Virus record (IMG/VR): IMGVR_UViG_3300037601_000088
Location: 32,001-96,000 of that record
Reading direction: 5' to 3' (one strand)
Length of the DNA stretch: 64,000 nt
DNA from: a virus
Lineage: Duplodnaviria; Caudoviricetes
Shown: piece by piece, positions 1 to 64,000 of the stretch
How positions within the stretch are numbered: position 1 is the first letter of the stretch
How the letters are laid out: each line of letters opens with the position of its first letter
Program-made: the position numbers and the translations under genes
The notes under the pieces: model-generated
What the model was told of the DNA's origin: nothing
What the model saw: the letters and a program-made list of their open reading frames with translations, nothing else
The model's database searches: none

Positions 1-7
1 TTTGTTA

Positions 8-403
8 TTATTTATCTTTCGTTTTAGGCACTGTGACAATAAACACAGCAAAAAAAGCAGGCCATATTGTCCATCTGTTTTCTTTTAATCTTGCTGAGAG
101 AGCTCTTCTGAATTCACCAGCAGAAACGAGTTTATCTGCGCCGGTTTCTAAAAACCAGTCATGAACACAAGATGCCAGAACAAATGCTTGATTACTCCTG
201 GCCCAATTAAACAAAGGAATAAAAAATGGGAATACCCAATATGCCCATTTTGGAATTGTTACCTCAAATACAAAATCTTTTGGAATGGTTACTGAAGGGC
301 CATTAAGAAATCCCATATGCCATACTAAATCATCATCAAGTTTGTATGTTGATGATATATCTGGTACTTCGCTATATGATTCAAAACTTGTATATTTTGA
401 CAT
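8..403 (-). CDS. DUF1353-like phage protein
   Basis: V-x-I-P-x-x-F..IP..A-S-x-x-H-D-W pattern; lies downstream of the tail-fibre cassette. Confidence 0.6.
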   Translation of the reverse strand: MSKYTSFESYSEVPDISSTYKLDDDLVWHMGFLNGPSVTIPKDFVFEVTIPKWAYWVFPFFIPLFNWARSNQAFVLASCVHDWFLETGADKLVSAGEFRRALSARLKENRWTIWPAFFAVFIVTVPKTKDK

Positions 404-451
404 TCTTAATTTCCTTCCAACTTTTTATGAATGTGACAGCACAAAATTCAC

Positions 452-1231
452 TCATGACGGTGGAACTATGCTTGTGCTTACGTTTCCGACTGGGACCGTG
501 CTTATCCAGTTGTTACCGTTTCCAGAGATATCGAGGCCCAAGTTACCAGAGTTTGCAAAGTCAAGGTGATACCCCATCGTTCCATACGTACCGTTGTAGC
601 GCTCCGGCACCCACACACCTCCTCTTGTCCTGCCAAATTGGTTAGCATCCAATGTCTGGCCATCAACGAAAATCATTTCTGCCAGATACGAAAGCGCAGG
701 ATCGGTGATGGTTCCGCCATTAGAGTTCCAACGGTTCCCAATCATGACGTAAGGAACATTACTATTGATTTCTGTATTTTCGCTTTGATTTAAAAGCCGG
801 TCAGTTGTAGTTGTGGCAACTTGTACTCCGTCTTTATAAAACCGCAGTCTTTCTGAAGCTGTAGCGTTATTAGTATCAGCGGCGACCACCCAATGATACC
901 AAATATCGTTTACTATCGCAGGCGTATAAATTTGACTAACGCTTACGCTATTATGCTTCCCGAAATAAGCGAACCTGTTGGCACCCCCGTTGCCCATCAT
1001 AATACGGTCGCGCCACGCGTTGCTAAACTCATAACTGAGTATAGTATTAGGCACCCCGGTGAATGCAGTTCGCCTAGCCCAAAAACTAAATGTCCAGTTT
1101 CTTCTATCCCCAGCAGGGATAGTAGCTGTCCTGTACAGATAATATGACACACTGTTAAACAGTACGGACTGCTTGATTTTGTAGATGCTTTTGCCGCCAC
1201 CAAACCCAGTAAGTTGATTAACTCTAAGCAT
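452..1231 (-). CDS. LamG/concanavalin-A-like tail-associated (receptor-binding) protein
   Basis: WTFSFW, WYHWVVAxDT, RLRFYKDG and C-terminal LGLDISGNGNNW motifs; start moved to MLRVNQLTGFG (ATG 1231), which overlaps the upstream stop. Confidence 0.7.
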   Translation of the reverse strand: MLRVNQLTGFGGGKSIYKIKQSVLFNSVSYYLYRTATIPAGDRRNWTFSFWARRTAFTGVPNTILSYEFSNAWRDRIMMGNGGANRFAYFGKHNSVSVSQIYTPAIVNDIWYHWVVAADTNNATASERLRFYKDGVQVATTTTDRLLNQSENTEINSNVPYVMIGNRWNSNGGTITDPALSYLAEMIFVDGQTLDANQFGRTRGGVWVPERYNGTYGTMGYHLDFANSGNLGLDISGNGNNWISTVPVGNVSTSIVPPS

Positions 1232-1796
1232 TAGTTTGGTCCGGGTCTGGCCATCTTGGATCATTGCGGAAGTCTTCAGCAATGACTGGATCATTGTCCT
1301 TCATATCAAAGCTCACAGCGTAGACCGCTTGAACGTAAGCCGCGCCTTTCGCCCACATCTCAATAAGCTGTGCATCGTTCAAGGTGTGCATTACGTTGTT
1401 ACCATCACGGAACTGCGTCGATGCACTAGGTGCTTGCTGAAGTTGCCGGAGCACTGCGCCGTCTTTCAAACCAGCAATATTGTCTTTATCCTTGGCGCGA
1501 CCCTGGACATAGATCGGAGCCGTAATGCCAGTCACGTTGATTGTTACGCCGTTTTCGATTAGTTGCTCGGCATAGGCCGTAACATCGTCCGTCGTAGGAG
1601 GGGGAGGCGGAGAAACATAAACATTTTCAACAGCCTCATCGGATATAATGGTCCAACCGGCATCGGCTTCAACTTCAGTCGTAGCGGAAGTACCTACAGG
1701 ATACCATTCGACATTTTTGTGTGGGATGTGTGGGGGGCGTTCAGGCAGCCTACGGGTACTTTGAAACTCACCGTTAATGAAGAGTGCGTACATCAT
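1224..1796 (-). CDS. DUF4376-like tail fibre assembly/accessory protein
   Basis: FRDGNNVMHTL..L..M pattern and C-terminal WP; ATG 1796 lies just after the upstream stop. Confidence 0.55.
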   Translation of the reverse strand: MMYALFINGEFQSTRRLPERPPHIPHKNVEWYPVGTSATTEVEADAGWTIISDEAVENVYVSPPPPPTTDDVTAYAEQLIENGVTINVTGITAPIYVQGRAKDKDNIAGLKDGAVLRQLQQAPSASTQFRDGNNVMHTLNDAQLIEMWAKGAAYVQAVYAVSFDMKDNDPVIAEDFRNDPRWPDPDQTNA

Positions 1797-1797
1797 A

Positions 1798-2649
1798 TCA
1801 GTCATCCGTTGCTGCGTTGGTGGTGTAGCGGATTTCGACGCCAAGCATTAATGCATCAGTAGCCAAAGTATCAGCTACACCGATTGGATATCTGTACAAA
1901 AGCAACATGAGCAGCTCGTCGCTGTCACCGGATGCGAGCGTCGGTGTAGCCCAAGGTGACATATGTATATCGTTAGCAGCAATCAGTGTGTCTGTGGAAG
2001 TGGCGTCTGCCTCTCTCGCTGTAACTGGGTCATCGTCAGCAAAACTTCTTCCACCCAACCACCATTCGACACCGCCCGATCCACTGGTTGCAGTCCAAAT
2101 AACTCGATACTCAAAAGGTGCCCCGTCCCATGACTTCGGCATTTTAACGGTCGCCCAACTGTACTCAGTAACAGTTGGATCAAACGCCAGTACAGGCGTC
2201 TCGAATGCACTTGCCACATTAGGCACTGACACCTCTGGGACAGGATTTGCTTCACCAAGTGCCCAAGCCCCAGCAGGTAGCCAGATCGTGTGCTTGCCAG
2301 TAACATTTGATAGTTCTAATTTATTTCCTAAATTTGTCTCAAGATCAGTAATTTTTGACTGTGCTAAAGTTGGAATTCTATCAGCATTAAAAGTGCCACT
2401 GGTAATTTTAGATGCAGCCAGACTGGGAATTCGGGCTGTAGCCAATGTACCTGCATTAATATCGTCAGCATTATGTGTATGAGATGTATTAGCTTTACCA
2501 CTAATATCACTGGTATGACCATCGGTTGTTACCTTAAGCGCATCCAATACAGTCGTTAAATCAAGACCAGTAAAATCACTAGCATTTGTGATATTGCTTG
2601 TAGAAAGATCTAATGGAAGAACTGGATTATTGCCAATATATTTTGTCAT
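1798..2649 (-). CDS. tail fibre protein with internal repeats and a beta-rich C-terminal domain
   Basis: KANTSHTH followed by repeats ADDINAGTLATARIPSL / AASKITSGTFNADRIPTL / AQSKITDL. Confidence 0.7.
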   Translation of the reverse strand: MTKYIGNNPVLPLDLSTSNITNASDFTGLDLTTVLDALKVTTDGHTSDISGKANTSHTHNADDINAGTLATARIPSLAASKITSGTFNADRIPTLAQSKITDLETNLGNKLELSNVTGKHTIWLPAGAWALGEANPVPEVSVPNVASAFETPVLAFDPTVTEYSWATVKMPKSWDGAPFEYRVIWTATSGSGGVEWWLGGRSFADDDPVTAREADATSTDTLIAANDIHMSPWATPTLASGDSDELLMLLLYRYPIGVADTLATDALMLGVEIRYTTNAATDD

Positions 2650-3113
2650 TAGAAGATCACCGCATAAACGATTGCTTGTTCAGTTGCTTCTTGAAGGGTT
2701 GCAAATCCTAGGCTATTCTTCATTCCAGTAATATCATTTTTTGTAACAGTATTTCCTGACATTGTTAAAAATTCTGTGGTTGTGTTTGACGATGCTGCGG
2801 CTGCAGTATAACTTATTGAATTAGCAACAACATTTTCTGCATTTAATGTGTCGGAAAATGTAGCATTAACTGAAAATGTTGTATTACTTGCAAATACTAT
2901 TGGCTGAGTATTACCAAATTCACCGCCATAAATCACATCAACATATAGGTCATTAATTGTCATTGTTCCATCAATGACAGTATTTCCTGATACCGTATTA
3001 GCATCTACGGTAACTATATTATTTTTTAGGGCGTCAAGAAGCTGGTTTGTTCTTGTGATTAATGTAGTAAAAGTATCTGTTGATATATCTACATTTGCGT
3101 AATTAAGACTCAT
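2649..3113 (-). CDS. virion structural protein (fibre/baseplate connector-like)
   Basis: N-terminal TDTFxxxxxRTN motif typical of T4-like fibre anchors; position in the structural operon. Confidence 0.5.
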   Translation of the reverse strand: MSLNYANVDISTDTFTTLITRTNQLLDALKNNIVTVDANTVSGNTVIDGTMTINDLYVDVIYGGEFGNTQPIVFASNTTFSVNATFSDTLNAENVVANSISYTAAAASSNTTTEFLTMSGNTVTKNDITGMKNSLGFATLQEATEQAIVYAVIF

Positions 3114-3291
3114 TAACCAGTTTTTCCAGTTTTTCTATTCTTTTTAAGGCTTTATTATATTTATCATTTAATTCTTTGATTTTTAGATCTAAAAATCTAT
3201 CTCTTTTTTTACGAGCTTTATAAAGCTTAAGAGAATTTTTATCGTTATTTAAAAGAGTCCCCTCTTTTTCTTTAATTAAACCTGTAGACAT
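3103..3291 (-). CDS. small basic coiled-coil hypothetical protein
   Basis: Overlaps the genes on both sides; typical position after the VrlC-like gene. Confidence 0.55.
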   Translation of the reverse strand: MSTGLIKEKEGTLLNNDKNSLKLYKARKKRDRFLDLKIKELNDKYNKALKRIEKLEKLVNES

Positions 3292-6200
3292 ATTGCTCTA
3301 GCATCTGTTAATCTTGGAACAATGAGTTTACTTTCAGAAAGAAGGACTACTTTAACCATAAATGATTTAAATCCGACAAAAATCCCGTCAGAAGTATCTT
3401 GATATTCTATGATATTAAAATTATTTTCATTTAAGAAAGCGCCATTCGTGACAGGGGCAGTTGAAGGAACACCATATACAAATTCTCTGAAGTCTTGAGG
3501 ATTCGCAGTAGAACTGAAAAGTGTTTCGCCTGAAGTATAGTTTAGTTTTGTCCATACTTTATCATCAATAGATTCACCATCTTCACCATTTAGAAATTTA
3601 ACATAAACCTCTATTTCTGTTGTAGGCGGTTTATATCCTCCGATATAAATTTGAATATCTTCAGCATCCTGACCGTCTTTAAGAGTTATTTGCGGAGAAA
3701 TATATTTGGTTAATGCATTACCATAGCGAGTATGTTCGTTTGTATTATCGTTATTAATAATATTTTCAATATGATATGAAGATTTACGAACCATATCAAT
3801 CATAGGTGAAACGTAATCATTTCCTGTATTTAAATCAATTTTATATGTTGATGATTTATTTCCAGACATTTCTGTCTCTTCATTTGACTTTGAGACAGCA
3901 ATTCTCATTTTATCGAAGAATTCATTTTCAGTTTCTTCTGTAACAGTTTCAAATGTTCCATCGATATTATATGAAGTATCAGTTCCCTTAAATCCAAAAG
4001 TTAATGAGGTAAATGAAGGAGAAAGTGTTGCAAACCTAGGAACAACCATAGAATATTGCTCATTATCAACGCTATCAATTGTCGCTGTTGCTACAAGAGT
4101 ATTTGCATTGATTACACTCTGGTTATTCATGAAAGGTCTATGAATTTGAATATCATCATTTGCGCTAAATCCGCCTGAAGACAAATCAAGTATAAGTTTA
4201 TCATTTGCGTCATCAACTAATTGAATATAACCAACTGGATCGGTATTTCCTGTTTGAGCTACCGCAGTTGAATTTGCAGTATAAACAATATCACCTGGGA
4301 GAGGGGAAATAGAGGAATTTGCTCTATTAATCCCGTCAACAGTGAAATAATCATCATCTTCGTTTTCGAAGTAGGCAGAACCAGTTCCAGTCGTAAAGAC
4401 TGCGCGATAGATATTAACTTTAGGATCTTCAGTCTGAATTGGTGTATATGTCATTTCATTTGCAGAAATAAAGGTTACACCCATGTAAGGATTTGAGAAA
4501 ACTTGTTGGCCTGTATTAATATCATTTTGCCCAATAGCACTCATCCAAATTGTATAGTTTGGAGAGTTACCGTCTGGCTTTACCTGATAACAATAATATT
4601 TGTTTGAAGCTAAAGGAACAATATTTTCAAAAGTAAAGATTGTTTCTACACTTGCATCTGTGGAAGTATTAATATCAGAGGCTTTTAAATGAGCCTTTGC
4701 TATAATTTTAGAACTATCTGGGAAATTATAGCTCATTTCCATAAGATAAACATTCATTCCAAGAGTTTCATCTTTATCTCTAAAATAAAGACCAATTTGA
4801 GGAATAAATAGAGTAGGAGATCCAGGCGAAACGGTTAAGAATGAATGAGCTAAGGGGTCACGACCGCCTTCATCCCCCGAATCTTCGTTTTGAATATTGA
4901 AATTATTTTGTGGCGGCGGAAACCATGTTGTTGTAGATCTAGAGTTAATACTAGTTGTTGTATTTGTCTCAATATTAGTTGCGGTTGAAATTGATGGCTC
5001 ACGTGTTGTGATATCAATATTCTGTGAAGTAACAGCTAAATTAGATGCGGTATAAATGGCCTTGGCTGACGATGTGGCCGCTTCTGGAGAAGTTACAATG
5101 TTATCCACGTTGGCGATAATAAATTCTCTGTCACCCACTCTGAATTCATTCTGAGGGATTCTAAATACACCATAAACATTACCGCTGGCATCAGATACAA
5201 TATCATCCCCGTAATCTCCTGTACGATTAATTATTTGATTTTCTTGGCCTTGAAGAAAATCATTTTGCCCTGACAATTCTCCAGGTGCTGAATGTTCAGA
5301 AACATTTACCTTATCGAAGAAAGTATAATATCTTGAATTTGGTTTTAAGCCGGTAACAGCAAAAGCAATAACGCGGCTACGAATATAAGGGTTTGAACTT
5401 ACGTCTTTTACGAAAGAACCTAGATTATATTCTCTGGAAGTTACATCAACCTGAAGGCCTTGATTTGTTCTTTGCTGTGTTGACGTAGTTCTAGTCGTAG
5501 TGGTTGTAGTTATACCCGCTCCAAAGTTATTAGTATTTCTTCCAATAACATCTGTCTGAGAAGCGGTTGTTCTCCAATCACCGAATGTCATAGCAAATGG
5601 TGTTTGTGCGAACTCTTCCCATGGGGTTGCCATATCAAGCTCAATATTAACGGCTGGGATTAGTTCTTCATCCCTGTGATGATCGAATTCAGGATAGAGA
5701 TTTAATTGACCATGCCATTTCCAAAAACTTTCAGTACAATTTCTTATTTTTGTTGCATAGGGCTGGGATGCCATAACAGCCGTTGTATAAGGCCGTGTAA
5801 TAATTGATCCAGTAACTTGAACACCAGAAGATAAACTTGTGCTATACTTATAATCTATTGTGTGTTTATCGAAAAATGGTCTTGCAACCGCATTAGTTTC
5901 ATCGATTGCTATTTTATATTCTACATCATTAACTCTACCAAGATTATGAGAAATAAAAGGATTAGCAAAAATACCACTTTTAAAGCGATCTAATCCGTTT
6001 TCATCCGGTATAGATAAATCTTTTGCGGATTGTTCTAATAAGTTAAGAGATGAATTATATTCAAGGGATGTAATTCTTCTATCAAGAACACCAATATCTC
6101 TCATGGTATATCCACGAGTTTTAAAGAGTTCTATTTTAGTTTTTATATCATTTCTTTTGTATGCTTCGCCTTCTCTTGTAGAAAGGGAAGGATAACCAGG

Positions 6201-9017
6201 AACCTGTACAGATGCAATTGTTAAAGAGTCTGGTGCTTTAATTGGTGTTCTTGGATTTTGTGAAGGAACACCTTGAGTAACATTAACATCGCCTTCTTTA
6301 GTTATTGATATTAAATCAATTCTAGGAAGATAGTATTCAACATCTGCCTGGAAATTTGTATCAGGCTCTACAAGATAGCTGCCTGTTCCAGTTATAATAA
6401 AGCTAGAATTTGCGATTGATGGGTTTACTGTAGCATTTGCAATTGATGTAGCACTATTCGCTGTATTGATTTTTTGCGGTCTAAAATCAACAAGATCCCT
6501 TACATCCTGCCCATTTAATGTTGGTATTTCACCAATTTCAATGTTTGTAGAATTTGAAGTATCTTCTGGGCCACGAATTGGGTAAGAATCAACGCTAAAG
6601 AAACCTATACCGGCGGCAGTGCTCGCCTCAAAATGATTCAATTTAACAAGAATTCTGGTGGACGACGTTATTTTATCCGCATAGATAGGATTTATAATTA
6701 GTTTTGCATGGCCATATTGTGTTGTGGTTTGTCCTGAATCAAGAATAAACCAAGACTTTCTGTCAGGATTTGTTTCAAGGTAATCAGTTCCAACATAAAC
6801 AGCGCTAAGTTTCGTAACGTCTGCAATGCCAAGATTGTACGGTCCAGTCGTACCAGCAGTAGAGCAATCAATTTTAACATATCTATCTTTCCTGATATTT
6901 TTTGTTTTTGCTGTAGCTTGAGTTCTAAGAACAGGATATGTTGCATAAACAGATTGTGTTCCTGAATCAAAAACATCAACATCGGTATCGACAGTAAATT
7001 GAGTATTACTTAAAACTTCAACTGTATTATTGGCGTTAGTTAAATCAAATATGTGACCCTGTGGGAAATATCTTTGATAAGTTACTGAAGAACCAGTTGT
7101 ATTTGCATTAACTGAAAGAGATGTACTATTTGCTATTGCTGTAATTCTACGAACATCTGCCGTTGAAGGAATACGTATATAATCACCGGCAGAAAAATCT
7201 GTATCAAAGGAAGTACCAGAACCAGTTGCAGTATTTCCTGAAAAAGTAATTGTTCCTGCCTGATTTGCGGAATATGCTTCCTGTGATAAAGCAATATCAT
7301 AACGAAGTTCATTAACTTCTGATAATACACCAACAGAATTATTTAGTCTATGAGAACCACCTGCATGAGGAGTATTAATTGTAACAGTTATTTGGCCATT
7401 AGCAGTTAAAGTAGCAGTTGTTCTATCTCTATAAACAAATTGAGTATCATTGACTCCGTTTAAATCAGTTAATCTTTTAATGCTTGTTAAGCCAGTGTCA
7501 AAAATTAATGAATTTAAAGAAGTATCCTTTAAGACAGCTTTGCTATTTTCTAATACTATATCAGCCTTAGCATGGCCGAAATCACCATTTTTGTAGATGG
7601 ATTTAACATCCTGGCTGAATGATTTACCAGAATTCATTTTAATATTAAAAAGATATAAGCGATATGTACAATCAGGAGTACCCTTAGTGCCTGAACTATA
7701 AATTATAGCTCTAACGTTTGCAGTACCTACGATTGATCCTGAAGGGGCTGCACCAGAACCTTCAACTTCCGATAAACAATTTTGGGCAGCATCATAAAGA
7801 TTAACTTCTCCAAAATCATCTGCATCAAAAGTACCAGCAACCTCATTCACGAATACATAATTACCGTAATTTGCCGTAACGATTTGTGCCTGAGATTCAG
7901 CAGTTTGTGTGGCGCGCGGTACTTCTACATCTTTAGTAGAAAGAAATTCTACTCTGTTTCCTTTAATATATGCAATACCAGAACCGACTTGATAAGTTAG
8001 TAATTCATTATTGGCATTTACTAGTGTTTCGACTGGGAAAGGCTTTTTTGTATAATCGCCAGACTCTTCAAATGTTCTTTTATTAATTTCATCACCGAGA
8101 CGATCATATGAAGCATCATTATGTTGTTCAACAACAGTGAAATCATTAAATTCTGCTACAGCAAAGAAAGAAGAATCTGCTGGAAGAGTTGTTCTATCAT
8201 AAGCTTTTAGAACTGGAGTTAATTTAAGCCTATCAGCTCCTGGAGCAGTGTTGTTTGGTTGGCCATTACTATTATCATATAGTTTTTCATCCTGAAGTGC
8301 AGTGATAATATCTTCATCTGTTTCAAACCCAATTATATAATTGGTTGTATTTGCATCATATTTTTTAACAACAGCGGTTTGTCTATCAACATTAATGTAA
8401 AAACCTTTCTGATAGATAATACCATCAGAACAAGTAACAGTATAACCACCACCTGTTGTTGAAGTTTCGGCGTTGGCAGTATAAGCAGATATTGTATCTA
8501 CTACATTATTAGCATCAAGAGTACCAAGTTTTGATTGATTATTACTATAAAGAGTAAGTGTTTCACCTGATATAAATTCGGTTATTTCATTGTTCGCTTC
8601 ATCATAACCAGACGAAATATAATTTACATAAACAACATTCGTATCAGGATATGTTGATTCATAACCTTTAACATTGAGAACTGGAACAGCTCTGACACCA
8701 TTATTAGATACGAGGATTGTATCTTCGCCAATTATATCTATTGTTGCTACTGTATTCGAATCAAACGTATTGTCTAAGCGAACAAATCTTTGATTTGAAT
8801 TATATGTAAGAGCAACACCATCAACAACAGAACCATCTTTAAATATATGGTCTGATATCTTACCTATTTGATTTTGAGAAATAGATTGTATTTCATTTAA
8901 TTCTCTTGTCTGTACAGAAACAGATGGTTTAAATAAAACTTTATTATAGTTATTCTCATCATCAAAGTCATTATAATAAGGAGACTGAGAAAGATCTGTT
9001 GTTAATTTAGTTGTCAT
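3276..9017 (-). CDS. VrlC-like (DUF4815) large virion/baseplate structural protein
   Basis: SPYYNDFD..VLFKP..VQTRELNEIQS, APGADRLK, RTFEESGDY and DRFKSGIF motifs; 1913 aa. Confidence 0.85.
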   Translation of the reverse strand: MTTKLTTDLSQSPYYNDFDDENNYNKVLFKPSVSVQTRELNEIQSISQNQIGKISDHIFKDGSVVDGVALTYNSNQRFVRLDNTFDSNTVATIDIIGEDTILVSNNGVRAVPVLNVKGYESTYPDTNVVYVNYISSGYDEANNEITEFISGETLTLYSNNQSKLGTLDANNVVDTISAYTANAETSTTGGGYTVTCSDGIIYQKGFYINVDRQTAVVKKYDANTTNYIIGFETDEDIITALQDEKLYDNSNGQPNNTAPGADRLKLTPVLKAYDRTTLPADSSFFAVAEFNDFTVVEQHNDASYDRLGDEINKRTFEESGDYTKKPFPVETLVNANNELLTYQVGSGIAYIKGNRVEFLSTKDVEVPRATQTAESQAQIVTANYGNYVFVNEVAGTFDADDFGEVNLYDAAQNCLSEVEGSGAAPSGSIVGTANVRAIIYSSGTKGTPDCTYRLYLFNIKMNSGKSFSQDVKSIYKNGDFGHAKADIVLENSKAVLKDTSLNSLIFDTGLTSIKRLTDLNGVNDTQFVYRDRTTATLTANGQITVTINTPHAGGSHRLNNSVGVLSEVNELRYDIALSQEAYSANQAGTITFSGNTATGSGTSFDTDFSAGDYIRIPSTADVRRITAIANSTSLSVNANTTGSSVTYQRYFPQGHIFDLTNANNTVEVLSNTQFTVDTDVDVFDSGTQSVYATYPVLRTQATAKTKNIRKDRYVKIDCSTAGTTGPYNLGIADVTKLSAVYVGTDYLETNPDRKSWFILDSGQTTTQYGHAKLIINPIYADKITSSTRILVKLNHFEASTAAGIGFFSVDSYPIRGPEDTSNSTNIEIGEIPTLNGQDVRDLVDFRPQKINTANSATSIANATVNPSIANSSFIITGTGSYLVEPDTNFQADVEYYLPRIDLISITKEGDVNVTQGVPSQNPRTPIKAPDSLTIASVQVPGYPSLSTREGEAYKRNDIKTKIELFKTRGYTMRDIGVLDRRITSLEYNSSLNLLEQSAKDLSIPDENGLDRFKSGIFANPFISHNLGRVNDVEYKIAIDETNAVARPFFDKHTIDYKYSTSLSSGVQVTGSIITRPYTTAVMASQPYATKIRNCTESFWKWHGQLNLYPEFDHHRDEELIPAVNIELDMATPWEEFAQTPFAMTFGDWRTTASQTDVIGRNTNNFGAGITTTTTTRTTSTQQRTNQGLQVDVTSREYNLGSFVKDVSSNPYIRSRVIAFAVTGLKPNSRYYTFFDKVNVSEHSAPGELSGQNDFLQGQENQIINRTGDYGDDIVSDASGNVYGVFRIPQNEFRVGDREFIIANVDNIVTSPEAATSSAKAIYTASNLAVTSQNIDITTREPSISTATNIETNTTTSINSRSTTTWFPPPQNNFNIQNEDSGDEGGRDPLAHSFLTVSPGSPTLFIPQIGLYFRDKDETLGMNVYLMEMSYNFPDSSKIIAKAHLKASDINTSTDASVETIFTFENIVPLASNKYYCYQVKPDGNSPNYTIWMSAIGQNDINTGQQVFSNPYMGVTFISANEMTYTPIQTEDPKVNIYRAVFTTGTGSAYFENEDDDYFTVDGINRANSSISPLPGDIVYTANSTAVAQTGNTDPVGYIQLVDDANDKLILDLSSGGFSANDDIQIHRPFMNNQSVINANTLVATATIDSVDNEQYSMVVPRFATLSPSFTSLTFGFKGTDTSYNIDGTFETVTEETENEFFDKMRIAVSKSNEETEMSGNKSSTYKIDLNTGNDYVSPMIDMVRKSSYHIENIINNDNTNEHTRYGNALTKYISPQITLKDGQDAEDIQIYIGGYKPPTTEIEVYVKFLNGEDGESIDDKVWTKLNYTSGETLFSSTANPQDFREFVYGVPSTAPVTNGAFLNENNFNIIEYQDTSDGIFVGFKSFMVKVVLLSESKLIVPRLTDARAICLQV

Positions 9018-10434
9018 CTTGACCGTTAAGTATTAGTTTAAAACTTTCTAATGTATAAAGACTGCGATCAATTCCATTTTCATGTTTTACTGAATAAAGT
9101 ATTGTTCCGGAACTAACTTCTACATCACTGTCTTGTATAATATTTATAGTAGAAGAAACGTTACTTTCATTTGTTATTGTTTCGCCATTTGAAAAAGTAC
9201 CGACTGTATCATTTACAGCTATATGAGTAGAATTTGAGTAATATACATATGCAGTTGCATTCGACGTTCCACCGGTGATGTGATCATCGACAGAATATGT
9301 ATTAGAAACGCCTAAAAGAATTCCATAGTTAGCTGTATTTTGTTGGCTGCTATCGGTATTTGCCCCGTAGACCAAATGTGTGGAATAGTAATCAAGATCA
9401 TTTGGTAATAAATCTGATACTGTATTTGCAAATTCAACAACAATAACAGAAGTATTGCTATTCAATTCTTGAGAAACATTAACACCATGTCCTGATCTAG
9501 GAGCATTTTTTATATCAAAGGCTGTATTTGCCCCAGTATTATTTGCTGTTGTTATTGTTATTGATGGATTAATATAGCCTGAACCTGTATTTGCTACAAC
9601 AATTTCATCAATTTCATTATTTGAATTAACTGTAGTATAACCCTCAAAACCAGTTCCTTCCCTATCAGAGATAGTTACTTTAGGGCCAATAATATATTCG
9701 CTATCTGTAGATACAGATACATTTGAAGAAAATTCAATGTATTTGCCAGTTGTGTTTGCGAAATGATTATCGATTGATCTTATAAGGCCTAATCCTGTTC
9801 CATTAGTCACATTAAATGAAGATCCATTATAATAATCAGCAGTATTTGAGGCGCTATCATCTAATTTTAAAATTCTATTACTTATAACTTGTTTAATCGT
9901 TCCAGTATTATATGCTAAAAAGTTTGAACCCCCATCAACAACATCTATATGATCAATAGATCCTGAAACAGTATTTGATACAACATTTGCATTATTTTTA
10001 ACTGGAATATATTCATCAGTAGCAAATTTTAAAAGATCTGCGCTTGTAACAGTAAACATATATTTCCAGACATAACCATCAGATGTTTGGAAAGGTGTAT
10101 TTGAAACTCCAGTTGGTTGAACTGTGCTTTCAACTCCATTATTATTTGAAATACATAAGTAAACTTGTCTTGACGAATTAATTACATGAAAATCATTATT
10201 ATCTTTATTTTTATAATTATTATAAACTGTTCCAGAAGTCCAATTATTTCTTTTTACAACTGGGTAATAATCTTCTTCTTTGACTTTTTTACCAAAAATG
10301 AAATTTCTTTTTGTTAAATCATCTGACCTATTATTGGCAAAATCTTTATGATCACCGATAACAACGTGTAAATGTTCTAAACCAGTATTACTGGAGACAA
10401 TCATATCAGTTAAAAGTTGTGGTATGTATTTCAT
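9007..10434 (-). CDS. gp8: baseplate wedge subunit gp8-like
   Basis: RNNWTSGTVY, VYLCISNN and TSDGYVWKYMF motifs; follows gp6-gp7. Confidence 0.85.
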   Translation of the reverse strand: MKYIPQLLTDMIVSSNTGLEHLHVVIGDHKDFANNRSDDLTKRNFIFGKKVKEEDYYPVVKRNNWTSGTVYNNYKNKDNNDFHVINSSRQVYLCISNNNGVESTVQPTGVSNTPFQTSDGYVWKYMFTVTSADLLKFATDEYIPVKNNANVVSNTVSGSIDHIDVVDGGSNFLAYNTGTIKQVISNRILKLDDSASNTADYYNGSSFNVTNGTGLGLIRSIDNHFANTTGKYIEFSSNVSVSTDSEYIIGPKVTISDREGTGFEGYTTVNSNNEIDEIVVANTGSGYINPSITITTANNTGANTAFDIKNAPRSGHGVNVSQELNSNTSVIVVEFANTVSDLLPNDLDYYSTHLVYGANTDSSQQNTANYGILLGVSNTYSVDDHITGGTSNATAYVYYSNSTHIAVNDTVGTFSNGETITNESNVSSTINIIQDSDVEVSSGTILYSVKHENGIDRSLYTLESFKLILNGQDDN

Positions 10435-10439
10435 TAAAA

Positions 10440-10447
10440 TATTTATA
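10440..10447 (-). promoter_or_regulatory. T4-type late promoter TATAAATA
   Basis: Exact box, 5 nt before the gp8 ATG. Confidence 0.7.
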
Positions 10448-12005
10448 CTTCGGTAAATGACATGCTGGAAGAAATCTTATTTGTGGTTTCACTTTCGTTT
10501 TCACTTATATAATTACCAAACATTCTTGATCCTACGGGATGATGTATTTTCTTTAAAATATTCTCGTATTTGTTAAATGGTATAGTTGATCGAATATCAT
10601 ATGAGAAATCTTGATAATAATTACTATCGATTAAAAATTTATTATCACTCAGAAAACCATTTCTATCCTTATAATATCCTGCAGTATGACCGATAGGGGC
10701 TAAAACGAGATTTCCCACTACAGATTTAATTCCGTCAGTAAGGTTGATAGGATCCCCGTTATTATATCCGAGTAAACTATCCTGAACTGATATCTCAGTT
10801 GCTCTATTTGATCCAAATGAAGGGTTTGCGATCCCGAGAGCATTATTTCCTAGAATTGTATCATCGTCCTCATCAACAAAACCAAGTGTTGAAACAACTG
10901 TATCAACAAATTCTATATCGGCAATATTTTCATATCCGGTTCCATCATTTAATGTATTAATCGATGAAATAAATCCAACATCATAATCAGAATAACTTAA
11001 TGTATCCTCAAGTATGGTTGTTGAATCAGTGGTAATATTTGCATTCATTCCATAATCAGCTGCATTTAAATTAGTGTTTGCATAAGGAGCAATTAATATA
11101 GGTGATAATGATAATGTACCGGTTGGTGTAATAACTGGTACGAATTCAGCATCAGAACCAGGATGACCTACATCTCTTTTTACAAGTGCTGTTTCAGTAA
11201 ATTCTGTCGTATAACCAGAACCTTGATTTACTATACTCGGCGATAGAACACCAGCAACAGTATTTGGATCTACATTTGTAATGGTAAATCTCAATCTTTC
11301 ATCATCTTCATCCCATACAACATCACCTTTAGAAAAACCATTGTTTGAAAAGGTAACTCCTACTTTACTTACAGACCCAAGTATCTTAGGAGAATTTTTT
11401 AATTCTGAATAATCTGAATAAATTCTTTCATAAAGAGTAAATGTGCCTGATATATTTGAAAGATAAAGAACAAAATTTTTTCTTCCATTATAAATGATTT
11501 GAGAATAGGCCTGAACATAAGCTGTTGCACCAGATATTTCACCGTTTATAACTTTGCCTTCCAGGGATGAATTTATTTCTTTATTTTCAATTTCAAAGTA
11601 CTGATCAATTGTCCAATCGCCAGAGGAAGTCGTAAAAATATCATCCCTGGGAAGATAGAGTTTTGGCTTTTCATTATAAAGAAGCTGAAAAAGTACTTTT
11701 AACCCATCAATGGATCCTTTAGATCTATAGATGTCTAGAATATGTTTTTGTAGAAGTCTTTGATTTCCCAATATCTCATTTGGTACATTAACCATATATT
11801 GTTTTCTAAAAAATTCTAAAAAACCGTCTGGCGTTTTATCGATATCTAATACATCCAAGAAACCTATTTCAGATGTATTGAGATTTTCCTCTTTCATCCA
11901 TTTGTAATAGACTTCCACAAATGCAATAAAAGAAGGACCAAATTCTGAATAGAATTCTGGAAATTGTGTTTCTACTTGTGTATGAACGTCAGTTAAATTT
12001 AACAA
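10443..12005 (-). CDS. gp7: baseplate wedge initiator gp7-like
   Basis: QFPEF..FVEVYYKWM, YRSKGS and DSNYYQDFSY..HPVG motifs. Confidence 0.75.
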   Translation of the reverse strand: MLNLTDVHTQVETQFPEFYSEFGPSFIAFVEVYYKWMKEENLNTSEIGFLDVLDIDKTPDGFLEFFRKQYMVNVPNEILGNQRLLQKHILDIYRSKGSIDGLKVLFQLLYNEKPKLYLPRDDIFTTSSGDWTIDQYFEIENKEINSSLEGKVINGEISGATAYVQAYSQIIYNGRKNFVLYLSNISGTFTLYERIYSDYSELKNSPKILGSVSKVGVTFSNNGFSKGDVVWDEDDERLRFTITNVDPNTVAGVLSPSIVNQGSGYTTEFTETALVKRDVGHPGSDAEFVPVITPTGTLSLSPILIAPYANTNLNAADYGMNANITTDSTTILEDTLSYSDYDVGFISSINTLNDGTGYENIADIEFVDTVVSTLGFVDEDDDTILGNNALGIANPSFGSNRATEISVQDSLLGYNNGDPINLTDGIKSVVGNLVLAPIGHTAGYYKDRNGFLSDNKFLIDSNYYQDFSYDIRSTIPFNKYENILKKIHHPVGSRMFGNYISENESETTNKISSSMSFTEV

Positions 12006-13750
12006 TTTTCGTATGTAAATGTAAATTGAGATGAATCGAGTATAATAAACTTATTGTTTGTTACACAAATATTCCTAGATGATGGATATGAATAAAGGTT
12101 TATGTGAGAACCATTAAAAGATTGGACTGGGAGAGTAAAGGAAACTGATCCTTTATCATAATCAATAGTTCCAATTGATTTTAATATAACTTCTTCACCA
12201 TTTGAAATATAGGAAATATTTAATTGACCTAATCCATTATCTTTAATTCTAACGGAATAAATTATATCATCATCGTCTCTATAAGAGAAATAATCTGAAA
12301 CGAAAGTACCTTTTTGAAGGTTTTTTACAAATGATAAAGACCATGTTGTATTTTGATTTAATACAGGAATAATTCTTTTAATGAGAGTTGCTCGTGTATC
12401 ATTTGATTGAATTGCTTTATCAACAGAGTTTATGTCTTCTTCAATTCTAGATAAATAAACTTCTTGATTAAATTGATTGTTTGTAATTGTATTATATTCA
12501 ACAAGTTTATTTGTGATAAGTGAAGATAATTCATTTGCCGAATTTTGAGTAGCAGAAGAATCATAAAGAATATTTGTATTAAATCCTACATAATAATAAT
12601 CCAATGGAGATACTCGGGTTTTAACCATGAAATTTTTATTTCTAATTGTTTCTTTAATATCATCAATTAGAGTATTGGGTAAAAATTCTGAACCCTGGAC
12701 CTTTACCGATAAAATTACAGTGTTAAAAACATTAATTTCTTCTCCATCAAAAACATTAATAGCCTCAATTTCAGGAAACTTCGCTAGGAGAAGTGCAGAA
12801 TAATCGTTTTTAGCTATCGCTCTATCTTGTGCAGAAAAATATCTTGGTGCGATATATTTAATTCTGTTATTTGATTCTCTATCGGAACCACCATAAGATC
12901 TAGTTTGCGTAGACACCGTTATATTGGAATAGCCCTGAATTGCGGAGCCTTTAGTAAATCCAGTTAAATTATTTGCATTTGTACCAATTGTATCTCTATA
13001 TGTAACTTTAACTGTTTGATTATTTGAGAGAGCTTTACCAAATATACCATCACCAAATACTAATTGATATTGATTTTCTCCGAAAGCTTGAATAAAATAT
13101 ATTTCTGAACTACCATCAATATTAAAAATATTATCTATTTTTTTATATTTTGTTTCGATTTCATTTTCTACAATATATACTTCAATTGAATTAATATCTA
13201 TATTTTCTGATTGAAGAACAAAATCACTCGTATATGTCGTAATTCTATTTGATGTTGAAGAAACAATATCAAAAAATTCAGTAACCAAAAGACCTTCATG
13301 AACAGTTATATTATTGGCTACATAATTTCCATTATTATTTTTAATCACATAAGATTGATCCGTCAGAAAATCATATGTAGTACCATTAAAAGAACTTTTA
13401 AAGGCATAATTTTTAGGAATTGTAATTGTATCAGGAGCATCGCCAGGAGAAACACTTATATCTATAACCGCCTTTGCACTTGTTGCACTTGACGGCGTAT
13501 AATTAAGCTCTTTTGCTATAGAAACAATCGATGATCTTAATTGAGCAGAATCTAAAAATGCCTCTGAACCAATCATATTTTGGTAATGAAGCTGAAAAGA
13601 CGTATTTTGTATTAAAACATCTAAAAGAGCTGATAAATTTGATGCTTCAAAATTATAATCTTTAAACCTATCTTGACCTTGCAGATAGGTTATGAAAGAT
13701 TGTTTTAATAATGCAGGAGAAACATCCTGAAAAGAAAGTGTGCTAGCCAT
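11999..13750 (-). CDS. gp6: baseplate wedge subunit gp6
   Basis: FKDYNFEASNLSALLD, EAFLDSAQLRSSIVSIAKELNY, AQDRA and GTIDYDKG motifs. Confidence 0.92.
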   Translation of the reverse strand: MASTLSFQDVSPALLKQSFITYLQGQDRFKDYNFEASNLSALLDVLIQNTSFQLHYQNMIGSEAFLDSAQLRSSIVSIAKELNYTPSSATSAKAVIDISVSPGDAPDTITIPKNYAFKSSFNGTTYDFLTDQSYVIKNNNGNYVANNITVHEGLLVTEFFDIVSSTSNRITTYTSDFVLQSENIDINSIEVYIVENEIETKYKKIDNIFNIDGSSEIYFIQAFGENQYQLVFGDGIFGKALSNNQTVKVTYRDTIGTNANNLTGFTKGSAIQGYSNITVSTQTRSYGGSDRESNNRIKYIAPRYFSAQDRAIAKNDYSALLLAKFPEIEAINVFDGEEINVFNTVILSVKVQGSEFLPNTLIDDIKETIRNKNFMVKTRVSPLDYYYVGFNTNILYDSSATQNSANELSSLITNKLVEYNTITNNQFNQEVYLSRIEEDINSVDKAIQSNDTRATLIKRIIPVLNQNTTWSLSFVKNLQKGTFVSDYFSYRDDDDIIYSVRIKDNGLGQLNISYISNGEEVILKSIGTIDYDKGSVSFTLPVQSFNGSHINLYSYPSSRNICVTNNKFIILDSSQFTFTYENC

Positions 13751-13755
13751 ATAAT

Positions 13756-13763
13756 TATTTATA
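13756..13763 (-). promoter_or_regulatory. T4-type late promoter TATAAATA
   Basis: Exact box, 5 nt before the gp6 ATG. Confidence 0.75.
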
Positions 13764-13769
13764 TTAGCT

Positions 13770-13799
13770 GTTTACAAACACATTTTTTTGCGGTATAAA
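13770..13799 (+). promoter_or_regulatory. early sigma70-type promoter
   Basis: GTTTACA-17 nt-TATAAA, like T4 early promoters. Confidence 0.75.
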
Positions 13800-13828
13800 C
13801 AAACCACATTCAGCCAAGGGGCTTAGTT

Positions 13829-14158
13829 ATGACTAACATAGTGACCAAAGAAAAATTGAATGAAATGCTTAATAACGAAGAGATTCGTATGCGTGTAATT
13901 GGTCGTGCACTTGTTCATCTTCGTAATCGTCAGACTCAAGATGAACAAATTGAAGAGAAAACAAAACATTCAAACCTTCGTGGGTTTCAGCCTGCAGATG
14001 CTCGTATGGGAACTTCTATGGCTTCTTATTATGAACGGTTTGGTAAGCTATCTGAAAAACAACAGTCATACTGGATGATTCGCAATTGTAAAGGAACAAT
14101 GCGTCTATCTAAATATTGGCGCCAACTTGATGAAGAAGCCAAGAAAAAAGTTTCGTAA
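13829..14158 (+). CDS. hypothetical early protein
   Basis: AAGGGG RBS; directly after the early promoter. Confidence 0.75.
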   Translation: MTNIVTKEKLNEMLNNEEIRMRVIGRALVHLRNRQTQDEQIEEKTKHSNLRGFQPADARMGTSMASYYERFGKLSEKQQSYWMIRNCKGTMRLSKYWRQLDEEAKKKVS

Positions 14159-14216
14159 AAAATTTATATGGGTTTTACAAGCCTGAAATAATCACCAAAC
14201 TAAAGGAGATTAGATA

Positions 14217-14621
14217 ATGTACAATTATAGTGATGAACTTTATAGTGATTACCACAAAGATGCTTATGGAAATCGCCCGGGTGTGTATGGCATGAAGCGT
14301 TGGAATTCCATGACGCCTGATCAAAAGCAACAAGAATGGGATCGTCTTGGAGTAGCTTTTGCAGATTCTCAAGAGCAAGAACGGCTTGAAAAAGAACGTG
14401 CTCTCACTAACTTTCACAATTCTATTCAGGATATAATGGAAGCGGGCGCAGACGATTATGAAACAGCCATCCGTTGGATGACAGATGGTGAAGTTTTTCA
14501 TAATTCACAATGTATTGATCAATGGGTTTGGGAATTGGGTCTTCTTTTTACCGATACTGGAAAAGAAATCATTAAAATTTTGAATAATCAAATGGGTTGG
14601 AAATATTTTCATCATTACTAA
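14217..14621 (+). CDS. hypothetical early protein (SDxHKDAYGxRP family)
   Basis: AAGGAG RBS; motif common in large phages. Confidence 0.75.
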   Translation: MYNYSDELYSDYHKDAYGNRPGVYGMKRWNSMTPDQKQQEWDRLGVAFADSQEQERLEKERALTNFHNSIQDIMEAGADDYETAIRWMTDGEVFHNSQCIDQWVWELGLLFTDTGKEIIKILNNQMGWKYFHHY

Positions 14622-14629
14622 AAAAGTAT

Positions 14630-14659
14630 GTTTACTTCTGTTATTTTTTAATGTATAAA
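14630..14659 (+). promoter_or_regulatory. early sigma70-type promoter
   Basis: GTTTACT-17 nt-TATAAA. Confidence 0.7.
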
Positions 14660-14728
14660 ATAATCGAAGCTAGATGTGCATTTCTCAGGAAACTGGTGGA
14701 AACTTTAACTTAAGAGAGGATTTATGTT

Positions 14729-14971
14729 ATGATTACCGAGATTGAACTTGTTAAATACCCGAATCTAAATAAATTTAGTATCCTTGTAAATGAAGAAGAA
14801 GGAAGGGATTTTTCATATGATCCAAATGTTAATAATAGTTACGATGTTGCTCGAGCAATGGCTATTTCATTTTTTATTGGATTAGCAGAAGGAATTGAAA
14901 AGGGTGGTTCTACCTGTCAAATTCTAAATGAATGTAATGAAGATGAATTTGACATTCCGGAAATTCAGTGA
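14729..14971 (+). CDS. small hypothetical protein (AISFFxG paralog 1)
   Basis: GAGAGG RBS. Confidence 0.7.
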   Translation: MITEIELVKYPNLNKFSILVNEEEGRDFSYDPNVNNSYDVARAMAISFFIGLAEGIEKGGSTCQILNECNEDEFDIPEIQ

Positions 14972-14984
14972 AAGGAATTATATC

Positions 14985-15245
14985 ATGACTAAAAAAATTG
15001 AAAAAATTGAGTTTGTGAAAAATATTTCCACAAATGAATTTGTTTATATCGCTGATGATAAAATTATATGGAAATTGCCCATTGTAAATGGAGTAAATGA
15101 TAATATCAATATGATTGCGGCAATTTCTTTTTTTGTTGGCATAATTAAAGGAATTCTTTTGTTTCAGGATAATATTTTTGTTCTGAATGTCAAAGATGAA
15201 AATGATCAATATATCATTCGAGACACTTATTGGAAGGATATTTAA
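14985..15245 (+). CDS. small hypothetical protein (AISFFxG paralog 2)
   Basis: AAAGGA RBS before MTKKIE. Confidence 0.65.
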   Translation: MTKKIEKIEFVKNISTNEFVYIADDKIIWKLPIVNGVNDNINMIAAISFFVGIIKGILLFQDNIFVLNVKDENDQYIIRDTYWKDI

Positions 15246-15246
15246 C

Positions 15247-15519
15247 ATGAAACAGGGAAAATTTCATGTTCAGGTTCGGGATAATTCATCTAAAAATGAA
15301 TATATTGTAAAAGTTTTTAAATTTCAGGACGATTATTTAGGTGAATGGTTAAAATTTAGTGAAAAATTTTATCCATATTTAATTGAAAGTGAAAGTATTT
15401 CTTCTGTTGATGCCGGAGTAAGCAAGGCTATAACTAGAAAAACTTCAATTGAATATACATTGGGCTTTATTGATTCGTTGAAATCTTTAAATCATGAAGT
15501 TACAGTAAGCTTAGCTTAA
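15247..15519 (+). CDS. small hypothetical protein
   Basis: AAGGA RBS before MKQGK. Confidence 0.6.
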   Translation: MKQGKFHVQVRDNSSKNEYIVKVFKFQDDYLGEWLKFSEKFYPYLIESESISSVDAGVSKAITRKTSIEYTLGFIDSLKSLNHEVTVSLA

Positions 15520-16782
15520 AGATGTTTCAACTCTAAGCCGTTCGGGATCTGTGTTTTGCATGTGATTCCGAACGGCATTACTTAATTGCCATCCATCCTC
15601 AAAAACACGAGAAGAATAAGGGCTTTGTTCAGTTCCTGAATGGCAAGCTGACAAAGCAATTTGTAATGGTATAGCAGTATCTGCCCGATTTACCTGGAAT
15701 GTTTCAGTTTCTGATGCGCCTGTTATATTTCTGACAGTATCAATCATTTGTGATAATCTTGCCTGTTGACCAGATGAATTAGCTCCTGATGGAAAATTAA
15801 GGGCGCTTATAATTCCGCTTAAATTAAAAGATCCTGACATTGATGATGCATTAGCCATCGAAAATGATTGTGAGGCTGAACCATTGGTTGCTCTTGGGAA
15901 TGCAGCAATTCTTCGTGGCAATAGACTATTAATATCCGTATGATTTAAAGCTGTTGAGGATTCACCAAGCATTGTTTGACCAATCCAGCTAGGAGGCATC
16001 AATGTTGGATTTCTGGCAATAACATTCATTGGAATTCTTGCTCCCTCAGTCAATTCAGAAAGAAAATGACCAATTAGGGAAGAAGCGTCTGCGTTTTGAA
16101 GTCGGACAGAACCACCTCCTGAACCTGATAAACCTCCAGTTAAAGATCCAACTAAACCAGATAACATTCCGGCTAAATTAGAGAATGTATTATCATCAGA
16201 CTCTTCTTGATTATCTACAATATTAGAAGCAGTCTTTAAAAAGCGTGCGAATTTTTTAAGTATTGCTTCAACAGCAGAGGCAAGAAATGCAATTTTATAA
16301 AGATTTTGTACTGCTAATATTTCACCTGGCTTTAAAAGAAGATCTGGATTGTTCAAATCAGGTAAATCAATTACTTCAGAAATAAGTTTAAGGTCTTCAA
16401 TATCTTCAATTAAACAAAGAATAATAAGAAAATCCTCAGCCGAAGACTGACTGACATTTCCATATGATGCAATATATTTTGCTAATTTAACAATATCTTC
16501 CATAATTTCATCGGACAAACCATAATCTTCTTCAGTATTAGGACTTGTTTTTTTACGAACGGTTTTACCTGATCTTATACGAGAAAGCTGACCTGAAAAA
16601 TTGGCGGCAGTTGAAGCAGCCTGAAAAAAGCCATTTGTTCTACCATTTAATGTAAGATCCCCGAAGAAAGATGGTCTTGGCCCAAACCCCCTTTGAATTT
16701 GTGCCATTCCATCTGGATCTAACGAAATAGTATTATCAGATTGTTCACTTCTAGATTGATCTTGCTGAGCTCTTTCAGACAT
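15511..16782 (-). CDS. putative baseplate hub/tail-tip-associated protein
   Basis: Ser/Gly-rich, lysine-poor; downstream of gp5 in the late operon. Confidence 0.5.
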   Translation of the reverse strand: MSERAQQDQSRSEQSDNTISLDPDGMAQIQRGFGPRPSFFGDLTLNGRTNGFFQAASTAANFSGQLSRIRSGKTVRKKTSPNTEEDYGLSDEIMEDIVKLAKYIASYGNVSQSSAEDFLIILCLIEDIEDLKLISEVIDLPDLNNPDLLLKPGEILAVQNLYKIAFLASAVEAILKKFARFLKTASNIVDNQEESDDNTFSNLAGMLSGLVGSLTGGLSGSGGGSVRLQNADASSLIGHFLSELTEGARIPMNVIARNPTLMPPSWIGQTMLGESSTALNHTDINSLLPRRIAAFPRATNGSASQSFSMANASSMSGSFNLSGIISALNFPSGANSSGQQARLSQMIDTVRNITGASETETFQVNRADTAIPLQIALSACHSGTEQSPYSSRVFEDGWQLSNAVRNHMQNTDPERLRVETSLS

Positions 16783-17285
16783 TATTGATTTACAAACCTT
16801 TTTGTTTTCATATCATATAATAAAGGATGTTTTAATATTGTACCCAATTCAATACCAGAATAATTTTTAAACTCTTCATAATCATTAAGTATTATTTTAG
16901 TTAAATATTTATCTACATTATTAATATCACCTAGAACTGCTTCTTCAAATTGATTTTCAAATTCATCATTTGGTCTAACCCCCTCACCGGGTATACCACG
17001 ACCTCTTTGAGTAAAAAAACTATAAGGAACGATTTTATAACGTTGTGCTAATTTTCTCTGATCTAATTCTAGTATAATGTTTCCAAAATGACCAGATAAA
17101 GCATATTTTAGCGAACGAGTAAATGATATATTTCTTTTTTGTTTCTTATTATTAAGCATACGATGAAGATCGTATGTACCGCCTAACATCTTATTTTTTT
17201 TTAATATTTTGTAAACTCTTATAGTAGTTGTAGCATGATATAAAAATCCGCCTCTACCTTCTTCTAAATATTGTTTAAATGTCAT
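16782..17285 (-). CDS. putative internal head protein, ADP-ribosyltransferase-like (paralog A)
   Basis: N-terminus MTFKQYLEE; LYHAT / ISFTRS / QFEE motifs. Confidence 0.6.
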   Translation of the reverse strand: MTFKQYLEEGRGGFLYHATTTIRVYKILKKNKMLGGTYDLHRMLNNKKQKRNISFTRSLKYALSGHFGNIILELDQRKLAQRYKIVPYSFFTQRGRGIPGEGVRPNDEFENQFEEAVLGDINNVDKYLTKIILNDYEEFKNYSGIELGTILKHPLLYDMKTKRFVNQ

Positions 17286-17774
17286 TTATACCCCACGAAA
17301 ATTCATTTCAATTACTGGGATTCTTTTTTTCTTAAGAAGATTTAAGAGTTCTGGTAAATCATCTTCATTATATGTTGGGCTATTATGAATATAAGCTCTA
17401 GTAATATATGAATTTACATTTCTAATGTCACCCAAAATAACTTCTTCATATTCAGTATTTCCAAGTCTATAGCTATTCCAAAAATTAAAAGGTTTTATTC
17501 TATAGTTTTGTGCTAGTTTTCTCTGATCAAACTCAAATACTACTATATTTTCTGCGTTTTCATAATTTTCAACAAATTTTATTGCGTATTTCAAACTTCT
17601 GGTGGTTGATACACATTTTTTTCCATAAAATGGGTGATCACGTTTTTCAAATGCTTCGTTTTTGGCTTGTAGAATATTACTCATTAATATACTACGGCCT
17701 CTATATAATGGAGTCCCATGATACAAAGGTGCCATACGTGATTCTTCAAGATATTCTTTAAAGGAGGAGCTCAT
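17286..17774 (-). CDS. putative internal head protein, ADP-ribosyltransferase-like (paralog B)
   Basis: N-terminus MSSSFKEYLEE; LYHGT / VSTTRS / EYEE motifs. Confidence 0.6.
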   Translation of the reverse strand: MSSSFKEYLEESRMAPLYHGTPLYRGRSILMSNILQAKNEAFEKRDHPFYGKKCVSTTRSLKYAIKFVENYENAENIVVFEFDQRKLAQNYRIKPFNFWNSYRLGNTEYEEVILGDIRNVNSYITRAYIHNSPTYNEDDLPELLNLLKKKRIPVIEMNFRGV

Positions 17775-19627
17775 TACGTTCTTCTAACGCCTCTTCTAAC
17801 AAGATAATCAACACTAATACCTGCTGTTCTAGAACGGCATCTAGGATCACCACATGTTAATACTGAAGGGCTTCCACCTCCTCTAGAAGCTCTTAAATGA
17901 ACATGTGTTCTTCCAGACGTATTTCTTTCCAGGAATACTTGGTCAACTGGTAAATTATCACGAGCAAAGGCTGCAATTTCAGCGTGTGTTGTTAAAGATC
18001 TTGATTGAACAACTAAATCTATCGCTCTGCCTGTTCTATGGTTACTACTATTAGATCTATAAGCAGAAGTAATGATAACATCAGGAAATCTTTCACGGAT
18101 AGGATCTAATACATTATATGCCGCATAAATATGTTCCCGAACAATTTGTTCATAGATTGAAGATGGTATATTATGGGAATGTCTTGCATTAATAATTTCA
18201 CCTAATGTAAATCTACGGCTAATTAATGTACCAGTACTTCCTCTTGCTGGGACTGATATTCCAGGGTCTGACCCCTGAATACCATTTGGTCTATTCATTG
18301 GAGAAACTTCAGGAATTGATCCGTATGAATCTCTCTGTGGTGGATTTGTAGAACCTCTATTTGGTGATGAATATTCCTGATAAACTTCTTCTGCTTGAGG
18401 AGTATAATCGTGTGATACAAGATGAATCCCACCAGAATCTGCCGATTGCCGAATACCATTCATTGGATATTGTGGATATCTCCTAGCCGAAGTCATACTA
18501 TCAACAACATCGTTGACTTCTGGGTATTCTGCCGGTGTCGTATCTTCTATATTAGGACAACTTACTGTGCCAGAAGGACTAGATCCAATAGGTCCGGTTG
18601 ACCCAGATGGTGTTGGAGCAATCAATGTTCCTGTGGCAAGTGTGACCGTTGATCCAGAAACAGTAGAGGAAGACCCAGTTAGAATAGCTTCACCACCAGC
18701 ATGAAGATTTAACTCACCCTCTGAAGAAACTTTAGTATCTGGTGATGCTATATCAATCGAAGAAGCGCCAGATACTTTAGTATCACTATCAGAAACAAAT
18801 TGTGCTTCACCAACTGAACCAAAAATACCATCTCCTTCAGCAACAACAGTCATATTTCCTTTTGAATACTGACCAAAATTGCCTTCGGATTGTTGCGTAA
18901 TATTACCTGTTACCTGTAATGAAGAATCGCCTTCAATTCTTGAAGTATCAGCGCCACCAACATCTAAAATATTATCAGAAGAAACCTGTAAACGATTATC
19001 ACCTGCGACAACTTGTCGATTAATACCCCCTATAATTTCAACCTGATCTTGTGTAATATTTGTAGAAACGGAACCATCAATAGTTTGTTCTAATTGGTTT
19101 GCTGATATTTTTATTGCATCAGCAGTAATATTCATAAGCCCAGCAGCATTTAAATTTAGTGAGCCGGATGATTCAATACTTAAATTTGAACCACGAACAA
19201 CAACATCTCCAGAAGCAGAAAGATAGGCGTCGCCTCCTGGGGCTGATACACCAATACCTCTTCTTGAATTAGATGTAAGAAAGACAGAACCATCTGGATC
19301 TATTTGTAAAGATGCTCCTTCAGGATGGTTTAATGTAATAGTTTCTCCACCTGGACCACCATTAATTTGAACAGAAGCTCCAGATTCGGAAGTGTATCCC
19401 CATACTTGATTTGGAGTACCGGGGTTTACATTGGGAATACCATCTCCTGCACCGGTTAGAACGTGAGGACTTTCTTGTTCATCAATATAATGAGGGTTTT
19501 CTGGAGAAGTTTCAACTCGATTAACTGTTATAGGAACAGTAACAACTGGCCTTGCACCAGATTTACCTGTTCTACTGCCATAACTTGTTTGATTTTTATT
19601 GTATTCTCTACCTGGTTGTGTCGTCAT
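17774..19627 (-). CDS. gp5: gp5-like central spike beta-helix with C-terminal peptidase M15A domain
   Basis: TSESG..HPEG gp5 segment and VxG repeats; ITSAYRS..SNHRTGRAID..HVH M15 motif. Confidence 0.75.
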   Translation of the reverse strand: MTTQPGREYNKNQTSYGSRTGKSGARPVVTVPITVNRVETSPENPHYIDEQESPHVLTGAGDGIPNVNPGTPNQVWGYTSESGASVQINGGPGGETITLNHPEGASLQIDPDGSVFLTSNSRRGIGVSAPGGDAYLSASGDVVVRGSNLSIESSGSLNLNAAGLMNITADAIKISANQLEQTIDGSVSTNITQDQVEIIGGINRQVVAGDNRLQVSSDNILDVGGADTSRIEGDSSLQVTGNITQQSEGNFGQYSKGNMTVVAEGDGIFGSVGEAQFVSDSDTKVSGASSIDIASPDTKVSSEGELNLHAGGEAILTGSSSTVSGSTVTLATGTLIAPTPSGSTGPIGSSPSGTVSCPNIEDTTPAEYPEVNDVVDSMTSARRYPQYPMNGIRQSADSGGIHLVSHDYTPQAEEVYQEYSSPNRGSTNPPQRDSYGSIPEVSPMNRPNGIQGSDPGISVPARGSTGTLISRRFTLGEIINARHSHNIPSSIYEQIVREHIYAAYNVLDPIRERFPDVIITSAYRSNSSNHRTGRAIDLVVQSRSLTTHAEIAAFARDNLPVDQVFLERNTSGRTHVHLRASRGGGSPSVLTCGDPRCRSRTAGISVDYLVRRGVRRT

Positions 19628-19633
19628 TTATCT

Positions 19634-20125
19634 TTAATACCAATTTACATTATAATATTCTAAATGTATTTTATATTTTTTACAGTATGTTTCTACTACA
19701 TATGCTACATTTTCTAACCATCCACTGCCATAAATCGCATCATGAACATTTCCTGGGAAATATATTGCTACGAGATATTTATTTAATGGTTTAAGATCTT
19801 TATATATTTCTTCTTCATATTCATTTCTTTTTTGTGCCTTAGTAAATCTGGTATGTTTTGGTTTGTGATCACCACCATCATGATCATTATACCAATTATA
19901 TGGCTTTATTTTGTATGTTTGTGAAATTTTATGTTGATCTAATTCTAAAAGTAAATGATGTATGTTTTGAACATAGCGTTTTGATCTAGAGAAACTTAAT
20001 GTTTTGAATTTAGGTGAAATTTTCAAAACATTATTGTTTAAAATTTCTTCAATATTTTCTAAACTCGTTCCATGGTACAGTGGAGCCATTCTAGCTTCTT
20101 CTAAGTATTGTTTAAAATTATCCAT
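19634..20125 (-). CDS. putative internal head protein, ADP-ribosyltransferase-like (paralog C)
   Basis: N-terminus MDNFKQYLEE; LYHGT / LSFSRS / EYEE motifs. Confidence 0.6.
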   Translation of the reverse strand: MDNFKQYLEEARMAPLYHGTSLENIEEILNNNVLKISPKFKTLSFSRSKRYVQNIHHLLLELDQHKISQTYKIKPYNWYNDHDGGDHKPKHTRFTKAQKRNEYEEEIYKDLKPLNKYLVAIYFPGNVHDAIYGSGWLENVAYVVETYCKKYKIHLEYYNVNWY

Positions 20126-20915
20126 TCTGAATTACATCTCTTGTAACAATATTTGTTTCATTGAATGTAAGGCTTAATTCTACAGAAACAGGAGCACCAT
20201 TCCAATATAAAACCATGCCATCTCCAGAAGAAGATTGAAAACTCATAGAACTAATAAACGATCTATAATATTTAGGTAAATATTCTGCAGTTGGACCCTG
20301 AAATTCTACAAATACAAGATCTGGATAGTCCAATGCATATCCTGAAAAGCTTTCTGCTGGATGCATTCTTTCTCGAATAGTTCCTACAATCCGATTAATT
20401 TCATTTGCTTCTTGTTCTGACCTAGCAGAAAATCTCCAGGTTAAATTATAAACCCTTAATTGAACCCCGTCAAAGAACGCAACCGTATGAGGGTTTTTAA
20501 TTACGCCCGCTGTAACTTGTGCAGCAGTAACCCTGTCATCACCGAAGCGGCCTGGAGCAAGAGCAATACCAGTTGCTATATCTTTGGCAGACAGGCTGGC
20601 ATATTCGCCTTGTGCGCGCTGTACGAGGTCCGATACCGAAGTACCTGAAACAGTATCAGTAAATGATTCTAAATTTCCAATAATACCTGCATCATATGAG
20701 TTTGATTTGATTTGATTTACTTCAGGAACTTGAACCGGCAGAGGCAGTGATATAGTGTTTGTGGTTCTTGATTGTATTTCATCTGCCGGCGTTGTTCTTG
20801 AATATTCCACAAATCTTAACATTGTAAAATTATCAAGCTGCTCGTTTAAAGGAAAGCGAGATGATCCTACAGAACTAGAAGCTCTTCTTGACGTTGAATT
20901 GGGGTCTGAACTCAT
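20118..20915 (-). CDS. gp48: baseplate tail tube cap gp48-like
   Basis: ISLPLP, NPH..FDGVQLRVYNLTWRFSARSEQEA and P..VELSLTFNE motifs. Confidence 0.8.
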   Translation of the reverse strand: MSSDPNSTSRRASSSVGSSRFPLNEQLDNFTMLRFVEYSRTTPADEIQSRTTNTISLPLPVQVPEVNQIKSNSYDAGIIGNLESFTDTVSGTSVSDLVQRAQGEYASLSAKDIATGIALAPGRFGDDRVTAAQVTAGVIKNPHTVAFFDGVQLRVYNLTWRFSARSEQEANEINRIVGTIRERMHPAESFSGYALDYPDLVFVEFQGPTAEYLPKYYRSFISSMSFQSSSGDGMVLYWNGAPVSVELSLTFNETNIVTRDVIQNG

Positions 20916-20916
20916 A

Positions 20917-21453
20917 TTAGAAAAGATCCCTTAATTCTCTATCGATTTGTTTTAGATATTCATTTGATATAAGTTTGATATTTCTTTTAGCTTCATTTAG
21001 GCGAAATTCTTCTTCATGAATTGTTACCGCAGTCCAACCAGATTTTTCAATTTCATCAAGTGTATCATAAGTTTTGGGGGTCATTTTCCAGTTGCGTCTT
21101 GCTATATCAATTGAATTATTTCCGCCAATTCCTGTATATTCATAATGGTGTGTTGTTATTTTAGTATAAGGTATTGATTCATATTTGCTTTTTAAGTATG
21201 AGTAAAACTGATTTGTGTCCTTTAACCAGTCAGAATGAATGTCATAAATGTTATTGACAATACATACTAACCATTCATATTTGCTTTGACCGTAATAATC
21301 GTAAGCAATAGTATCTGGCATTTCGCCATCTTTTACTACGTAATCAAAAAAAATCTTATACTTAACAAGCAGGGAACGAATGATATCTGCTCTCGTTAAG
21401 ATATTTGTAGATAGTTTTTTATTGTATGTTATTTTAGGTAAAGCGTAAAGCAT
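20917..21453 (-). CDS. gp53: baseplate wedge subunit gp53
   Basis: YVVKDGEMPDTIAYDYYG..W...VNNI..DW and NEAKRNIKL motifs. Confidence 0.88.
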   Translation of the reverse strand: MLYALPKITYNKKLSTNILTRADIIRSLLVKYKIFFDYVVKDGEMPDTIAYDYYGQSKYEWLVCIVNNIYDIHSDWLKDTNQFYSYLKSKYESIPYTKITTHHYEYTGIGGNNSIDIARRNWKMTPKTYDTLDEIEKSGWTAVTIHEEEFRLNEAKRNIKLISNEYLKQIDRELRDLF

Positions 21454-21458
21454 ACAAA

Positions 21459-21466
21459 TATTTATG
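21459..21466 (-). promoter_or_regulatory. late promoter variant CATAAATA
   Basis: 5 nt before the gp53 ATG, same spacing as the exact boxes. Confidence 0.55.
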
Positions 21467-21514
21467 CTAAATTTTTATGAATTTAGAGTTATGCTAAGTA
21501 TGATTTAAATTTCA

Positions 21515-22192
21515 TTAAAATAAACCTTCCATGTTTTTGTATTCCCATGGATCAATTGTATAATCATTATTTCTAAAGTAATTATAAAGAGGATCAATAA
21601 GAACCGGTTCACGACCTCTCATCATAATATTTCCATAGTGTTGAAAATCCTTTAAGTTTCTATTCTTAACAAGAAACTTAGCTACATTAGCAGCTTCTTT
21701 ATTTTGTTCCGGTGGTTTAATAATCGTCATTTCATCATTTAATTCACCGTCTAAATACATTTCAGGGTCTATACACATATTAAAAAACTGAGTTGCGTAT
21801 GCTTTATGATCATAAGGAGTAAGTTTCTCTAATCTTACTGCAAACACATTATTATTAATTTTAATCACTTTACCTCTAATTTTAGGTAAATATTTATTTC
21901 CTCTATTATCTAAACAAAATTTAAGAAATCTTAAATATCCACCATCTGGGCCAAAAAGCTTAATCACATATTTTTTATTGGGGTGAGTAAAAACGGTTGA
22001 TTGTTTCCCTCCGCCTATATAACTAAACCCATATTTTTTGGCAACATCCAGAATATCAATTTTTGAAACAACATCATCATTTGACCAAGTGAAGTCTCTG
22101 GGGTTTCCTGGCCCTGGTTTATCATTGTGTGGTTTAAGACTATCCTTGAATTTTTTAATGAATTCAGGTTTAGACAAGTTTTCATTTATCAT
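21515..22192 (-). CDS. T7 gp0.7-like Ser/Thr protein kinase (paralog 1)
   Basis: IGGGKQSTVFTHP..YVIK, LPKI, D-FQHYG-NIM and LIDP motifs; ATG MINE at 22192. Confidence 0.75.
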   Translation of the reverse strand: MINENLSKPEFIKKFKDSLKPHNDKPGPGNPRDFTWSNDDVVSKIDILDVAKKYGFSYIGGGKQSTVFTHPNKKYVIKLFGPDGGYLRFLKFCLDNRGNKYLPKIRGKVIKINNNVFAVRLEKLTPYDHKAYATQFFNMCIDPEMYLDGELNDEMTIIKPPEQNKEAANVAKFLVKNRNLKDFQHYGNIMMRGREPVLIDPLYNYFRNNDYTIDPWEYKNMEGLF

Positions 22193-22234
22193 TAATAAGC
22201 TCTTCAAATATTATTTCTTTTTTATTTTTAAAAT

Positions 22235-22297
22235 TTAAACCAATAGCCAATTTTGAATATATGATTCTGTTAAAAATTCTTTAAAAGTAGTATACAT
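22235..22297 (-). pseudogene. 20-codon remnant MYTTFKEFLTESYIQNWLLV of a capsid-targeted gene
   Basis: TAATG coupling to the upstream stop; matches the N-terminus MSFKHFLTESNVQNWYL of 22946..23923. Confidence 0.6.
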
Positions 22298-22965
22298 TAA
22301 AAAATTCCTTTGATATCATCAAGGTTTTTAGGATCAATTTTTTTATCCTTAAAATATCCAAACAAAGGATCTGTTATAACAATATCTCCATTAGGCCTTT
22401 TCATAAAATTATATACTATTGGATCTAATTTTAGATTATTGTTCATAAAAAATTCTACAACATTTCTGATATCTATAAGGTTTTTATTAGACTTTGTATA
22501 TTTTATAAGATTTTGATATGATGCATCAAAATTTTTACCTTTTTCCATAATATCAAATAGCATTTGAGCAAGAGATTCTATTTTTACTTTGTCAGTAGTA
22601 GGCAAATCTCCATATGGAATTAGCTTTTCTAATCTGACAGCATACATATAATTATTAATTTTAATTACTTTACCTCTAATTTTAGGCATGTAAGGATTCT
22701 TTTTATTATCCATACAAAATTTTAGATATTTCATATATCCGTAATCGCGAACAAACAATTTAATCACGTAAGGATATTTTGGATTTCCAAAAACAGTAGA
22801 TCTATATCCAATTCCTATTTTTTTAAATCCATATTGGCTCGCGAGTTCAATAAAATCAACATCAGATTCATCTATAGAATTTCTATTATTTCCTTCTTTA
22901 TCGGGGTATGCGTTGTTTCTTATATAAGAAATAAAGGATGGTTTTCTAAGTGTTTCTAATAACAT
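22297..22965 (-). CDS. T7 gp0.7-like Ser/Thr protein kinase (paralog 2)
   Basis: IGIGYRSTVF..YVIK, MPKIRGKVIKINN, D-PIVY-NFM and ITDP motifs. Confidence 0.72.
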   Translation of the reverse strand: MLLETLRKPSFISYIRNNAYPDKEGNNRNSIDESDVDFIELASQYGFKKIGIGYRSTVFGNPKYPYVIKLFVRDYGYMKYLKFCMDNKKNPYMPKIRGKVIKINNYMYAVRLEKLIPYGDLPTTDKVKIESLAQMLFDIMEKGKNFDASYQNLIKYTKSNKNLIDIRNVVEFFMNNNLKLDPIVYNFMKRPNGDIVITDPLFGYFKDKKIDPKNLDDIKGIF

Positions 22966-23923
22966 AACCTTTTCCTTTAATAAAGTGATATCCCGCTTTA
23001 TTTAAAGCATGCCACGCCCCAAATTGTTTACCTGGAGCCATAATATCTGCAACCTGTAAATCATATATTCCAGGTTTAATTAATATTTCTTTTTCATGAG
23101 AGTATTTAGTTTTTAATTCGGAAAAATCAAAAAGAATATCCTTTGAATTGAAATCTGCTTTGAATAAAATATTTGTATTCATTTTTTGATAAAAATTCCT
23201 AGAACTTCTTGCATCGGTTGACCAAGAAGTAGGATTTTTCAAATTAATTCTAATTATGTCATTCTTAAATAATCTGTTGTTAATTTTGCTTTTTTCAAAA
23301 AAATCTTCAAAATCGTAATGGCTGAGCTTAATTAAACGATATAATCTTACTTTTCTTTCAGGATATTGATAATTTCTTCTTAACCATTCAATTGTAGAAA
23401 TATCAAGAGAAGAGTTATGGTTTGCATAATCCAATAAGTCCATTTTTATTTTATTCGGCATATTGCCCATTGGTTCAGTTAAATGTGTTGTATTATCTAC
23501 AACCAGTTCGAAGTCATCATAATAATCATGTAAAATATGCTTTGATGTAAAAAGTGTATTTTTATTTCCATATTTTTCTAAGATACCAATGTAACCCATA
23601 CTTCTAATTTTTTCAGCAAAGTTAACATCAGATATTAATAAAGGTAAACTTGCCCATGTACCACTTCCAGGTGGTCTTAAATCGTTAAGTAATCTTTCGT
23701 GATCTTTTCTTTTAAGGTCAAAAATCTTTGCTCTTGTTTTCAGCTTATAAACATAATTAAATATGTCTGAATCTTGACTGGGTTTATTACGAAGTAAGGT
23801 TGGATTCTTAGAAAATAATTTATAAACATTTTTATTTCCACGAAGTGATTCTTCAAGTGTTTCATGAAGAGGTAAATACCAGTTCTGAACATTTGATTCA
23901 GTTAAAAAGTGTTTAAAACTCAT
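22946..23923 (-). CDS. putative internal head protein with C-terminal R-S-E ADP-ribosyltransferase domain
   Basis: N-terminus MSFKHFLTE; LYR / TSWST / EKE motifs. Confidence 0.65.
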   Translation of the reverse strand: MSFKHFLTESNVQNWYLPLHETLEESLRGNKNVYKLFSKNPTLLRNKPSQDSDIFNYVYKLKTRAKIFDLKRKDHERLLNDLRPPGSGTWASLPLLISDVNFAEKIRSMGYIGILEKYGNKNTLFTSKHILHDYYDDFELVVDNTTHLTEPMGNMPNKIKMDLLDYANHNSSLDISTIEWLRRNYQYPERKVRLYRLIKLSHYDFEDFFEKSKINNRLFKNDIIRINLKNPTSWSTDARSSRNFYQKMNTNILFKADFNSKDILFDFSELKTKYSHEKEILIKPGIYDLQVADIMAPGKQFGAWHALNKAGYHFIKGKGYVIRNT

Positions 23924-24495
23924 TTATTAACAAATCCTTTAGTTTTCATGTCATATAATAAAGGATGATTTAATATTCTAGAAATATTTTTAGTTTTATT
24001 TATTTGTTTTTGATTAATTGATAAAAATCTTTCATAATCATCAATAATAACTTTAGTTAAATACTTACTAAAATTTCTTAAAATTCGAATAACTCTTTTT
24101 TTATTATCAAACATCATTACAGGAGTTTTTCTTCCTATAACTCTTTCCTCTGACTGGTTTATAAACTCTTCATAATCGCCAGAAATCCTACTTTTGTCAT
24201 CAAACCAGTTAAAAGGGACAATCTTGTAATCATTTGTTAATTTTTGTTGATCAGCTTCAAATACAACTCTATAATATCCGAATGTAGTAAATTCATCATG
24301 ACCCATATAGTCTTTGGCAAAAGTTTTTGTATATTTGTATGATCTGGTGAATGATACACCCTGAGGATAACCTTGCCATGAATCATCTGCAATATGAAGA
24401 AAGTTTTTTTCTAGAATAGTTATAGCGTTTTCTATAGTTGTAGAATGATAGAAAGGGGCAGACCTTGATTCAGTTAAGAATTGTTTAAAACTCAT
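23920..24495 (-). CDS. putative internal head protein, ADP-ribosyltransferase-like (paralog D)
   Basis: N-terminus MSFKQFLTE; FYHST / VSFTRS / QSEE motifs; C-terminus nearly identical to paralog A. Confidence 0.6.
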   Translation of the reverse strand: MSFKQFLTESRSAPFYHSTTIENAITILEKNFLHIADDSWQGYPQGVSFTRSYKYTKTFAKDYMGHDEFTTFGYYRVVFEADQQKLTNDYKIVPFNWFDDKSRISGDYEEFINQSEERVIGRKTPVMMFDNKKRVIRILRNFSKYLTKVIIDDYERFLSINQKQINKTKNISRILNHPLLYDMKTKGFVNK

Positions 24496-25850
24496 GATAT
24501 GAATATATCCCTGCCTCTATTATGGTTGTACAGAGATGCTTTATCGATTGGTGTATCATATGAATCTTTTTGTATTCTAAGTGATGTTGCAAATGATCCA
24601 TCCTGAGTTAATGTATCTCTTTTTTCTGTAACTATAAAAAATCCTGAAATTAAATCATCTTCTTCATTAAGATTAAAACCGTGAATTTTTGGAATATCTA
24701 AATGAAAAAGTTCACCTATATTTATTTTTGGATCCCCTGGAATTGTAACAGTTAAATCAATTTGAGATAATGCTGTATGGGCGATTAAGTCTCTTCCCCA
24801 CCTTTCTCTGAAAGTGTCGACAGGGCTATTAATATCATTTTCTCTGAAATTATTAATTACATACTTAACCCTGTTCGCTGGTTCTTCGCCTTCATCGATA
24901 GGAGTTATATTTTTGTAATTTTGAGTATTAAGTGTGTTTTGCTCTATGTAAGGAACATCCTCTGGCCTTCTTTCAGTTACGAAATAAGCTTTTTGGGCCG
25001 GATTAATTTCAAAGTATTTATTTTGAATATAACCAAGATCTATTTTATTGAGTGTAGAAAGGCGCCGATTAAAAACTAAGTTTGTTACAAGTCGGCTGTC
25101 ATTATTATATTGTTCACTATCGAGTTCGTCCGAAACATATCTATAGCTATTTCTCAGGGCATTTCTTCTGTTCGCGCCTGATCTTGTTTCAGCAAAAATA
25201 TCCTGAAGTGTTTTGTAATGGTATGCTTCTTTGTTCTGATAAAACATATATGAAAAAGCTTGATCAGATTTAGGTGCAGCATATTTGCTAATCATATTGA
25301 TTGCGGCAAAGGGTTTTACATTAGGAACGACAAAAAGAAATGGGTCTTCCTCTGATGCTGTTGCTATAATCGGTTTAGGATTGAATGTTGATACAAGTCT
25401 GGATAATGGTCGCTCAATAAAATCATCGAATATTCCACGAACCATATCAACTGATGTTCCCTGATATGATTTCTGCACATTCCTTCTGGCATTTGCCCAG
25501 GCTTCAAGAGACACACATCTAAGAATATAGGTAACCATCCTGTTATCATCGGATGCTGATATATCTTCAACAGATTCGACAACCATAATTTCATCGCGAA
25601 CATCATCTTGTGCTGTTGTATAAGAAATTTTTACAATTTCTTCACCAGATAAAGGAAAGTTGGTAAAAAGACCAATTGCATCTGCGACAACAATTTCAGA
25701 CCGAATAACGGGCGAAAAAAGTGATTCAAAAACGTTAAGCTCAATTACTTGAGATATAATGTTTACAAAATTAAATGAAGATAAAGATCCTATACCAAAT
25801 TTATATAGAACAACTTCATCTATTGTCGCTTCGAAAGATGACGTTGCCAT
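24492..25850 (-). CDS. baseplate hub protein (gp27/GpD-like)
   Basis: FESLFSP..D..GL..FPLSGEE, FYQN..YHYKTL and IPGD..GE..SGFFIVT motifs. Confidence 0.7.
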   Translation of the reverse strand: MATSSFEATIDEVVLYKFGIGSLSSFNFVNIISQVIELNVFESLFSPVIRSEIVVADAIGLFTNFPLSGEEIVKISYTTAQDDVRDEIMVVESVEDISASDDNRMVTYILRCVSLEAWANARRNVQKSYQGTSVDMVRGIFDDFIERPLSRLVSTFNPKPIIATASEEDPFLFVVPNVKPFAAINMISKYAAPKSDQAFSYMFYQNKEAYHYKTLQDIFAETRSGANRRNALRNSYRYVSDELDSEQYNNDSRLVTNLVFNRRLSTLNKIDLGYIQNKYFEINPAQKAYFVTERRPEDVPYIEQNTLNTQNYKNITPIDEGEEPANRVKYVINNFRENDINSPVDTFRERWGRDLIAHTALSQIDLTVTIPGDPKINIGELFHLDIPKIHGFNLNEEDDLISGFFIVTEKRDTLTQDGSFATSLRIQKDSYDTPIDKASLYNHNRGRDIFIS

Positions 25851-26335
25851 TCAAGTCTTTTCTTTTTATTTTTCTTGAATAATAAAGTACTATGATCTGT
25901 TTTTTTGGCTATATTACCAGATCCAATGGTATTTGTTGGGCCATCAGATTCTAAAAGTTGCTCATATATTTTGTAGAATTTGTCTTCATCAATAACAGGA
26001 TAAAACTCTTCTTCTTTTAAAAGTTTTCCTTTGTATTTTTCATGTTCTTTTAAAAGATAAATAGCCGCAGCAAACGAAGCTATCGTTGTAGCACCCGCTG
26101 AAAATCTGCTTAAAAGTTTTTTCATATTAAGAATCATTAAATCAAAAAGAGAAAAATCATTCTTTTCTCTTGAAGAAAGAGTTTTTCTGGGTCTTAATAT
26201 TTTGCCTTTTTCATCAATTATTCCTGCTTTATAAGCATCCCACGATTTAAAAGGAGAAGTGAGTCTTCTTAAGAATGAATAAAGAAGGTATACATTTGCA
26301 CCAGATTTTACAATTGATTCGTTTAATTTTTCCAT
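25820..26335 (-). CDS. conserved T4-like hypothetical (putative head-associated) protein
   Basis: FLRRLTSPFKSWDAYKAGIIDEKG and SFAAAIYLLKE motifs. Confidence 0.65.
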   Translation of the reverse strand: MEKLNESIVKSGANVYLLYSFLRRLTSPFKSWDAYKAGIIDEKGKILRPRKTLSSREKNDFSLFDLMILNMKKLLSRFSAGATTIASFAAAIYLLKEHEKYKGKLLKEEEFYPVIDEDKFYKIYEQLLESDGPTNTIGSGNIAKKTDHSTLLFKKNKKKRLEWQRHLSKRQ

Positions 26336-26344
26336 TAAATATAT

Positions 26345-27439
26345 TTATTCAAACACTTTAAAAACATCAGAAAGTTCTTCTGTTGCTGTTCTAATATTAT
26401 ATTTTTCAGGATTTTTATTATATTCTTTTACAAATTCGTTATTAAAGCGTTTATAAACGCGACTGAATAAATCAGCTATGTGTTTTGTTTCTTTAACTTT
26501 AATCCCAAATAATTTATCTAGAAATGACATTTTAAAACCGTAAAAGGCTACTATACAATACTTACCCTTTAATATAGAAGTGGTTTTGTTGAATCTATTT
26601 AACATAAGCTGTTTTGTTTCTCTTGATACGTAATGCTCTTTTGCATCTAATAATTCATATAAAATAAGTGATTTATTAACATCAACAATAATTTCGCATC
26701 TTCCATCTGGATAAAGAAAATCTTTCTCTGGATTTCTTCTAAATCCGTCATGTTTTAATATATTAACATCTACGTTAAAGCTTTCTTTAATTATATTCTC
26801 GGATTGTTTTCGAATAAGTTCAATAGTTTCTGGAAGTAAATCGTCATATTTTTGTTTAATAATATAAATTAAATACTTTTCGTCAACTTTCTTTTTTCTA
26901 TATAAAGCATCTAGAACTTCATTATTTACATCAAGCCTATTTGTAATATGTTTATATTTTTTTTCTTTAATTACATCTAATATTTTATATTTGCCTGGTC
27001 CAAGTAATAATTCACTATGACCTATTTTTGTTAAATCAAGGGCTTGATTTTTTTTAATCTGTAATTTAAGAATTATTCCAATAAAACCAAGTATTCTTTC
27101 GTTTTCTTTACGACTTTGACCATATAAATTTGCAACAAAAGGATTTAAATTATAAACCATTGGTGATTTTGCATATGTTCTGGCATCATCGAGACCGAAA
27201 GCAGCGCTGTCTACTTCTTTTACTTCGTAATAACCGTCACGAATCGATCTCATAAAATTTAAATATTGTTTTGGTGACTTAAAATTTAAACCCCTATATA
27301 CAGTAGTAGAGGATGAACCATAGTCATCAATGTAATCATTAAATTTGTTAGCAATCCTAGATTTATACATATCAAAATCATCACTTCTTACATAATCTTG
27401 AAGATCAAAATTTTCTGCTATAAATTTTTTAAAATTCAT
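26345..27439 (-). CDS. putative internal head protein, degenerate R-S-E ADP-ribosyltransferase-like
   Basis: Start MNFKKFIAE (TAATG coupling); VYRGL / DSAA / HSELLLGPG motifs. Confidence 0.55.
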   Translation of the reverse strand: MNFKKFIAENFDLQDYVRSDDFDMYKSRIANKFNDYIDDYGSSSTTVYRGLNFKSPKQYLNFMRSIRDGYYEVKEVDSAAFGLDDARTYAKSPMVYNLNPFVANLYGQSRKENERILGFIGIILKLQIKKNQALDLTKIGHSELLLGPGKYKILDVIKEKKYKHITNRLDVNNEVLDALYRKKKVDEKYLIYIIKQKYDDLLPETIELIRKQSENIIKESFNVDVNILKHDGFRRNPEKDFLYPDGRCEIIVDVNKSLILYELLDAKEHYVSRETKQLMLNRFNKTTSILKGKYCIVAFYGFKMSFLDKLFGIKVKETKHIADLFSRVYKRFNNEFVKEYNKNPEKYNIRTATEELSDVFKVFE

Positions 27440-27813
27440 TATATAGCCTGTAATTCTTTCCATATATGAATATCTATTGGTATTAATGATGTATCATTAA
27501 TCGGTGGATCAATATATCTGATAGATTTAGGGAGTTTTTTTAAATAAAGTAGAAATGTTTTAAGAAGTATAGTATGTTCTGGCATTTTATAGAACATCAT
27601 ATCAATAGATCTTTTACCAAATACATTATGAAGAATAATCATATGATTAACTATATGATTAATTTTAAGCTTATCTTTACATACGTATTGGTTTAAAAGT
27701 CTTTTTAAATAAGAAAATCTTTTAAGATCATCAGAAAATTCATTTATATCTAATGTGATATTGTCATAATGTTTAGCAGCAAATAAATTGAAATTCTCTT
27801 CATTAATTATCAT
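27439..27813 (-). CDS. conserved T4-like hypothetical protein
   Basis: AAKHYDN..EF.DDLKRFSYLKRL..NHMIILHNVFG motif. Confidence 0.7.
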   Translation of the reverse strand: MIINEENFNLFAAKHYDNITLDINEFSDDLKRFSYLKRLLNQYVCKDKLKINHIVNHMIILHNVFGKRSIDMMFYKMPEHTILLKTFLLYLKKLPKSIRYIDPPINDTSLIPIDIHIWKELQAI

Positions 27814-27827
27814 GAAAAATATATATT

Positions 27828-28300
27828 TTATTCTGTTTCAAATGGGAATTCATATTGAGAGTGTAAATCCCAGAAATTGTGGCATGAATGGGTCCAGCTC
27901 ACAACATTATTAACCGGTATATTATTTGATCCAATATCTAGAAACATATAAGACTGTGCTTGGCCTGTTGGTCTGTTTATTAAATTATCTTCATTAATGC
28001 CTTCTAGAGTTATTTCAGAGGAAACATCAATAATAAAAATTCTTCCATTCTCACCACGAATTGACCACGTAAATGTATCAATTACACAATCTCTGGTTTT
28101 CTCAAAAGAAAATGAATAGATATATTTGCCCTGATTATCTATTCCTAAGTAATTAAATTCTACATCTTTGACAACTGGGAAAAATGTTTCTTCTATGTTT
28201 TTTAATGAAATAAGAGTAATAAAAAAGCTAAAGATAAACCTATTGCAACCAATAATGATAGTGCAAAGCCTTCAGCAGCAGGTTTAATTTTATTCTCCAT
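27828..28300 (-). CDS. frameshifted membrane-anchored protein (157 aa if joined; -1 shift at T TTT TTA, 28226-28220)
   Basis: 32-codon hydrophobic ORF 28300-28202 plus a 130-codon open -1 frame with no start codon near its 5' end; absent from the ORF track. Confidence 0.6.
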
Positions 28301-28571
28301 TTCGTGACGTTCTTACTTCTAGAGAATTGAGTGCAATTGTCAAATCAACAATTCTATCTGACAATACTTGGAAATTTTGATTTAATTGTTGAATTTCTTG
28401 AGACATTTCGGCTCTTTCTATTTCTAGGTTTTCAAGTCTAAAATTATAATTATTAATATAATTTACGCCATTAACAAAAGCAGCGCCAAGTGCAATTAAC
28501 CCCAAAACAAATGAAACAGTTTTAGAATTTAATACAATTTGACTGCTTCCTGTATTATTGGGAGTTGCCAT
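28290..28571 (-). CDS. single-TM coiled-coil protein (possible lysis/holin-like)
   Basis: N-terminal hydrophobic helix followed by a coiled coil. Confidence 0.5.
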   Translation of the reverse strand: MATPNNTGSSQIVLNSKTVSFVLGLIALGAAFVNGVNYINNYNFRLENLEIERAEMSQEIQQLNQNFQVLSDRIVDLTIALNSLEVRTSRNGE

Positions 28572-28585
28572 TATTTGCCCTTAAA

Positions 28586-28906
28586 TTAAGAATCAGCTAA
28601 AATTAAATCGTCTGCTGTACCAGTTGTATTTGCCACATCGTCGGTTGATGTATTTGCGAAATCTGTTGCGTCAGTTTCAATAGTGGCAACTGAAAGAGTT
28701 TCATAAAGTACACGGCCACTTCTTCCACCTGTACCTACTTCTCTTCTTACCCAACCTTTATGAGCAATACCATCAGCAACGCCAGTTTCAGCTGCGTCTG
28801 CACCAAAAACAGTGTTACCAAACTGGTCTGTTCCGGTTTCGCTTTTGGTATTAAATTTGTAAGTAGGAGCATCAGATTTCTGATCTCTATTACCCTGAAT
28901 GGACAT
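28586..28906 (-). CDS. conserved virion structural protein
   Basis: GIAHKGWV..GTGGRSGRVLYETL motif. Confidence 0.6.
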   Translation of the reverse strand: MSIQGNRDQKSDAPTYKFNTKSETGTDQFGNTVFGADAAETGVADGIAHKGWVRREVGTGGRSGRVLYETLSVATIETDATDFANTSTDDVANTTGTADDLILADS

Positions 28907-29308
28907 TTAATTAATTTCCTTTATTATTGAGTCATTTAGTATATTTAATGTTTCGAATAACTGTGATCCAGAAAGTTCAACACTATTACTGAGTCTTTCC
29001 CTATCTTGTTTTCTTTTTTGCGGTATTAATTTTCGAGTAGCACGATTAACTATATTTTTTCTCTTTTTTACCAATCGTTCTATTCTTGTTTTTTCTGAGG
29101 CAGAGGCTTTATTTAAGTTTTTGCCTCGTGCAATTATTTTCTTGACATTTTTAATTGCTTGTCTGCGAGCTCTTTGCTTAATTTTATCAGTATTAGCTCT
29201 TTTACGTGAAGCTCTTTTACGGCCAAGTTTTATCTTGGCTTTATTCTTGCGAAAGACTTGTTTCTTTTTAATTCTTTGGGCGAGGGTTAGTTCTAATAAG
29301 TTTGTCAT
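28907..29308 (-). CDS. highly basic putative prohead core/DNA-binding protein
   Basis: K/R-rich with LLE N-terminus; late promoter upstream. Confidence 0.55.
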   Translation of the reverse strand: MTNLLELTLAQRIKKKQVFRKNKAKIKLGRKRASRKRANTDKIKQRARRQAIKNVKKIIARGKNLNKASASEKTRIERLVKKRKNIVNRATRKLIPQKRKQDRERLSNSVELSGSQLFETLNILNDSIIKEIN

Positions 29309-29313
29309 ATTGA

Positions 29314-29321
29314 TATTTATA
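29314..29321 (-). promoter_or_regulatory. late promoter TATAAATA
   Basis: Exact box, 5 nt before ATG 29308. Confidence 0.7.
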
Positions 29322-29350
29322 GAAAGAAATAAATGAATTTTTATTTGTTT

Positions 29351-29364
29351 TATAAATATTTATA
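29351..29364. promoter_or_regulatory. palindromic bidirectional late promoter TATAAATATTTATA
   Basis: Perfect 14-bp palindrome with TATAAATA on both strands at a divergence point. Confidence 0.7.
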
Positions 29365-29678
29365 TGCATACTCCAACAGTACTTAAAGATCCAAATAGAG
29401 ACGAAAAAGATCAGGGAAAATTAGTTACCTGGCGCAACAGAAAACGGATGGCGTGGCTAAGTTTTTATGCTATTCTTCTTTATACCATAATTTTATGGTT
29501 CGTTTTACCTGTCTATTATAATTATGCTTCAGTCGATCAACAGATATGGGTTCAACAAGTAGCTGACTCCACTGGCTGGCTTTATTCTGTTTTTGGTGGT
29601 GTTATTCTTGGCTATATGGGAACAACTGCATGGGCTGTTAGAGGTAAAGACATTCAGGTTGACGAAAGAGATTATTAA
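29364..29678 (+). CDS. two-TM membrane protein (holin-like)
   Basis: RKRMAW followed by two hydrophobic helices, ending GYMG. Confidence 0.65.
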   Translation: MHTPTVLKDPNRDEKDQGKLVTWRNRKRMAWLSFYAILLYTIILWFVLPVYYNYASVDQQIWVQQVADSTGWLYSVFGGVILGYMGTTAWAVRGKDIQVDERDY

Positions 29679-29683
29679 TTTAA

Positions 29684-31690
29684 ATGGAAAATTCAGTAAG
29701 CATAGCACGTCAACAAAGAGAAGAACAAGAACAAGAATCACTTATGGAGAGGTTAAACTCTTCAATAGGCGGTGTTTCTGACAGTAATATATCTGTTAAA
29801 AATGAGTTGAGTAAACTTGTAGAAAAAACAAAACAAGCCTCTATTCAAAATGATTCTATAAATCTCATAAATCAAAATGATTATGCAACCAAATTTTCTA
29901 TGTTTAATGCAAGAGAATTATCAGATGCAATTGAAGGTGCTTTAAGTAAAGCATTAATTCAATCGCAGCCTCCACCAATACCTATACCTTTACCAATCAC
30001 AATTGAAAGAGAAAGTGATTTCTCTAGAGATTCGACCTTGGAAGATATAAAAAATGGGTTAGAGAAAGAACCATCAATCTATTCTAATATAAAAGATGGA
30101 TTAAATGCTGCAGTAACTCAGCTCAAGCAGGTTGGTGATTATCTAATACAAAGTAAAGATTTTCTATTTAGTTCCATGGGCATTGAACAAGATACTCTTG
30201 ATGCTATCCGTGAACAAAATGAAAGATATGCCTCTCAATTTTTAAGGGATGATGCAGAAGAAGATAGAAAATTAACGATATTTAATGTCATCGGTGAAAA
30301 GCTAAAAGAAAATCTAAAAGAAGCCTTTGAAGATCTTGATATACATTTTGATGGAAGGGTGTCAAATACGTATAGAGTTTTTGGTGGTTTATTCGGCTTC
30401 CTGGGAGCATTGACAAGTGCTCTTATGCCTTTTATGGGCATTATAGCCGGTGGTGCAATCGTTGCAGTCCTTGTTTCTTCTTTTGAATTTTTTACCGAAT
30501 TTGAAAGGACTGGCAGAGCTTTTCAGCAATTATTAGATGGTGGATTTTTAAATGCTATTCCTAATTTGATTAATTTATTTGGTGCGGTCGGTGAAGATCT
30601 TGGAAACATGGTTCAGACAACTGAAAGATTTGATAGATTAGTCTCAGCAATCGGAGATATTTTTACAAACCATCTCTTTCCTGCGATGGAATACTTATTT
30701 AATCTTTTATCAGAAATGGTTGTATCTTTATCCGATTATCTTCAGGGAGAAGGCGGTCAAAAGTTAACTGATTCTTTAATATCTTTTTCTTATTTTGTTA
30801 CAGATGTATTGATCTTTTTCTTTGAGTCTGTATTACCTCCTATATTAGATACGATAGGATTTGCTTTCAGAACAGCAGAAACAGCAATAAGAGCAACGAC
30901 TCCTGCGTTTGTTTTCATTTTTACAGAAATGTTGCCGGGGCTTTTGAGGGGTATTGAAAGACAATTTACCGCTATAGGCGACTATATACAAAATATAATC
31001 GATGATTTTGCGGCAATATTTAATTCAGAAAATCCTATTCAATTTGCTAACAGCTTTACAAATGTTTCTGTTTCTCTATCTGGATTTGTTCTATCAACGA
31101 TTGATAATATACTTTCAACCATAATGGATGTGTTTGCAATCGATGATTTACTTGGGGTAGAGGATGGAACTTTGGTTTCTGAAATGTTATCAGATTTATT
31201 TTCAAGCTTATCTGAAAAATTTATTGATTTTGTTTCTAATGTAAGAGATGCCTTTGTAGAAAAGATAGATGAAATAACAGATTACATTATGAGTTTGGAT
31301 CCTTTAGAATTAATAATTGATAAAATACAAATGTTTGTTAATTCTATTGTAGATCTTATTCCAACACCCGCTGACATTTTAAATGGTATTAGAGGGTTTG
31401 TTACCGATATACCATTGATACCAGATGCTGTCAGGGATAGGTTATTAGGAGTGGGTACAGTTCAAGCTTCTGAGATACAATCTCCAGCCACGGTTGTTCC
31501 TGGTGCAATTCGTGAAATACAAGCAAGAGAAGAATTAACGCGTGAGCTTAATATGATCATCAATACTCCGCAAACTCAAGTCCAGCCTAGACAAACTCCA
31601 GGTATTTCCAGACCTTCAGGAGTTCCTAGAACTTCGCCAAACATGACACCATCTGATAGAGTTCTTTATGGATTTGGTGAATTAAGATAA
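29684..31690 (+). CDS. tape-measure-like (gp29-like) protein
   Basis: 668 aa helical protein with hydrophobic G/A-rich segment and amphipathic repeats; late promoter. Confidence 0.55.
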   Translation: MENSVSIARQQREEQEQESLMERLNSSIGGVSDSNISVKNELSKLVEKTKQASIQNDSINLINQNDYATKFSMFNARELSDAIEGALSKALIQSQPPPIPIPLPITIERESDFSRDSTLEDIKNGLEKEPSIYSNIKDGLNAAVTQLKQVGDYLIQSKDFLFSSMGIEQDTLDAIREQNERYASQFLRDDAEEDRKLTIFNVIGEKLKENLKEAFEDLDIHFDGRVSNTYRVFGGLFGFLGALTSALMPFMGIIAGGAIVAVLVSSFEFFTEFERTGRAFQQLLDGGFLNAIPNLINLFGAVGEDLGNMVQTTERFDRLVSAIGDIFTNHLFPAMEYLFNLLSEMVVSLSDYLQGEGGQKLTDSLISFSYFVTDVLIFFFESVLPPILDTIGFAFRTAETAIRATTPAFVFIFTEMLPGLLRGIERQFTAIGDYIQNIIDDFAAIFNSENPIQFANSFTNVSVSLSGFVLSTIDNILSTIMDVFAIDDLLGVEDGTLVSEMLSDLFSSLSEKFIDFVSNVRDAFVEKIDEITDYIMSLDPLELIIDKIQMFVNSIVDLIPTPADILNGIRGFVTDIPLIPDAVRDRLLGVGTVQASEIQSPATVVPGAIREIQAREELTRELNMIINTPQTQVQPRQTPGISRPSGVPRTSPNMTPSDRVLYGFGELR

Positions 31691-31691
31691 T

Positions 31692-31734
31692 AAAAAACGC
31701 CGCGTTTGAAATAACATAATCCAAACGCGGCGTT
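31692..31734 (-). terminator. intrinsic terminator (probably bidirectional)
   Basis: 13-bp GC-rich stem 31696-31708/31722-31734 with a U-tract on the minus strand. Confidence 0.8.
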
Positions 31735-31971
31735 CTTCATGTATTTAAGGTAAATACATAACCTGAAGAACTTTGGCATCTTACATTCTTCCTTTAAGGC
31801 CCATCTACAACCTTAAACACTTCGAATAAGAACTACTGTGGCAGATCACAGTTGCTTACAGGAACCACCAAGTAAACTTTAAGATAATTTAGGTGGTTGT
31901 GAAAAATATACGTACTATTTTTCCCTAAATTATCTTTTGGATGGATATCAGTTCTTAATTACCCAACCAAT
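31692..31971 (-). ncRNA. candidate structured ncRNA B (about 280 nt)
   Basis: Own promoter, at least six stems plus terminator; no ORF. Confidence 0.6.
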
Positions 31972-31977
31972 AATTTA

Positions 31978-32007
31978 TATATACATCGATTCTTCTTATA
32001 TGTAAAC
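31978..32007 (-). promoter_or_regulatory. early promoter GTTTACA-17-TATATA
   Basis: Same class as the promoters at 13770 and 14630. Confidence 0.7.
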
Positions 32008-32012
32008 AGCCT

Positions 32013-32065
32013 TAAGTGTCATATTTGACTCTTAATTTATCATTAACAACCAAATATGACACTTA
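32013..32065. repeat. 15-bp perfect inverted repeat
   Basis: TAAGTGTCATATTTG 32013-32027 / CAAATATGACACTTA 32051-32065. Confidence 0.85.
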
Positions 32066-32068
32066 GTG

Positions 32069-32214
32069 TTACTGCACATTTCTGGAAAGCACCAGAGATT
32101 ATTCCTGATATCTCCCAACCTTTACCGCGCTATGATCAACTCGCATCAGCTCAAGTATGTCACTTTCGAAGGGTGTGAATCGCTTTTCACCAGCTCTCCA
32201 GAAATGTGCAGTAA
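32069..32214 (-). ncRNA. candidate structured ncRNA A (about 146 nt, 22-bp closing stem)
   Basis: 18-bp perfect terminal inverted repeat extended by a G-U pair only on the minus strand; begins at the predicted TSS. Confidence 0.7.
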
Positions 32215-32217
32215 TTT

Positions 32218-32247
32218 TTTATACACAAAGTAAAAGCTTATGTAAAC
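32218..32247 (-). promoter_or_regulatory. early promoter GTTTACA-17-TATAAA
   Basis: Same class; predicted TSS near 32212. Confidence 0.72.
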
Positions 32248-32379
32248 CTTTTTTATGCGTAATATTTTGGTGGCTCGGGATCAATCCACCAATTATCATT
32301 TTCAGCAGGCCTAAAAAGAAAAGGCCTGAGACTATATCGAAAATTTTTAATATAACCTTTTGAATAAATAATAACCATT

Positions 32380-33783
32380 TTATACCTCTGCTTTCTTGCG
32401 AATTTCATCAAAGTATGAGAAAATATTGAATTTACCGTTTGTAAAAACAGGCTTCAATAAATTACCGCTATACTTTTCAATCTGAGCAAAATCATTTCTC
32501 GTGTAAGGTTCAAATTTATTACTCACAGACTGAATACCCGCTTTAGATACTTTTTTAGTATCTGTCACTGGTTTCTTATAAACAGGAAGAATTTCATCTC
32601 CTATTTTGATAGCACATGCTTTCATTGCGTAACCAAGACTATCACGATTTACTTTTTGCAATAATCCTGCACCCATACCGAAGGCAATATTATCTGCAGA
32701 CCATCCATTTTTTCGATAGTTTTCTAGAATATTGCCAATTGAATGAATATTCACGCCATCACCTTGAATGATACGAACATTATTTAAAACTTTAAATCCT
32801 TTGGTATTAAGAGTATAACCAAAACGTTTACCTAAAATTTCAATAACATCCAATGTAACATCAATTGGATCTCCAGAATCTGGCCGAATAACAAGAGTTG
32901 CCTGAGAATCAATAATCTTTTGTTTTAAATGTGTCCCCCATAATTCATCACATGCTCGGTAAATATCATAAGAATCTGATACACAAGCAAGTAATGCCTC
33001 AGGTTTTGCAAACTGATTTAACATATTATCAAAAGCATCAATTTCTTTATCAGGACCACCCCATGCAGTGATTGTACTATGTTCAGATGCAGGGATAGAG
33101 AATCCTGTAGAATTAATGCCGGCGCCATAATTTTCCCTAAGATATATCAGGGAAGTTAAAGTGTCAGTCCCCATAAAATTAATTAAATGAGCACCACCAC
33201 CAATTCGGGCCTGTTCTTCAGAGGTTGTTCCACGCGCACCAAAATCATGAAGTTTGAATGGAAGCCCATCTAAATTATCAGCGGTCATTTCGAGATAACC
33301 TTTGATAATTTTTTTAACTTCACGAGATAGTGTCGCCACGGTTGAAGGATACCAAACAGCTCGTAGAATAACGGTTTCCAAGAAGCTTGTTAACCAAAAG
33401 CATTTTGGATCAGTGTTATAGACTTGAACCTGCGGTACACCTACAGGAAAAACTGTTCCTTCTGGAAGAGCCTCAATTACAATAGGAAGTCTTCCTTCGT
33501 GAACATTTAGAATATATTCCCAACCTTCACGATTGAATGGTACACCATGAGCTTTACAAACAAGATCAGCTTGATTGATCTTTTGTTGAGTAACAACTTG
33601 ACCGACCAAATAATTCCTTATAAAAGCCTGAAGGCCGAAGTTGACAATTTCATCCGTGTAATTCATTTCAGCTGAGGTATAGCGAGGCTCAATATATGAA
33701 TACACTGTCTCGGTTTTTGGCGGATATTGAAGATAGTGGCTGTGTTTATAGCTATCAGCCATTAAGAGTAAATTATTTTCCAT
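32380..33783 (-). CDS. nadV: nicotinamide phosphoribosyltransferase (NAMPT)
   Basis: DSYKHSH, WYPSTVAT, LHDFGARG, PASEHS, VSDSYD, IRPDSGDP and IIQGDG motifs. Confidence 0.95.
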   Translation of the reverse strand: MENNLLLMADSYKHSHYLQYPPKTETVYSYIEPRYTSAEMNYTDEIVNFGLQAFIRNYLVGQVVTQQKINQADLVCKAHGVPFNREGWEYILNVHEGRLPIVIEALPEGTVFPVGVPQVQVYNTDPKCFWLTSFLETVILRAVWYPSTVATLSREVKKIIKGYLEMTADNLDGLPFKLHDFGARGTTSEEQARIGGGAHLINFMGTDTLTSLIYLRENYGAGINSTGFSIPASEHSTITAWGGPDKEIDAFDNMLNQFAKPEALLACVSDSYDIYRACDELWGTHLKQKIIDSQATLVIRPDSGDPIDVTLDVIEILGKRFGYTLNTKGFKVLNNVRIIQGDGVNIHSIGNILENYRKNGWSADNIAFGMGAGLLQKVNRDSLGYAMKACAIKIGDEILPVYKKPVTDTKKVSKAGIQSVSNKFEPYTRNDFAQIEKYSGNLLKPVFTNGKFNIFSYFDEIRKKAEV

Positions 33784-33785
33784 TT

Positions 33786-33831
33786 CATAAGTTCCTTATG
33801 TTAGTTTGAATATTGAACGTCTATCGTTCAA
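33786..33831 (-). promoter_or_regulatory. AUAGA-loop hairpin plus RBS-sequestering hairpin (copy 1)
   Basis: UUGAACG-AUAGA-CGUUCAA, then CAUAAG-GAA-CUUAUG over the RBS. Confidence 0.6.
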
Positions 33832-34148
33832 ATGACCATGAGAATTTCTTTAGCAATTTCTAAAATTTTATTAAAATCACTATAATCAAGAGTTTTGTCA
33901 AGATTATTGACAAAAATTTGTGCATCATGTAAACACAAATTTTTCATATAACCTGGCTGTGACCATTTTTCATAATACCAGGCTCCGTCCGTGTCTCCTT
34001 TCTTATATTTTATTCTATAAATTTCTTCAGCAATAGGAATTAGAGGATTATCTATAATTTGTTTCTCTAATGCTTCTCTTTTTTCAAGAAGCATTTCGAG
34101 TTCAGATTCGACTGATTGAATGTTTCTATTAACTTGATCTAAATTCAT
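33828..34148 (-). CDS. hypothetical protein
   Basis: AGGAG RBS; N-terminal coiled coil. Confidence 0.7.
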   Translation of the reverse strand: MNLDQVNRNIQSVESELEMLLEKREALEKQIIDNPLIPIAEEIYRIKYKKGDTDGAWYYEKWSQPGYMKNLCLHDAQIFVNNLDKTLDYSDFNKILEIAKEILMVI

Positions 34149-34151
34149 AAT

Positions 34152-35240
34152 TTAAACTCCTAGCATATCTTTGACAATAAAATAATGATCCTCAAACATT
34201 TTTTTAGGATTCAATTCATTTAATGGTACCCATTTTGCTTTGTCAGCATCGTCAGAACCCCTAACTTTTGGTAGTGAAGTTTGAGCCGGCAAACTAATCA
34301 AAAAAGCCTGAGTAATTAACCTACCACGAGCAGACCTATGTGGATCATCATAAGTTTTACTTTCTTTAATTGATCCACGAAGAACAGCTTCAGGTACCTT
34401 AAGTTTTGTTTCTTCCTTAAGTTCTCGGATAGCGGCATCTTCTAATTTTTCGTATTCATGAATAAAACCTCCAGGAAGGGCCCAAATGCCTTTGCCTGGT
34501 TCTGACCTTCTACGAACAAGAAGAATATGACCAGATTGAACAACAACAGCATCAACGGTATGTTCAATACGAGGATATTTACTTACACCTTTTTTATAAA
34601 CTTCAATAAATTCTTGTTCAGTTTTTAGCTTCGTATATGTTTCTGTTTTTTGAAATTTTTTAAGAAACTCCAAAGAATCATTAGAAAGAAAATTATTTAA
34701 AGCATTTTGTGCGGTATGAGTTCCGGTTTCAGGATCCCAACTAGGATTTATTGCTCCATAACTCCAATAAAGTTCTCTAAGATCAGTAGCATTAATTGGA
34801 TCTAAAAATTCTACAGATTCATTTCCCCATGTAGGGAATAATTTGAGATAATAACTAGTATGATCCTTTGCGCAACCAATAAGACCAATCTTATCATTTT
34901 CGTTAGTTTCGTTATCAACCAACTCACGAACTTCTTCAATCCAACTATTATCATTATATGTATGATCATTAAGAGGGAGAATTACTAATGAGTTATCAAC
35001 ATCATATTGACAACTAAATTCACCTTGTTGGTGATCATATAAACCATATGTTCGTTGAATCATATGTTTACGTTCTTCAAACGTAAAAGGATTACGCATG
35101 CTCCTGCCAGAATTAGCAGAACCAATGAGAACAATTACTTTTTTAGAAAGTTCGAGAGCACGGTCAATTACGCGCTTATGGCCATTATGAAATGGCTGGA
35201 ATCTCCCTATGAAAACTAGGGCATCATACTTATAAGTCAT
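34152..35240 (-). CDS. nadM: bifunctional NMN adenylyltransferase / Nudix ADP-ribose pyrophosphatase (NadM-Nudix)
   Basis: GRFQPFHNGH, NPFTFEER, Nudix box LPGGF..AAIRELKEET and FEDH motifs. Confidence 0.93.
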   Translation of the reverse strand: MTYKYDALVFIGRFQPFHNGHKRVIDRALELSKKVIVLIGSANSGRSMRNPFTFEERKHMIQRTYGLYDHQQGEFSCQYDVDNSLVILPLNDHTYNDNSWIEEVRELVDNETNENDKIGLIGCAKDHTSYYLKLFPTWGNESVEFLDPINATDLRELYWSYGAINPSWDPETGTHTAQNALNNFLSNDSLEFLKKFQKTETYTKLKTEQEFIEVYKKGVSKYPRIEHTVDAVVVQSGHILLVRRRSEPGKGIWALPGGFIHEYEKLEDAAIRELKEETKLKVPEAVLRGSIKESKTYDDPHRSARGRLITQAFLISLPAQTSLPKVRGSDDADKAKWVPLNELNPKKMFEDHYFIVKDMLGV

Positions 35241-35287
35241 CGAAAAACTCCTCTTCGACTAATGTATACTGGAGTCTATCTCCAATA
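35240..35287 (-). promoter_or_regulatory. AUAGA-loop hairpin plus RBS-sequestering hairpin (copy 2)
   Basis: UAUUGGAG-AUAGA-CUCCAGUA, then UCGAAGAG-GAG-UUUUUCGA covering the RBS and the A of AUG. Confidence 0.6.
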
Positions 35288-35303
35288 ATTATTTATTGTA
35301 TTT

Positions 35304-35684
35304 TTATTCTATAATTTTTGCAATTTGAAATCTTTTTTTCTCAAGGTGAGAATAATTACTTAAAATCGTATCAATTTCATCTTTAATTTCACCCAAAGAA
35401 CCAAATGTTCTAGATGCATAAAATGCATCTTTATTATACAAAAGAATATATTCTTCTTCTACATATTCTTTGTCAATATCATACCAAGAATAGCCTTCTT
35501 TATCTTTAGAATTCACAAAGGAAGACCATTCTCCTGTTTTTTTGAAAGATATTGCTGTCCCGCCTTTGCAAGTAAATCCAATATAATAATGCATTGAATC
35601 TTCGTCACTAAATTCATTTTTAGCAGCAATAAAAACTTTCGCACCATCTTTGGTGAGATAATATTTTCCAACTTCAATTTCCAT
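35304..35684 (-). CDS. hypothetical protein
   Basis: GGAG RBS; EVGKYYLTKDG phage motif. Confidence 0.7.
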   Translation of the reverse strand: MEIEVGKYYLTKDGAKVFIAAKNEFSDEDSMHYYIGFTCKGGTAISFKKTGEWSSFVNSKDKEGYSWYDIDKEYVEEEYILLYNKDAFYASRTFGSLGEIKDEIDTILSNYSHLEKKRFQIAKIIE

Positions 35685-35850
35685 AGATTATTTCTCCGCA
35701 TCTTTCTAAATCATGAGAAAATTCCAAACAAGATCGAAAGGCATTATTTTCATGCCTTTCGATATCTACCTTTGCTATTTCTTTGGCAATATACATGAAA
35801 GTAACACACGCCATAAAAATAACGAATACAAGGAAGTCTTTTTTACCCAA
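35674..35850 (-). CDS. small membrane protein
   Basis: Probable TTG start overlapping the upstream stop; one TM helix. Confidence 0.45.
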   Translation of the reverse strand: MGKKDFLVFVIFMACVTFMYIAKEIAKVDIERHENNAFRSCLEFSHDLERCGEIIYGN

Positions 35851-36226
35851 GTTCTTCAAGCTCTTTAAGAATATCTTCTTTAGATTTGCTTGATAGTTCT
35901 TCATTTTCCTTTGTAGCAAGTGCTTCCAAAAGCTTTTCACGTTTAGCCGCGCGATCAGCTTTAGCTTTTTCTACTTCTTTTTCTTCCTGTTTAACTGAAA
36001 TAATATATTTCAGAATATCAAGCTGAAGAGTAAAAATAGCTTTGCTTGGATGCGGCCGAGTATTAATAAAACTTTCCTCGGTCACTTCTTTCAAATTTGT
36101 ATTAACATCACGAGCAATTTTATCGAGACGAGTCAGAGAAAGATCCCATAACTGTTCAACAGTAAGTTCGCCTACATTTGAGTTAAAGCGAACTTTTTTT
36201 CGAGATGCCTTTTCAAAAATATCCAT
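35843..36226 (-). CDS. conserved phage coiled-coil protein
   Basis: FEKASR.K.RF..G.L.VEQLWDL motif; AAGGA RBS. Confidence 0.75.
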   Translation of the reverse strand: MDIFEKASRKKVRFNSNVGELTVEQLWDLSLTRLDKIARDVNTNLKEVTEESFINTRPHPSKAIFTLQLDILKYIISVKQEEKEVEKAKADRAAKREKLLEALATKENEELSSKSKEDILKELEELG

Positions 36227-36240
36227 TTTATATTTCCTTT

Positions 36241-38256
36241 CTAAAACTGGACTTCATATGGTTTGTTATCTACTTTTAATAAAACTGTATTCTTTTGAGT
36301 TGATGAAAAACCTACTCCGGATAATTGATCCATCGTATTTTCGCATTTGGTTTTATCACCTAAAATCTCAAAAACTTTCCTATGCTTTCCTAACTCGGAT
36401 TTCAAAAATTCATTATAAATACCCCTGGTCGGATTTGGATTTTTACACCCAGATAGAATAAAGAACCAATGTTTGTTACCAACATTATTTTCATCCCAGT
36501 GATTAGGACTATACATAATAGTGTCAACAGACACAAATTGTTCTGTTTGAATTCCCCATTTTTCAATGGAATATGAACCACCTACAACATTTTTAGGTGA
36601 GAGTACATTAATATTACTCAATTCGCCGTTTGTAATAATAAGTTCTAAACAATGAACTGTTTTTTTGTCACTAAGACCCTTTTCATGAACATAATTAGAA
36701 ATTTTTCCTTTATATTCAACCTCTAATTCAAAACCAGGTCTTACTGAAGATCTACGATTATATTGATTTACATGAATTTCATATTTTCCATCTAATGGCA
36801 TTTTACTCCATTGAAGATTTTCAACAGGGTTTTTATTATTAGTCTGACCCCCAGCATTCATATCGACATCTAAGATACCTTTTTTATCTCCAAAATAGAT
36901 ATGCATACCATTTGGAGTATAACAATGAATATCAAGATCATCTGAATTATGCCAACCAAGACTTACTCTTAACTCAGCATCAACATTACCACCAGCCTTT
37001 TTAACTCTTTCTTTGATTGAATCTGTAACATTTCCATCATATGACCACCCGAAGTTATTATTCCATTGGAAAATCGGTTTAGCCATTTCATGAATTGGTG
37101 CAGTCAAAGACATAAAATTGCCGGCGTGATTTGATTTCAACATAATTTCAATGGATTTAGAATTAGGAACAATATTGTTCATAAAATCATCAATCGAAAT
37201 TTTTTGAGTTCCCTTCGATGGCTTTGTTTTGACCTTAACTTCTTCCATAAGAAGATTTTCAATTCCATCTTTCATTTTAGATTGAACAGAATTATTAACG
37301 AAAAGAACATTGTTAACAGAAACATCAGAAAGCTTAGCAAAACGCCGCTCCAATGATTCCTGAATGCCAAGTTCTTCAATGGTCTTCATTGCATCTTTAA
37401 CCATTGAAGGCGTAATCAAAGCTTTAGGCCGTTTATAATTTGCCGGTGCAACTTTATTTTCAAAAGCTTTTACAGCATCTTCTAAAGAAACTCCTGACGA
37501 AATATCTTGAATTAACGTACCAATCACAGTATTTCTAAAACGTGCAACCGAGTCATTTACATTCTTCCAAGCATAAAGGCTTTTTGAATTATCATCAGAA
37601 AGCTTATCAAAAGCTTTTTTATGCTTTAGAAAACCTTTAACCGATTTTAAATGTTCTTGACCGCGATAAAGAGAATTATCTTTAATTAATTCAATGACAT
37701 CATTAAGAGCTGCCACTGATAATTCATTTAATCCGCGATAAAAAACATCATATGATGACTTAAAACTTGACAAAACATGACCAGGATCATTATTCTGATA
37801 TTTTAAATCAGCAACGCCATGAAAATGATGCCATTTTTTGGTTTCATTTCCTTTAATTAATTCAATTGTATATTCGTTGCCAAAACCTCTATGTTTTGTA
37901 CGATAAATGTTTTCAATCGGTAAAGAATGAACAAATTTAGATAATTTTTTGGCTACGATATTGTAAGGATAATCTAATCCATCAACATCCCAAATTGATA
38001 CTATTTGATTATTAGAATCAATAGCAACAACTCTACCTAAATTTCGAATAAAATTCTTACAGCAAGAGCAATCATGGTATGTTCTTTCACGATAAAGAGG
38101 ATTTGTTCCTTCGGGAAAAGATTCCAGGTACACATCAAAAATATCCTGATTATCTAATTTAACAACATAAAGTTCATGATCTAGTAAATTTTGAATTTCA
38201 TTAAATTTATCATGAACCTTTGAGGCAAATGGTGTAAAGTTATATTCGTTTGACAT
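36241..38256 (-). CDS. conserved large phage protein with HDCSCC motif and YfaP-like domain
   Basis: YLESFP..HDCSCCKNFI, LRVSLGW..DDLDIH and LDVDMN motifs. Confidence 0.7.
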   Translation of the reverse strand: MSNEYNFTPFASKVHDKFNEIQNLLDHELYVVKLDNQDIFDVYLESFPEGTNPLYRERTYHDCSCCKNFIRNLGRVVAIDSNNQIVSIWDVDGLDYPYNIVAKKLSKFVHSLPIENIYRTKHRGFGNEYTIELIKGNETKKWHHFHGVADLKYQNNDPGHVLSSFKSSYDVFYRGLNELSVAALNDVIELIKDNSLYRGQEHLKSVKGFLKHKKAFDKLSDDNSKSLYAWKNVNDSVARFRNTVIGTLIQDISSGVSLEDAVKAFENKVAPANYKRPKALITPSMVKDAMKTIEELGIQESLERRFAKLSDVSVNNVLFVNNSVQSKMKDGIENLLMEEVKVKTKPSKGTQKISIDDFMNNIVPNSKSIEIMLKSNHAGNFMSLTAPIHEMAKPIFQWNNNFGWSYDGNVTDSIKERVKKAGGNVDAELRVSLGWHNSDDLDIHCYTPNGMHIYFGDKKGILDVDMNAGGQTNNKNPVENLQWSKMPLDGKYEIHVNQYNRRSSVRPGFELEVEYKGKISNYVHEKGLSDKKTVHCLELIITNGELSNINVLSPKNVVGGSYSIEKWGIQTEQFVSVDTIMYSPNHWDENNVGNKHWFFILSGCKNPNPTRGIYNEFLKSELGKHRKVFEILGDKTKCENTMDQLSGVGFSSTQKNTVLLKVDNKPYEVQF

Positions 38257-38280
38257 AATATATTTCCTTAAATTTTAAAA

Positions 38281-38718
38281 TTAATAGGTAGAGGTGAGGG
38301 CATCAACAGCCCTCTGCCACATCTCACGGTCATCGTGAGCCGGTCCTGGAAACTTAATGCCTGAATCTGTTGTGTAATCACGCTCCTGCGCAATGAACTC
38401 CAAAGCCTCCTGCAATCGTTCTTCACGGGCAAGGGCTTGGTCGCGTTCGGCTATAATGCGATGCAGGTCTTCTTGTAGGCGCTCAACGGGCTTGTATACG
38501 TCAGTTTCCTGTCGGTCATAATTGCTCCAAGACAAGGCGTCATATTCTCCAGTAAAGACACGCCACGCGATCCTGAAACGCTCAAAAACGGTGGGCGCAG
38601 AAAGCGGTCGAGCTGGCCCCCAGGTTCCATCTGACCATTGTCTTTCTACGGTTTTCCATTGACGCCATTCTGCCCAGTGGCGGGCGCTTATGACTGTTGG
38701 TCCATGAGTATTAACCAT
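38281..38718 (-). CDS. hypothetical protein (GC-rich cassette)
   Basis: GGAGG RBS before MVNTHG. Confidence 0.6.
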   Translation of the reverse strand: MVNTHGPTVISARHWAEWRQWKTVERQWSDGTWGPARPLSAPTVFERFRIAWRVFTGEYDALSWSNYDRQETDVYKPVERLQEDLHRIIAERDQALAREERLQEALEFIAQERDYTTDSGIKFPGPAHDDREMWQRAVDALTSTY

Positions 38719-38719
38719 T

Positions 38720-47764: not shown

Positions 47765-47892
47765 TGGTGACTGATCGCGACTTCGAACCGTTCAACTCTA
47801 GTAGCTATTTCCAGAGTAATTACCATTCCACTCTTCACTTTGAATATTTTTTGCCTAGAATTTATAAACAAAGTTGCAGTAATTGATCAGCC
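47765..47892 (-). ncRNA. 128-nt tRNA-like RNA (acceptor and T arm with a non-tRNA body)
   Basis: GGCTGATC/GATCAGTC-ACCA, GGTTCGAA T-loop, several internal stems. Confidence 0.7.
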
Positions 47893-47902
47893 ATAATTTA
47901 TT

Positions 47903-47976
47903 TGGTGACTTCAATCAGAATCGAACTGATATCTTTCGATTTAGAATCGACTATAATACCATTATACTATAAAACC
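47903..47976 (-). tRNA. amber suppressor tRNA (CTA anticodon)
   Basis: 74-nt cloverleaf; anticodon arm GTCGA-TTCTAAA-TCGAA, T arm ATCAG-TTCGATT-CTGAT, CCA end. Confidence 0.8.
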
Positions 47977-47985
47977 ACCAATTTT

Positions 47986-48327
47986 TTATTCTACCACTTT
48001 AATGATATTAGGGAACATACTCAAAAAACGAACACGAACGCCTGAGGCAGCCAGACAAACTTCCTGATTTTCCAATGATCTTAATTGTGTTTGAACATCG
48101 GCTGAATCAAATTTGAAAAACCAACCATCATCGCGATTTGTAAAATTAACGGGTTCGTTAGTAAGTGCATCTATTGCAGAAACCCTATATCCATCAGCAG
48201 GTCTTACCGTCGATGCTTCCATGATAGTCACACAATATTCATTATATGTCATATGATATTTCATATAATATGTGGCCCCCAACAAAGCCAAAACTACAAC
48301 GCACATTCCAATAATATATTTTTTCAT
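47986..48327 (-). CDS. membrane-anchored conserved phage protein (DUF1523-like)
   Basis: N-terminal TM; N.D..FFKFDSADVQ..G.R..FLSMFPNI motif. Confidence 0.65.
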   Translation of the reverse strand: MKKYIIGMCVVVLALLGATYYMKYHMTYNEYCVTIMEASTVRPADGYRVSAIDALTNEPVNFTNRDDGWFFKFDSADVQTQLRSLENQEVCLAASGVRVRFLSMFPNIIKVVE

Positions 48328-48331
48328 GATT

Positions 48332-48571
48332 TTAAACCCGTGTCATTTCATCTTTTAGTTCACTTAGAACTTCAATTAATTCGTCAATAGATTCAACATC
48401 CATTCTCCATGGCTTTTCAGTTGGAGAAGCGCAGAAAGAAATATTAACTACTACACCTTGCTCTTCATCTTGAGTCGCACCATGAATTTTTAGTTCAGAC
48501 ATATTTTCTAATACAAGTGTCAAACCATCTGAGATATCGGCTTGAATTATATTATTTACATTTACTGGCAT
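48332..48571 (-). CDS. hypothetical protein
   Basis: AAAGGA RBS. Confidence 0.65.
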   Translation of the reverse strand: MPVNVNNIIQADISDGLTLVLENMSELKIHGATQDEEQGVVVNISFCASPTEKPWRMDVESIDELIEVLSELKDEMTRV

Positions 48572-48587
48572 TATTTAATCCTTTCGA

Positions 48588-48995
48588 TTATTTAATTTTA
48601 ATATTTTTAGGCTTTTGTTTTTTAAAACTTAAAGACAAAAGACCATCCATATATGAGACATTTTCGTCAAATTCTTCGGCAATTAAATTTGTATTTAAAT
48701 TATATTCCTTTTTAAGGCCTAATTTACCGTCTAATGCACTTTCAAAAGCAGCCAAAACAATTTTAATATTTTTATTGTAAAGAATTATTTTAATATCTTC
48801 TTTAGCAACTCCTGGAAGAGGTAAAAGAAAAATTTTATTATCCTCATCTTCTTCAACAATAAACTTTGAATTATCATCGCCTTCTTCAATATTAGATTCT
48901 AATTCTTCATAAAAAGAAGATTTAGGAATATCTATATAATTCCATAAAGGATTTACTCCATATTGAAACGGGGGATAATAATCATTACCTATCAT
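48588..48995 (-). CDS. small heat-shock protein (Hsp20-like, divergent)
   Basis: LPGVAKEDIKI and YMDGLLSL..K.IKIK motifs; ATGA overlap with regA. Confidence 0.7.
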   Translation of the reverse strand: MIGNDYYPPFQYGVNPLWNYIDIPKSSFYEELESNIEEGDDNSKFIVEEDEDNKIFLLPLPGVAKEDIKIILYNKNIKIVLAAFESALDGKLGLKKEYNLNTNLIAEEFDENVSYMDGLLSLSFKKQKPKNIKIK

Positions 48996-49441
48996 CTCTT
49001 TTTTCCTATCGTATATTTTGGAATAAACTTCCAATTTTCCTTGTCACTTGCCGGTACAATCTTGACCGACTTTGAATTGATATTGTTTGACACATCTGTG
49101 TCAAGAATTTCACAAAGATCCCATTGCTGAAGGAGATTTGCAATCGTATCCCTTCTTGATACATCTTCTGGTGTTAAGTTAACATCTTTTCCGTCAAAGT
49201 ACAACATTTCTTTGAAATGCATGATAGCATATTGACCTTGTTTATGAAAAACATGGCAAGATTGCCACAAAACACTTTTATCTGATAAAAGTTCTCCTGT
49301 GCTTTTGTCAATATCTTTTCCAGGAATTCCGATACGAGTAAGAGTTTCCCGAATGATATTAAAGCTGTCTTTATCTTTTAGTTTAATTCTAACGCCAAGA
49401 GGTTCACCATTAACCTCAAATAAATCTAATTGTTCGTTCAT
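48992..49441 (-). CDS. regA: translational repressor RegA
   Basis: IRETLTRIG, LWQSCHVFHKQGQYAIMHFKE and KYTIG motifs. Confidence 0.95.
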   Translation of the reverse strand: MNEQLDLFEVNGEPLGVRIKLKDKDSFNIIRETLTRIGIPGKDIDKSTGELLSDKSVLWQSCHVFHKQGQYAIMHFKEMLYFDGKDVNLTPEDVSRRDTIANLLQQWDLCEILDTDVSNNINSKSVKIVPASDKENWKFIPKYTIGKKR

Positions 49442-49442
49442 T

Positions 49443-49799
49443 TTATTCGCCTATTAATTCTTGTATTTGTTTTTCAGACATAAGTAAAATATAATTATGA
49501 GCTAAATCTCTATTGATATTATAAATTCTTGCTATGTCATCTATATATTTATCTGCCTTCTGCTTTTTATTCCATTTAAAAGTTCTTCTATTTTTCTTTA
49601 CTGAATGAAAATAATAATCATAATGAAGATCAGCAGAAACAGAATAGTTATTTATTTCATTTGCTAAAAAAATACTATTTTTATAATTACTAAAATATAA
49701 ATCGGTTAAATAACCGCTAAAGGCTTTGTTTTGATCATACTCCTTACTATTAATTGTGTTAATTACTTTAAATGGCGTATCGTTATTTGAATTTGACAT
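49443..49799 (-). CDS. gp62: clamp loader small subunit
   Basis: Synteny between gp44 and regA; ANEIN..YDYY..RR..KW motif. Confidence 0.85.
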   Translation of the reverse strand: MSNSNNDTPFKVINTINSKEYDQNKAFSGYLTDLYFSNYKNSIFLANEINNYSVSADLHYDYYFHSVKKNRRTFKWNKKQKADKYIDDIARIYNINRDLAHNYILLMSEKQIQELIGE

Positions 49800-50733
49800 C
49801 TACCATTACTTCTGTTAAAAATGCGGCTAAATTAATTTCTTTATTAATGCTATGAGAAGCCTGAAATTGATATTTTGCCAGTAGAATCACCAAATAAGCC
49901 AGGCTTGATTCTTCTACAATATCTGACGCTTCATTATAAAATTTATCAAATATTTCTGTATCTAATATAGAAGAATTATCAGATACCCATTTTCTCATAT
50001 TGTTAAAATCTTGGCCTTTTAGAAAAATCAAAAGCCTACTAAATTCATTACCTATTCTGTTTGAAATCACATCTTTATCTATTTTGCCTAATTTAGACAT
50101 ATGTTGTAATTCCATAAGTATATTACGGAAGTCTAAATTTGATTTTTTGCTTACGATATAATCGGCAACAGACTCTTTATCGAATTCTATATTTTCATTT
50201 TTTAAAATCGATGCTACTACTTTGTAGTATTGTTTCATCAAATTAGGTTTTTCATCATTTCTAATAGAAAAATCAACAAGTGAACATCTGGATTTAATCG
50301 CATCACTCATCATATTGATTTTATTACATGTGAAAATATGACCGCAATTATCGGCATACATTTCAATAAAACCTCGAATAGCATCCTGCGCCTGCTGAGT
50401 GATTCTTTCAGATTCATCCCATATAATATATTTTCTCTTTAAATCAAGAGCCGAGGTCGAGGCAAATGATTGTGCGTTATTTCTTAGATTATCAATATTT
50501 CCATGCATTGACGCATTAATCAATGTATGAGTCGCACCAATATCATTCACCATGGCTAAAGCAGCTGTAGTTTTACCAACACCAGATGAACCATAAAATA
50601 TAAGATTTGTTGAAATTATTTCTTCTTCTATATAAGAAGATAATGCATCTTTAATTCTATTTGGTAAAATACAATCTGATAGTGTATCGGGTCTATATTT
50701 TTCTACCCATACAACATGGTCATTATTCACCAT
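49783..50733 (-). CDS. gp44: clamp loader ATPase subunit
   Basis: WVEKYRP, GVGKTT and SRC motifs. Confidence 0.95.
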   Translation of the reverse strand: MVNNDHVVWVEKYRPDTLSDCILPNRIKDALSSYIEEEIISTNLIFYGSSGVGKTTAALAMVNDIGATHTLINASMHGNIDNLRNNAQSFASTSALDLKRKYIIWDESERITQQAQDAIRGFIEMYADNCGHIFTCNKINMMSDAIKSRCSLVDFSIRNDEKPNLMKQYYKVVASILKNENIEFDKESVADYIVSKKSNLDFRNILMELQHMSKLGKIDKDVISNRIGNEFSRLLIFLKGQDFNNMRKWVSDNSSILDTEIFDKFYNEASDIVEESSLAYLVILLAKYQFQASHSINKEINLAAFLTEVMVDVKFK

Positions 50734-51409
50734 TATAATATGATCCTTTTTTTACTGGTGCAACCCAATAAATCAAATTGTCACTTGAAAACTTGGAAAT
50801 GCCTTTGAATGATAATTCAACATCATAGTCTTTTTTAATCATATTAAATAAGTTAGTATTAAAAACCATTCTGAAATTCTCATCCGTTTCTCCTACTTTA
50901 ATGGAGAAACTATCACTATGCTCTTTATTATTTGATGAATTTAAACTATCAAACGAGGAGAATATAACATCTTTGCCATCACCAGTAAAACAAATATTGT
51001 TTTGGCTTAATACTGTTGTTCCCCTTAAAACGGAAGATAAGGCACTTTCTTCTAATTTAAAAGATACATCAACAGTAGGAAGTTTATGATCTTTTTCATA
51101 CGAAGGAATATTTATAAGGCTTTTCTTAGTTTGCCTATATGTCGCCTTTCTTCCTTTTTCTTTGAATGTAATTAAATCTGGTTGAACATCTAGTTCAGGA
51201 TCTTCAAAAAGTTTGAAAAGTTGAAGAAATGTCGGAAGATTTCCTATACATATGCTTTCCTCAAATTCATCCTCAACTATTGCTTTGGCCACAATTGAAT
51301 CATTATCAATTGGTTTAATTTTTATTACATTTCCTTTTTCAACATATAAATTAACACTTATGTTTGAAAAAGAATGTAATATTGTTAATGTTTCTTTACT
51401 AATTTTCAT
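50723..51409 (-). CDS. gp45: sliding clamp
   Basis: MKISKETL.IL..FS.I N-terminus, YWVA C-terminus; synteny. Confidence 0.9.
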   Translation of the reverse strand: MKISKETLTILHSFSNISVNLYVEKGNVIKIKPIDNDSIVAKAIVEDEFEESICIGNLPTFLQLFKLFEDPELDVQPDLITFKEKGRKATYRQTKKSLINIPSYEKDHKLPTVDVSFKLEESALSSVLRGTTVLSQNNICFTGDGKDVIFSSFDSLNSSNNKEHSDSFSIKVGETDENFRMVFNTNLFNMIKKDYDVELSFKGISKFSSDNLIYWVAPVKKGSYYNGE

Positions 51410-51662
51410 TCTTTTTTTCTTTCAATTTATAACCTTCATCAAAATGATATGCTATACCAATTATAGAAAATATATAGGTAACCCATAACACAATATCTAT
51501 TGACCAATGTAAAAAAGGACCTAAAAACAAAATAAACTTACCAATTAGAAATATTAAAGATATAAAAAATCCAACTTTTAAGCCAATAATTGCAAATCCT
51601 AGTATACTATATGTCAACGTTCCTTTTTTTATTTTAAGGAAATTCAATAATCTTTTTGTCAT
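51399..51662 (-). CDS. two-TM membrane protein
   Basis: Hydrophobic helices. Confidence 0.55.
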   Translation of the reverse strand: MTKRLLNFLKIKKGTLTYSILGFAIIGLKVGFFISLIFLIGKFILFLGPFLHWSIDIVLWVTYIFSIIGIAYHFDEGYKLKEKKNEN

Positions 51663-51664
51663 AT

Positions 51665-52507
51665 CTATTTTTTCTTAATTTTGCTTTTATCCGCCGTAGC
51701 TGATGCACCAATTGAAATAAGATGTGGCAATGATCCCTGAAATTTATATGTACCTATATGACCTAGTCTCATCCATGGTACCATATATATGTTTTTACCC
51801 ATGTTTGATACCTTACGGCAAAACCAATAATCCTCAGACAAGTATCTTTTAGATTCCGGATCAATTTCAGTGTGAAAAAATAATCCTATTTCCCTGGATC
51901 CATCGAAATGTTTTTGTCTTACATGATCAGGTAAATATGAAAGCTCCGGATAAAATTCCTTAAATTCTTCGAGAAGCTTTCTATCAAACATCATAAACCC
52001 AGTTCCTGCTTCGGATACTTTAAATGGTTCATCTGTTTTTATTTGTTTGGTATCAGGATGAAAATTAAAAACGTAATCACCCACATAATTGGCTAATTCG
52101 TTTGGATCTTCATCCGCTCTACCTTTATCAACTGCATCTTTAATTTTTTCAAATGCAATTGTTTTCTTTGAATAAGGTGCACATATTACGTCATAATTTT
52201 CATTTGTACACATTAAGTGTGCTAAAACCAAAACATCCATTGGTTCAAACTGAATATCAGCATCAATGAACATAAAGATTTCATAGTCAGTTCTTAAAAA
52301 AGCATCGACAGAATAATTCCGAGCTCTTTGAACAAGTGATTCATTCATTAAAAAGTATGTTTCCAATGGAATTTGGTATTGAGAACATACTCTTTGAAGG
52401 TTAATTAAGCTCTTGGCCGTTTCACCATAACATAGACCACCATACATTGGCATGCCTATGAAAATTTTCTTTTTTCTTAATTCTTCTAATTCTATTTTAA
52501 CTTCCAA
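51665..52507 (-). CDS. GT-A fold glycosyltransferase-like protein
   Basis: PMYGG, ESLVQRARN, FIDADI, GTGFM and SEDY.FC..H.G motifs. Confidence 0.75.
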   Translation of the reverse strand: MEVKIELEELRKKKIFIGMPMYGGLCYGETAKSLINLQRVCSQYQIPLETYFLMNESLVQRARNYSVDAFLRTDYEIFMFIDADIQFEPMDVLVLAHLMCTNENYDVICAPYSKKTIAFEKIKDAVDKGRADEDPNELANYVGDYVFNFHPDTKQIKTDEPFKVSEAGTGFMMFDRKLLEEFKEFYPELSYLPDHVRQKHFDGSREIGLFFHTEIDPESKRYLSEDYWFCRKVSNMGKNIYMVPWMRLGHIGTYKFQGSLPHLISIGASATADKSKIKKK

Positions 52508-52513
52508 TTATAT

Positions 52514-52894
52514 TCATTCCTCTTTAAATAATCCTTCGGGTTCGTATTCAATAATATCGGCAATTTGGTCAAATGTAAGACCTTCATCATTTAATACAGT
52601 TAATCTATAATATGAATTATATAAACAAAACAAACCTTCACTTTCTTTAAATCCATAGTAATCCATTACTTCAGCAGGCAAAACTGAATATTTATTCAAA
52701 TAATAGTGTTTATTGCCATAACCGATAAATTTAAATTCATCTAATTTTGAAATTTCACAAGCAACTCCTAAACAACAAAATGAATCAAACAGTTTTAGTT
52801 TTCCTCGAGTTTGTTCATATTCACCTGATCGCAATGCTTCTACGAGTTCTTTACGGTGTTGTTTCTGTTGTTCTAATGTGTAAGTCATAATCAA
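52514..52894 (-). CDS. hypothetical protein (ALRSGEYxQ/CCLGV family)
   Basis: Conserved phage motif. Confidence 0.7.
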   Translation of the reverse strand: MIMTYTLEQQKQHRKELVEALRSGEYEQTRGKLKLFDSFCCLGVACEISKLDEFKFIGYGNKHYYLNKYSVLPAEVMDYYGFKESEGLFCLYNSYYRLTVLNDEGLTFDQIADIIEYEPEGLFKEE

Positions 52895-52903
52895 AAACTT
52901 TCT

Positions 52904-53374
52904 TTAAAAATAATAAACGTGAAATTTTATTCTAAAAATATTTTGTAAATCTATCAATATAGATGAAATTATATTCCAATCACCACCAGCTAAGCCAGCT
53001 CCAATTTTTGGAATTGATATAATAGAATTTTCCTTAATATTATTATCAATAATAAATCGTTCAAGACTGGTTCGTAAAGCAGTATAAACGATGCGGACAT
53101 TTCCATCATACCCATAATCATATTGAGTGAAAAGATTGCCTATAATTAAATTATCTTTTTTGTAAGTAATGTGTTGACCCAATAATTTATAATCATCGTC
53201 AAAAGTAGAAACAAAATATGAATATTTTTCATAACATTCAGGATATAAATCCCGAACATATTTAGCAAACCCTGAACCCATTTTACCCATACAATTACAT
53301 CCATGTGCAATAATATTGGGATTATCATCAAACAGATTCTTATTAATCATTTCTAATTCATTAAATTTATCCAT
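52904..53374 (-). CDS. macro domain (ADP-ribose binding/hydrolase) protein
   Basis: AHGCNC.G.MGSG.A and PKIGAGLAGGDW motifs. Confidence 0.88.
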   Translation of the reverse strand: MDKFNELEMINKNLFDDNPNIIAHGCNCMGKMGSGFAKYVRDLYPECYEKYSYFVSTFDDDYKLLGQHITYKKDNLIIGNLFTQYDYGYDGNVRIVYTALRTSLERFIIDNNIKENSIISIPKIGAGLAGGDWNIISSILIDLQNIFRIKFHVYYF

Positions 53375-53376
53375 GA

Positions 53377-53574
53377 TTAAAGCCTGTCGAAAAAATCTTT
53401 AACTAATTCCCGAATTGATGGAATTTCAGAGCTATCAATATTAAATTCTTCAAATAAACCTTCGATACTCATAAGAAATTCATCGGCATCATTTCTTACT
53501 GCTTCTTCATCAATAGGGTCATCATGTTGATAATTGAAAAAAAGATCACTAATATATCCGTTAACTCGTCGCAT
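53377..53574 (-). CDS. small acidic hypothetical protein
   Basis: GGAG RBS. Confidence 0.6.
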   Translation of the reverse strand: MRRVNGYISDLFFNYQHDDPIDEEAVRNDADEFLMSIEGLFEEFNIDSSEIPSIRELVKDFFDRL

Positions 53575-53989
53575 TTTTCTTTCTCCATTTTTCAGTTTTT
53601 TTCAATGCTCTATCTTTTTGAAGTTTGGATACTCTATCAAAAAAACCAATACCTTCAAGCCGATCAACACATATTTGCATTAATGCAGCAGTCATACCAC
53701 TATATCTGTGTGTTTGTACATCACCGTTTGGTGTAGTAAAACGAATGCGTATAGTTTCTGATCTTTTTACTTTTAAATCTATCTCAGGATAATCAGGATC
53801 TTGTTCAATCGAATAAATTATATCATCAGAGGTATAAACTATTTTAGGGTCTTTAGCAATGATAATTGGTTTTGAATTTATGGCAAATCTATTATTTTCC
53901 TTATCCACTACATAATTATAGCCGTTTGTTTGTACCTCTATACAAAGGTCTGCTATGTCCTGTGGTATTTCTTCTTTATTGAACTTCAT
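53561..53989 (-). CDS. peptide deformylase-like protein lacking catalytic motifs
   Basis: P....V.R...I.IRF...G......SG..A..Q...D.L.GI.F.DR scaffold; EGCLS and HExxH absent. Confidence 0.65.
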   Translation of the reverse strand: MKFNKEEIPQDIADLCIEVQTNGYNYVVDKENNRFAINSKPIIIAKDPKIVYTSDDIIYSIEQDPDYPEIDLKVKRSETIRIRFTTPNGDVQTHRYSGMTAALMQICVDRLEGIGFFDRVSKLQKDRALKKTEKWRKKNATS

Positions 53990-55652
53990 ATTCTGAGAAA
54001 CCTTTTATTTTTTCAACTTTAATTGTTCTATCAAAAATGGTATGAGATTTGATATCAGGATTATGTGAGATAAAGATATTATTAATTCCCTCGACTGACC
54101 CAATACAATCCAAAACGCTATTAACATTATCAGAATCAATATTATCGACTAATTCATCTATAATTAACAAATCACAATTAATATTATTGTTCATCTGAGT
54201 AATATGACGAAAAGCCAATAAAATTGCAAGATTAATTCTACTTTTCTCACCCTCTGAGAAAGAATTATATGAAAATTTATCCCTATACCGAGATTTTATA
54301 GTCTCATTAAATTGGCTATCTAACTCAAAGCTTATGAAAAGATTGAATTTTTCTAGATAAGAATTGATAATGTTATTAAAAATAGGAATATAATTATCAA
54401 TTAGAACAGACTTAATGCCATCATCTTTCATCATTGTTATTGCTACATTAAGATTATCTCTTTCTTTTCTATTTTCTGAAAGAGATAGATTAAGTTCTTT
54501 GATTTCTTTATTAACTTCCTTTAATTTTTTATCGATACCTTCATCTTTTTGCTCTTCTTTTTCCTGAAGTTCTTGATAAGAGTCAACTTTATCTTTTAAA
54601 TCATTTATTTTTTCATTAAGAAATTTTTGATTAGATTCCAATGAATGTATTTTTTGAAGAAAATTTTCATATTTTTCAATCACTCTCTCATTTTCTTCAA
54701 TTTTACTTTTAAATTCATCTGATTTTTCACGCCATACTTTTTCTAAATCATCATTAGCCTTATAGAATTTTTCTCTATAATCATCCGAAATATCCTGATG
54801 ACATTTTTCACATTTGCCTTCATCAATAGTTTCTTTTTGTTTCGAATAATATTTAACTTTAGAAAAGGCATCTAAATATTTTGTTTTATAATCTTCTTTT
54901 TCAACTTTAAACTTTTTTATATCAAACCCGTCTATTTTTTCTTTTTTGCTTAATAATTTCTCGTTATTAAGTTTAAAAGTTTCTTCACACTCTTTAATTT
55001 GTTGATTTAAATCATCTATTTTTTCAGAATAGTCGTTTTTTTCAGAAGAAGACGTATTTTGACTATTCAAATAGTCGATCATGTCTTTTTTAGAATCTAA
55101 TTTTACTGTAAGTGTTTGTATATCCGATTTCACATTTGACAAAGACTTTTTGAAATCTTCTGTTATCTTAGAAAAAACAGAAAGATCTAATAAGTGCTCG
55201 ATTACTTCGCGCCGCTGTGGTGTGGATAATTTCATAAACGGTGTAAAAGCGGCCGATCCTAATATGACTATTTGGGAGAAAGTTTTGAAATTAAAACCAA
55301 GTATTTCCTCTAAATGAGATTGGTATGACTTGACATCTGTTTGTTCTATAAGATCTTGATTTTTATAAATTTCAAATTTATTTGGGTTTGTTTGTCTTAT
55401 AACCTTATAGTCATTAAAATGAACTTCACAGTATAGCTTTTTCTTATTAATTGAATTAACTATTTGAGCTTTGTTAATATCTCTGTATGTTCGACCAAAA
55501 AGCCCATATGACAAACCATCAATAATTGCTGATTTACCGGAACCAGAATCACCAAAAATGATGGTATTTTGTACAGAATCAAAATCTATTTCTAAGGGAG
55601 ATGCGCCTATACTTAAAAAATTTTTAAGAATTAGCTTTTTAAATGCTATCAT
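53976..55652 (-). CDS. gp46: recombination ATPase (Rad50/SbcC-like)
   Basis: KNFLS, GSGKS, CEKC hook, FSEGEK and LIIDE motifs. Confidence 0.95.
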   Translation of the reverse strand: MIAFKKLILKNFLSIGASPLEIDFDSVQNTIIFGDSGSGKSAIIDGLSYGLFGRTYRDINKAQIVNSINKKKLYCEVHFNDYKVIRQTNPNKFEIYKNQDLIEQTDVKSYQSHLEEILGFNFKTFSQIVILGSAAFTPFMKLSTPQRREVIEHLLDLSVFSKITEDFKKSLSNVKSDIQTLTVKLDSKKDMIDYLNSQNTSSSEKNDYSEKIDDLNQQIKECEETFKLNNEKLLSKKEKIDGFDIKKFKVEKEDYKTKYLDAFSKVKYYSKQKETIDEGKCEKCHQDISDDYREKFYKANDDLEKVWREKSDEFKSKIEENERVIEKYENFLQKIHSLESNQKFLNEKINDLKDKVDSYQELQEKEEQKDEGIDKKLKEVNKEIKELNLSLSENRKERDNLNVAITMMKDDGIKSVLIDNYIPIFNNIINSYLEKFNLFISFELDSQFNETIKSRYRDKFSYNSFSEGEKSRINLAILLAFRHITQMNNNINCDLLIIDELVDNIDSDNVNSVLDCIGSVEGINNIFISHNPDIKSHTIFDRTIKVEKIKGFSEYEVQ

Positions 55653-56659
55653 ACAGAATACTCATTATATTTTTTGATTATCATATTATAAATGATATCT
55701 TGCTCAATTTCTTCTTGTGAATAAACATATGTTTTAATGATATCATGAATTGGAATATCAATGACTTCATCAGAAGATCTTAATGTTGGATTTTTATACT
55801 TATTCACTGAAATTTGAACACCATAACATAATTCTTCCAACTTTTGAATTGCTTTTTCTTGTTTTTTCTCTTCCAATTTTTCAAGATTAAAGACTTTTAT
55901 ATAACAGTCCTTATAGTATTCTATATCAAATTGTTCATTCTCTTTAGAGAAATCAATATATTTAAAAATGTCATATGGATTATGTATAAACTCGATTTCA
56001 TAGGTTTCTGTATCAAATATGTAAAAGCCTTTAGGATCTTCAACATCGGCCCAGGTTTGTTGTGTGGGCGAGCCTAAATAATGAATAGAACCGCGACTTT
56101 GCCTTGAATGATAATGGCCTGAAAATACTTTTTCAAATTTATCAAGTATTTTCGGCGGCATTCCGTGTTTAGCAACCTGATATTTGTTAAGGTTAAATCC
56201 CTTTAATTCGAAGTGACCCATACAAACAGAATCATTTGAATTTTTGATCAAATTCTGACATTCTTTAAAATTATGTTTGTCTATCCAAGGAATAAAAGTA
56301 ATTCCACCCTCAGACATAGGTTTATCAATAATTGAAATAGCATCATTACATAATAAATTTGGACTATTTACATAATTATCGCCATTAAAATATTGATCAT
56401 GATTTCCTAAAAGAAGATACATCTGAAGTTCATATTCATATAATTTCTTAAAGAAATATTCATTCGCTCTATATAAGGTATAAATGTCTATTTTTTTTCG
56501 TGAATGAAAAAGATCTCCTAAATTTATAATCTCTGAGATTTTTCTCTTTTTTAATTCTGGAAAAAATATTTCGCTAAAAAACTTTTCCATATTATCATGA
56601 AATCTAGGTGAATCACCTCGTACACCAAAGTGAATGTCAGATATTAAAGCAACCTTCAT
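55649..56659 (-). CDS. gp47: recombination nuclease (Mre11/SbcD-like)
   Basis: SDIHFG, LGD, GNHD, GHFE and SGHYH motifs. Confidence 0.95.
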   Translation of the reverse strand: MKVALISDIHFGVRGDSPRFHDNMEKFFSEIFFPELKKRKISEIINLGDLFHSRKKIDIYTLYRANEYFFKKLYEYELQMYLLLGNHDQYFNGDNYVNSPNLLCNDAISIIDKPMSEGGITFIPWIDKHNFKECQNLIKNSNDSVCMGHFELKGFNLNKYQVAKHGMPPKILDKFEKVFSGHYHSRQSRGSIHYLGSPTQQTWADVEDPKGFYIFDTETYEIEFIHNPYDIFKYIDFSKENEQFDIEYYKDCYIKVFNLEKLEEKKQEKAIQKLEELCYGVQISVNKYKNPTLRSSDEVIDIPIHDIIKTYVYSQEEIEQDIIYNMIIKKYNEYSV

Positions 56660-56805
56660 TAAGAATATCTTTTAATTATTTCATTACATTTATCGCGAAT
56701 AAAAACCAGGCGTGATATTAAAGTAGCTCTTAAGCCTGGGTTTCTTTCTTTTTTAACTTGTTCGATTAGGTCAGCCACTGGAGCTGGTAGATAATTATGA
56801 CTCAT
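56659..56805 (-). CDS. small hypothetical protein (48 aa)
   Basis: MSHNYLPAPVADLI..RL.FIRDKC; TAATG coupling to gp47. Confidence 0.55.
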   Translation of the reverse strand: MSHNYLPAPVADLIEQVKKERNPGLRATLISRLVFIRDKCNEIIKRYS

Positions 56806-57331
56806 TTTCTTCTTCTAAAAATTGATCTAAATTATTGGATACTTTTTTAGCCTTTTCTGTTTTCTTTTTTTCAAACTTCTTTTCCAAATCACTTCTCTCA
56901 TAACCATCTGATAAATCAGGCGGTTCTTCACCATTACATATCAAAAGATGGATTTCATTATGCATTTGCTTATATTTTATATAACTTTGTTTATGCTCTT
57001 GATTAATGCGATTAATAAATGCATTATGTATTATTTGCGTAAAATAAGCAAACGGGTTTGGATTTTCTCTGTAAATATCATATTTTTTATCTCTTAAAGC
57101 TTTAATGCAGCTTACAAGAGCGTCATCTTTCATTTCATCTAAGTAAGAATATCCAGCAAATTTGCCTTTTTTACCATAGTTATCTATGATTTGTAAAATG
57201 CCGATTGCTATGAAATTTGGTATTTCATCTTCTTCTGATTCATACCATTCAGAAAGTCTCTTATGAAGTTCAGGACCAGATATATAATCTCTATCTTTAT
57301 TTCTTCTTTGTCTTTTTTTCTTTATTTCCAA
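56795..57331 (-). CDS. gp55: late transcription sigma factor
   Basis: F.GYSY.DEM..D and NPFAYFTQI.HNAF..RI..E motifs. Confidence 0.93.
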   Translation of the reverse strand: MEIKKKRQRRNKDRDYISGPELHKRLSEWYESEEDEIPNFIAIGILQIIDNYGKKGKFAGYSYLDEMKDDALVSCIKALRDKKYDIYRENPNPFAYFTQIIHNAFINRINQEHKQSYIKYKQMHNEIHLLICNGEEPPDLSDGYERSDLEKKFEKKKTEKAKKVSNNLDQFLEEENES

Positions 57332-57771
57332 TTTTTATTTTTTCTTCCTAGATTTGCTAAATTATCTGCCCTTTCATTCATGTAATGGCCATCATGACCT
57401 TTCACCCATTTCCAATTTATTTCATGTAAATTATTCAAACGATCTAATTCAATCCATAAATCTTTATTTTTAACGTCTTTCTTTTGAGATGTTTTCCAAT
57501 TACTTTTTTTCCATTTTTGGATCCAATTGGATACACCATTTTTTAAATATTTTGAATCTGTGTATAATATTACATTACATTTTCTTTTAAGTAAACATAA
57601 ACCTTTTATGGCAGATAATAATTCCATTCTATTATTGGTCGTATCTTCTTCACCACCATAAATTTCTTTCTTTTTATTTTTATACTTTAAAATTGCAGCC
57701 CATCCGCCATCTCCAGGGTTAGGACTGCATGAACCGTCTGTCCATATATAAACCATTGATTTATTTGTCAT
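57322..57771 (-). CDS. rnhA: ribonuclease HI
   Basis: TDGSC.PNPG.GGW, TTNNRMEL, TDSKY and WVKGH..NERAD motifs. Confidence 0.95.
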   Translation of the reverse strand: MTNKSMVYIWTDGSCSPNPGDGGWAAILKYKNKKKEIYGGEEDTTNNRMELLSAIKGLCLLKRKCNVILYTDSKYLKNGVSNWIQKWKKSNWKTSQKKDVKNKDLWIELDRLNNLHEINWKWVKGHDGHYMNERADNLANLGRKNKNWK

Positions 57772-57789
57772 ATTTTTACAATTCGCGTT

Positions 57790-58396
57790 TTTAGATCCTA
57801 TTCAACTTATCAAGACGTAATCTCACACAAGTAAAAAAAGAATTAATTTAATCTTAAAATAGATATAACACGTAAAACATAATAAAGGATCTAAATTATT
57901 CTCTGAAAAAATTAATCAGTGAGAACTGTCCTTTAATAACGTATCCATATGACGGTACGTCACTCTATCTGAATCCTTCTATACCTCAGCTGCCGATTTT
58001 CCGCTGGCCAAACGTCCCACCCCTTTTTACTAAAAGAGAAAAAATTTTTAAATGTGATAAATTAGCTGAGTTACTTTTATGCTCTATAGAGAAGAAACAT
58101 AAAACGGTCGCCTAGCCGAAAGGAAACCATAGTTTGGAGACTGGTAAACTATCAAACCCGCTCAACATTTTATTAGATCTAGACAGACCCGAATAGAGAA
58201 ATGTATTCGTAAAAACTATTCTTTTTATTTAAAAAATTTCTTTTTCTCTTTAAATAAAGCGGGAACCTCCGAGCAGACCTTTAATTTAAAGAAATAAGTG
58301 TTACCTTTTTAAACCTAATTTTTAGCAGTTAAAAGTTTCAGTTATCTGGATTACTCTTCTATCACTATGATAGAAATTGCTTGTCTTATTAGTCAA
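57790..58396 (-). ncRNA. candidate large structured RNA (about 600 nt) or R-loop origin transcript
   Basis: ORF-free 670-bp gap with own promoter and at least nine stems. Confidence 0.6.
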
Positions 58397-58402
58397 TTTT
58401 TC

Positions 58403-58432
58403 TATATAAGATATAAAAATATATTTGTAAAC
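58403..58432 (-). promoter_or_regulatory. early promoter GTTTACA-17-TATATA
   Basis: Same class as the other early promoters. Confidence 0.65.
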
Positions 58433-58444
58433 ACTAAAAATGAA

Positions 58445-59899
58445 TTATTTTAGGTCATATGAATGATATTCAACTTCAAATTCTTCTCTTTCATAAAGAG
58501 CAAGTCTTTGTTTGCCATGTTTAAGAGCATAATTATCTCTTTTCTTATATTTCATATTGTCTATAATGTCATGAATTTTAACAGTATCTTTCCCTTCAGC
58601 TAATCTTAAACCTCTACCAATAAGCTGAGGTACTTGTATTTCACTTTTCATTGGAGCTGCGATAATAACATGATTAATTCTAGGTATATTAATACCTTCA
58701 GAAAATGTACCCATTGAAACAACACCTACTATATTATTTCCGGTTCCCATCCATTTTTGATATTCAGAACGTCTCTCAACACTTATAGATCCATCAATAT
58801 AGAATCTTTCCTTATTTGTGAAGCATTGATAAATTGCATTTCCATGTTCCCTATTTCTGAAGGCAACAATTATATTTCCATCAAGTGTTTCAATTAAACG
58901 TCCCAAAAACTTGAGTCTTTTTTTACTTTCTGATATAATTGAGAATTCGTCTTTCCAATCAACTTTATTTTTTGCTATCATTCTATTAAATCTTTCTGGA
59001 TAATTTAATAGAATTGCATTAATTTTTGGTCTTGCGACAATGCCTTTATCAATTAGTTGTTTAGTTGTGGCTAGTCTTTTTGCTGGCCCAAACAAACCTT
59101 CCAATGTCAATTTATGTGTTTCAATATCTTTAATTGTTCCAGTAAAACCATGACGATACTTGATTTTTTTGCATTTTTTAAGTAGTGACGCACATATTTT
59201 AGCATCCCATCTATGAACTTCGTCGGCCATAATAACGTCAAATTGTTCAAACCATTTCGGCTGTTTATTCTTTATTGATTGCCATGTTGAGGCAACTATT
59301 TGAGCTTTTGAATTTTTTTCTTTACCAGAAAAAATGGTATGTGATGTAAAGGAATTTTTATTTTTATCATACTCATTTTTGAAATTATCTTCAATTAATT
59401 GATCAACTAAACCAGCTCTATGAGCAACAATTAATATTCTCTTTTTCTTTTCTATGTAATATCTTGATAGACCATAAAGAAGATATGATTTACCATTTGA
59501 TGTAGGAAGTATAGAAATATTTCTTTTTGAATTAATACAATCAACAAAGGCCTCTACCTGTTCATCATGAGGAATAAAAGGTCCTTCTATTTTTTTATAA
59601 AATTTATATACAAAATCTTCATCGATTAATTCTTCATCAGAAAATAAATTATCATCTAATTCTATACCAATTTTTTTATTTTCACAAAATTGTATTATCA
59701 TTGGTATCAGACCTTTATAAATTAAGCCATTTGATACATTCAATAAACGAATTTTACCGTCCCAAATACGTTCTCTATATTTTGGTGAAAATTTATAGTT
59801 TTCGGCATAGAACGTGAAAAATTCTGATATCTCTAATAAATAACCTCTGTCACCTTTTAGCTTACAGTGGACTTCATCAAACTGTTCTATTCGTAACAA
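58445..59899 (-). CDS. uvsW: UvsW RNA-DNA/DNA helicase
   Basis: WDGKIRL, PTSNGKS, DEVH, GFTGT and QLIGRGLR motifs; TTG start. Confidence 0.93.
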   Translation of the reverse strand: MLRIEQFDEVHCKLKGDRGYLLEISEFFTFYAENYKFSPKYRERIWDGKIRLLNVSNGLIYKGLIPMIIQFCENKKIGIELDDNLFSDEELIDEDFVYKFYKKIEGPFIPHDEQVEAFVDCINSKRNISILPTSNGKSYLLYGLSRYYIEKKKRILIVAHRAGLVDQLIEDNFKNEYDKNKNSFTSHTIFSGKEKNSKAQIVASTWQSIKNKQPKWFEQFDVIMADEVHRWDAKICASLLKKCKKIKYRHGFTGTIKDIETHKLTLEGLFGPAKRLATTKQLIDKGIVARPKINAILLNYPERFNRMIAKNKVDWKDEFSIISESKKRLKFLGRLIETLDGNIIVAFRNREHGNAIYQCFTNKERFYIDGSISVERRSEYQKWMGTGNNIVGVVSMGTFSEGINIPRINHVIIAAPMKSEIQVPQLIGRGLRLAEGKDTVKIHDIIDNMKYKKRDNYALKHGKQRLALYEREEFEVEYHSYDLK

Positions 59900-60340
59900 T
59901 TATACTCCAGACTCGAATTTTCTTATGTCAATTAAGTTTTTAATAATATAACCTCTTTGTTTCACAACAACCAATATATCTTTAAGAAATTCCATTTTTT
60001 CTTTATAAAGTGTTAAATTTATTGTAGATTCAACTACATCTTTATCATTATTCACATATCTGTGAACTTCACTCTTAAGAACAACCTTAGAAAAAGGCTT
60101 CCATCCATATTCATTCAATTCGGATTTTTCTAATTCTCCCAAATAATATTGGGTTTTAATATGAATTAATTCATCGTGTTTAATTTGCTTTTTAAGATAA
60201 GCTATTCGTGCTTTTAGAAAAATCTCATAATATTTACTGTGTAAAATTGCAGACTTTACTGTCTCGCCTGCAATATCTTCCTCATTAATTGTGCTATCTT
60301 TAGCCCATTCGCTTAATATATCGTCTAATTTCATGTACAA
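59900..60340 (-). CDS. uvsY: recombination mediator UvsY
   Basis: W.KDS.I, LHSKY, YY.G and IKN.ID.RKF.SG motifs. Confidence 0.9.
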   Translation of the reverse strand: MYMKLDDILSEWAKDSTINEEDIAGETVKSAILHSKYYEIFLKARIAYLKKQIKHDELIHIKTQYYLGELEKSELNEYGWKPFSKVVLKSEVHRYVNNDKDVVESTINLTLYKEKMEFLKDILVVVKQRGYIIKNLIDIRKFESGV

Positions 60341-60350
60341 ACCTTTAACT

Positions 60351-60857
60351 TTATTCTATGAAAAATGTATCATATTCAAAGGTTGTTGTACAATTTACGT
60401 AGGCTATGGTACTATTTTCAATATTTAATGAAATATCTGATATATCTGTTGGCCAAGCATTCTTAAAAATAAAGTTTTTATTAGCATTATTTTTACTCGT
60501 TTTTGTAATAACAGTTATATCAGATACTAGATTATCTTTAGTTTTTGTAGAATGAACTTTACTTTTGTATTCATTAAATTTATTAGGGAATGAAATAGAA
60601 TTTATCCATGAAAGGATTTCTTTATAGTTTGATAAATCTTCATCAACACGAAAAGTTAAAGACAATGGCGCAAAAACAGGATGATCCCCCTGTTGTTTAA
60701 TATTAGAAAACGGGGTAGGTTGAAATACTGTTCCAATACTAATACTTGGAATATTAAATTCATTACAGAAAAAAGTTACATTAGGGCACATATCAATTAC
60801 AACTTCGAAATTGATATTTTCCAATAAATTAATAGAATCGGATCTTATATTACTCAT
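60351..60857 (-). CDS. gp3: tail completion/sheath stabilizer gp3-like
   Basis: FFC..NIP.IS.G..TPF, F.VDEDL.NY.EI..W and F.NAWPT.IS motifs. Confidence 0.8.
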   Translation of the reverse strand: MSNIRSDSINLLENINFEVVIDMCPNVTFFCNEFNIPSISIGTVFQPTPFSNIKQQGDHPVFAPLSLTFRVDEDLSNYKEILSWINSISFPNKFNEYKSKVHSTKTKDNLVSDITVITKTSKNNANKNFIFKNAWPTDISDISLNIENSTIAYVNCTTTFEYDTFFIE

Positions 60858-60894
60858 GAAGCAAAAACCTTTCAATGATATTTATCAAACCAAT

Positions 60895-61116
60895 ATGGAG
60901 CGGTTTGAAGAAAAAATTAGAAATTTACAATCTAAGTATGATTTAAATGCTTGGGAAGCAATACAAAAATATCAAGAAGATACAGGAATTGAGGAAGAAT
61001 TAATCGGCAATATGATTAATGGTTTACCTAACCTGAAAAAAGATATATACAATGCAACTTCTATGCTTAATTTAGTAGAAAAAAATGATAGTAAATTACC
61101 AGATTATGAAGAGTGA
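60895..61116 (+). CDS. gp33: late transcription co-activator gp33-like
   Basis: EAI..Y....IEEE..LK..I...A..LNL..KLP motif; precedes gp32; start uncertain. Confidence 0.7.
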   Translation: MERFEEKIRNLQSKYDLNAWEAIQKYQEDTGIEEELIGNMINGLPNLKKDIYNATSMLNLVEKNDSKLPDYEE

Positions 61117-61146
61117 CATGCATAAATTTAGGCCTATTTTTAGTCC

Positions 61147-61209
61147 TATAAATATACTTGGCTGCTAGACAGCGTAATTAAAGAAAATTAAGGAAATTAA
61201 AGAAAACAT
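61147..61209 (+). promoter_or_regulatory. late promoter plus gene-32-type autoregulatory leader
   Basis: TATAAATA 61147-61154; GCTG/CAGC hairpin 61161-61173; three AATTAA(A/G)GAA repeats before the ATG. Confidence 0.6.
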
Positions 61210-62199
61210 ATGTCAAATTCATTTGCAGATTTATTAAAAAATAGAAAAAAACAAAACGAAAAACTAAAAGAAAAAATTCAAAAAGCATCAGGTGAAAAAA
61301 AAGAAGTAGATGATCGCTTCTTCGATTTAAAAACAATTAAAGATGAAAATGGTCATGGTAAAGTTCTTATTAGATTTTTACCACCACCCCCAGGAGAAGA
61401 TTGTGAATTCGTCACATATTTCTCGTATACAGATCAAAATAAAGAAAATGGTGTATGGTATTGGCACAATAGTCATAAATCATTTGACCCAGATGCCGAA
61501 GATCCTGCGTGGGATTATAATGGTAAAATTTGGTCTTCCCCAGATTTAACAAAAGAAGAAAAGAAAATTAAATCAATTCGCAGAACGAAAAATTTCGTTT
61601 CAAATATCCTTATTGTAAAAGATTGGGAAAATCCAGAAAATGATGGTAAAGTATTTCTTTATCGTTATGGCCCAATGATTTTCAAAATGATTGAAGAGAG
61701 ACAAAATCCAACATCTTCTTCAGATTTTGATGAAGCAGCAAATCCATTCGATCCTATTGAGGGTTGTAACTTCCTGTTAAAAATTACTCCGAAACAGGTT
61801 GGTATGGATACAATGTCTACATATGAAAAATCTGTTTGGAAAGATCCTTCTCCTATGGCAGATGATGAAGAAGAAATGGAAAAAATTTGGAAGCAATGCT
61901 ACAGTCTTACTGAATTTATTGATCCAGAAAATACTGACATGTATAAGACATTGGCTAAACAAAAAGCGGATCTTGCCCGTTATTTAGGCGAAGACGAAGA
62001 AGAAGATGATGATAATGTTAAACCTGCAAAGGAAGAAAAATCAAAAAGCTTTGCTAAAGAGCTAGACGATGATATTCCTTTCAAAGAACCAAAATCATCT
62101 AAGGATGATGAAGAAGAGGAAGACGATCTTCCTTTTACCGTTGATGATAGCGATGAAGATGACGATGATGATTCATTTTTCGATAAATTTAAGGAATAA
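61210..62199 (+). CDS. gp32: single-stranded DNA-binding protein
   Basis: IRFLP, NILIVKD..NPEN.GKVFLYRYG, PFD..GCNF motifs; acidic tail. Confidence 0.93.
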   Translation: MSNSFADLLKNRKKQNEKLKEKIQKASGEKKEVDDRFFDLKTIKDENGHGKVLIRFLPPPPGEDCEFVTYFSYTDQNKENGVWYWHNSHKSFDPDAEDPAWDYNGKIWSSPDLTKEEKKIKSIRRTKNFVSNILIVKDWENPENDGKVFLYRYGPMIFKMIEERQNPTSSSDFDEAANPFDPIEGCNFLLKITPKQVGMDTMSTYEKSVWKDPSPMADDEEEMEKIWKQCYSLTEFIDPENTDMYKTLAKQKADLARYLGEDEEEDDDNVKPAKEEKSKSFAKELDDDIPFKEPKSSKDDEEEEDDLPFTVDDSDEDDDDDSFFDKFKE

Positions 62200-62201
62200 T
62201 T

Positions 62202-62651
62202 ATGATGGATCGTTTATTTACTCTTAAGCGATATGCTCAAGAAATCAATGGAAGACAGTATCGTCAAGAAATTGATTCGGATTTAAGAAGAAGACTTAAA
62301 GAAGACGAAGTCGTGGTGCTCTACGGAGCATCCGACGATCTTCTTGAAATCGATGGTGTTTTTCAAGAAGAAGTAGGGGCATATGATGGTGGCCTTTTTG
62401 AACCCGTCGTATTTGGTAATACAGATTATTATGATTTTGTAGCGTCTGAAGAAAAACAGTCTTTTCTGGAGAATAATAATTATCCATACATTGATATGGT
62501 TTGGTCTCCCGAAAATTCAGATTTTTCATGGATAATTGATACAAATATTCCCCATGAAAGATTTATCATTTATGAAGATGACGATACTTATTGCGAGGGT
62601 GTACTTTTTTATCTGGAAGATTTAAGAAGTATGATAATCGCTTCCAGATAA
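62202..62651 (+). CDS. conserved hypothetical protein
   Basis: YGASDDLLE.DG and T.IPH..F.I.ED...YC.G motifs. Confidence 0.75.
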   Translation: MMDRLFTLKRYAQEINGRQYRQEIDSDLRRRLKEDEVVVLYGASDDLLEIDGVFQEEVGAYDGGLFEPVVFGNTDYYDFVASEEKQSFLENNNYPYIDMVWSPENSDFSWIIDTNIPHERFIIYEDDDTYCEGVLFYLEDLRSMIIASR

Positions 62652-62664
62652 AAGTGTTTTTATT

Positions 62665-63066
62665 ATGATTAGAAATGTGAAAATGATACATGAAATGGCA
62701 GCTGATCTTAACAATGATTTTCGCTTTAAGATTGTGGCTGCCATTTTTTTGAAAAATAAACCCGTTTCATTTGGGTATTGTCATTTGAAAAGCCATCCTT
62801 TTCAGGCTTCATATGCAAAGAATGATGATTCTATTTATTGGCATGCGGAAACTTATGCAATTTTCAACTCGTTGAAAAGAATCACTAAAAAAGATCTTGA
62901 AAAAGCTACCCTTATTGTGGCAAGATCGAAAGAAAATGGTCAGTTTGGTATAGCTAAACCATGTTGTGGGTGTGTACGTTGTATTTCTGATTATAAAATT
63001 AAAAAAGTAGTATATACTCTGGATGATCCATATAATAAAGAGTATGCAATTATTGATAATAGGTAA
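62665..63066 (+). CDS. cytidine/dCMP deaminase-like Zn protein
   Basis: HAE and KPCCGC motifs. Confidence 0.8.
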   Translation: MIRNVKMIHEMAADLNNDFRFKIVAAIFLKNKPVSFGYCHLKSHPFQASYAKNDDSIYWHAETYAIFNSLKRITKKDLEKATLIVARSKENGQFGIAKPCCGCVRCISDYKIKKVVYTLDDPYNKEYAIIDNR

Positions 63067-63069
63067 AAA

Positions 63070-64000
63070 ATGCAAGAAGCTTTAGATTTTTCACAAGTAT
63101 TAATTGAGCCCCGCTATAGTCTTGTTAATTCAAGAAAAGATGTGTCATTAATTAATTCTTTTACACTGCCAAATTCAAATCAAATTATTACAGGTGTTCC
63201 CATTATTGCATCAAATATGCATTCTGTTGGTAATCTTAAAACGGCTAAAATACTTCAAGAAGCTGAAATGTTTACGTGCTTGTCAAAATTTGAAAATCCA
63301 TTTGAAAATCACTTAGATATGGAAACGGATAATTTTAAACACGGCTATCTTGCTAGAAAAATGTCACTTACATATTCGATAACTAGAAATAAAGATTTAG
63401 ATCCTGAATATATAATTCCATCTATTGGTTATGATATGAAAGATTCTCATGTTAATAGAATTTTTGATAATTTTAATATTGTATGCGTTGATGTAGCAAA
63501 TGCACATACTCAAAGAATGATTGATTACTGCACTACTTTAAAAAGAAAATATTCCGAAAAAGCCATTATTATCGGTAATTTAGCTTCATGTGATTCTACA
63601 TTAATACAGAAATATATTGATGCTGGTGTGTCAGGCTTTAAAATTGGGATTGGTTCTGGTTCTATGTGCACAACACGCCTTCAAACAGGAATAGGTGTTC
63701 CTCAATTTACACTAATCAGGAATTTTGTTGAAGCACTTAAATATTATCCTGATCATCTTATTATTTCAGATGGTGGAATTCAAACACCAGGTGATATTGT
63801 AAAAGCTTTTGGTGCTGGTGCTAATATAGTTATGGTTGGTTCCATGTTTGCCGGTTTTAAAGACAATTCTGTAGCGGACGCAGATGGAAATGTTGAAATT
63901 TATGGAATGAGCAGCAATTTTGCCTCAAAACAGCTTGATATTAAAAATCATGACCATAATGTATCAGAGGGTAAAGTTGTTCAAATTCCTCAAAAACAAA
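63070..64000 (+). CDS. guaC: GMP reductase/IMPDH-family protein (truncated by the window end)
   Basis: Read manually: PIIASNM, VDVAN, KIGIGSGSMCTTR..G.PQ, SDGG..GDIVKAFGAGA..VMVGSMFAG. Confidence 0.88.
   Translation, partial: MQEALDFSQVLIEPRYSLVNSRKDVSLINSFTLPNSNQIITGVPIIASNMHSVGNLKTAKILQEAEMFTCLSKFENPFENHLDMETDNFKHGYLARKMSLTYSITRNKDLDPEYIIPSIGYDMKDSHVNRIFDNFNIVCVDVANAHTQRMIDYCTTLKRKYSEKAIIIGNLASCDSTLIQKYIDAGVSGFKIGIGSGSMCTTRLQTGIGVPQFTLIRNFVEALKYYPDHLIISDGGIQTPGDIVKAFGAGANIVMVGSMFAGFKDNSVADADGNVEIYGMSSNFASKQLDIKNHDHNVSEGKVVQIPQKQ

Follow-up and report, generated by a model that had tools for sequence, protein, structure and literature searches.

The minus strand between a conserved 41-aa ORF and a convergent tape-measure-like gene is predicted to encode a non-coding transcript, RNA2. 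We consider there to be an even chance that RNA2 is a genuine, lineage-specific accessory early non-coding RNA gene, the second of two modules at this site. The DNA analyzed here, referred to as the window, is 64,000 nt in length and corresponds to bases 32001–96000 of a 147,252-bp IMG/VR virus record (32% G+C; estimated completeness, 85%). RNA2 is modeled from a single sequence. None of 200 dinucleotide shuffles of this sequence, which give a minimum free energy of −57.6 ± 4.8 kcal/mol, folds as well as RNA2 itself, and the region has its own promoter, P2, and ends in an intrinsic terminator. The 41-aa ORF and the tape-measure-like gene are separated by 562 nt that lack an ORF, in a genome with a coding share of ∼93% as determined by greedy ORF calling. 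The features of the locus are listed in Table 1.

Table 1. Features of the RNA2 locus in window coordinates, in the order of minus-strand transcription
Feature	Position	Strand	Description
NMNAT/Nudix gene	34152–35240	−	Context
Nicotinamide phosphoribosyltransferase (NAMPT) gene	32380–33783	−	Context
Conserved 41-aa ORF	32253–32378	−	Coupled to NAMPT stop codon; upstream edge of insert
Promoter P1, first module	32218–32247	−	GTTTACA-N17-TATAAA
RNA1 module	32013–32212	−	Closing stem of 20 bp (32212–32193/32090–32071) and hairpin of 23 bp (32065–32013)
Promoter P2	31978–32007	−	−35 GTTTACA (32007–32001), 17-nt spacer, −10 TATATA (31983–31978)
RNA2, predicted ∼280-nt non-coding transcript	31692–31971	−	Minimum free energy −94 kcal/mol, z −7.63; no Rfam match; no ORF
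H1, 5′-terminal hairpin	31937–31970	−	Starts at nt 2 of predicted transcript; pair probability 0.86
H2	31881–31936	−	Perfect stem of 13 bp and stem of 8 bp; internal loop ACAACCA (7 nt), apical loop 7 nt; probability 0.99
H3 (31877–31854) and H4 (31852–31835)	31835–31877	−	Hairpins of 6 bp each; probability 0.93–0.94
U-rich 14-nt linker AGUUCUUAUUCGAA	31821–31834	−	Unpaired in minimum-energy fold
3′ domain	31741–31820	−	Extended hairpin of 11 + 10 + 7 bp, or three local hairpins
Intrinsic terminator	31692–31738	−	GC-rich core stem, 9-nt loop, U6 tail; z −7.4
Tape-measure-like gene, late region, convergent	29684–31690	+	Context

Phage, Operon, and Promoters

The closest homologues of the baseplate wedge protein gp6 of this phage are in T4-like phages of Rhizobium, Caulobacter, and Stenotrophomonas, with a best identity of 37%, and baseplate hub/lysozyme and tape-measure-like proteins are also encoded. 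From its gene content the virus is a distant T4-like myovirus. Outside the window, at G000:C1:8892–9332 (L131:493–933), the record contains a permuted, alphaproteobacterial-type tmRNA (RF01849, 138.7 bits; tag ANDNVADGEIVRLAA), which makes an AT-rich alphaproteobacterium the probable host. The other phage-encoded RNAs besides this tmRNA are tRNAs, two of which were identified by the Rfam search of the window, together with no further family. A suppressor tRNA with a CUA anticodon is located at window positions 47903–47976. A release-factor-like gene with a GGQ motif, also outside the window (G000:C1:135200–135812; L084:1–612), has one in-frame TGA (L084:70–72), and the next start codon 3′ of it is only at position 493 of L084; the TGA may represent programmed read-through or recoding. 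A 15-nt match to RNA1 at 135.65 kb of the genome lies inside this coding region and was dismissed as a chance match.

The NAD-salvage operon is on the minus strand and runs leftwards through the NMNAT/Nudix gene, a 106-aa ORF, NAMPT, and the 41-aa ORF. The NAMPT and NMNAT/Nudix pair resembles NARP2 (bioRxiv 10.1101/2024.02.11.579819) and consists of counter-defense-type NAD genes. The 41-aa ORF is translationally coupled to NAMPT, has a Trp/Pro-rich C terminus (NDNWWIDPEPPKYYA), and matched no PHROG family. Hairpins with an identical AUAGA loop are present 5′ of both NAD-salvage genes (window 33813–33831 and 35267–35287, minus strand); the heptamer GATAGAC is not enriched in the window, where six copies are found and 5.1 are expected. 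These hairpins were considered as an element common to RNA1 and RNA2 and rejected, there being no copy in either. Further upstream, a 158-nt intergenic gap (window 35685–35842, minus strand) holds a terminator-like hairpin of 12 bp and one other hairpin (z −3.6) and is probably an ordinary internal terminator.

A sequence-only reading of this DNA had placed the promoter of RNA2 at 32007–31978, exactly 240 bp from a first promoter. This is borne out by the motif GTTTACA-N17-TATA, which is found at 32247–32220 and 32007–31980 with precisely that spacing. The same motif occurs at five sites in the window as compared with 0.23 expected, and the nine sites in the 147-kb genome that conform to GTTTAC(A/T)-N17-TATA(A/T)A are all intergenic. 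An ATG with a Shine-Dalgarno-like purine run follows within ∼100 nt or less of six of the seven family promoters other than P1 and P2, and the sequence 3′ of three members (P1, P2, and the site at 58432) is free of ORFs. The last of these, the third GTTTACA-N17-TATATA promoter (58432–58403), leads into 673 nt of ORF-free sequence, the longest such gap in the genome (window 57772–58444, minus strand), which has minus-strand ORFs of no more than 24 aa, no Rfam match, and weak structure (z −1.8).

The early-promoter consensus of the PeSL elements of T4/PST phages is TTTACW-N17-TAYWAT (PMC4122927). In the −10 element P1 (TTTACA-N17-TATAAA) agrees with this consensus at five of six positions and P2 (TTTACA-N17-TATATA) at four, the TATATA of P2 being a poorer match than the TATAAA found in most family members. 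RNA2 had been described as an early RNA, which is plausible because P2 fits the consensus (PMC4122927). The predicted start of the P2 transcript, near 31971, is one base before H1.

Predicted Fold of RNA2 and RNA1

Most of the stability of RNA2 relative to shuffled sequences derives from three segments, H2 (z −6.4), the 3′ domain (z −4.4), and the terminator; neither H1 (z −1.8) nor the segment with H3 and H4 (z −1.7) is significant alone. With the terminator removed, z for the remainder is −4.5. The 13-bp stem 31924–36/31881–93 and inner 8-bp stem 31916–23/31901–08 recognized by the sequence-only reading are both present, the former without a mismatch, with a pair probability of 0.99, and the hairpin at 31835–52 that it described is part of the minimum-energy fold (probability 0.93). 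The long-range stem 31950–57/31827–34, which was thought to enclose these elements, exists as a possible pairing but is outside the minimum-energy fold, where H1 (31970–31937) competes with it; enforcing it gives −91.1 as compared with −94.0 kcal/mol. Similarly, three successive 3′ hairpins (31793–31817, 31765–91, and 31739–59) are a possible alternative, but the minimum-energy fold prefers a single extended domain at 31820–31741 (probability 0.84–0.99). Two imperfect direct repeats of ∼30 nt, 70% identical and 49 nt apart, are contained in the 3′ domain. The UGGUU loop of H3 is complementary to the internal loop of H2, and a loop-loop contact between the two is possible in the model.

The terminator that had been proposed to follow the hairpins is of the canonical intrinsic type (31738–31692), with a GC-rich core stem and a U6 tail. 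It was missed by a simple terminator scan, limited to loops of 3–8 nt and a T-run after the stem, because the folded loop is 9 nt and the U-run is drawn into the 3′ arm. It adjoins the stop codon of the convergent tape-measure-like gene, and its A-rich 5′ flank makes it bidirectional.

A structure scan of both strands of the 20 ORF-free gaps of at least 150 nt identified strong structure only in the gap that contains RNA1 and RNA2. Here z for the minus strand is −4.1 to −6.3, always stronger than for the plus strand, and values in the other gaps range from about +3 to −3.5. Region 31692–32212 forms 21 G-U pairs and a fold of −176.7 kcal/mol on the minus strand as compared with five G-U pairs and −144.2 kcal/mol on the plus strand, and z for the 3′ domain is −4.4 on the minus strand versus −1.8 on the plus strand. 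This strand specificity argues for selection on the minus-strand RNA and not for palindromes in the DNA.

In RNA1, the fold signal is confined to the 20-bp closing stem and the 23-bp hairpin; the 102-nt interior folds no better than shuffled sequences (z +1.1). The hairpin (32065–32013) lacks a U-tract, and 6 nt separate its end from the −35 element of P2; P1 transcripts therefore probably read through into RNA2. When folded together, RNA1 and RNA2 have an energy of −176.7 kcal/mol as compared with −171.9 kcal/mol for the sum of the separate folds, so that the domains fold independently. A paralogous relationship between the two modules was rejected; their alignment covers the promoters only.

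Relatives and Homologue Searches

The RNA region is not an assembly artifact because it recurs exactly in independent data: six contigs from six different samples, assembled separately (Logan SRR12659297, SRR12659100, and SRR12659296; JGI 3300037566, 3300037590, and 3300037790), match the window with 100% identity over as much as 6.5 kb. Of these, three cover the whole RNA region without sequence variation, and hence without covariation.

The tape-measure-like protein has one relative among 5.8 billion proteins (48% identity), which is encoded on a 31.8-kb JGI contig, L083. This contig is syntenic with the window, its NAMPT and 41-aa ORF being 72 and 62.5% identical to those described here; the next NAMPT relative, at 62% identity, is not syntenic. 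In L083 the terminator follows the stop codon of the small ORF after a few bases, the intergenic region is just 150 nt, and the terminators of the two phages correspond in position and in their A-rich flank. From this alignment, the window phage would carry an extra block of ∼510 nt (approximately 32252–31743, comprising P1, RNA1, P2, and the body of RNA2) that uses a pre-existing operon terminator, or else L083 would have lost the block. Since the only syntenic relative lacks the two modules, the block is lineage-specific and dispensable for the core life cycle. The NAD modules also differ: in L083 (8392–13061), AAA_28, PnuC-like NMN transporter, and NADAR genes are located between NAMPT and NMNAT/Nudix, whereas in the window (32380–35240) there is just the 106-aa ORF.

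No homologue of the RNA region was detected in L083, in INPHARED by blastn with the “distant” setting (query 31600–32400), or in 76 NAMPT-bearing IMG/VR loci by blastn and nhmmer, and the bodies of RNA1 and RNA2 have no second copy in their own genome. Exact and gapped pattern scans of viral, metagenome, and genome contigs gave only matches without flanking similarity. A 19-nt exact match between RNA2 nucleotides 103–121 and the NAMPT genes of contigs L020 and L008 was discarded as chance; the flanks cannot be aligned, the NAMPT gene of the window differs at that point, and a search of 596 Gb of genomes gave the same 19-mer only twice, both times in an unrelated context. The Infernal/Rfam comparison that had been suggested as a check came out negative, in that the Rfam 15 covariance models yielded no family for RNA2 at gathering or permissive thresholds; the best match within 31500–32500, which owed its score to the terminator hairpin, reached 24.8 bits (E = 0.07) where 85 would have been needed.

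Proposed Role, Alternatives, and Comparison with Known Systems

As an independent gene, RNA2 would be transcribed by the host RNA polymerase from the early-type promoter P2, starting at ∼31971 and stopping at ∼31692 at the intrinsic terminator of the operon. The product would be an RNA of ∼280 nt with five or six helices, its 5′ end inside a hairpin and its 3′ end a U-tailed hairpin. Such ends are typical of long-lived bacterial small RNAs, and from the hairpin at its start and the U-tailed hairpin at its 3′ end RNA2 may be expected to be stable. RNA1 and RNA2 together would form the ∼510-nt block inserted between the last NAD-salvage ORF and the operon terminator, and RNA2 would also represent the 3′ half of a ∼520-nt P1 transcript, P1 having no terminator of its own. 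In a tightly packed phage genome, the commitment of ∼560 bases and two of the nine strongest host-type promoters to sequence that folds strongly and has no ORF suggests a selected RNA.

RNA2 would act in trans early in infection, and the sequence-only reading had suggested a possible protein sponge or defense decoy. Binding or titration of a protein seems slightly likelier than long antisense pairing because there is no extended complementary target in the phage and the RNA is mostly helical; the position beside counter-defense-type NAD genes was counted weakly towards such a protein-binding or decoy role. Complementarity of RNA2 to the rest of the phage genome does not exceed 13 nt (E of at least 0.5), and shuffled RNA pairs at least as well with the phage tRNAs. 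An Hfq-type trans-acting small RNA would have an intrinsic terminator with a U-tail of at least six and a single-stranded seed with mRNA targets; RNA2 has a U6 tail and an unpaired 14-nt linker, and among the phage matches, of 13 nt or less, no target stands out. No protein-binding motif array was recognizable in RNA1 or RNA2, each of which has three GGA triplets by hand count; in the 280 nt of RNA2, two of the three are within or at the edge of helices, so counted, and do not form an array of GGA loops of the CsrB/Rsm type. Other classes of structured RNA also found no counterpart: the 147-kb record, at an estimated 85% completeness, has no match to RVT_1 that would indicate a retron; a YrlA-like Y RNA has no TROVE or DUF2828 partner in the genome, and both ARAGORN and Rfam are blank at the RNA2 locus; and tandem repeats like those of the type III antitoxin ToxI are absent, the one 30-nt pair being 70% identical with its copies 49 nt apart. 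A more specific proposal, which is very unlikely to be correct, is that RNA2, alone or fused to RNA1, serves as an RNA-based factor for counter-defense or host takeover. Made in abundance early in infection, it would be a decoy for an RNA-binding or immune-sensor protein of the host, which it would titrate, and it would have been gained as a mobile promoter-led module beside the NAD+-reconstitution genes.

The block might instead have no separate gene and function in cis as a structured 3′ UTR of the NAD-salvage mRNA, serving as a 3′-exonuclease barrier, a site of RNase III processing, or an insulator between early transcription of the minus strand and the late plus-strand transcription that converges on it. 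The long, near-perfect helices of 19–23 bp have the size that RNase III requires; the RNA region follows the last ORF and precedes the operon terminator, which is shared, and upstream transcription should run through the RNA1 hairpin, which has no U-tract. However, L083 manages with the terminator alone, a 3′ UTR does not require two internal consensus promoters, and the predicted starts of both modules coincide with the starts of helices, and we consider this explanation unlikely. A further, distinctly unlikely explanation is that the block is an evolutionary by-product in which the shuffling of PeSL-type promoter/stem-loop cassettes has brought them into a hyperplastic region, their cargo being either decayed or without function from the start. 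Its indel relative to L083 is exactly at a gene boundary, the neighboring gene content differs between the two phages, and the hairpin at 32065–32013, followed after 6 nt by P2, has the appearance of a PeSL-like composite of stem-loop and early promoter. This composite is, however, peculiar to P2: the 70 nt upstream of P2 fold with −25.9 kcal/mol, whereas the corresponding values for the other eight family promoters, P1 included, are −2 to −16 kcal/mol with stem-loops that do not abut the promoter, and in the search for a recurrent combination of PeSL-type stem-loop and promoter across the genome only P2 fits. Moreover, the bodies of the cassettes are not repeated in the genome, the open frame within RNA1 has no protein homology when translated, and decayed cargo would not give z values of −4.5 to −7.6 together with strand-specific G-U pairing.

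The locus is also a strand-switch point with early-type promoters, as would suit a replication-origin transcript that primes the leading strand through an R-loop, in the manner proposed for T4 oriE (PMC3016281). Iterons and tandem repeats were not found at the locus, the strong intramolecular folding would disfavor a persistent RNA-DNA hybrid, and L083 lacks the block; we regard an origin as highly improbable. Least credible is a small protein. The absence of an ORF claimed by the sequence-only reading is correct for transcribed-strand frames of at least 30 aa (code 11, TAG read as Gln, and code 4) except for a 37-aa frame at 31779–31666. This frame has an ATG with a plausible Shine-Dalgarno sequence, AAGGAAG, 8 nt 5′, but it spans the 19-bp terminator stem and ends at a stop codon 26 nt beyond the U-tail, and thus a terminated transcript would carry no stop codon. 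The start of the frame is hidden within the 3′ domain of RNA2, and the frame has no homologue.

For an accessory early RNA gene, parallels include phage small RNAs with their own promoter and terminator, such as the stable RNAs C and D of T4 and the early small RNAs reported for Pseudomonas phages. RNA2 resembles these in its size range, non-coding nature, and host-polymerase signals. T4 RNAs C and D are located in a tRNA cluster and processed from it, whereas RNA2 is at the end of a NAD-salvage operon and is not similar, in sequence or by covariance model, to the curated families. Decoy and sponge RNAs include sponges of the CsrB/RsmZ type, viral decoys of the VA type, and RNA anti-CRISPRs; RNA2 shares with them a mostly helical structure, its prediction as an early viral RNA, and a position beside counter-defense genes, a functional likeness that is speculative, but it has neither a repeated binding motif nor likeness to a CRISPR repeat. 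Phage small RNAs of known function are few, and RNA-based host takeover and anti-defense are little explored; the present phage, with its tmRNA, tRNAs, and further RNA candidates, may prove useful as an example of a large viral RNA toolkit.

The PeSL cassettes of T4-type phages (Arbiol et al. 2010, PMC2839356; Comeau et al. 2014, PMC4122927) have the same TTTACW-N17-TAYWAT type of promoter and are also similar to the RNA2 locus in the stem-loop directly 5′ of P2, the location in a variable region, and the indel between related phages. PeSL elements flank small ORFs (PMC2839356, PMC4122927), in contrast to the cargo at P2, which is ORF-free, strongly folding, and single-copy. With the T4 oriE transcript (PMC3016281), RNA2 has in common an early-mode promoter, a strand-switch region, and a 3′ sequence with no coding product, but the RNA2 locus lacks iterons, the RNA is highly self-structured, and the block is absent from L083. 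Viewed alongside these systems, RNA2 would be an orphan addition to the phage-encoded small RNA genes, a class that is already known.

Follow-up and report, generated by a model that had tools for sequence, protein, structure and literature searches.

The stretch of DNA analysed here, referred to as the window, comprises 64,000 nucleotides and spans bases 32001-96000 of an IMG/VR virus record that is 147,252 bp long, has a GC content of 32% and is an estimated 85% complete. Judged by its baseplate wedge protein, the nearest isolated phages are those of Rhizobium, Caulobacter and Stenotrophomonas together with T4-like cyanophages; as this protein is at most 37% identical to the counterparts in isolated phages, the virus is a deep-branching T4-type myovirus. 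Two tRNA genes are found on the minus strand of the window, at 47903-47976 and 47583-47658. One has a CUA anticodon, which reads amber (ARAGORN label tRNA-Pyl; Rfam tRNA score 56 bits), and the second is a tRNA-Ile(GAU); in a T4-like phage, an amber-suppressor tRNA points to recoding or to read-through of stop codons.

The element under study is located in a 689-bp gap between two convergent genes, which encode a tape-measure-like tail protein and NAMPT, respectively (Table 1). NAMPT and the fused NMNAT-Nudix enzyme make up what we take to be an NARP2-type NAD+ reconstitution pair, a known anti-defence module. The conserved 41-aa ORF at the upstream edge of the insert has no Pfam match; the corresponding ORF of a related contig shares 60% identity with it, and two other assemblies annotate it as a gene. 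The Trp-Trp and Pro-Pro codons of this ORF make up a hairpin, TTGGTGG/CCACCAA, which the counterpart in the relative keeps with other bases (CAATGG/CCATTG).

Table 1. Features of the locus and its neighbours. Positions are those of the window; promoters, start site, helices and terminator are predictions.
Feature	Position	Strand	Description
668-aa tape-measure-like tail protein	29684-31690	+	Convergent neighbour of the gap
Intrinsic terminator	31692-31740	-	GC-rich 13-bp stem, then U6; overlaps the stop of the convergent 668-aa gene
Insert (ORF-free)	32252-31741	-	About 510 nt; order: P1, stem-closed 146-nt segment, I1, P2, about 235 nt of hairpins
Second ORF-free structured module	31741-31977	-	Perfect 13-bp stem 31881-93/31924-36; hairpin 31835-52
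Promoter P2	31978-32006	-	TTTACA, 17-nt spacer, TATATA; 240 bp downstream of P1
Hairpin I1	32013-32065	-	15 bp perfect; 18+5 bp with two G-U pairs on the minus strand
3' arm of closing helix	32069-32090	-	
102-nt interior	32091-32192	-	GC 0.45; poorly defined fold
5' arm of closing helix	32193-32214	-	Contains GGAG
Predicted transcription start	32211-32212	-	6-7 nt past the -10 hexamer; predicted from the sequence
Promoter P1	32218-32246	-	TTTACA, 17-nt spacer, TATAAA (32223-32218), preceded by G
41-aa ORF	32253-32378	-	Begins right after the NAMPT stop; upstream edge of the insert
NAMPT	32380-33783	-	Other neighbour of the gap; follows the NMNAT-Nudix gene
NMNAT-Nudix (fused)	34152-35240	-	

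The only known relative is a 31.8-kb JGI contig (L092), which is syntenic on both flanks, with identities of 72% for NAMPT and 48% for the tail protein. Between the stop codon of its small ORF and its tail gene, L092 holds a terminator hairpin and nothing else. With orthologous flanks on either side and the terminator alone between them in the relative, the approximately 510 nt are either an insert specific to the phage or a segment that has been deleted in L092. Four other assemblies of the same phage are 100% identical over the locus and have it in the same orientation. At 1714-6383, L092 encodes a larger NAD module with NADAR, a PnuC-type NMN transporter, an AAA_28 protein and an RNA ligase.

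The minus strand of the insert contains no ORF of at least 30 aa between 31780 and 32252, and no ORF of at least 40 aa is found within 400 nt of either of its two promoters, P1 and P2. Both promoters are typical members of a phage-wide class, (G)TTTACA-N16-(G)TATAAA. A relaxed pattern, TTTACW-N16-18-TATAWW, occurs at 15 sites in the genome, compared with a mean of 4.3 (maximum 9) in 100 shuffles; about ten of the 15 sites are intergenic, and of ten class sites examined, seven have a good Shine-Dalgarno sequence and an ATG 17-99 nt further on. The class motif, P1 and P2 match the consensus TTTACW-N17-TAYWAT of the T4/PST early promoters in promoter-early stem-loop (PeSL) elements (PMC4122927), and the class is consistent with T4 early promoters having been described as sigma-70 promoters of very high strength (PMC2988021). 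A generic promoter scan did not call P1 because its -10 hexamer ends in A rather than T. P1 begins 6 nt past the stop codon of the 41-aa ORF and places the predicted +1 2-3 nt inside one arm of a long inverted repeat, in agreement with the initial annotation, which had proposed a start near 32212 that coincides with this arm; the 5' end of the transcript is therefore predicted to be fully paired.

Promoters of this class mostly precede small plus-strand genes, and examples in the window include 13771-13799 (+), 14631-14659 (+) and 58431-58403 (-). Behind the last of these lies a third ORF-poor stretch of about 670 nt (57772-58444, minus strand), situated between a gene for a 484-aa helicase-like protein and an RNase H gene. 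It contains no ORF of at least 40 aa and an A/T-rich long-range inverted repeat (58021-43/58241-63) and, unlike the insert, is not significantly structured (z = -1.3).

The inverted repeat itself, described initially as 18 bp extended to 22 bp through a G-U pair possible only on the minus strand, was recovered by a repeat search as two 22-nt arms that are complementary at 21 of 22 positions (95%) and separated by 102 nt. The perfect core of 18 bp (32069-86/32197-214) is the longest perfect inverted repeat in the 147-kb genome at spacers of up to 400 nt, and none of 40 first-order Markov shuffles of the genome reached this length (maximum 17, once). The sole mismatch opposes 32087 A and 32196 C on the plus strand, whereas the minus strand can form G-U there. 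The repeat is thus real and statistically exceptional, more than chance would provide. Relative to its shuffles, a 166-nt segment that contains it has folding z-scores of -4.85 (minus strand) and -6.33 (plus strand). When the transcript is folded from its predicted 5' end, 19 of the 20 pairs of the closing helix have a pair probability of at least 0.99, and the terminal pair reaches 0.89.

The domain closed by this helix has a different character. The higher GC content reported for the interior was borne out (0.45 compared with 0.32 for the genome; a GC content of 0.48 is reached by only 2.7% of the 102-nt windows of the genome), and on the RNA strand the interior is rich in G (29 G and 17 C). 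Two small hairpins had been proposed within it, GUGAA/UUCAC and GAGAU/AUCUC. Both are present in the minimum free energy fold, but the interior taken alone is no more structured than its shuffles, with z-scores of +1.16 (minus strand) and -0.18 (plus strand), 179 of 200 shuffles that fold at least as well and a mean paired probability of 0.53, and the small hairpins are therefore at chance level. A promoter scan found no promoter-like site in the interior. A 15-nt identity between the interior and genome positions 135652-135666 was judged a chance match because the latter is inside a coding frame.

Three nucleotides past the closing helix, and directly upstream of the -35 element of P2, begins the hairpin I1, the 15-bp hairpin that had been noticed after the repeat and that proved to be real. 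I1 is the joint second-longest perfect inverted repeat in the genome (one of three of 15 bp) and has folding z-scores of -7.58 (minus strand) and -6.68 (plus strand). Its GC content is 0.245, it has no U-tract and is followed by AGGCUGUUUAC, and a terminator scan did not call it; as its stem is not GC-rich and the U-tract is lacking, I1 was rejected as an intrinsic terminator of the 146-nt RNA. The terminator that closes the whole unit is found just beyond the insert, at a position shared with L092, whose terminator differs. The discrete 146-nt RNA of the initial annotation therefore has no terminator of its own and would need to be excised from a transcript of about 520 nt that ends at 31695-31740. 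Folded as a minus-strand RNA of 523 nt, the whole unit reaches a minimum free energy of -178.9 kcal/mol, compared with -117.1 +/- 6.0 kcal/mol in shuffles (z = -10.4), and the locus is the most structured one in the genome on this strand.

Inverted repeats give rise to structure on both strands, and the whole unit also folds well on the plus strand (z = -9.8), as is expected of any set of inverted repeats. The bias between the strands is more informative. In the two large helices, each of the three positions that depart from Watson-Crick pairing forms G-U on the minus strand; G-U pairs across the insert number 21 in the minus fold and five in the plus fold, and among strand-specific pairs stacked on helices shared by both folds there are 11 on the minus and four on the plus strand. 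In a scan of the whole genome in GC-corrected 160-nt windows, six of the 11 strongest minus-strand outliers fall within 31601-32160, as opposed to none of the 15 strongest plus-strand outliers, and the second structured module supplies most of the top minus-strand outliers. The higher G content of the minus strand contributes to these figures, so that the bias supports the minus strand and is not decisive. Together with the two promoters and the terminator, it favours the minus-strand orientation, which had been proposed at the outset and which we retain as the probable one. The strongest plus-strand outliers of the same scan are at genome positions 2241, 8961, 201-281 and 108921, outside the window or at its edge, and may represent terminators or additional structured RNAs.

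The element is a singleton. At the Rfam gathering score it has no match to any family, in keeping with its initial description as undescribed; with E values of up to 10, nothing covers the stem-closed segment, ribozymes, 6S, Y RNA and tRNA-like families included, and the flanking hairpins and edges attract chance-level matches to miRNA, snoRNA and sRNA families. ARAGORN reports the two distant tRNAs only, and the element is not tRNA-like. The homologue search that had been proposed covered IMG/VR, GTDB genomes, JGI metagenomes and plasmids, and yielded no homologue. A blastn search of the locus against phages and plasmids gave no match. An exact-pattern scan of IMG/VR for the arms gave four single-arm chance matches, at least three of them in apparent coding sequence, and the same scan of JGI metagenomes gave three more single-arm chance matches; two interior 19-mers, scanned in IMG/VR, gave chance matches or none. 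Across 185,579 GTDB species genomes, one for each species, the arm scan returned a single 12-mer coincidence. This match, in a Dictyobacter MAG, consists of 12-mer arms with unrelated flanks and interior; about 0.1 such matches are expected by chance, and it was dismissed. A covariance model built from the single sequence of the element and searched against 76 NAMPT-bearing viral loci, the L092 locus and the whole phage genome finds the element alone.

The flanking proteins offer another route to an orthologous copy, and none was found along it: relatives of NAMPT are at most 72% identical, and a search of 5.8 billion proteins returned one homologue of the 668-aa tail protein. The initial annotation had also allowed that the repeats might be termini of a mobile element present at other loci; within the phage genome the arms occur only at this locus, and the other sequence sets gave only the chance matches described above. 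A near-perfect repeat without diverged copies is equally compatible with selection for an RNA helix and with a young inverted duplication.

On balance, the element is probably a non-coding RNA. The initial proposal of a phage ncRNA agrees with the lack of an ORF, of an Rfam family and of a second copy, whereas its transcription, start site and processing, as well as any function, are what we infer from promoters and predicted folds. The specific version that we favour, tentatively and at somewhat less than even strength, is an early minus-strand non-coding RNA with its 5' end locked in a helix long enough for RNase III. According to this model, a host RNA polymerase of the sigma-70 type would start at about A32212 from P1, and the first 20 nt of the transcript would pair with 32071-32090 as soon as those bases are made. 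The resulting uninterrupted helix of 20-22 bp would bury the 5' end and close a 102-nt, G-rich and loosely folded domain, and I1, a second long duplex of 23 bp, would follow 3 nt later. Transcription would continue through P2 and the second structured module to the terminator at 31695-31740, and the primary transcript of about 520 nt would most likely be processed into, or stabilised as, discrete structured RNAs. RNase III-type enzymes need about two helical turns of duplex. An uninterrupted double-stranded RNA of at least about 20 bp is predicted in silico for the closing helix (20-22 bp), and I1 offers 18+5 bp; as both duplexes reach the length for RNase III, processing or strong stabilisation would be expected. 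The 5'-terminal helix would in addition shield the RNA from decay that depends on the 5' end, and the cassette as a whole could be seen as an accessory insert between the NAD-salvage operon (NAMPT/NMNAT-Nudix) and the tail module.

Several observations weigh against this reading. The interior is unstructured, so that all of the signal comes from the repeat, for which a feature of the DNA itself or an inverted duplication of recent date would account equally well; the fold of the plus strand is nearly as significant (z = -6.3 for the element, -9.8 for the unit); the -10 hexamer of P1 ends in A, not T, and the generic scan makes no call; the searches gave no homologue and hence no sign of selection on the fold; and the four other assemblies, being identical, add nothing. 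A more far-reaching proposal, which we regard as speculative and improbable, is that the ORF-less cassette is a counter-defence or host-takeover RNA module acquired beside the NAD+ genes, an RNA analogue of ORFan cargo, in which the duplexes and the G-rich loop could titrate or act as a decoy for a host nuclease or an RNA-sensing immune protein.

A rival reading is that the repeat is a neutral accident at the level of DNA, such as a recent inverted duplication or template switch in a fast-evolving accessory intergenic insert, which may be transcribed without any selection on the helix. The match of 21 out of 22 is what a young duplication would leave, the structure of the interior does not exceed chance, the insert is absent from the sole relative, and the homologue searches reveal no conservation. 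On this account, however, it would be fortuitous that the longest and the joint second-longest perfect repeats of the genome occur 3 nt apart and directly behind a class-typical promoter, that the predicted start sits at the base of the helix, that all three imperfections are transitions which preserve pairing on the same strand, and that the remainder of the insert is exceptionally structured as well; we consider such an accident unlikely, if not implausible. It is less easy still to regard the 146-bp segment as a MITE or the remnant of one, with the 22-bp arms as terminal inverted repeats and TA as a possible target duplication. Its size, its terminal repeats and its GC content of 0.45 in a genome of 0.32 would suit a foreign insert, and the arms, read as CTGCAC...GTGCAG, leave TA on either side; yet a TA duplication is indistinguishable from an extension of the palindrome, the segment occurs once in the phage, with chance arm matches only in IMG/VR, GTDB and JGI data and none in plasmids, and no transposase was seen near the element, the searches of the whole record having covered reverse transcriptase and the serine and tyrosine recombinase families. 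A MITE is for these reasons an improbable explanation.

Other readings assign the locus a role in replication, recombination or plus-strand transcription. P1 could be a replication-origin or primer promoter, with an untranslated early RNA that stays in place as an R-loop, as at T4 oriE, oriF and oriG, and with the repeat as part of the origin architecture. The presence of two strong early-type promoters with no ORF behind either, the G-richness of the RNA (29 G and 17 C in the interior) and the position of the locus among late tail genes, where T4 oriE is likewise found, are in line with this idea. Nevertheless, no iterons or direct repeats were found at the locus, the stretch just downstream of P1 is, rather than an AT-rich unwinding element, the GC-richest of the insert, R-loop formation would face competition from a very stable intramolecular helix, and the locus is absent from L092, all of which makes an origin rather improbable. 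The chances of an inverton, whose 102-bp interior would be flipped between the 22-bp repeats by a recombinase of the host or the phage, are slighter again: repeats of about 20 bp around some 100 bp beside a promoter do have the geometry of small invertons, but neither a serine (PF00239) nor a tyrosine (PF00589) recombinase is encoded in the 147-kb record, the four independent, identical assemblies all show one orientation, and the interior has no promoter-like site.

It is just as hard to argue for a plus-strand feature, be it a long-range hairpin with T6 that ends read-through of the 668-aa tail gene or a small ORF of 40 or 55 aa. The plus-strand fold (z = -6.3), the TTTTTT after the 3' arm on that strand and the open frames at 32056-32178 and 32066-32233 would fit such a feature. 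However, the T-run is fully accounted for by the -10 element and discriminator of the minus-strand promoter, a loop of 102 nt is atypical of an intrinsic terminator, the mismatch is an A-C opposition on the plus strand, and the ORFs have no Shine-Dalgarno sequence and no real homologues among 1.84 billion representatives; we give this reading very little weight. Four weak multi-stretch matches of the 55-aa ORF to repeat proteins of unrelated families were rejected as artefacts.

The preferred reading, an early structured non-coding transcript, can be compared with several known systems. The initial annotation had likened the layout to the a1/a2-closed RNA of retrons, and there is a formal resemblance to msr-msd RNAs in that the promoter-proximal 5' arm pairs with a distal 3' arm in the manner of a1 and a2, with a transcript predicted to start at the arm. 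Beyond this, the analogy fails. The absence of a reverse transcriptase, noted initially for the window, extends to the whole 147-kb record at its 85% completeness (no match to PF00078, in a search whose controls gave matches), and the element is also devoid of an effector gene, of Rfam or other homology and of a stable msd-type hairpin in its interior. There is also a likeness to the RNase III stalks of rRNA precursors and of T7 early mRNA, where a duplex of about two turns encloses or flanks an RNA for its release. T7-type RNase III sites usually carry an internal loop, however, and the predicted helix of the element is uninterrupted. Untranslated structured phage RNAs of 120-140 nt in a T4-type genome also call to mind T4 rnaC and rnaD. 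The T4 RNAs, however, are encoded in a tRNA cluster, and rnaC ends in a tRNA-like T-arm, whereas the element is 15 kb away from the two tRNAs of the phage, has its own promoter and contains no tRNA-like part; without sequence similarity or other resemblance, it was rejected as a counterpart of rnaC/rnaD.

In form, the cassette comes closest to the PeSL cassettes, by which accessory genes are shuffled among T4-type phages (Arbiol et al. 2010, PMC2839356; see also Comeau et al. 2014, PMC4122927). Shared features are a strong, sigma-70-like early promoter, drawn from a class that recurs in the phage and combined with a stem-loop, the position of I1 just upstream of the -35 element of P2, which is one of the PeSL arrangements described, and the location at a variable accessory junction, which the cassette occupies in one phage but not in its relative. 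The differences are no less clear. The last part of a PeSL is a Shine-Dalgarno sequence with the start codon of an ORFan, whereas no ORF follows P1 or P2; PeSL stem-loops are far smaller than the stems of the element (22 bp around a 102-nt interior, and 23 bp); and the stem-loop is not repeated in the genome, where the other promoters of the class have no comparable structure. Measured against a PeSL motif of about 100 bp, I1 does adjoin P2, but the 22-bp helix spans 146 nt. The cassette is therefore likened to a PeSL with an RNA structure as its putative cargo and is not filed as a member, because the downstream Shine-Dalgarno sequence and start codon are missing. Transcription and processing in the manner proposed would mean that the cargo of promoter/stem-loop cassettes in T4-type phages is not limited to orphan proteins and can be RNA alone, and the locus would then be a candidate RNA effector beside the known anti-defence module of NAMPT and NMNAT-Nudix.
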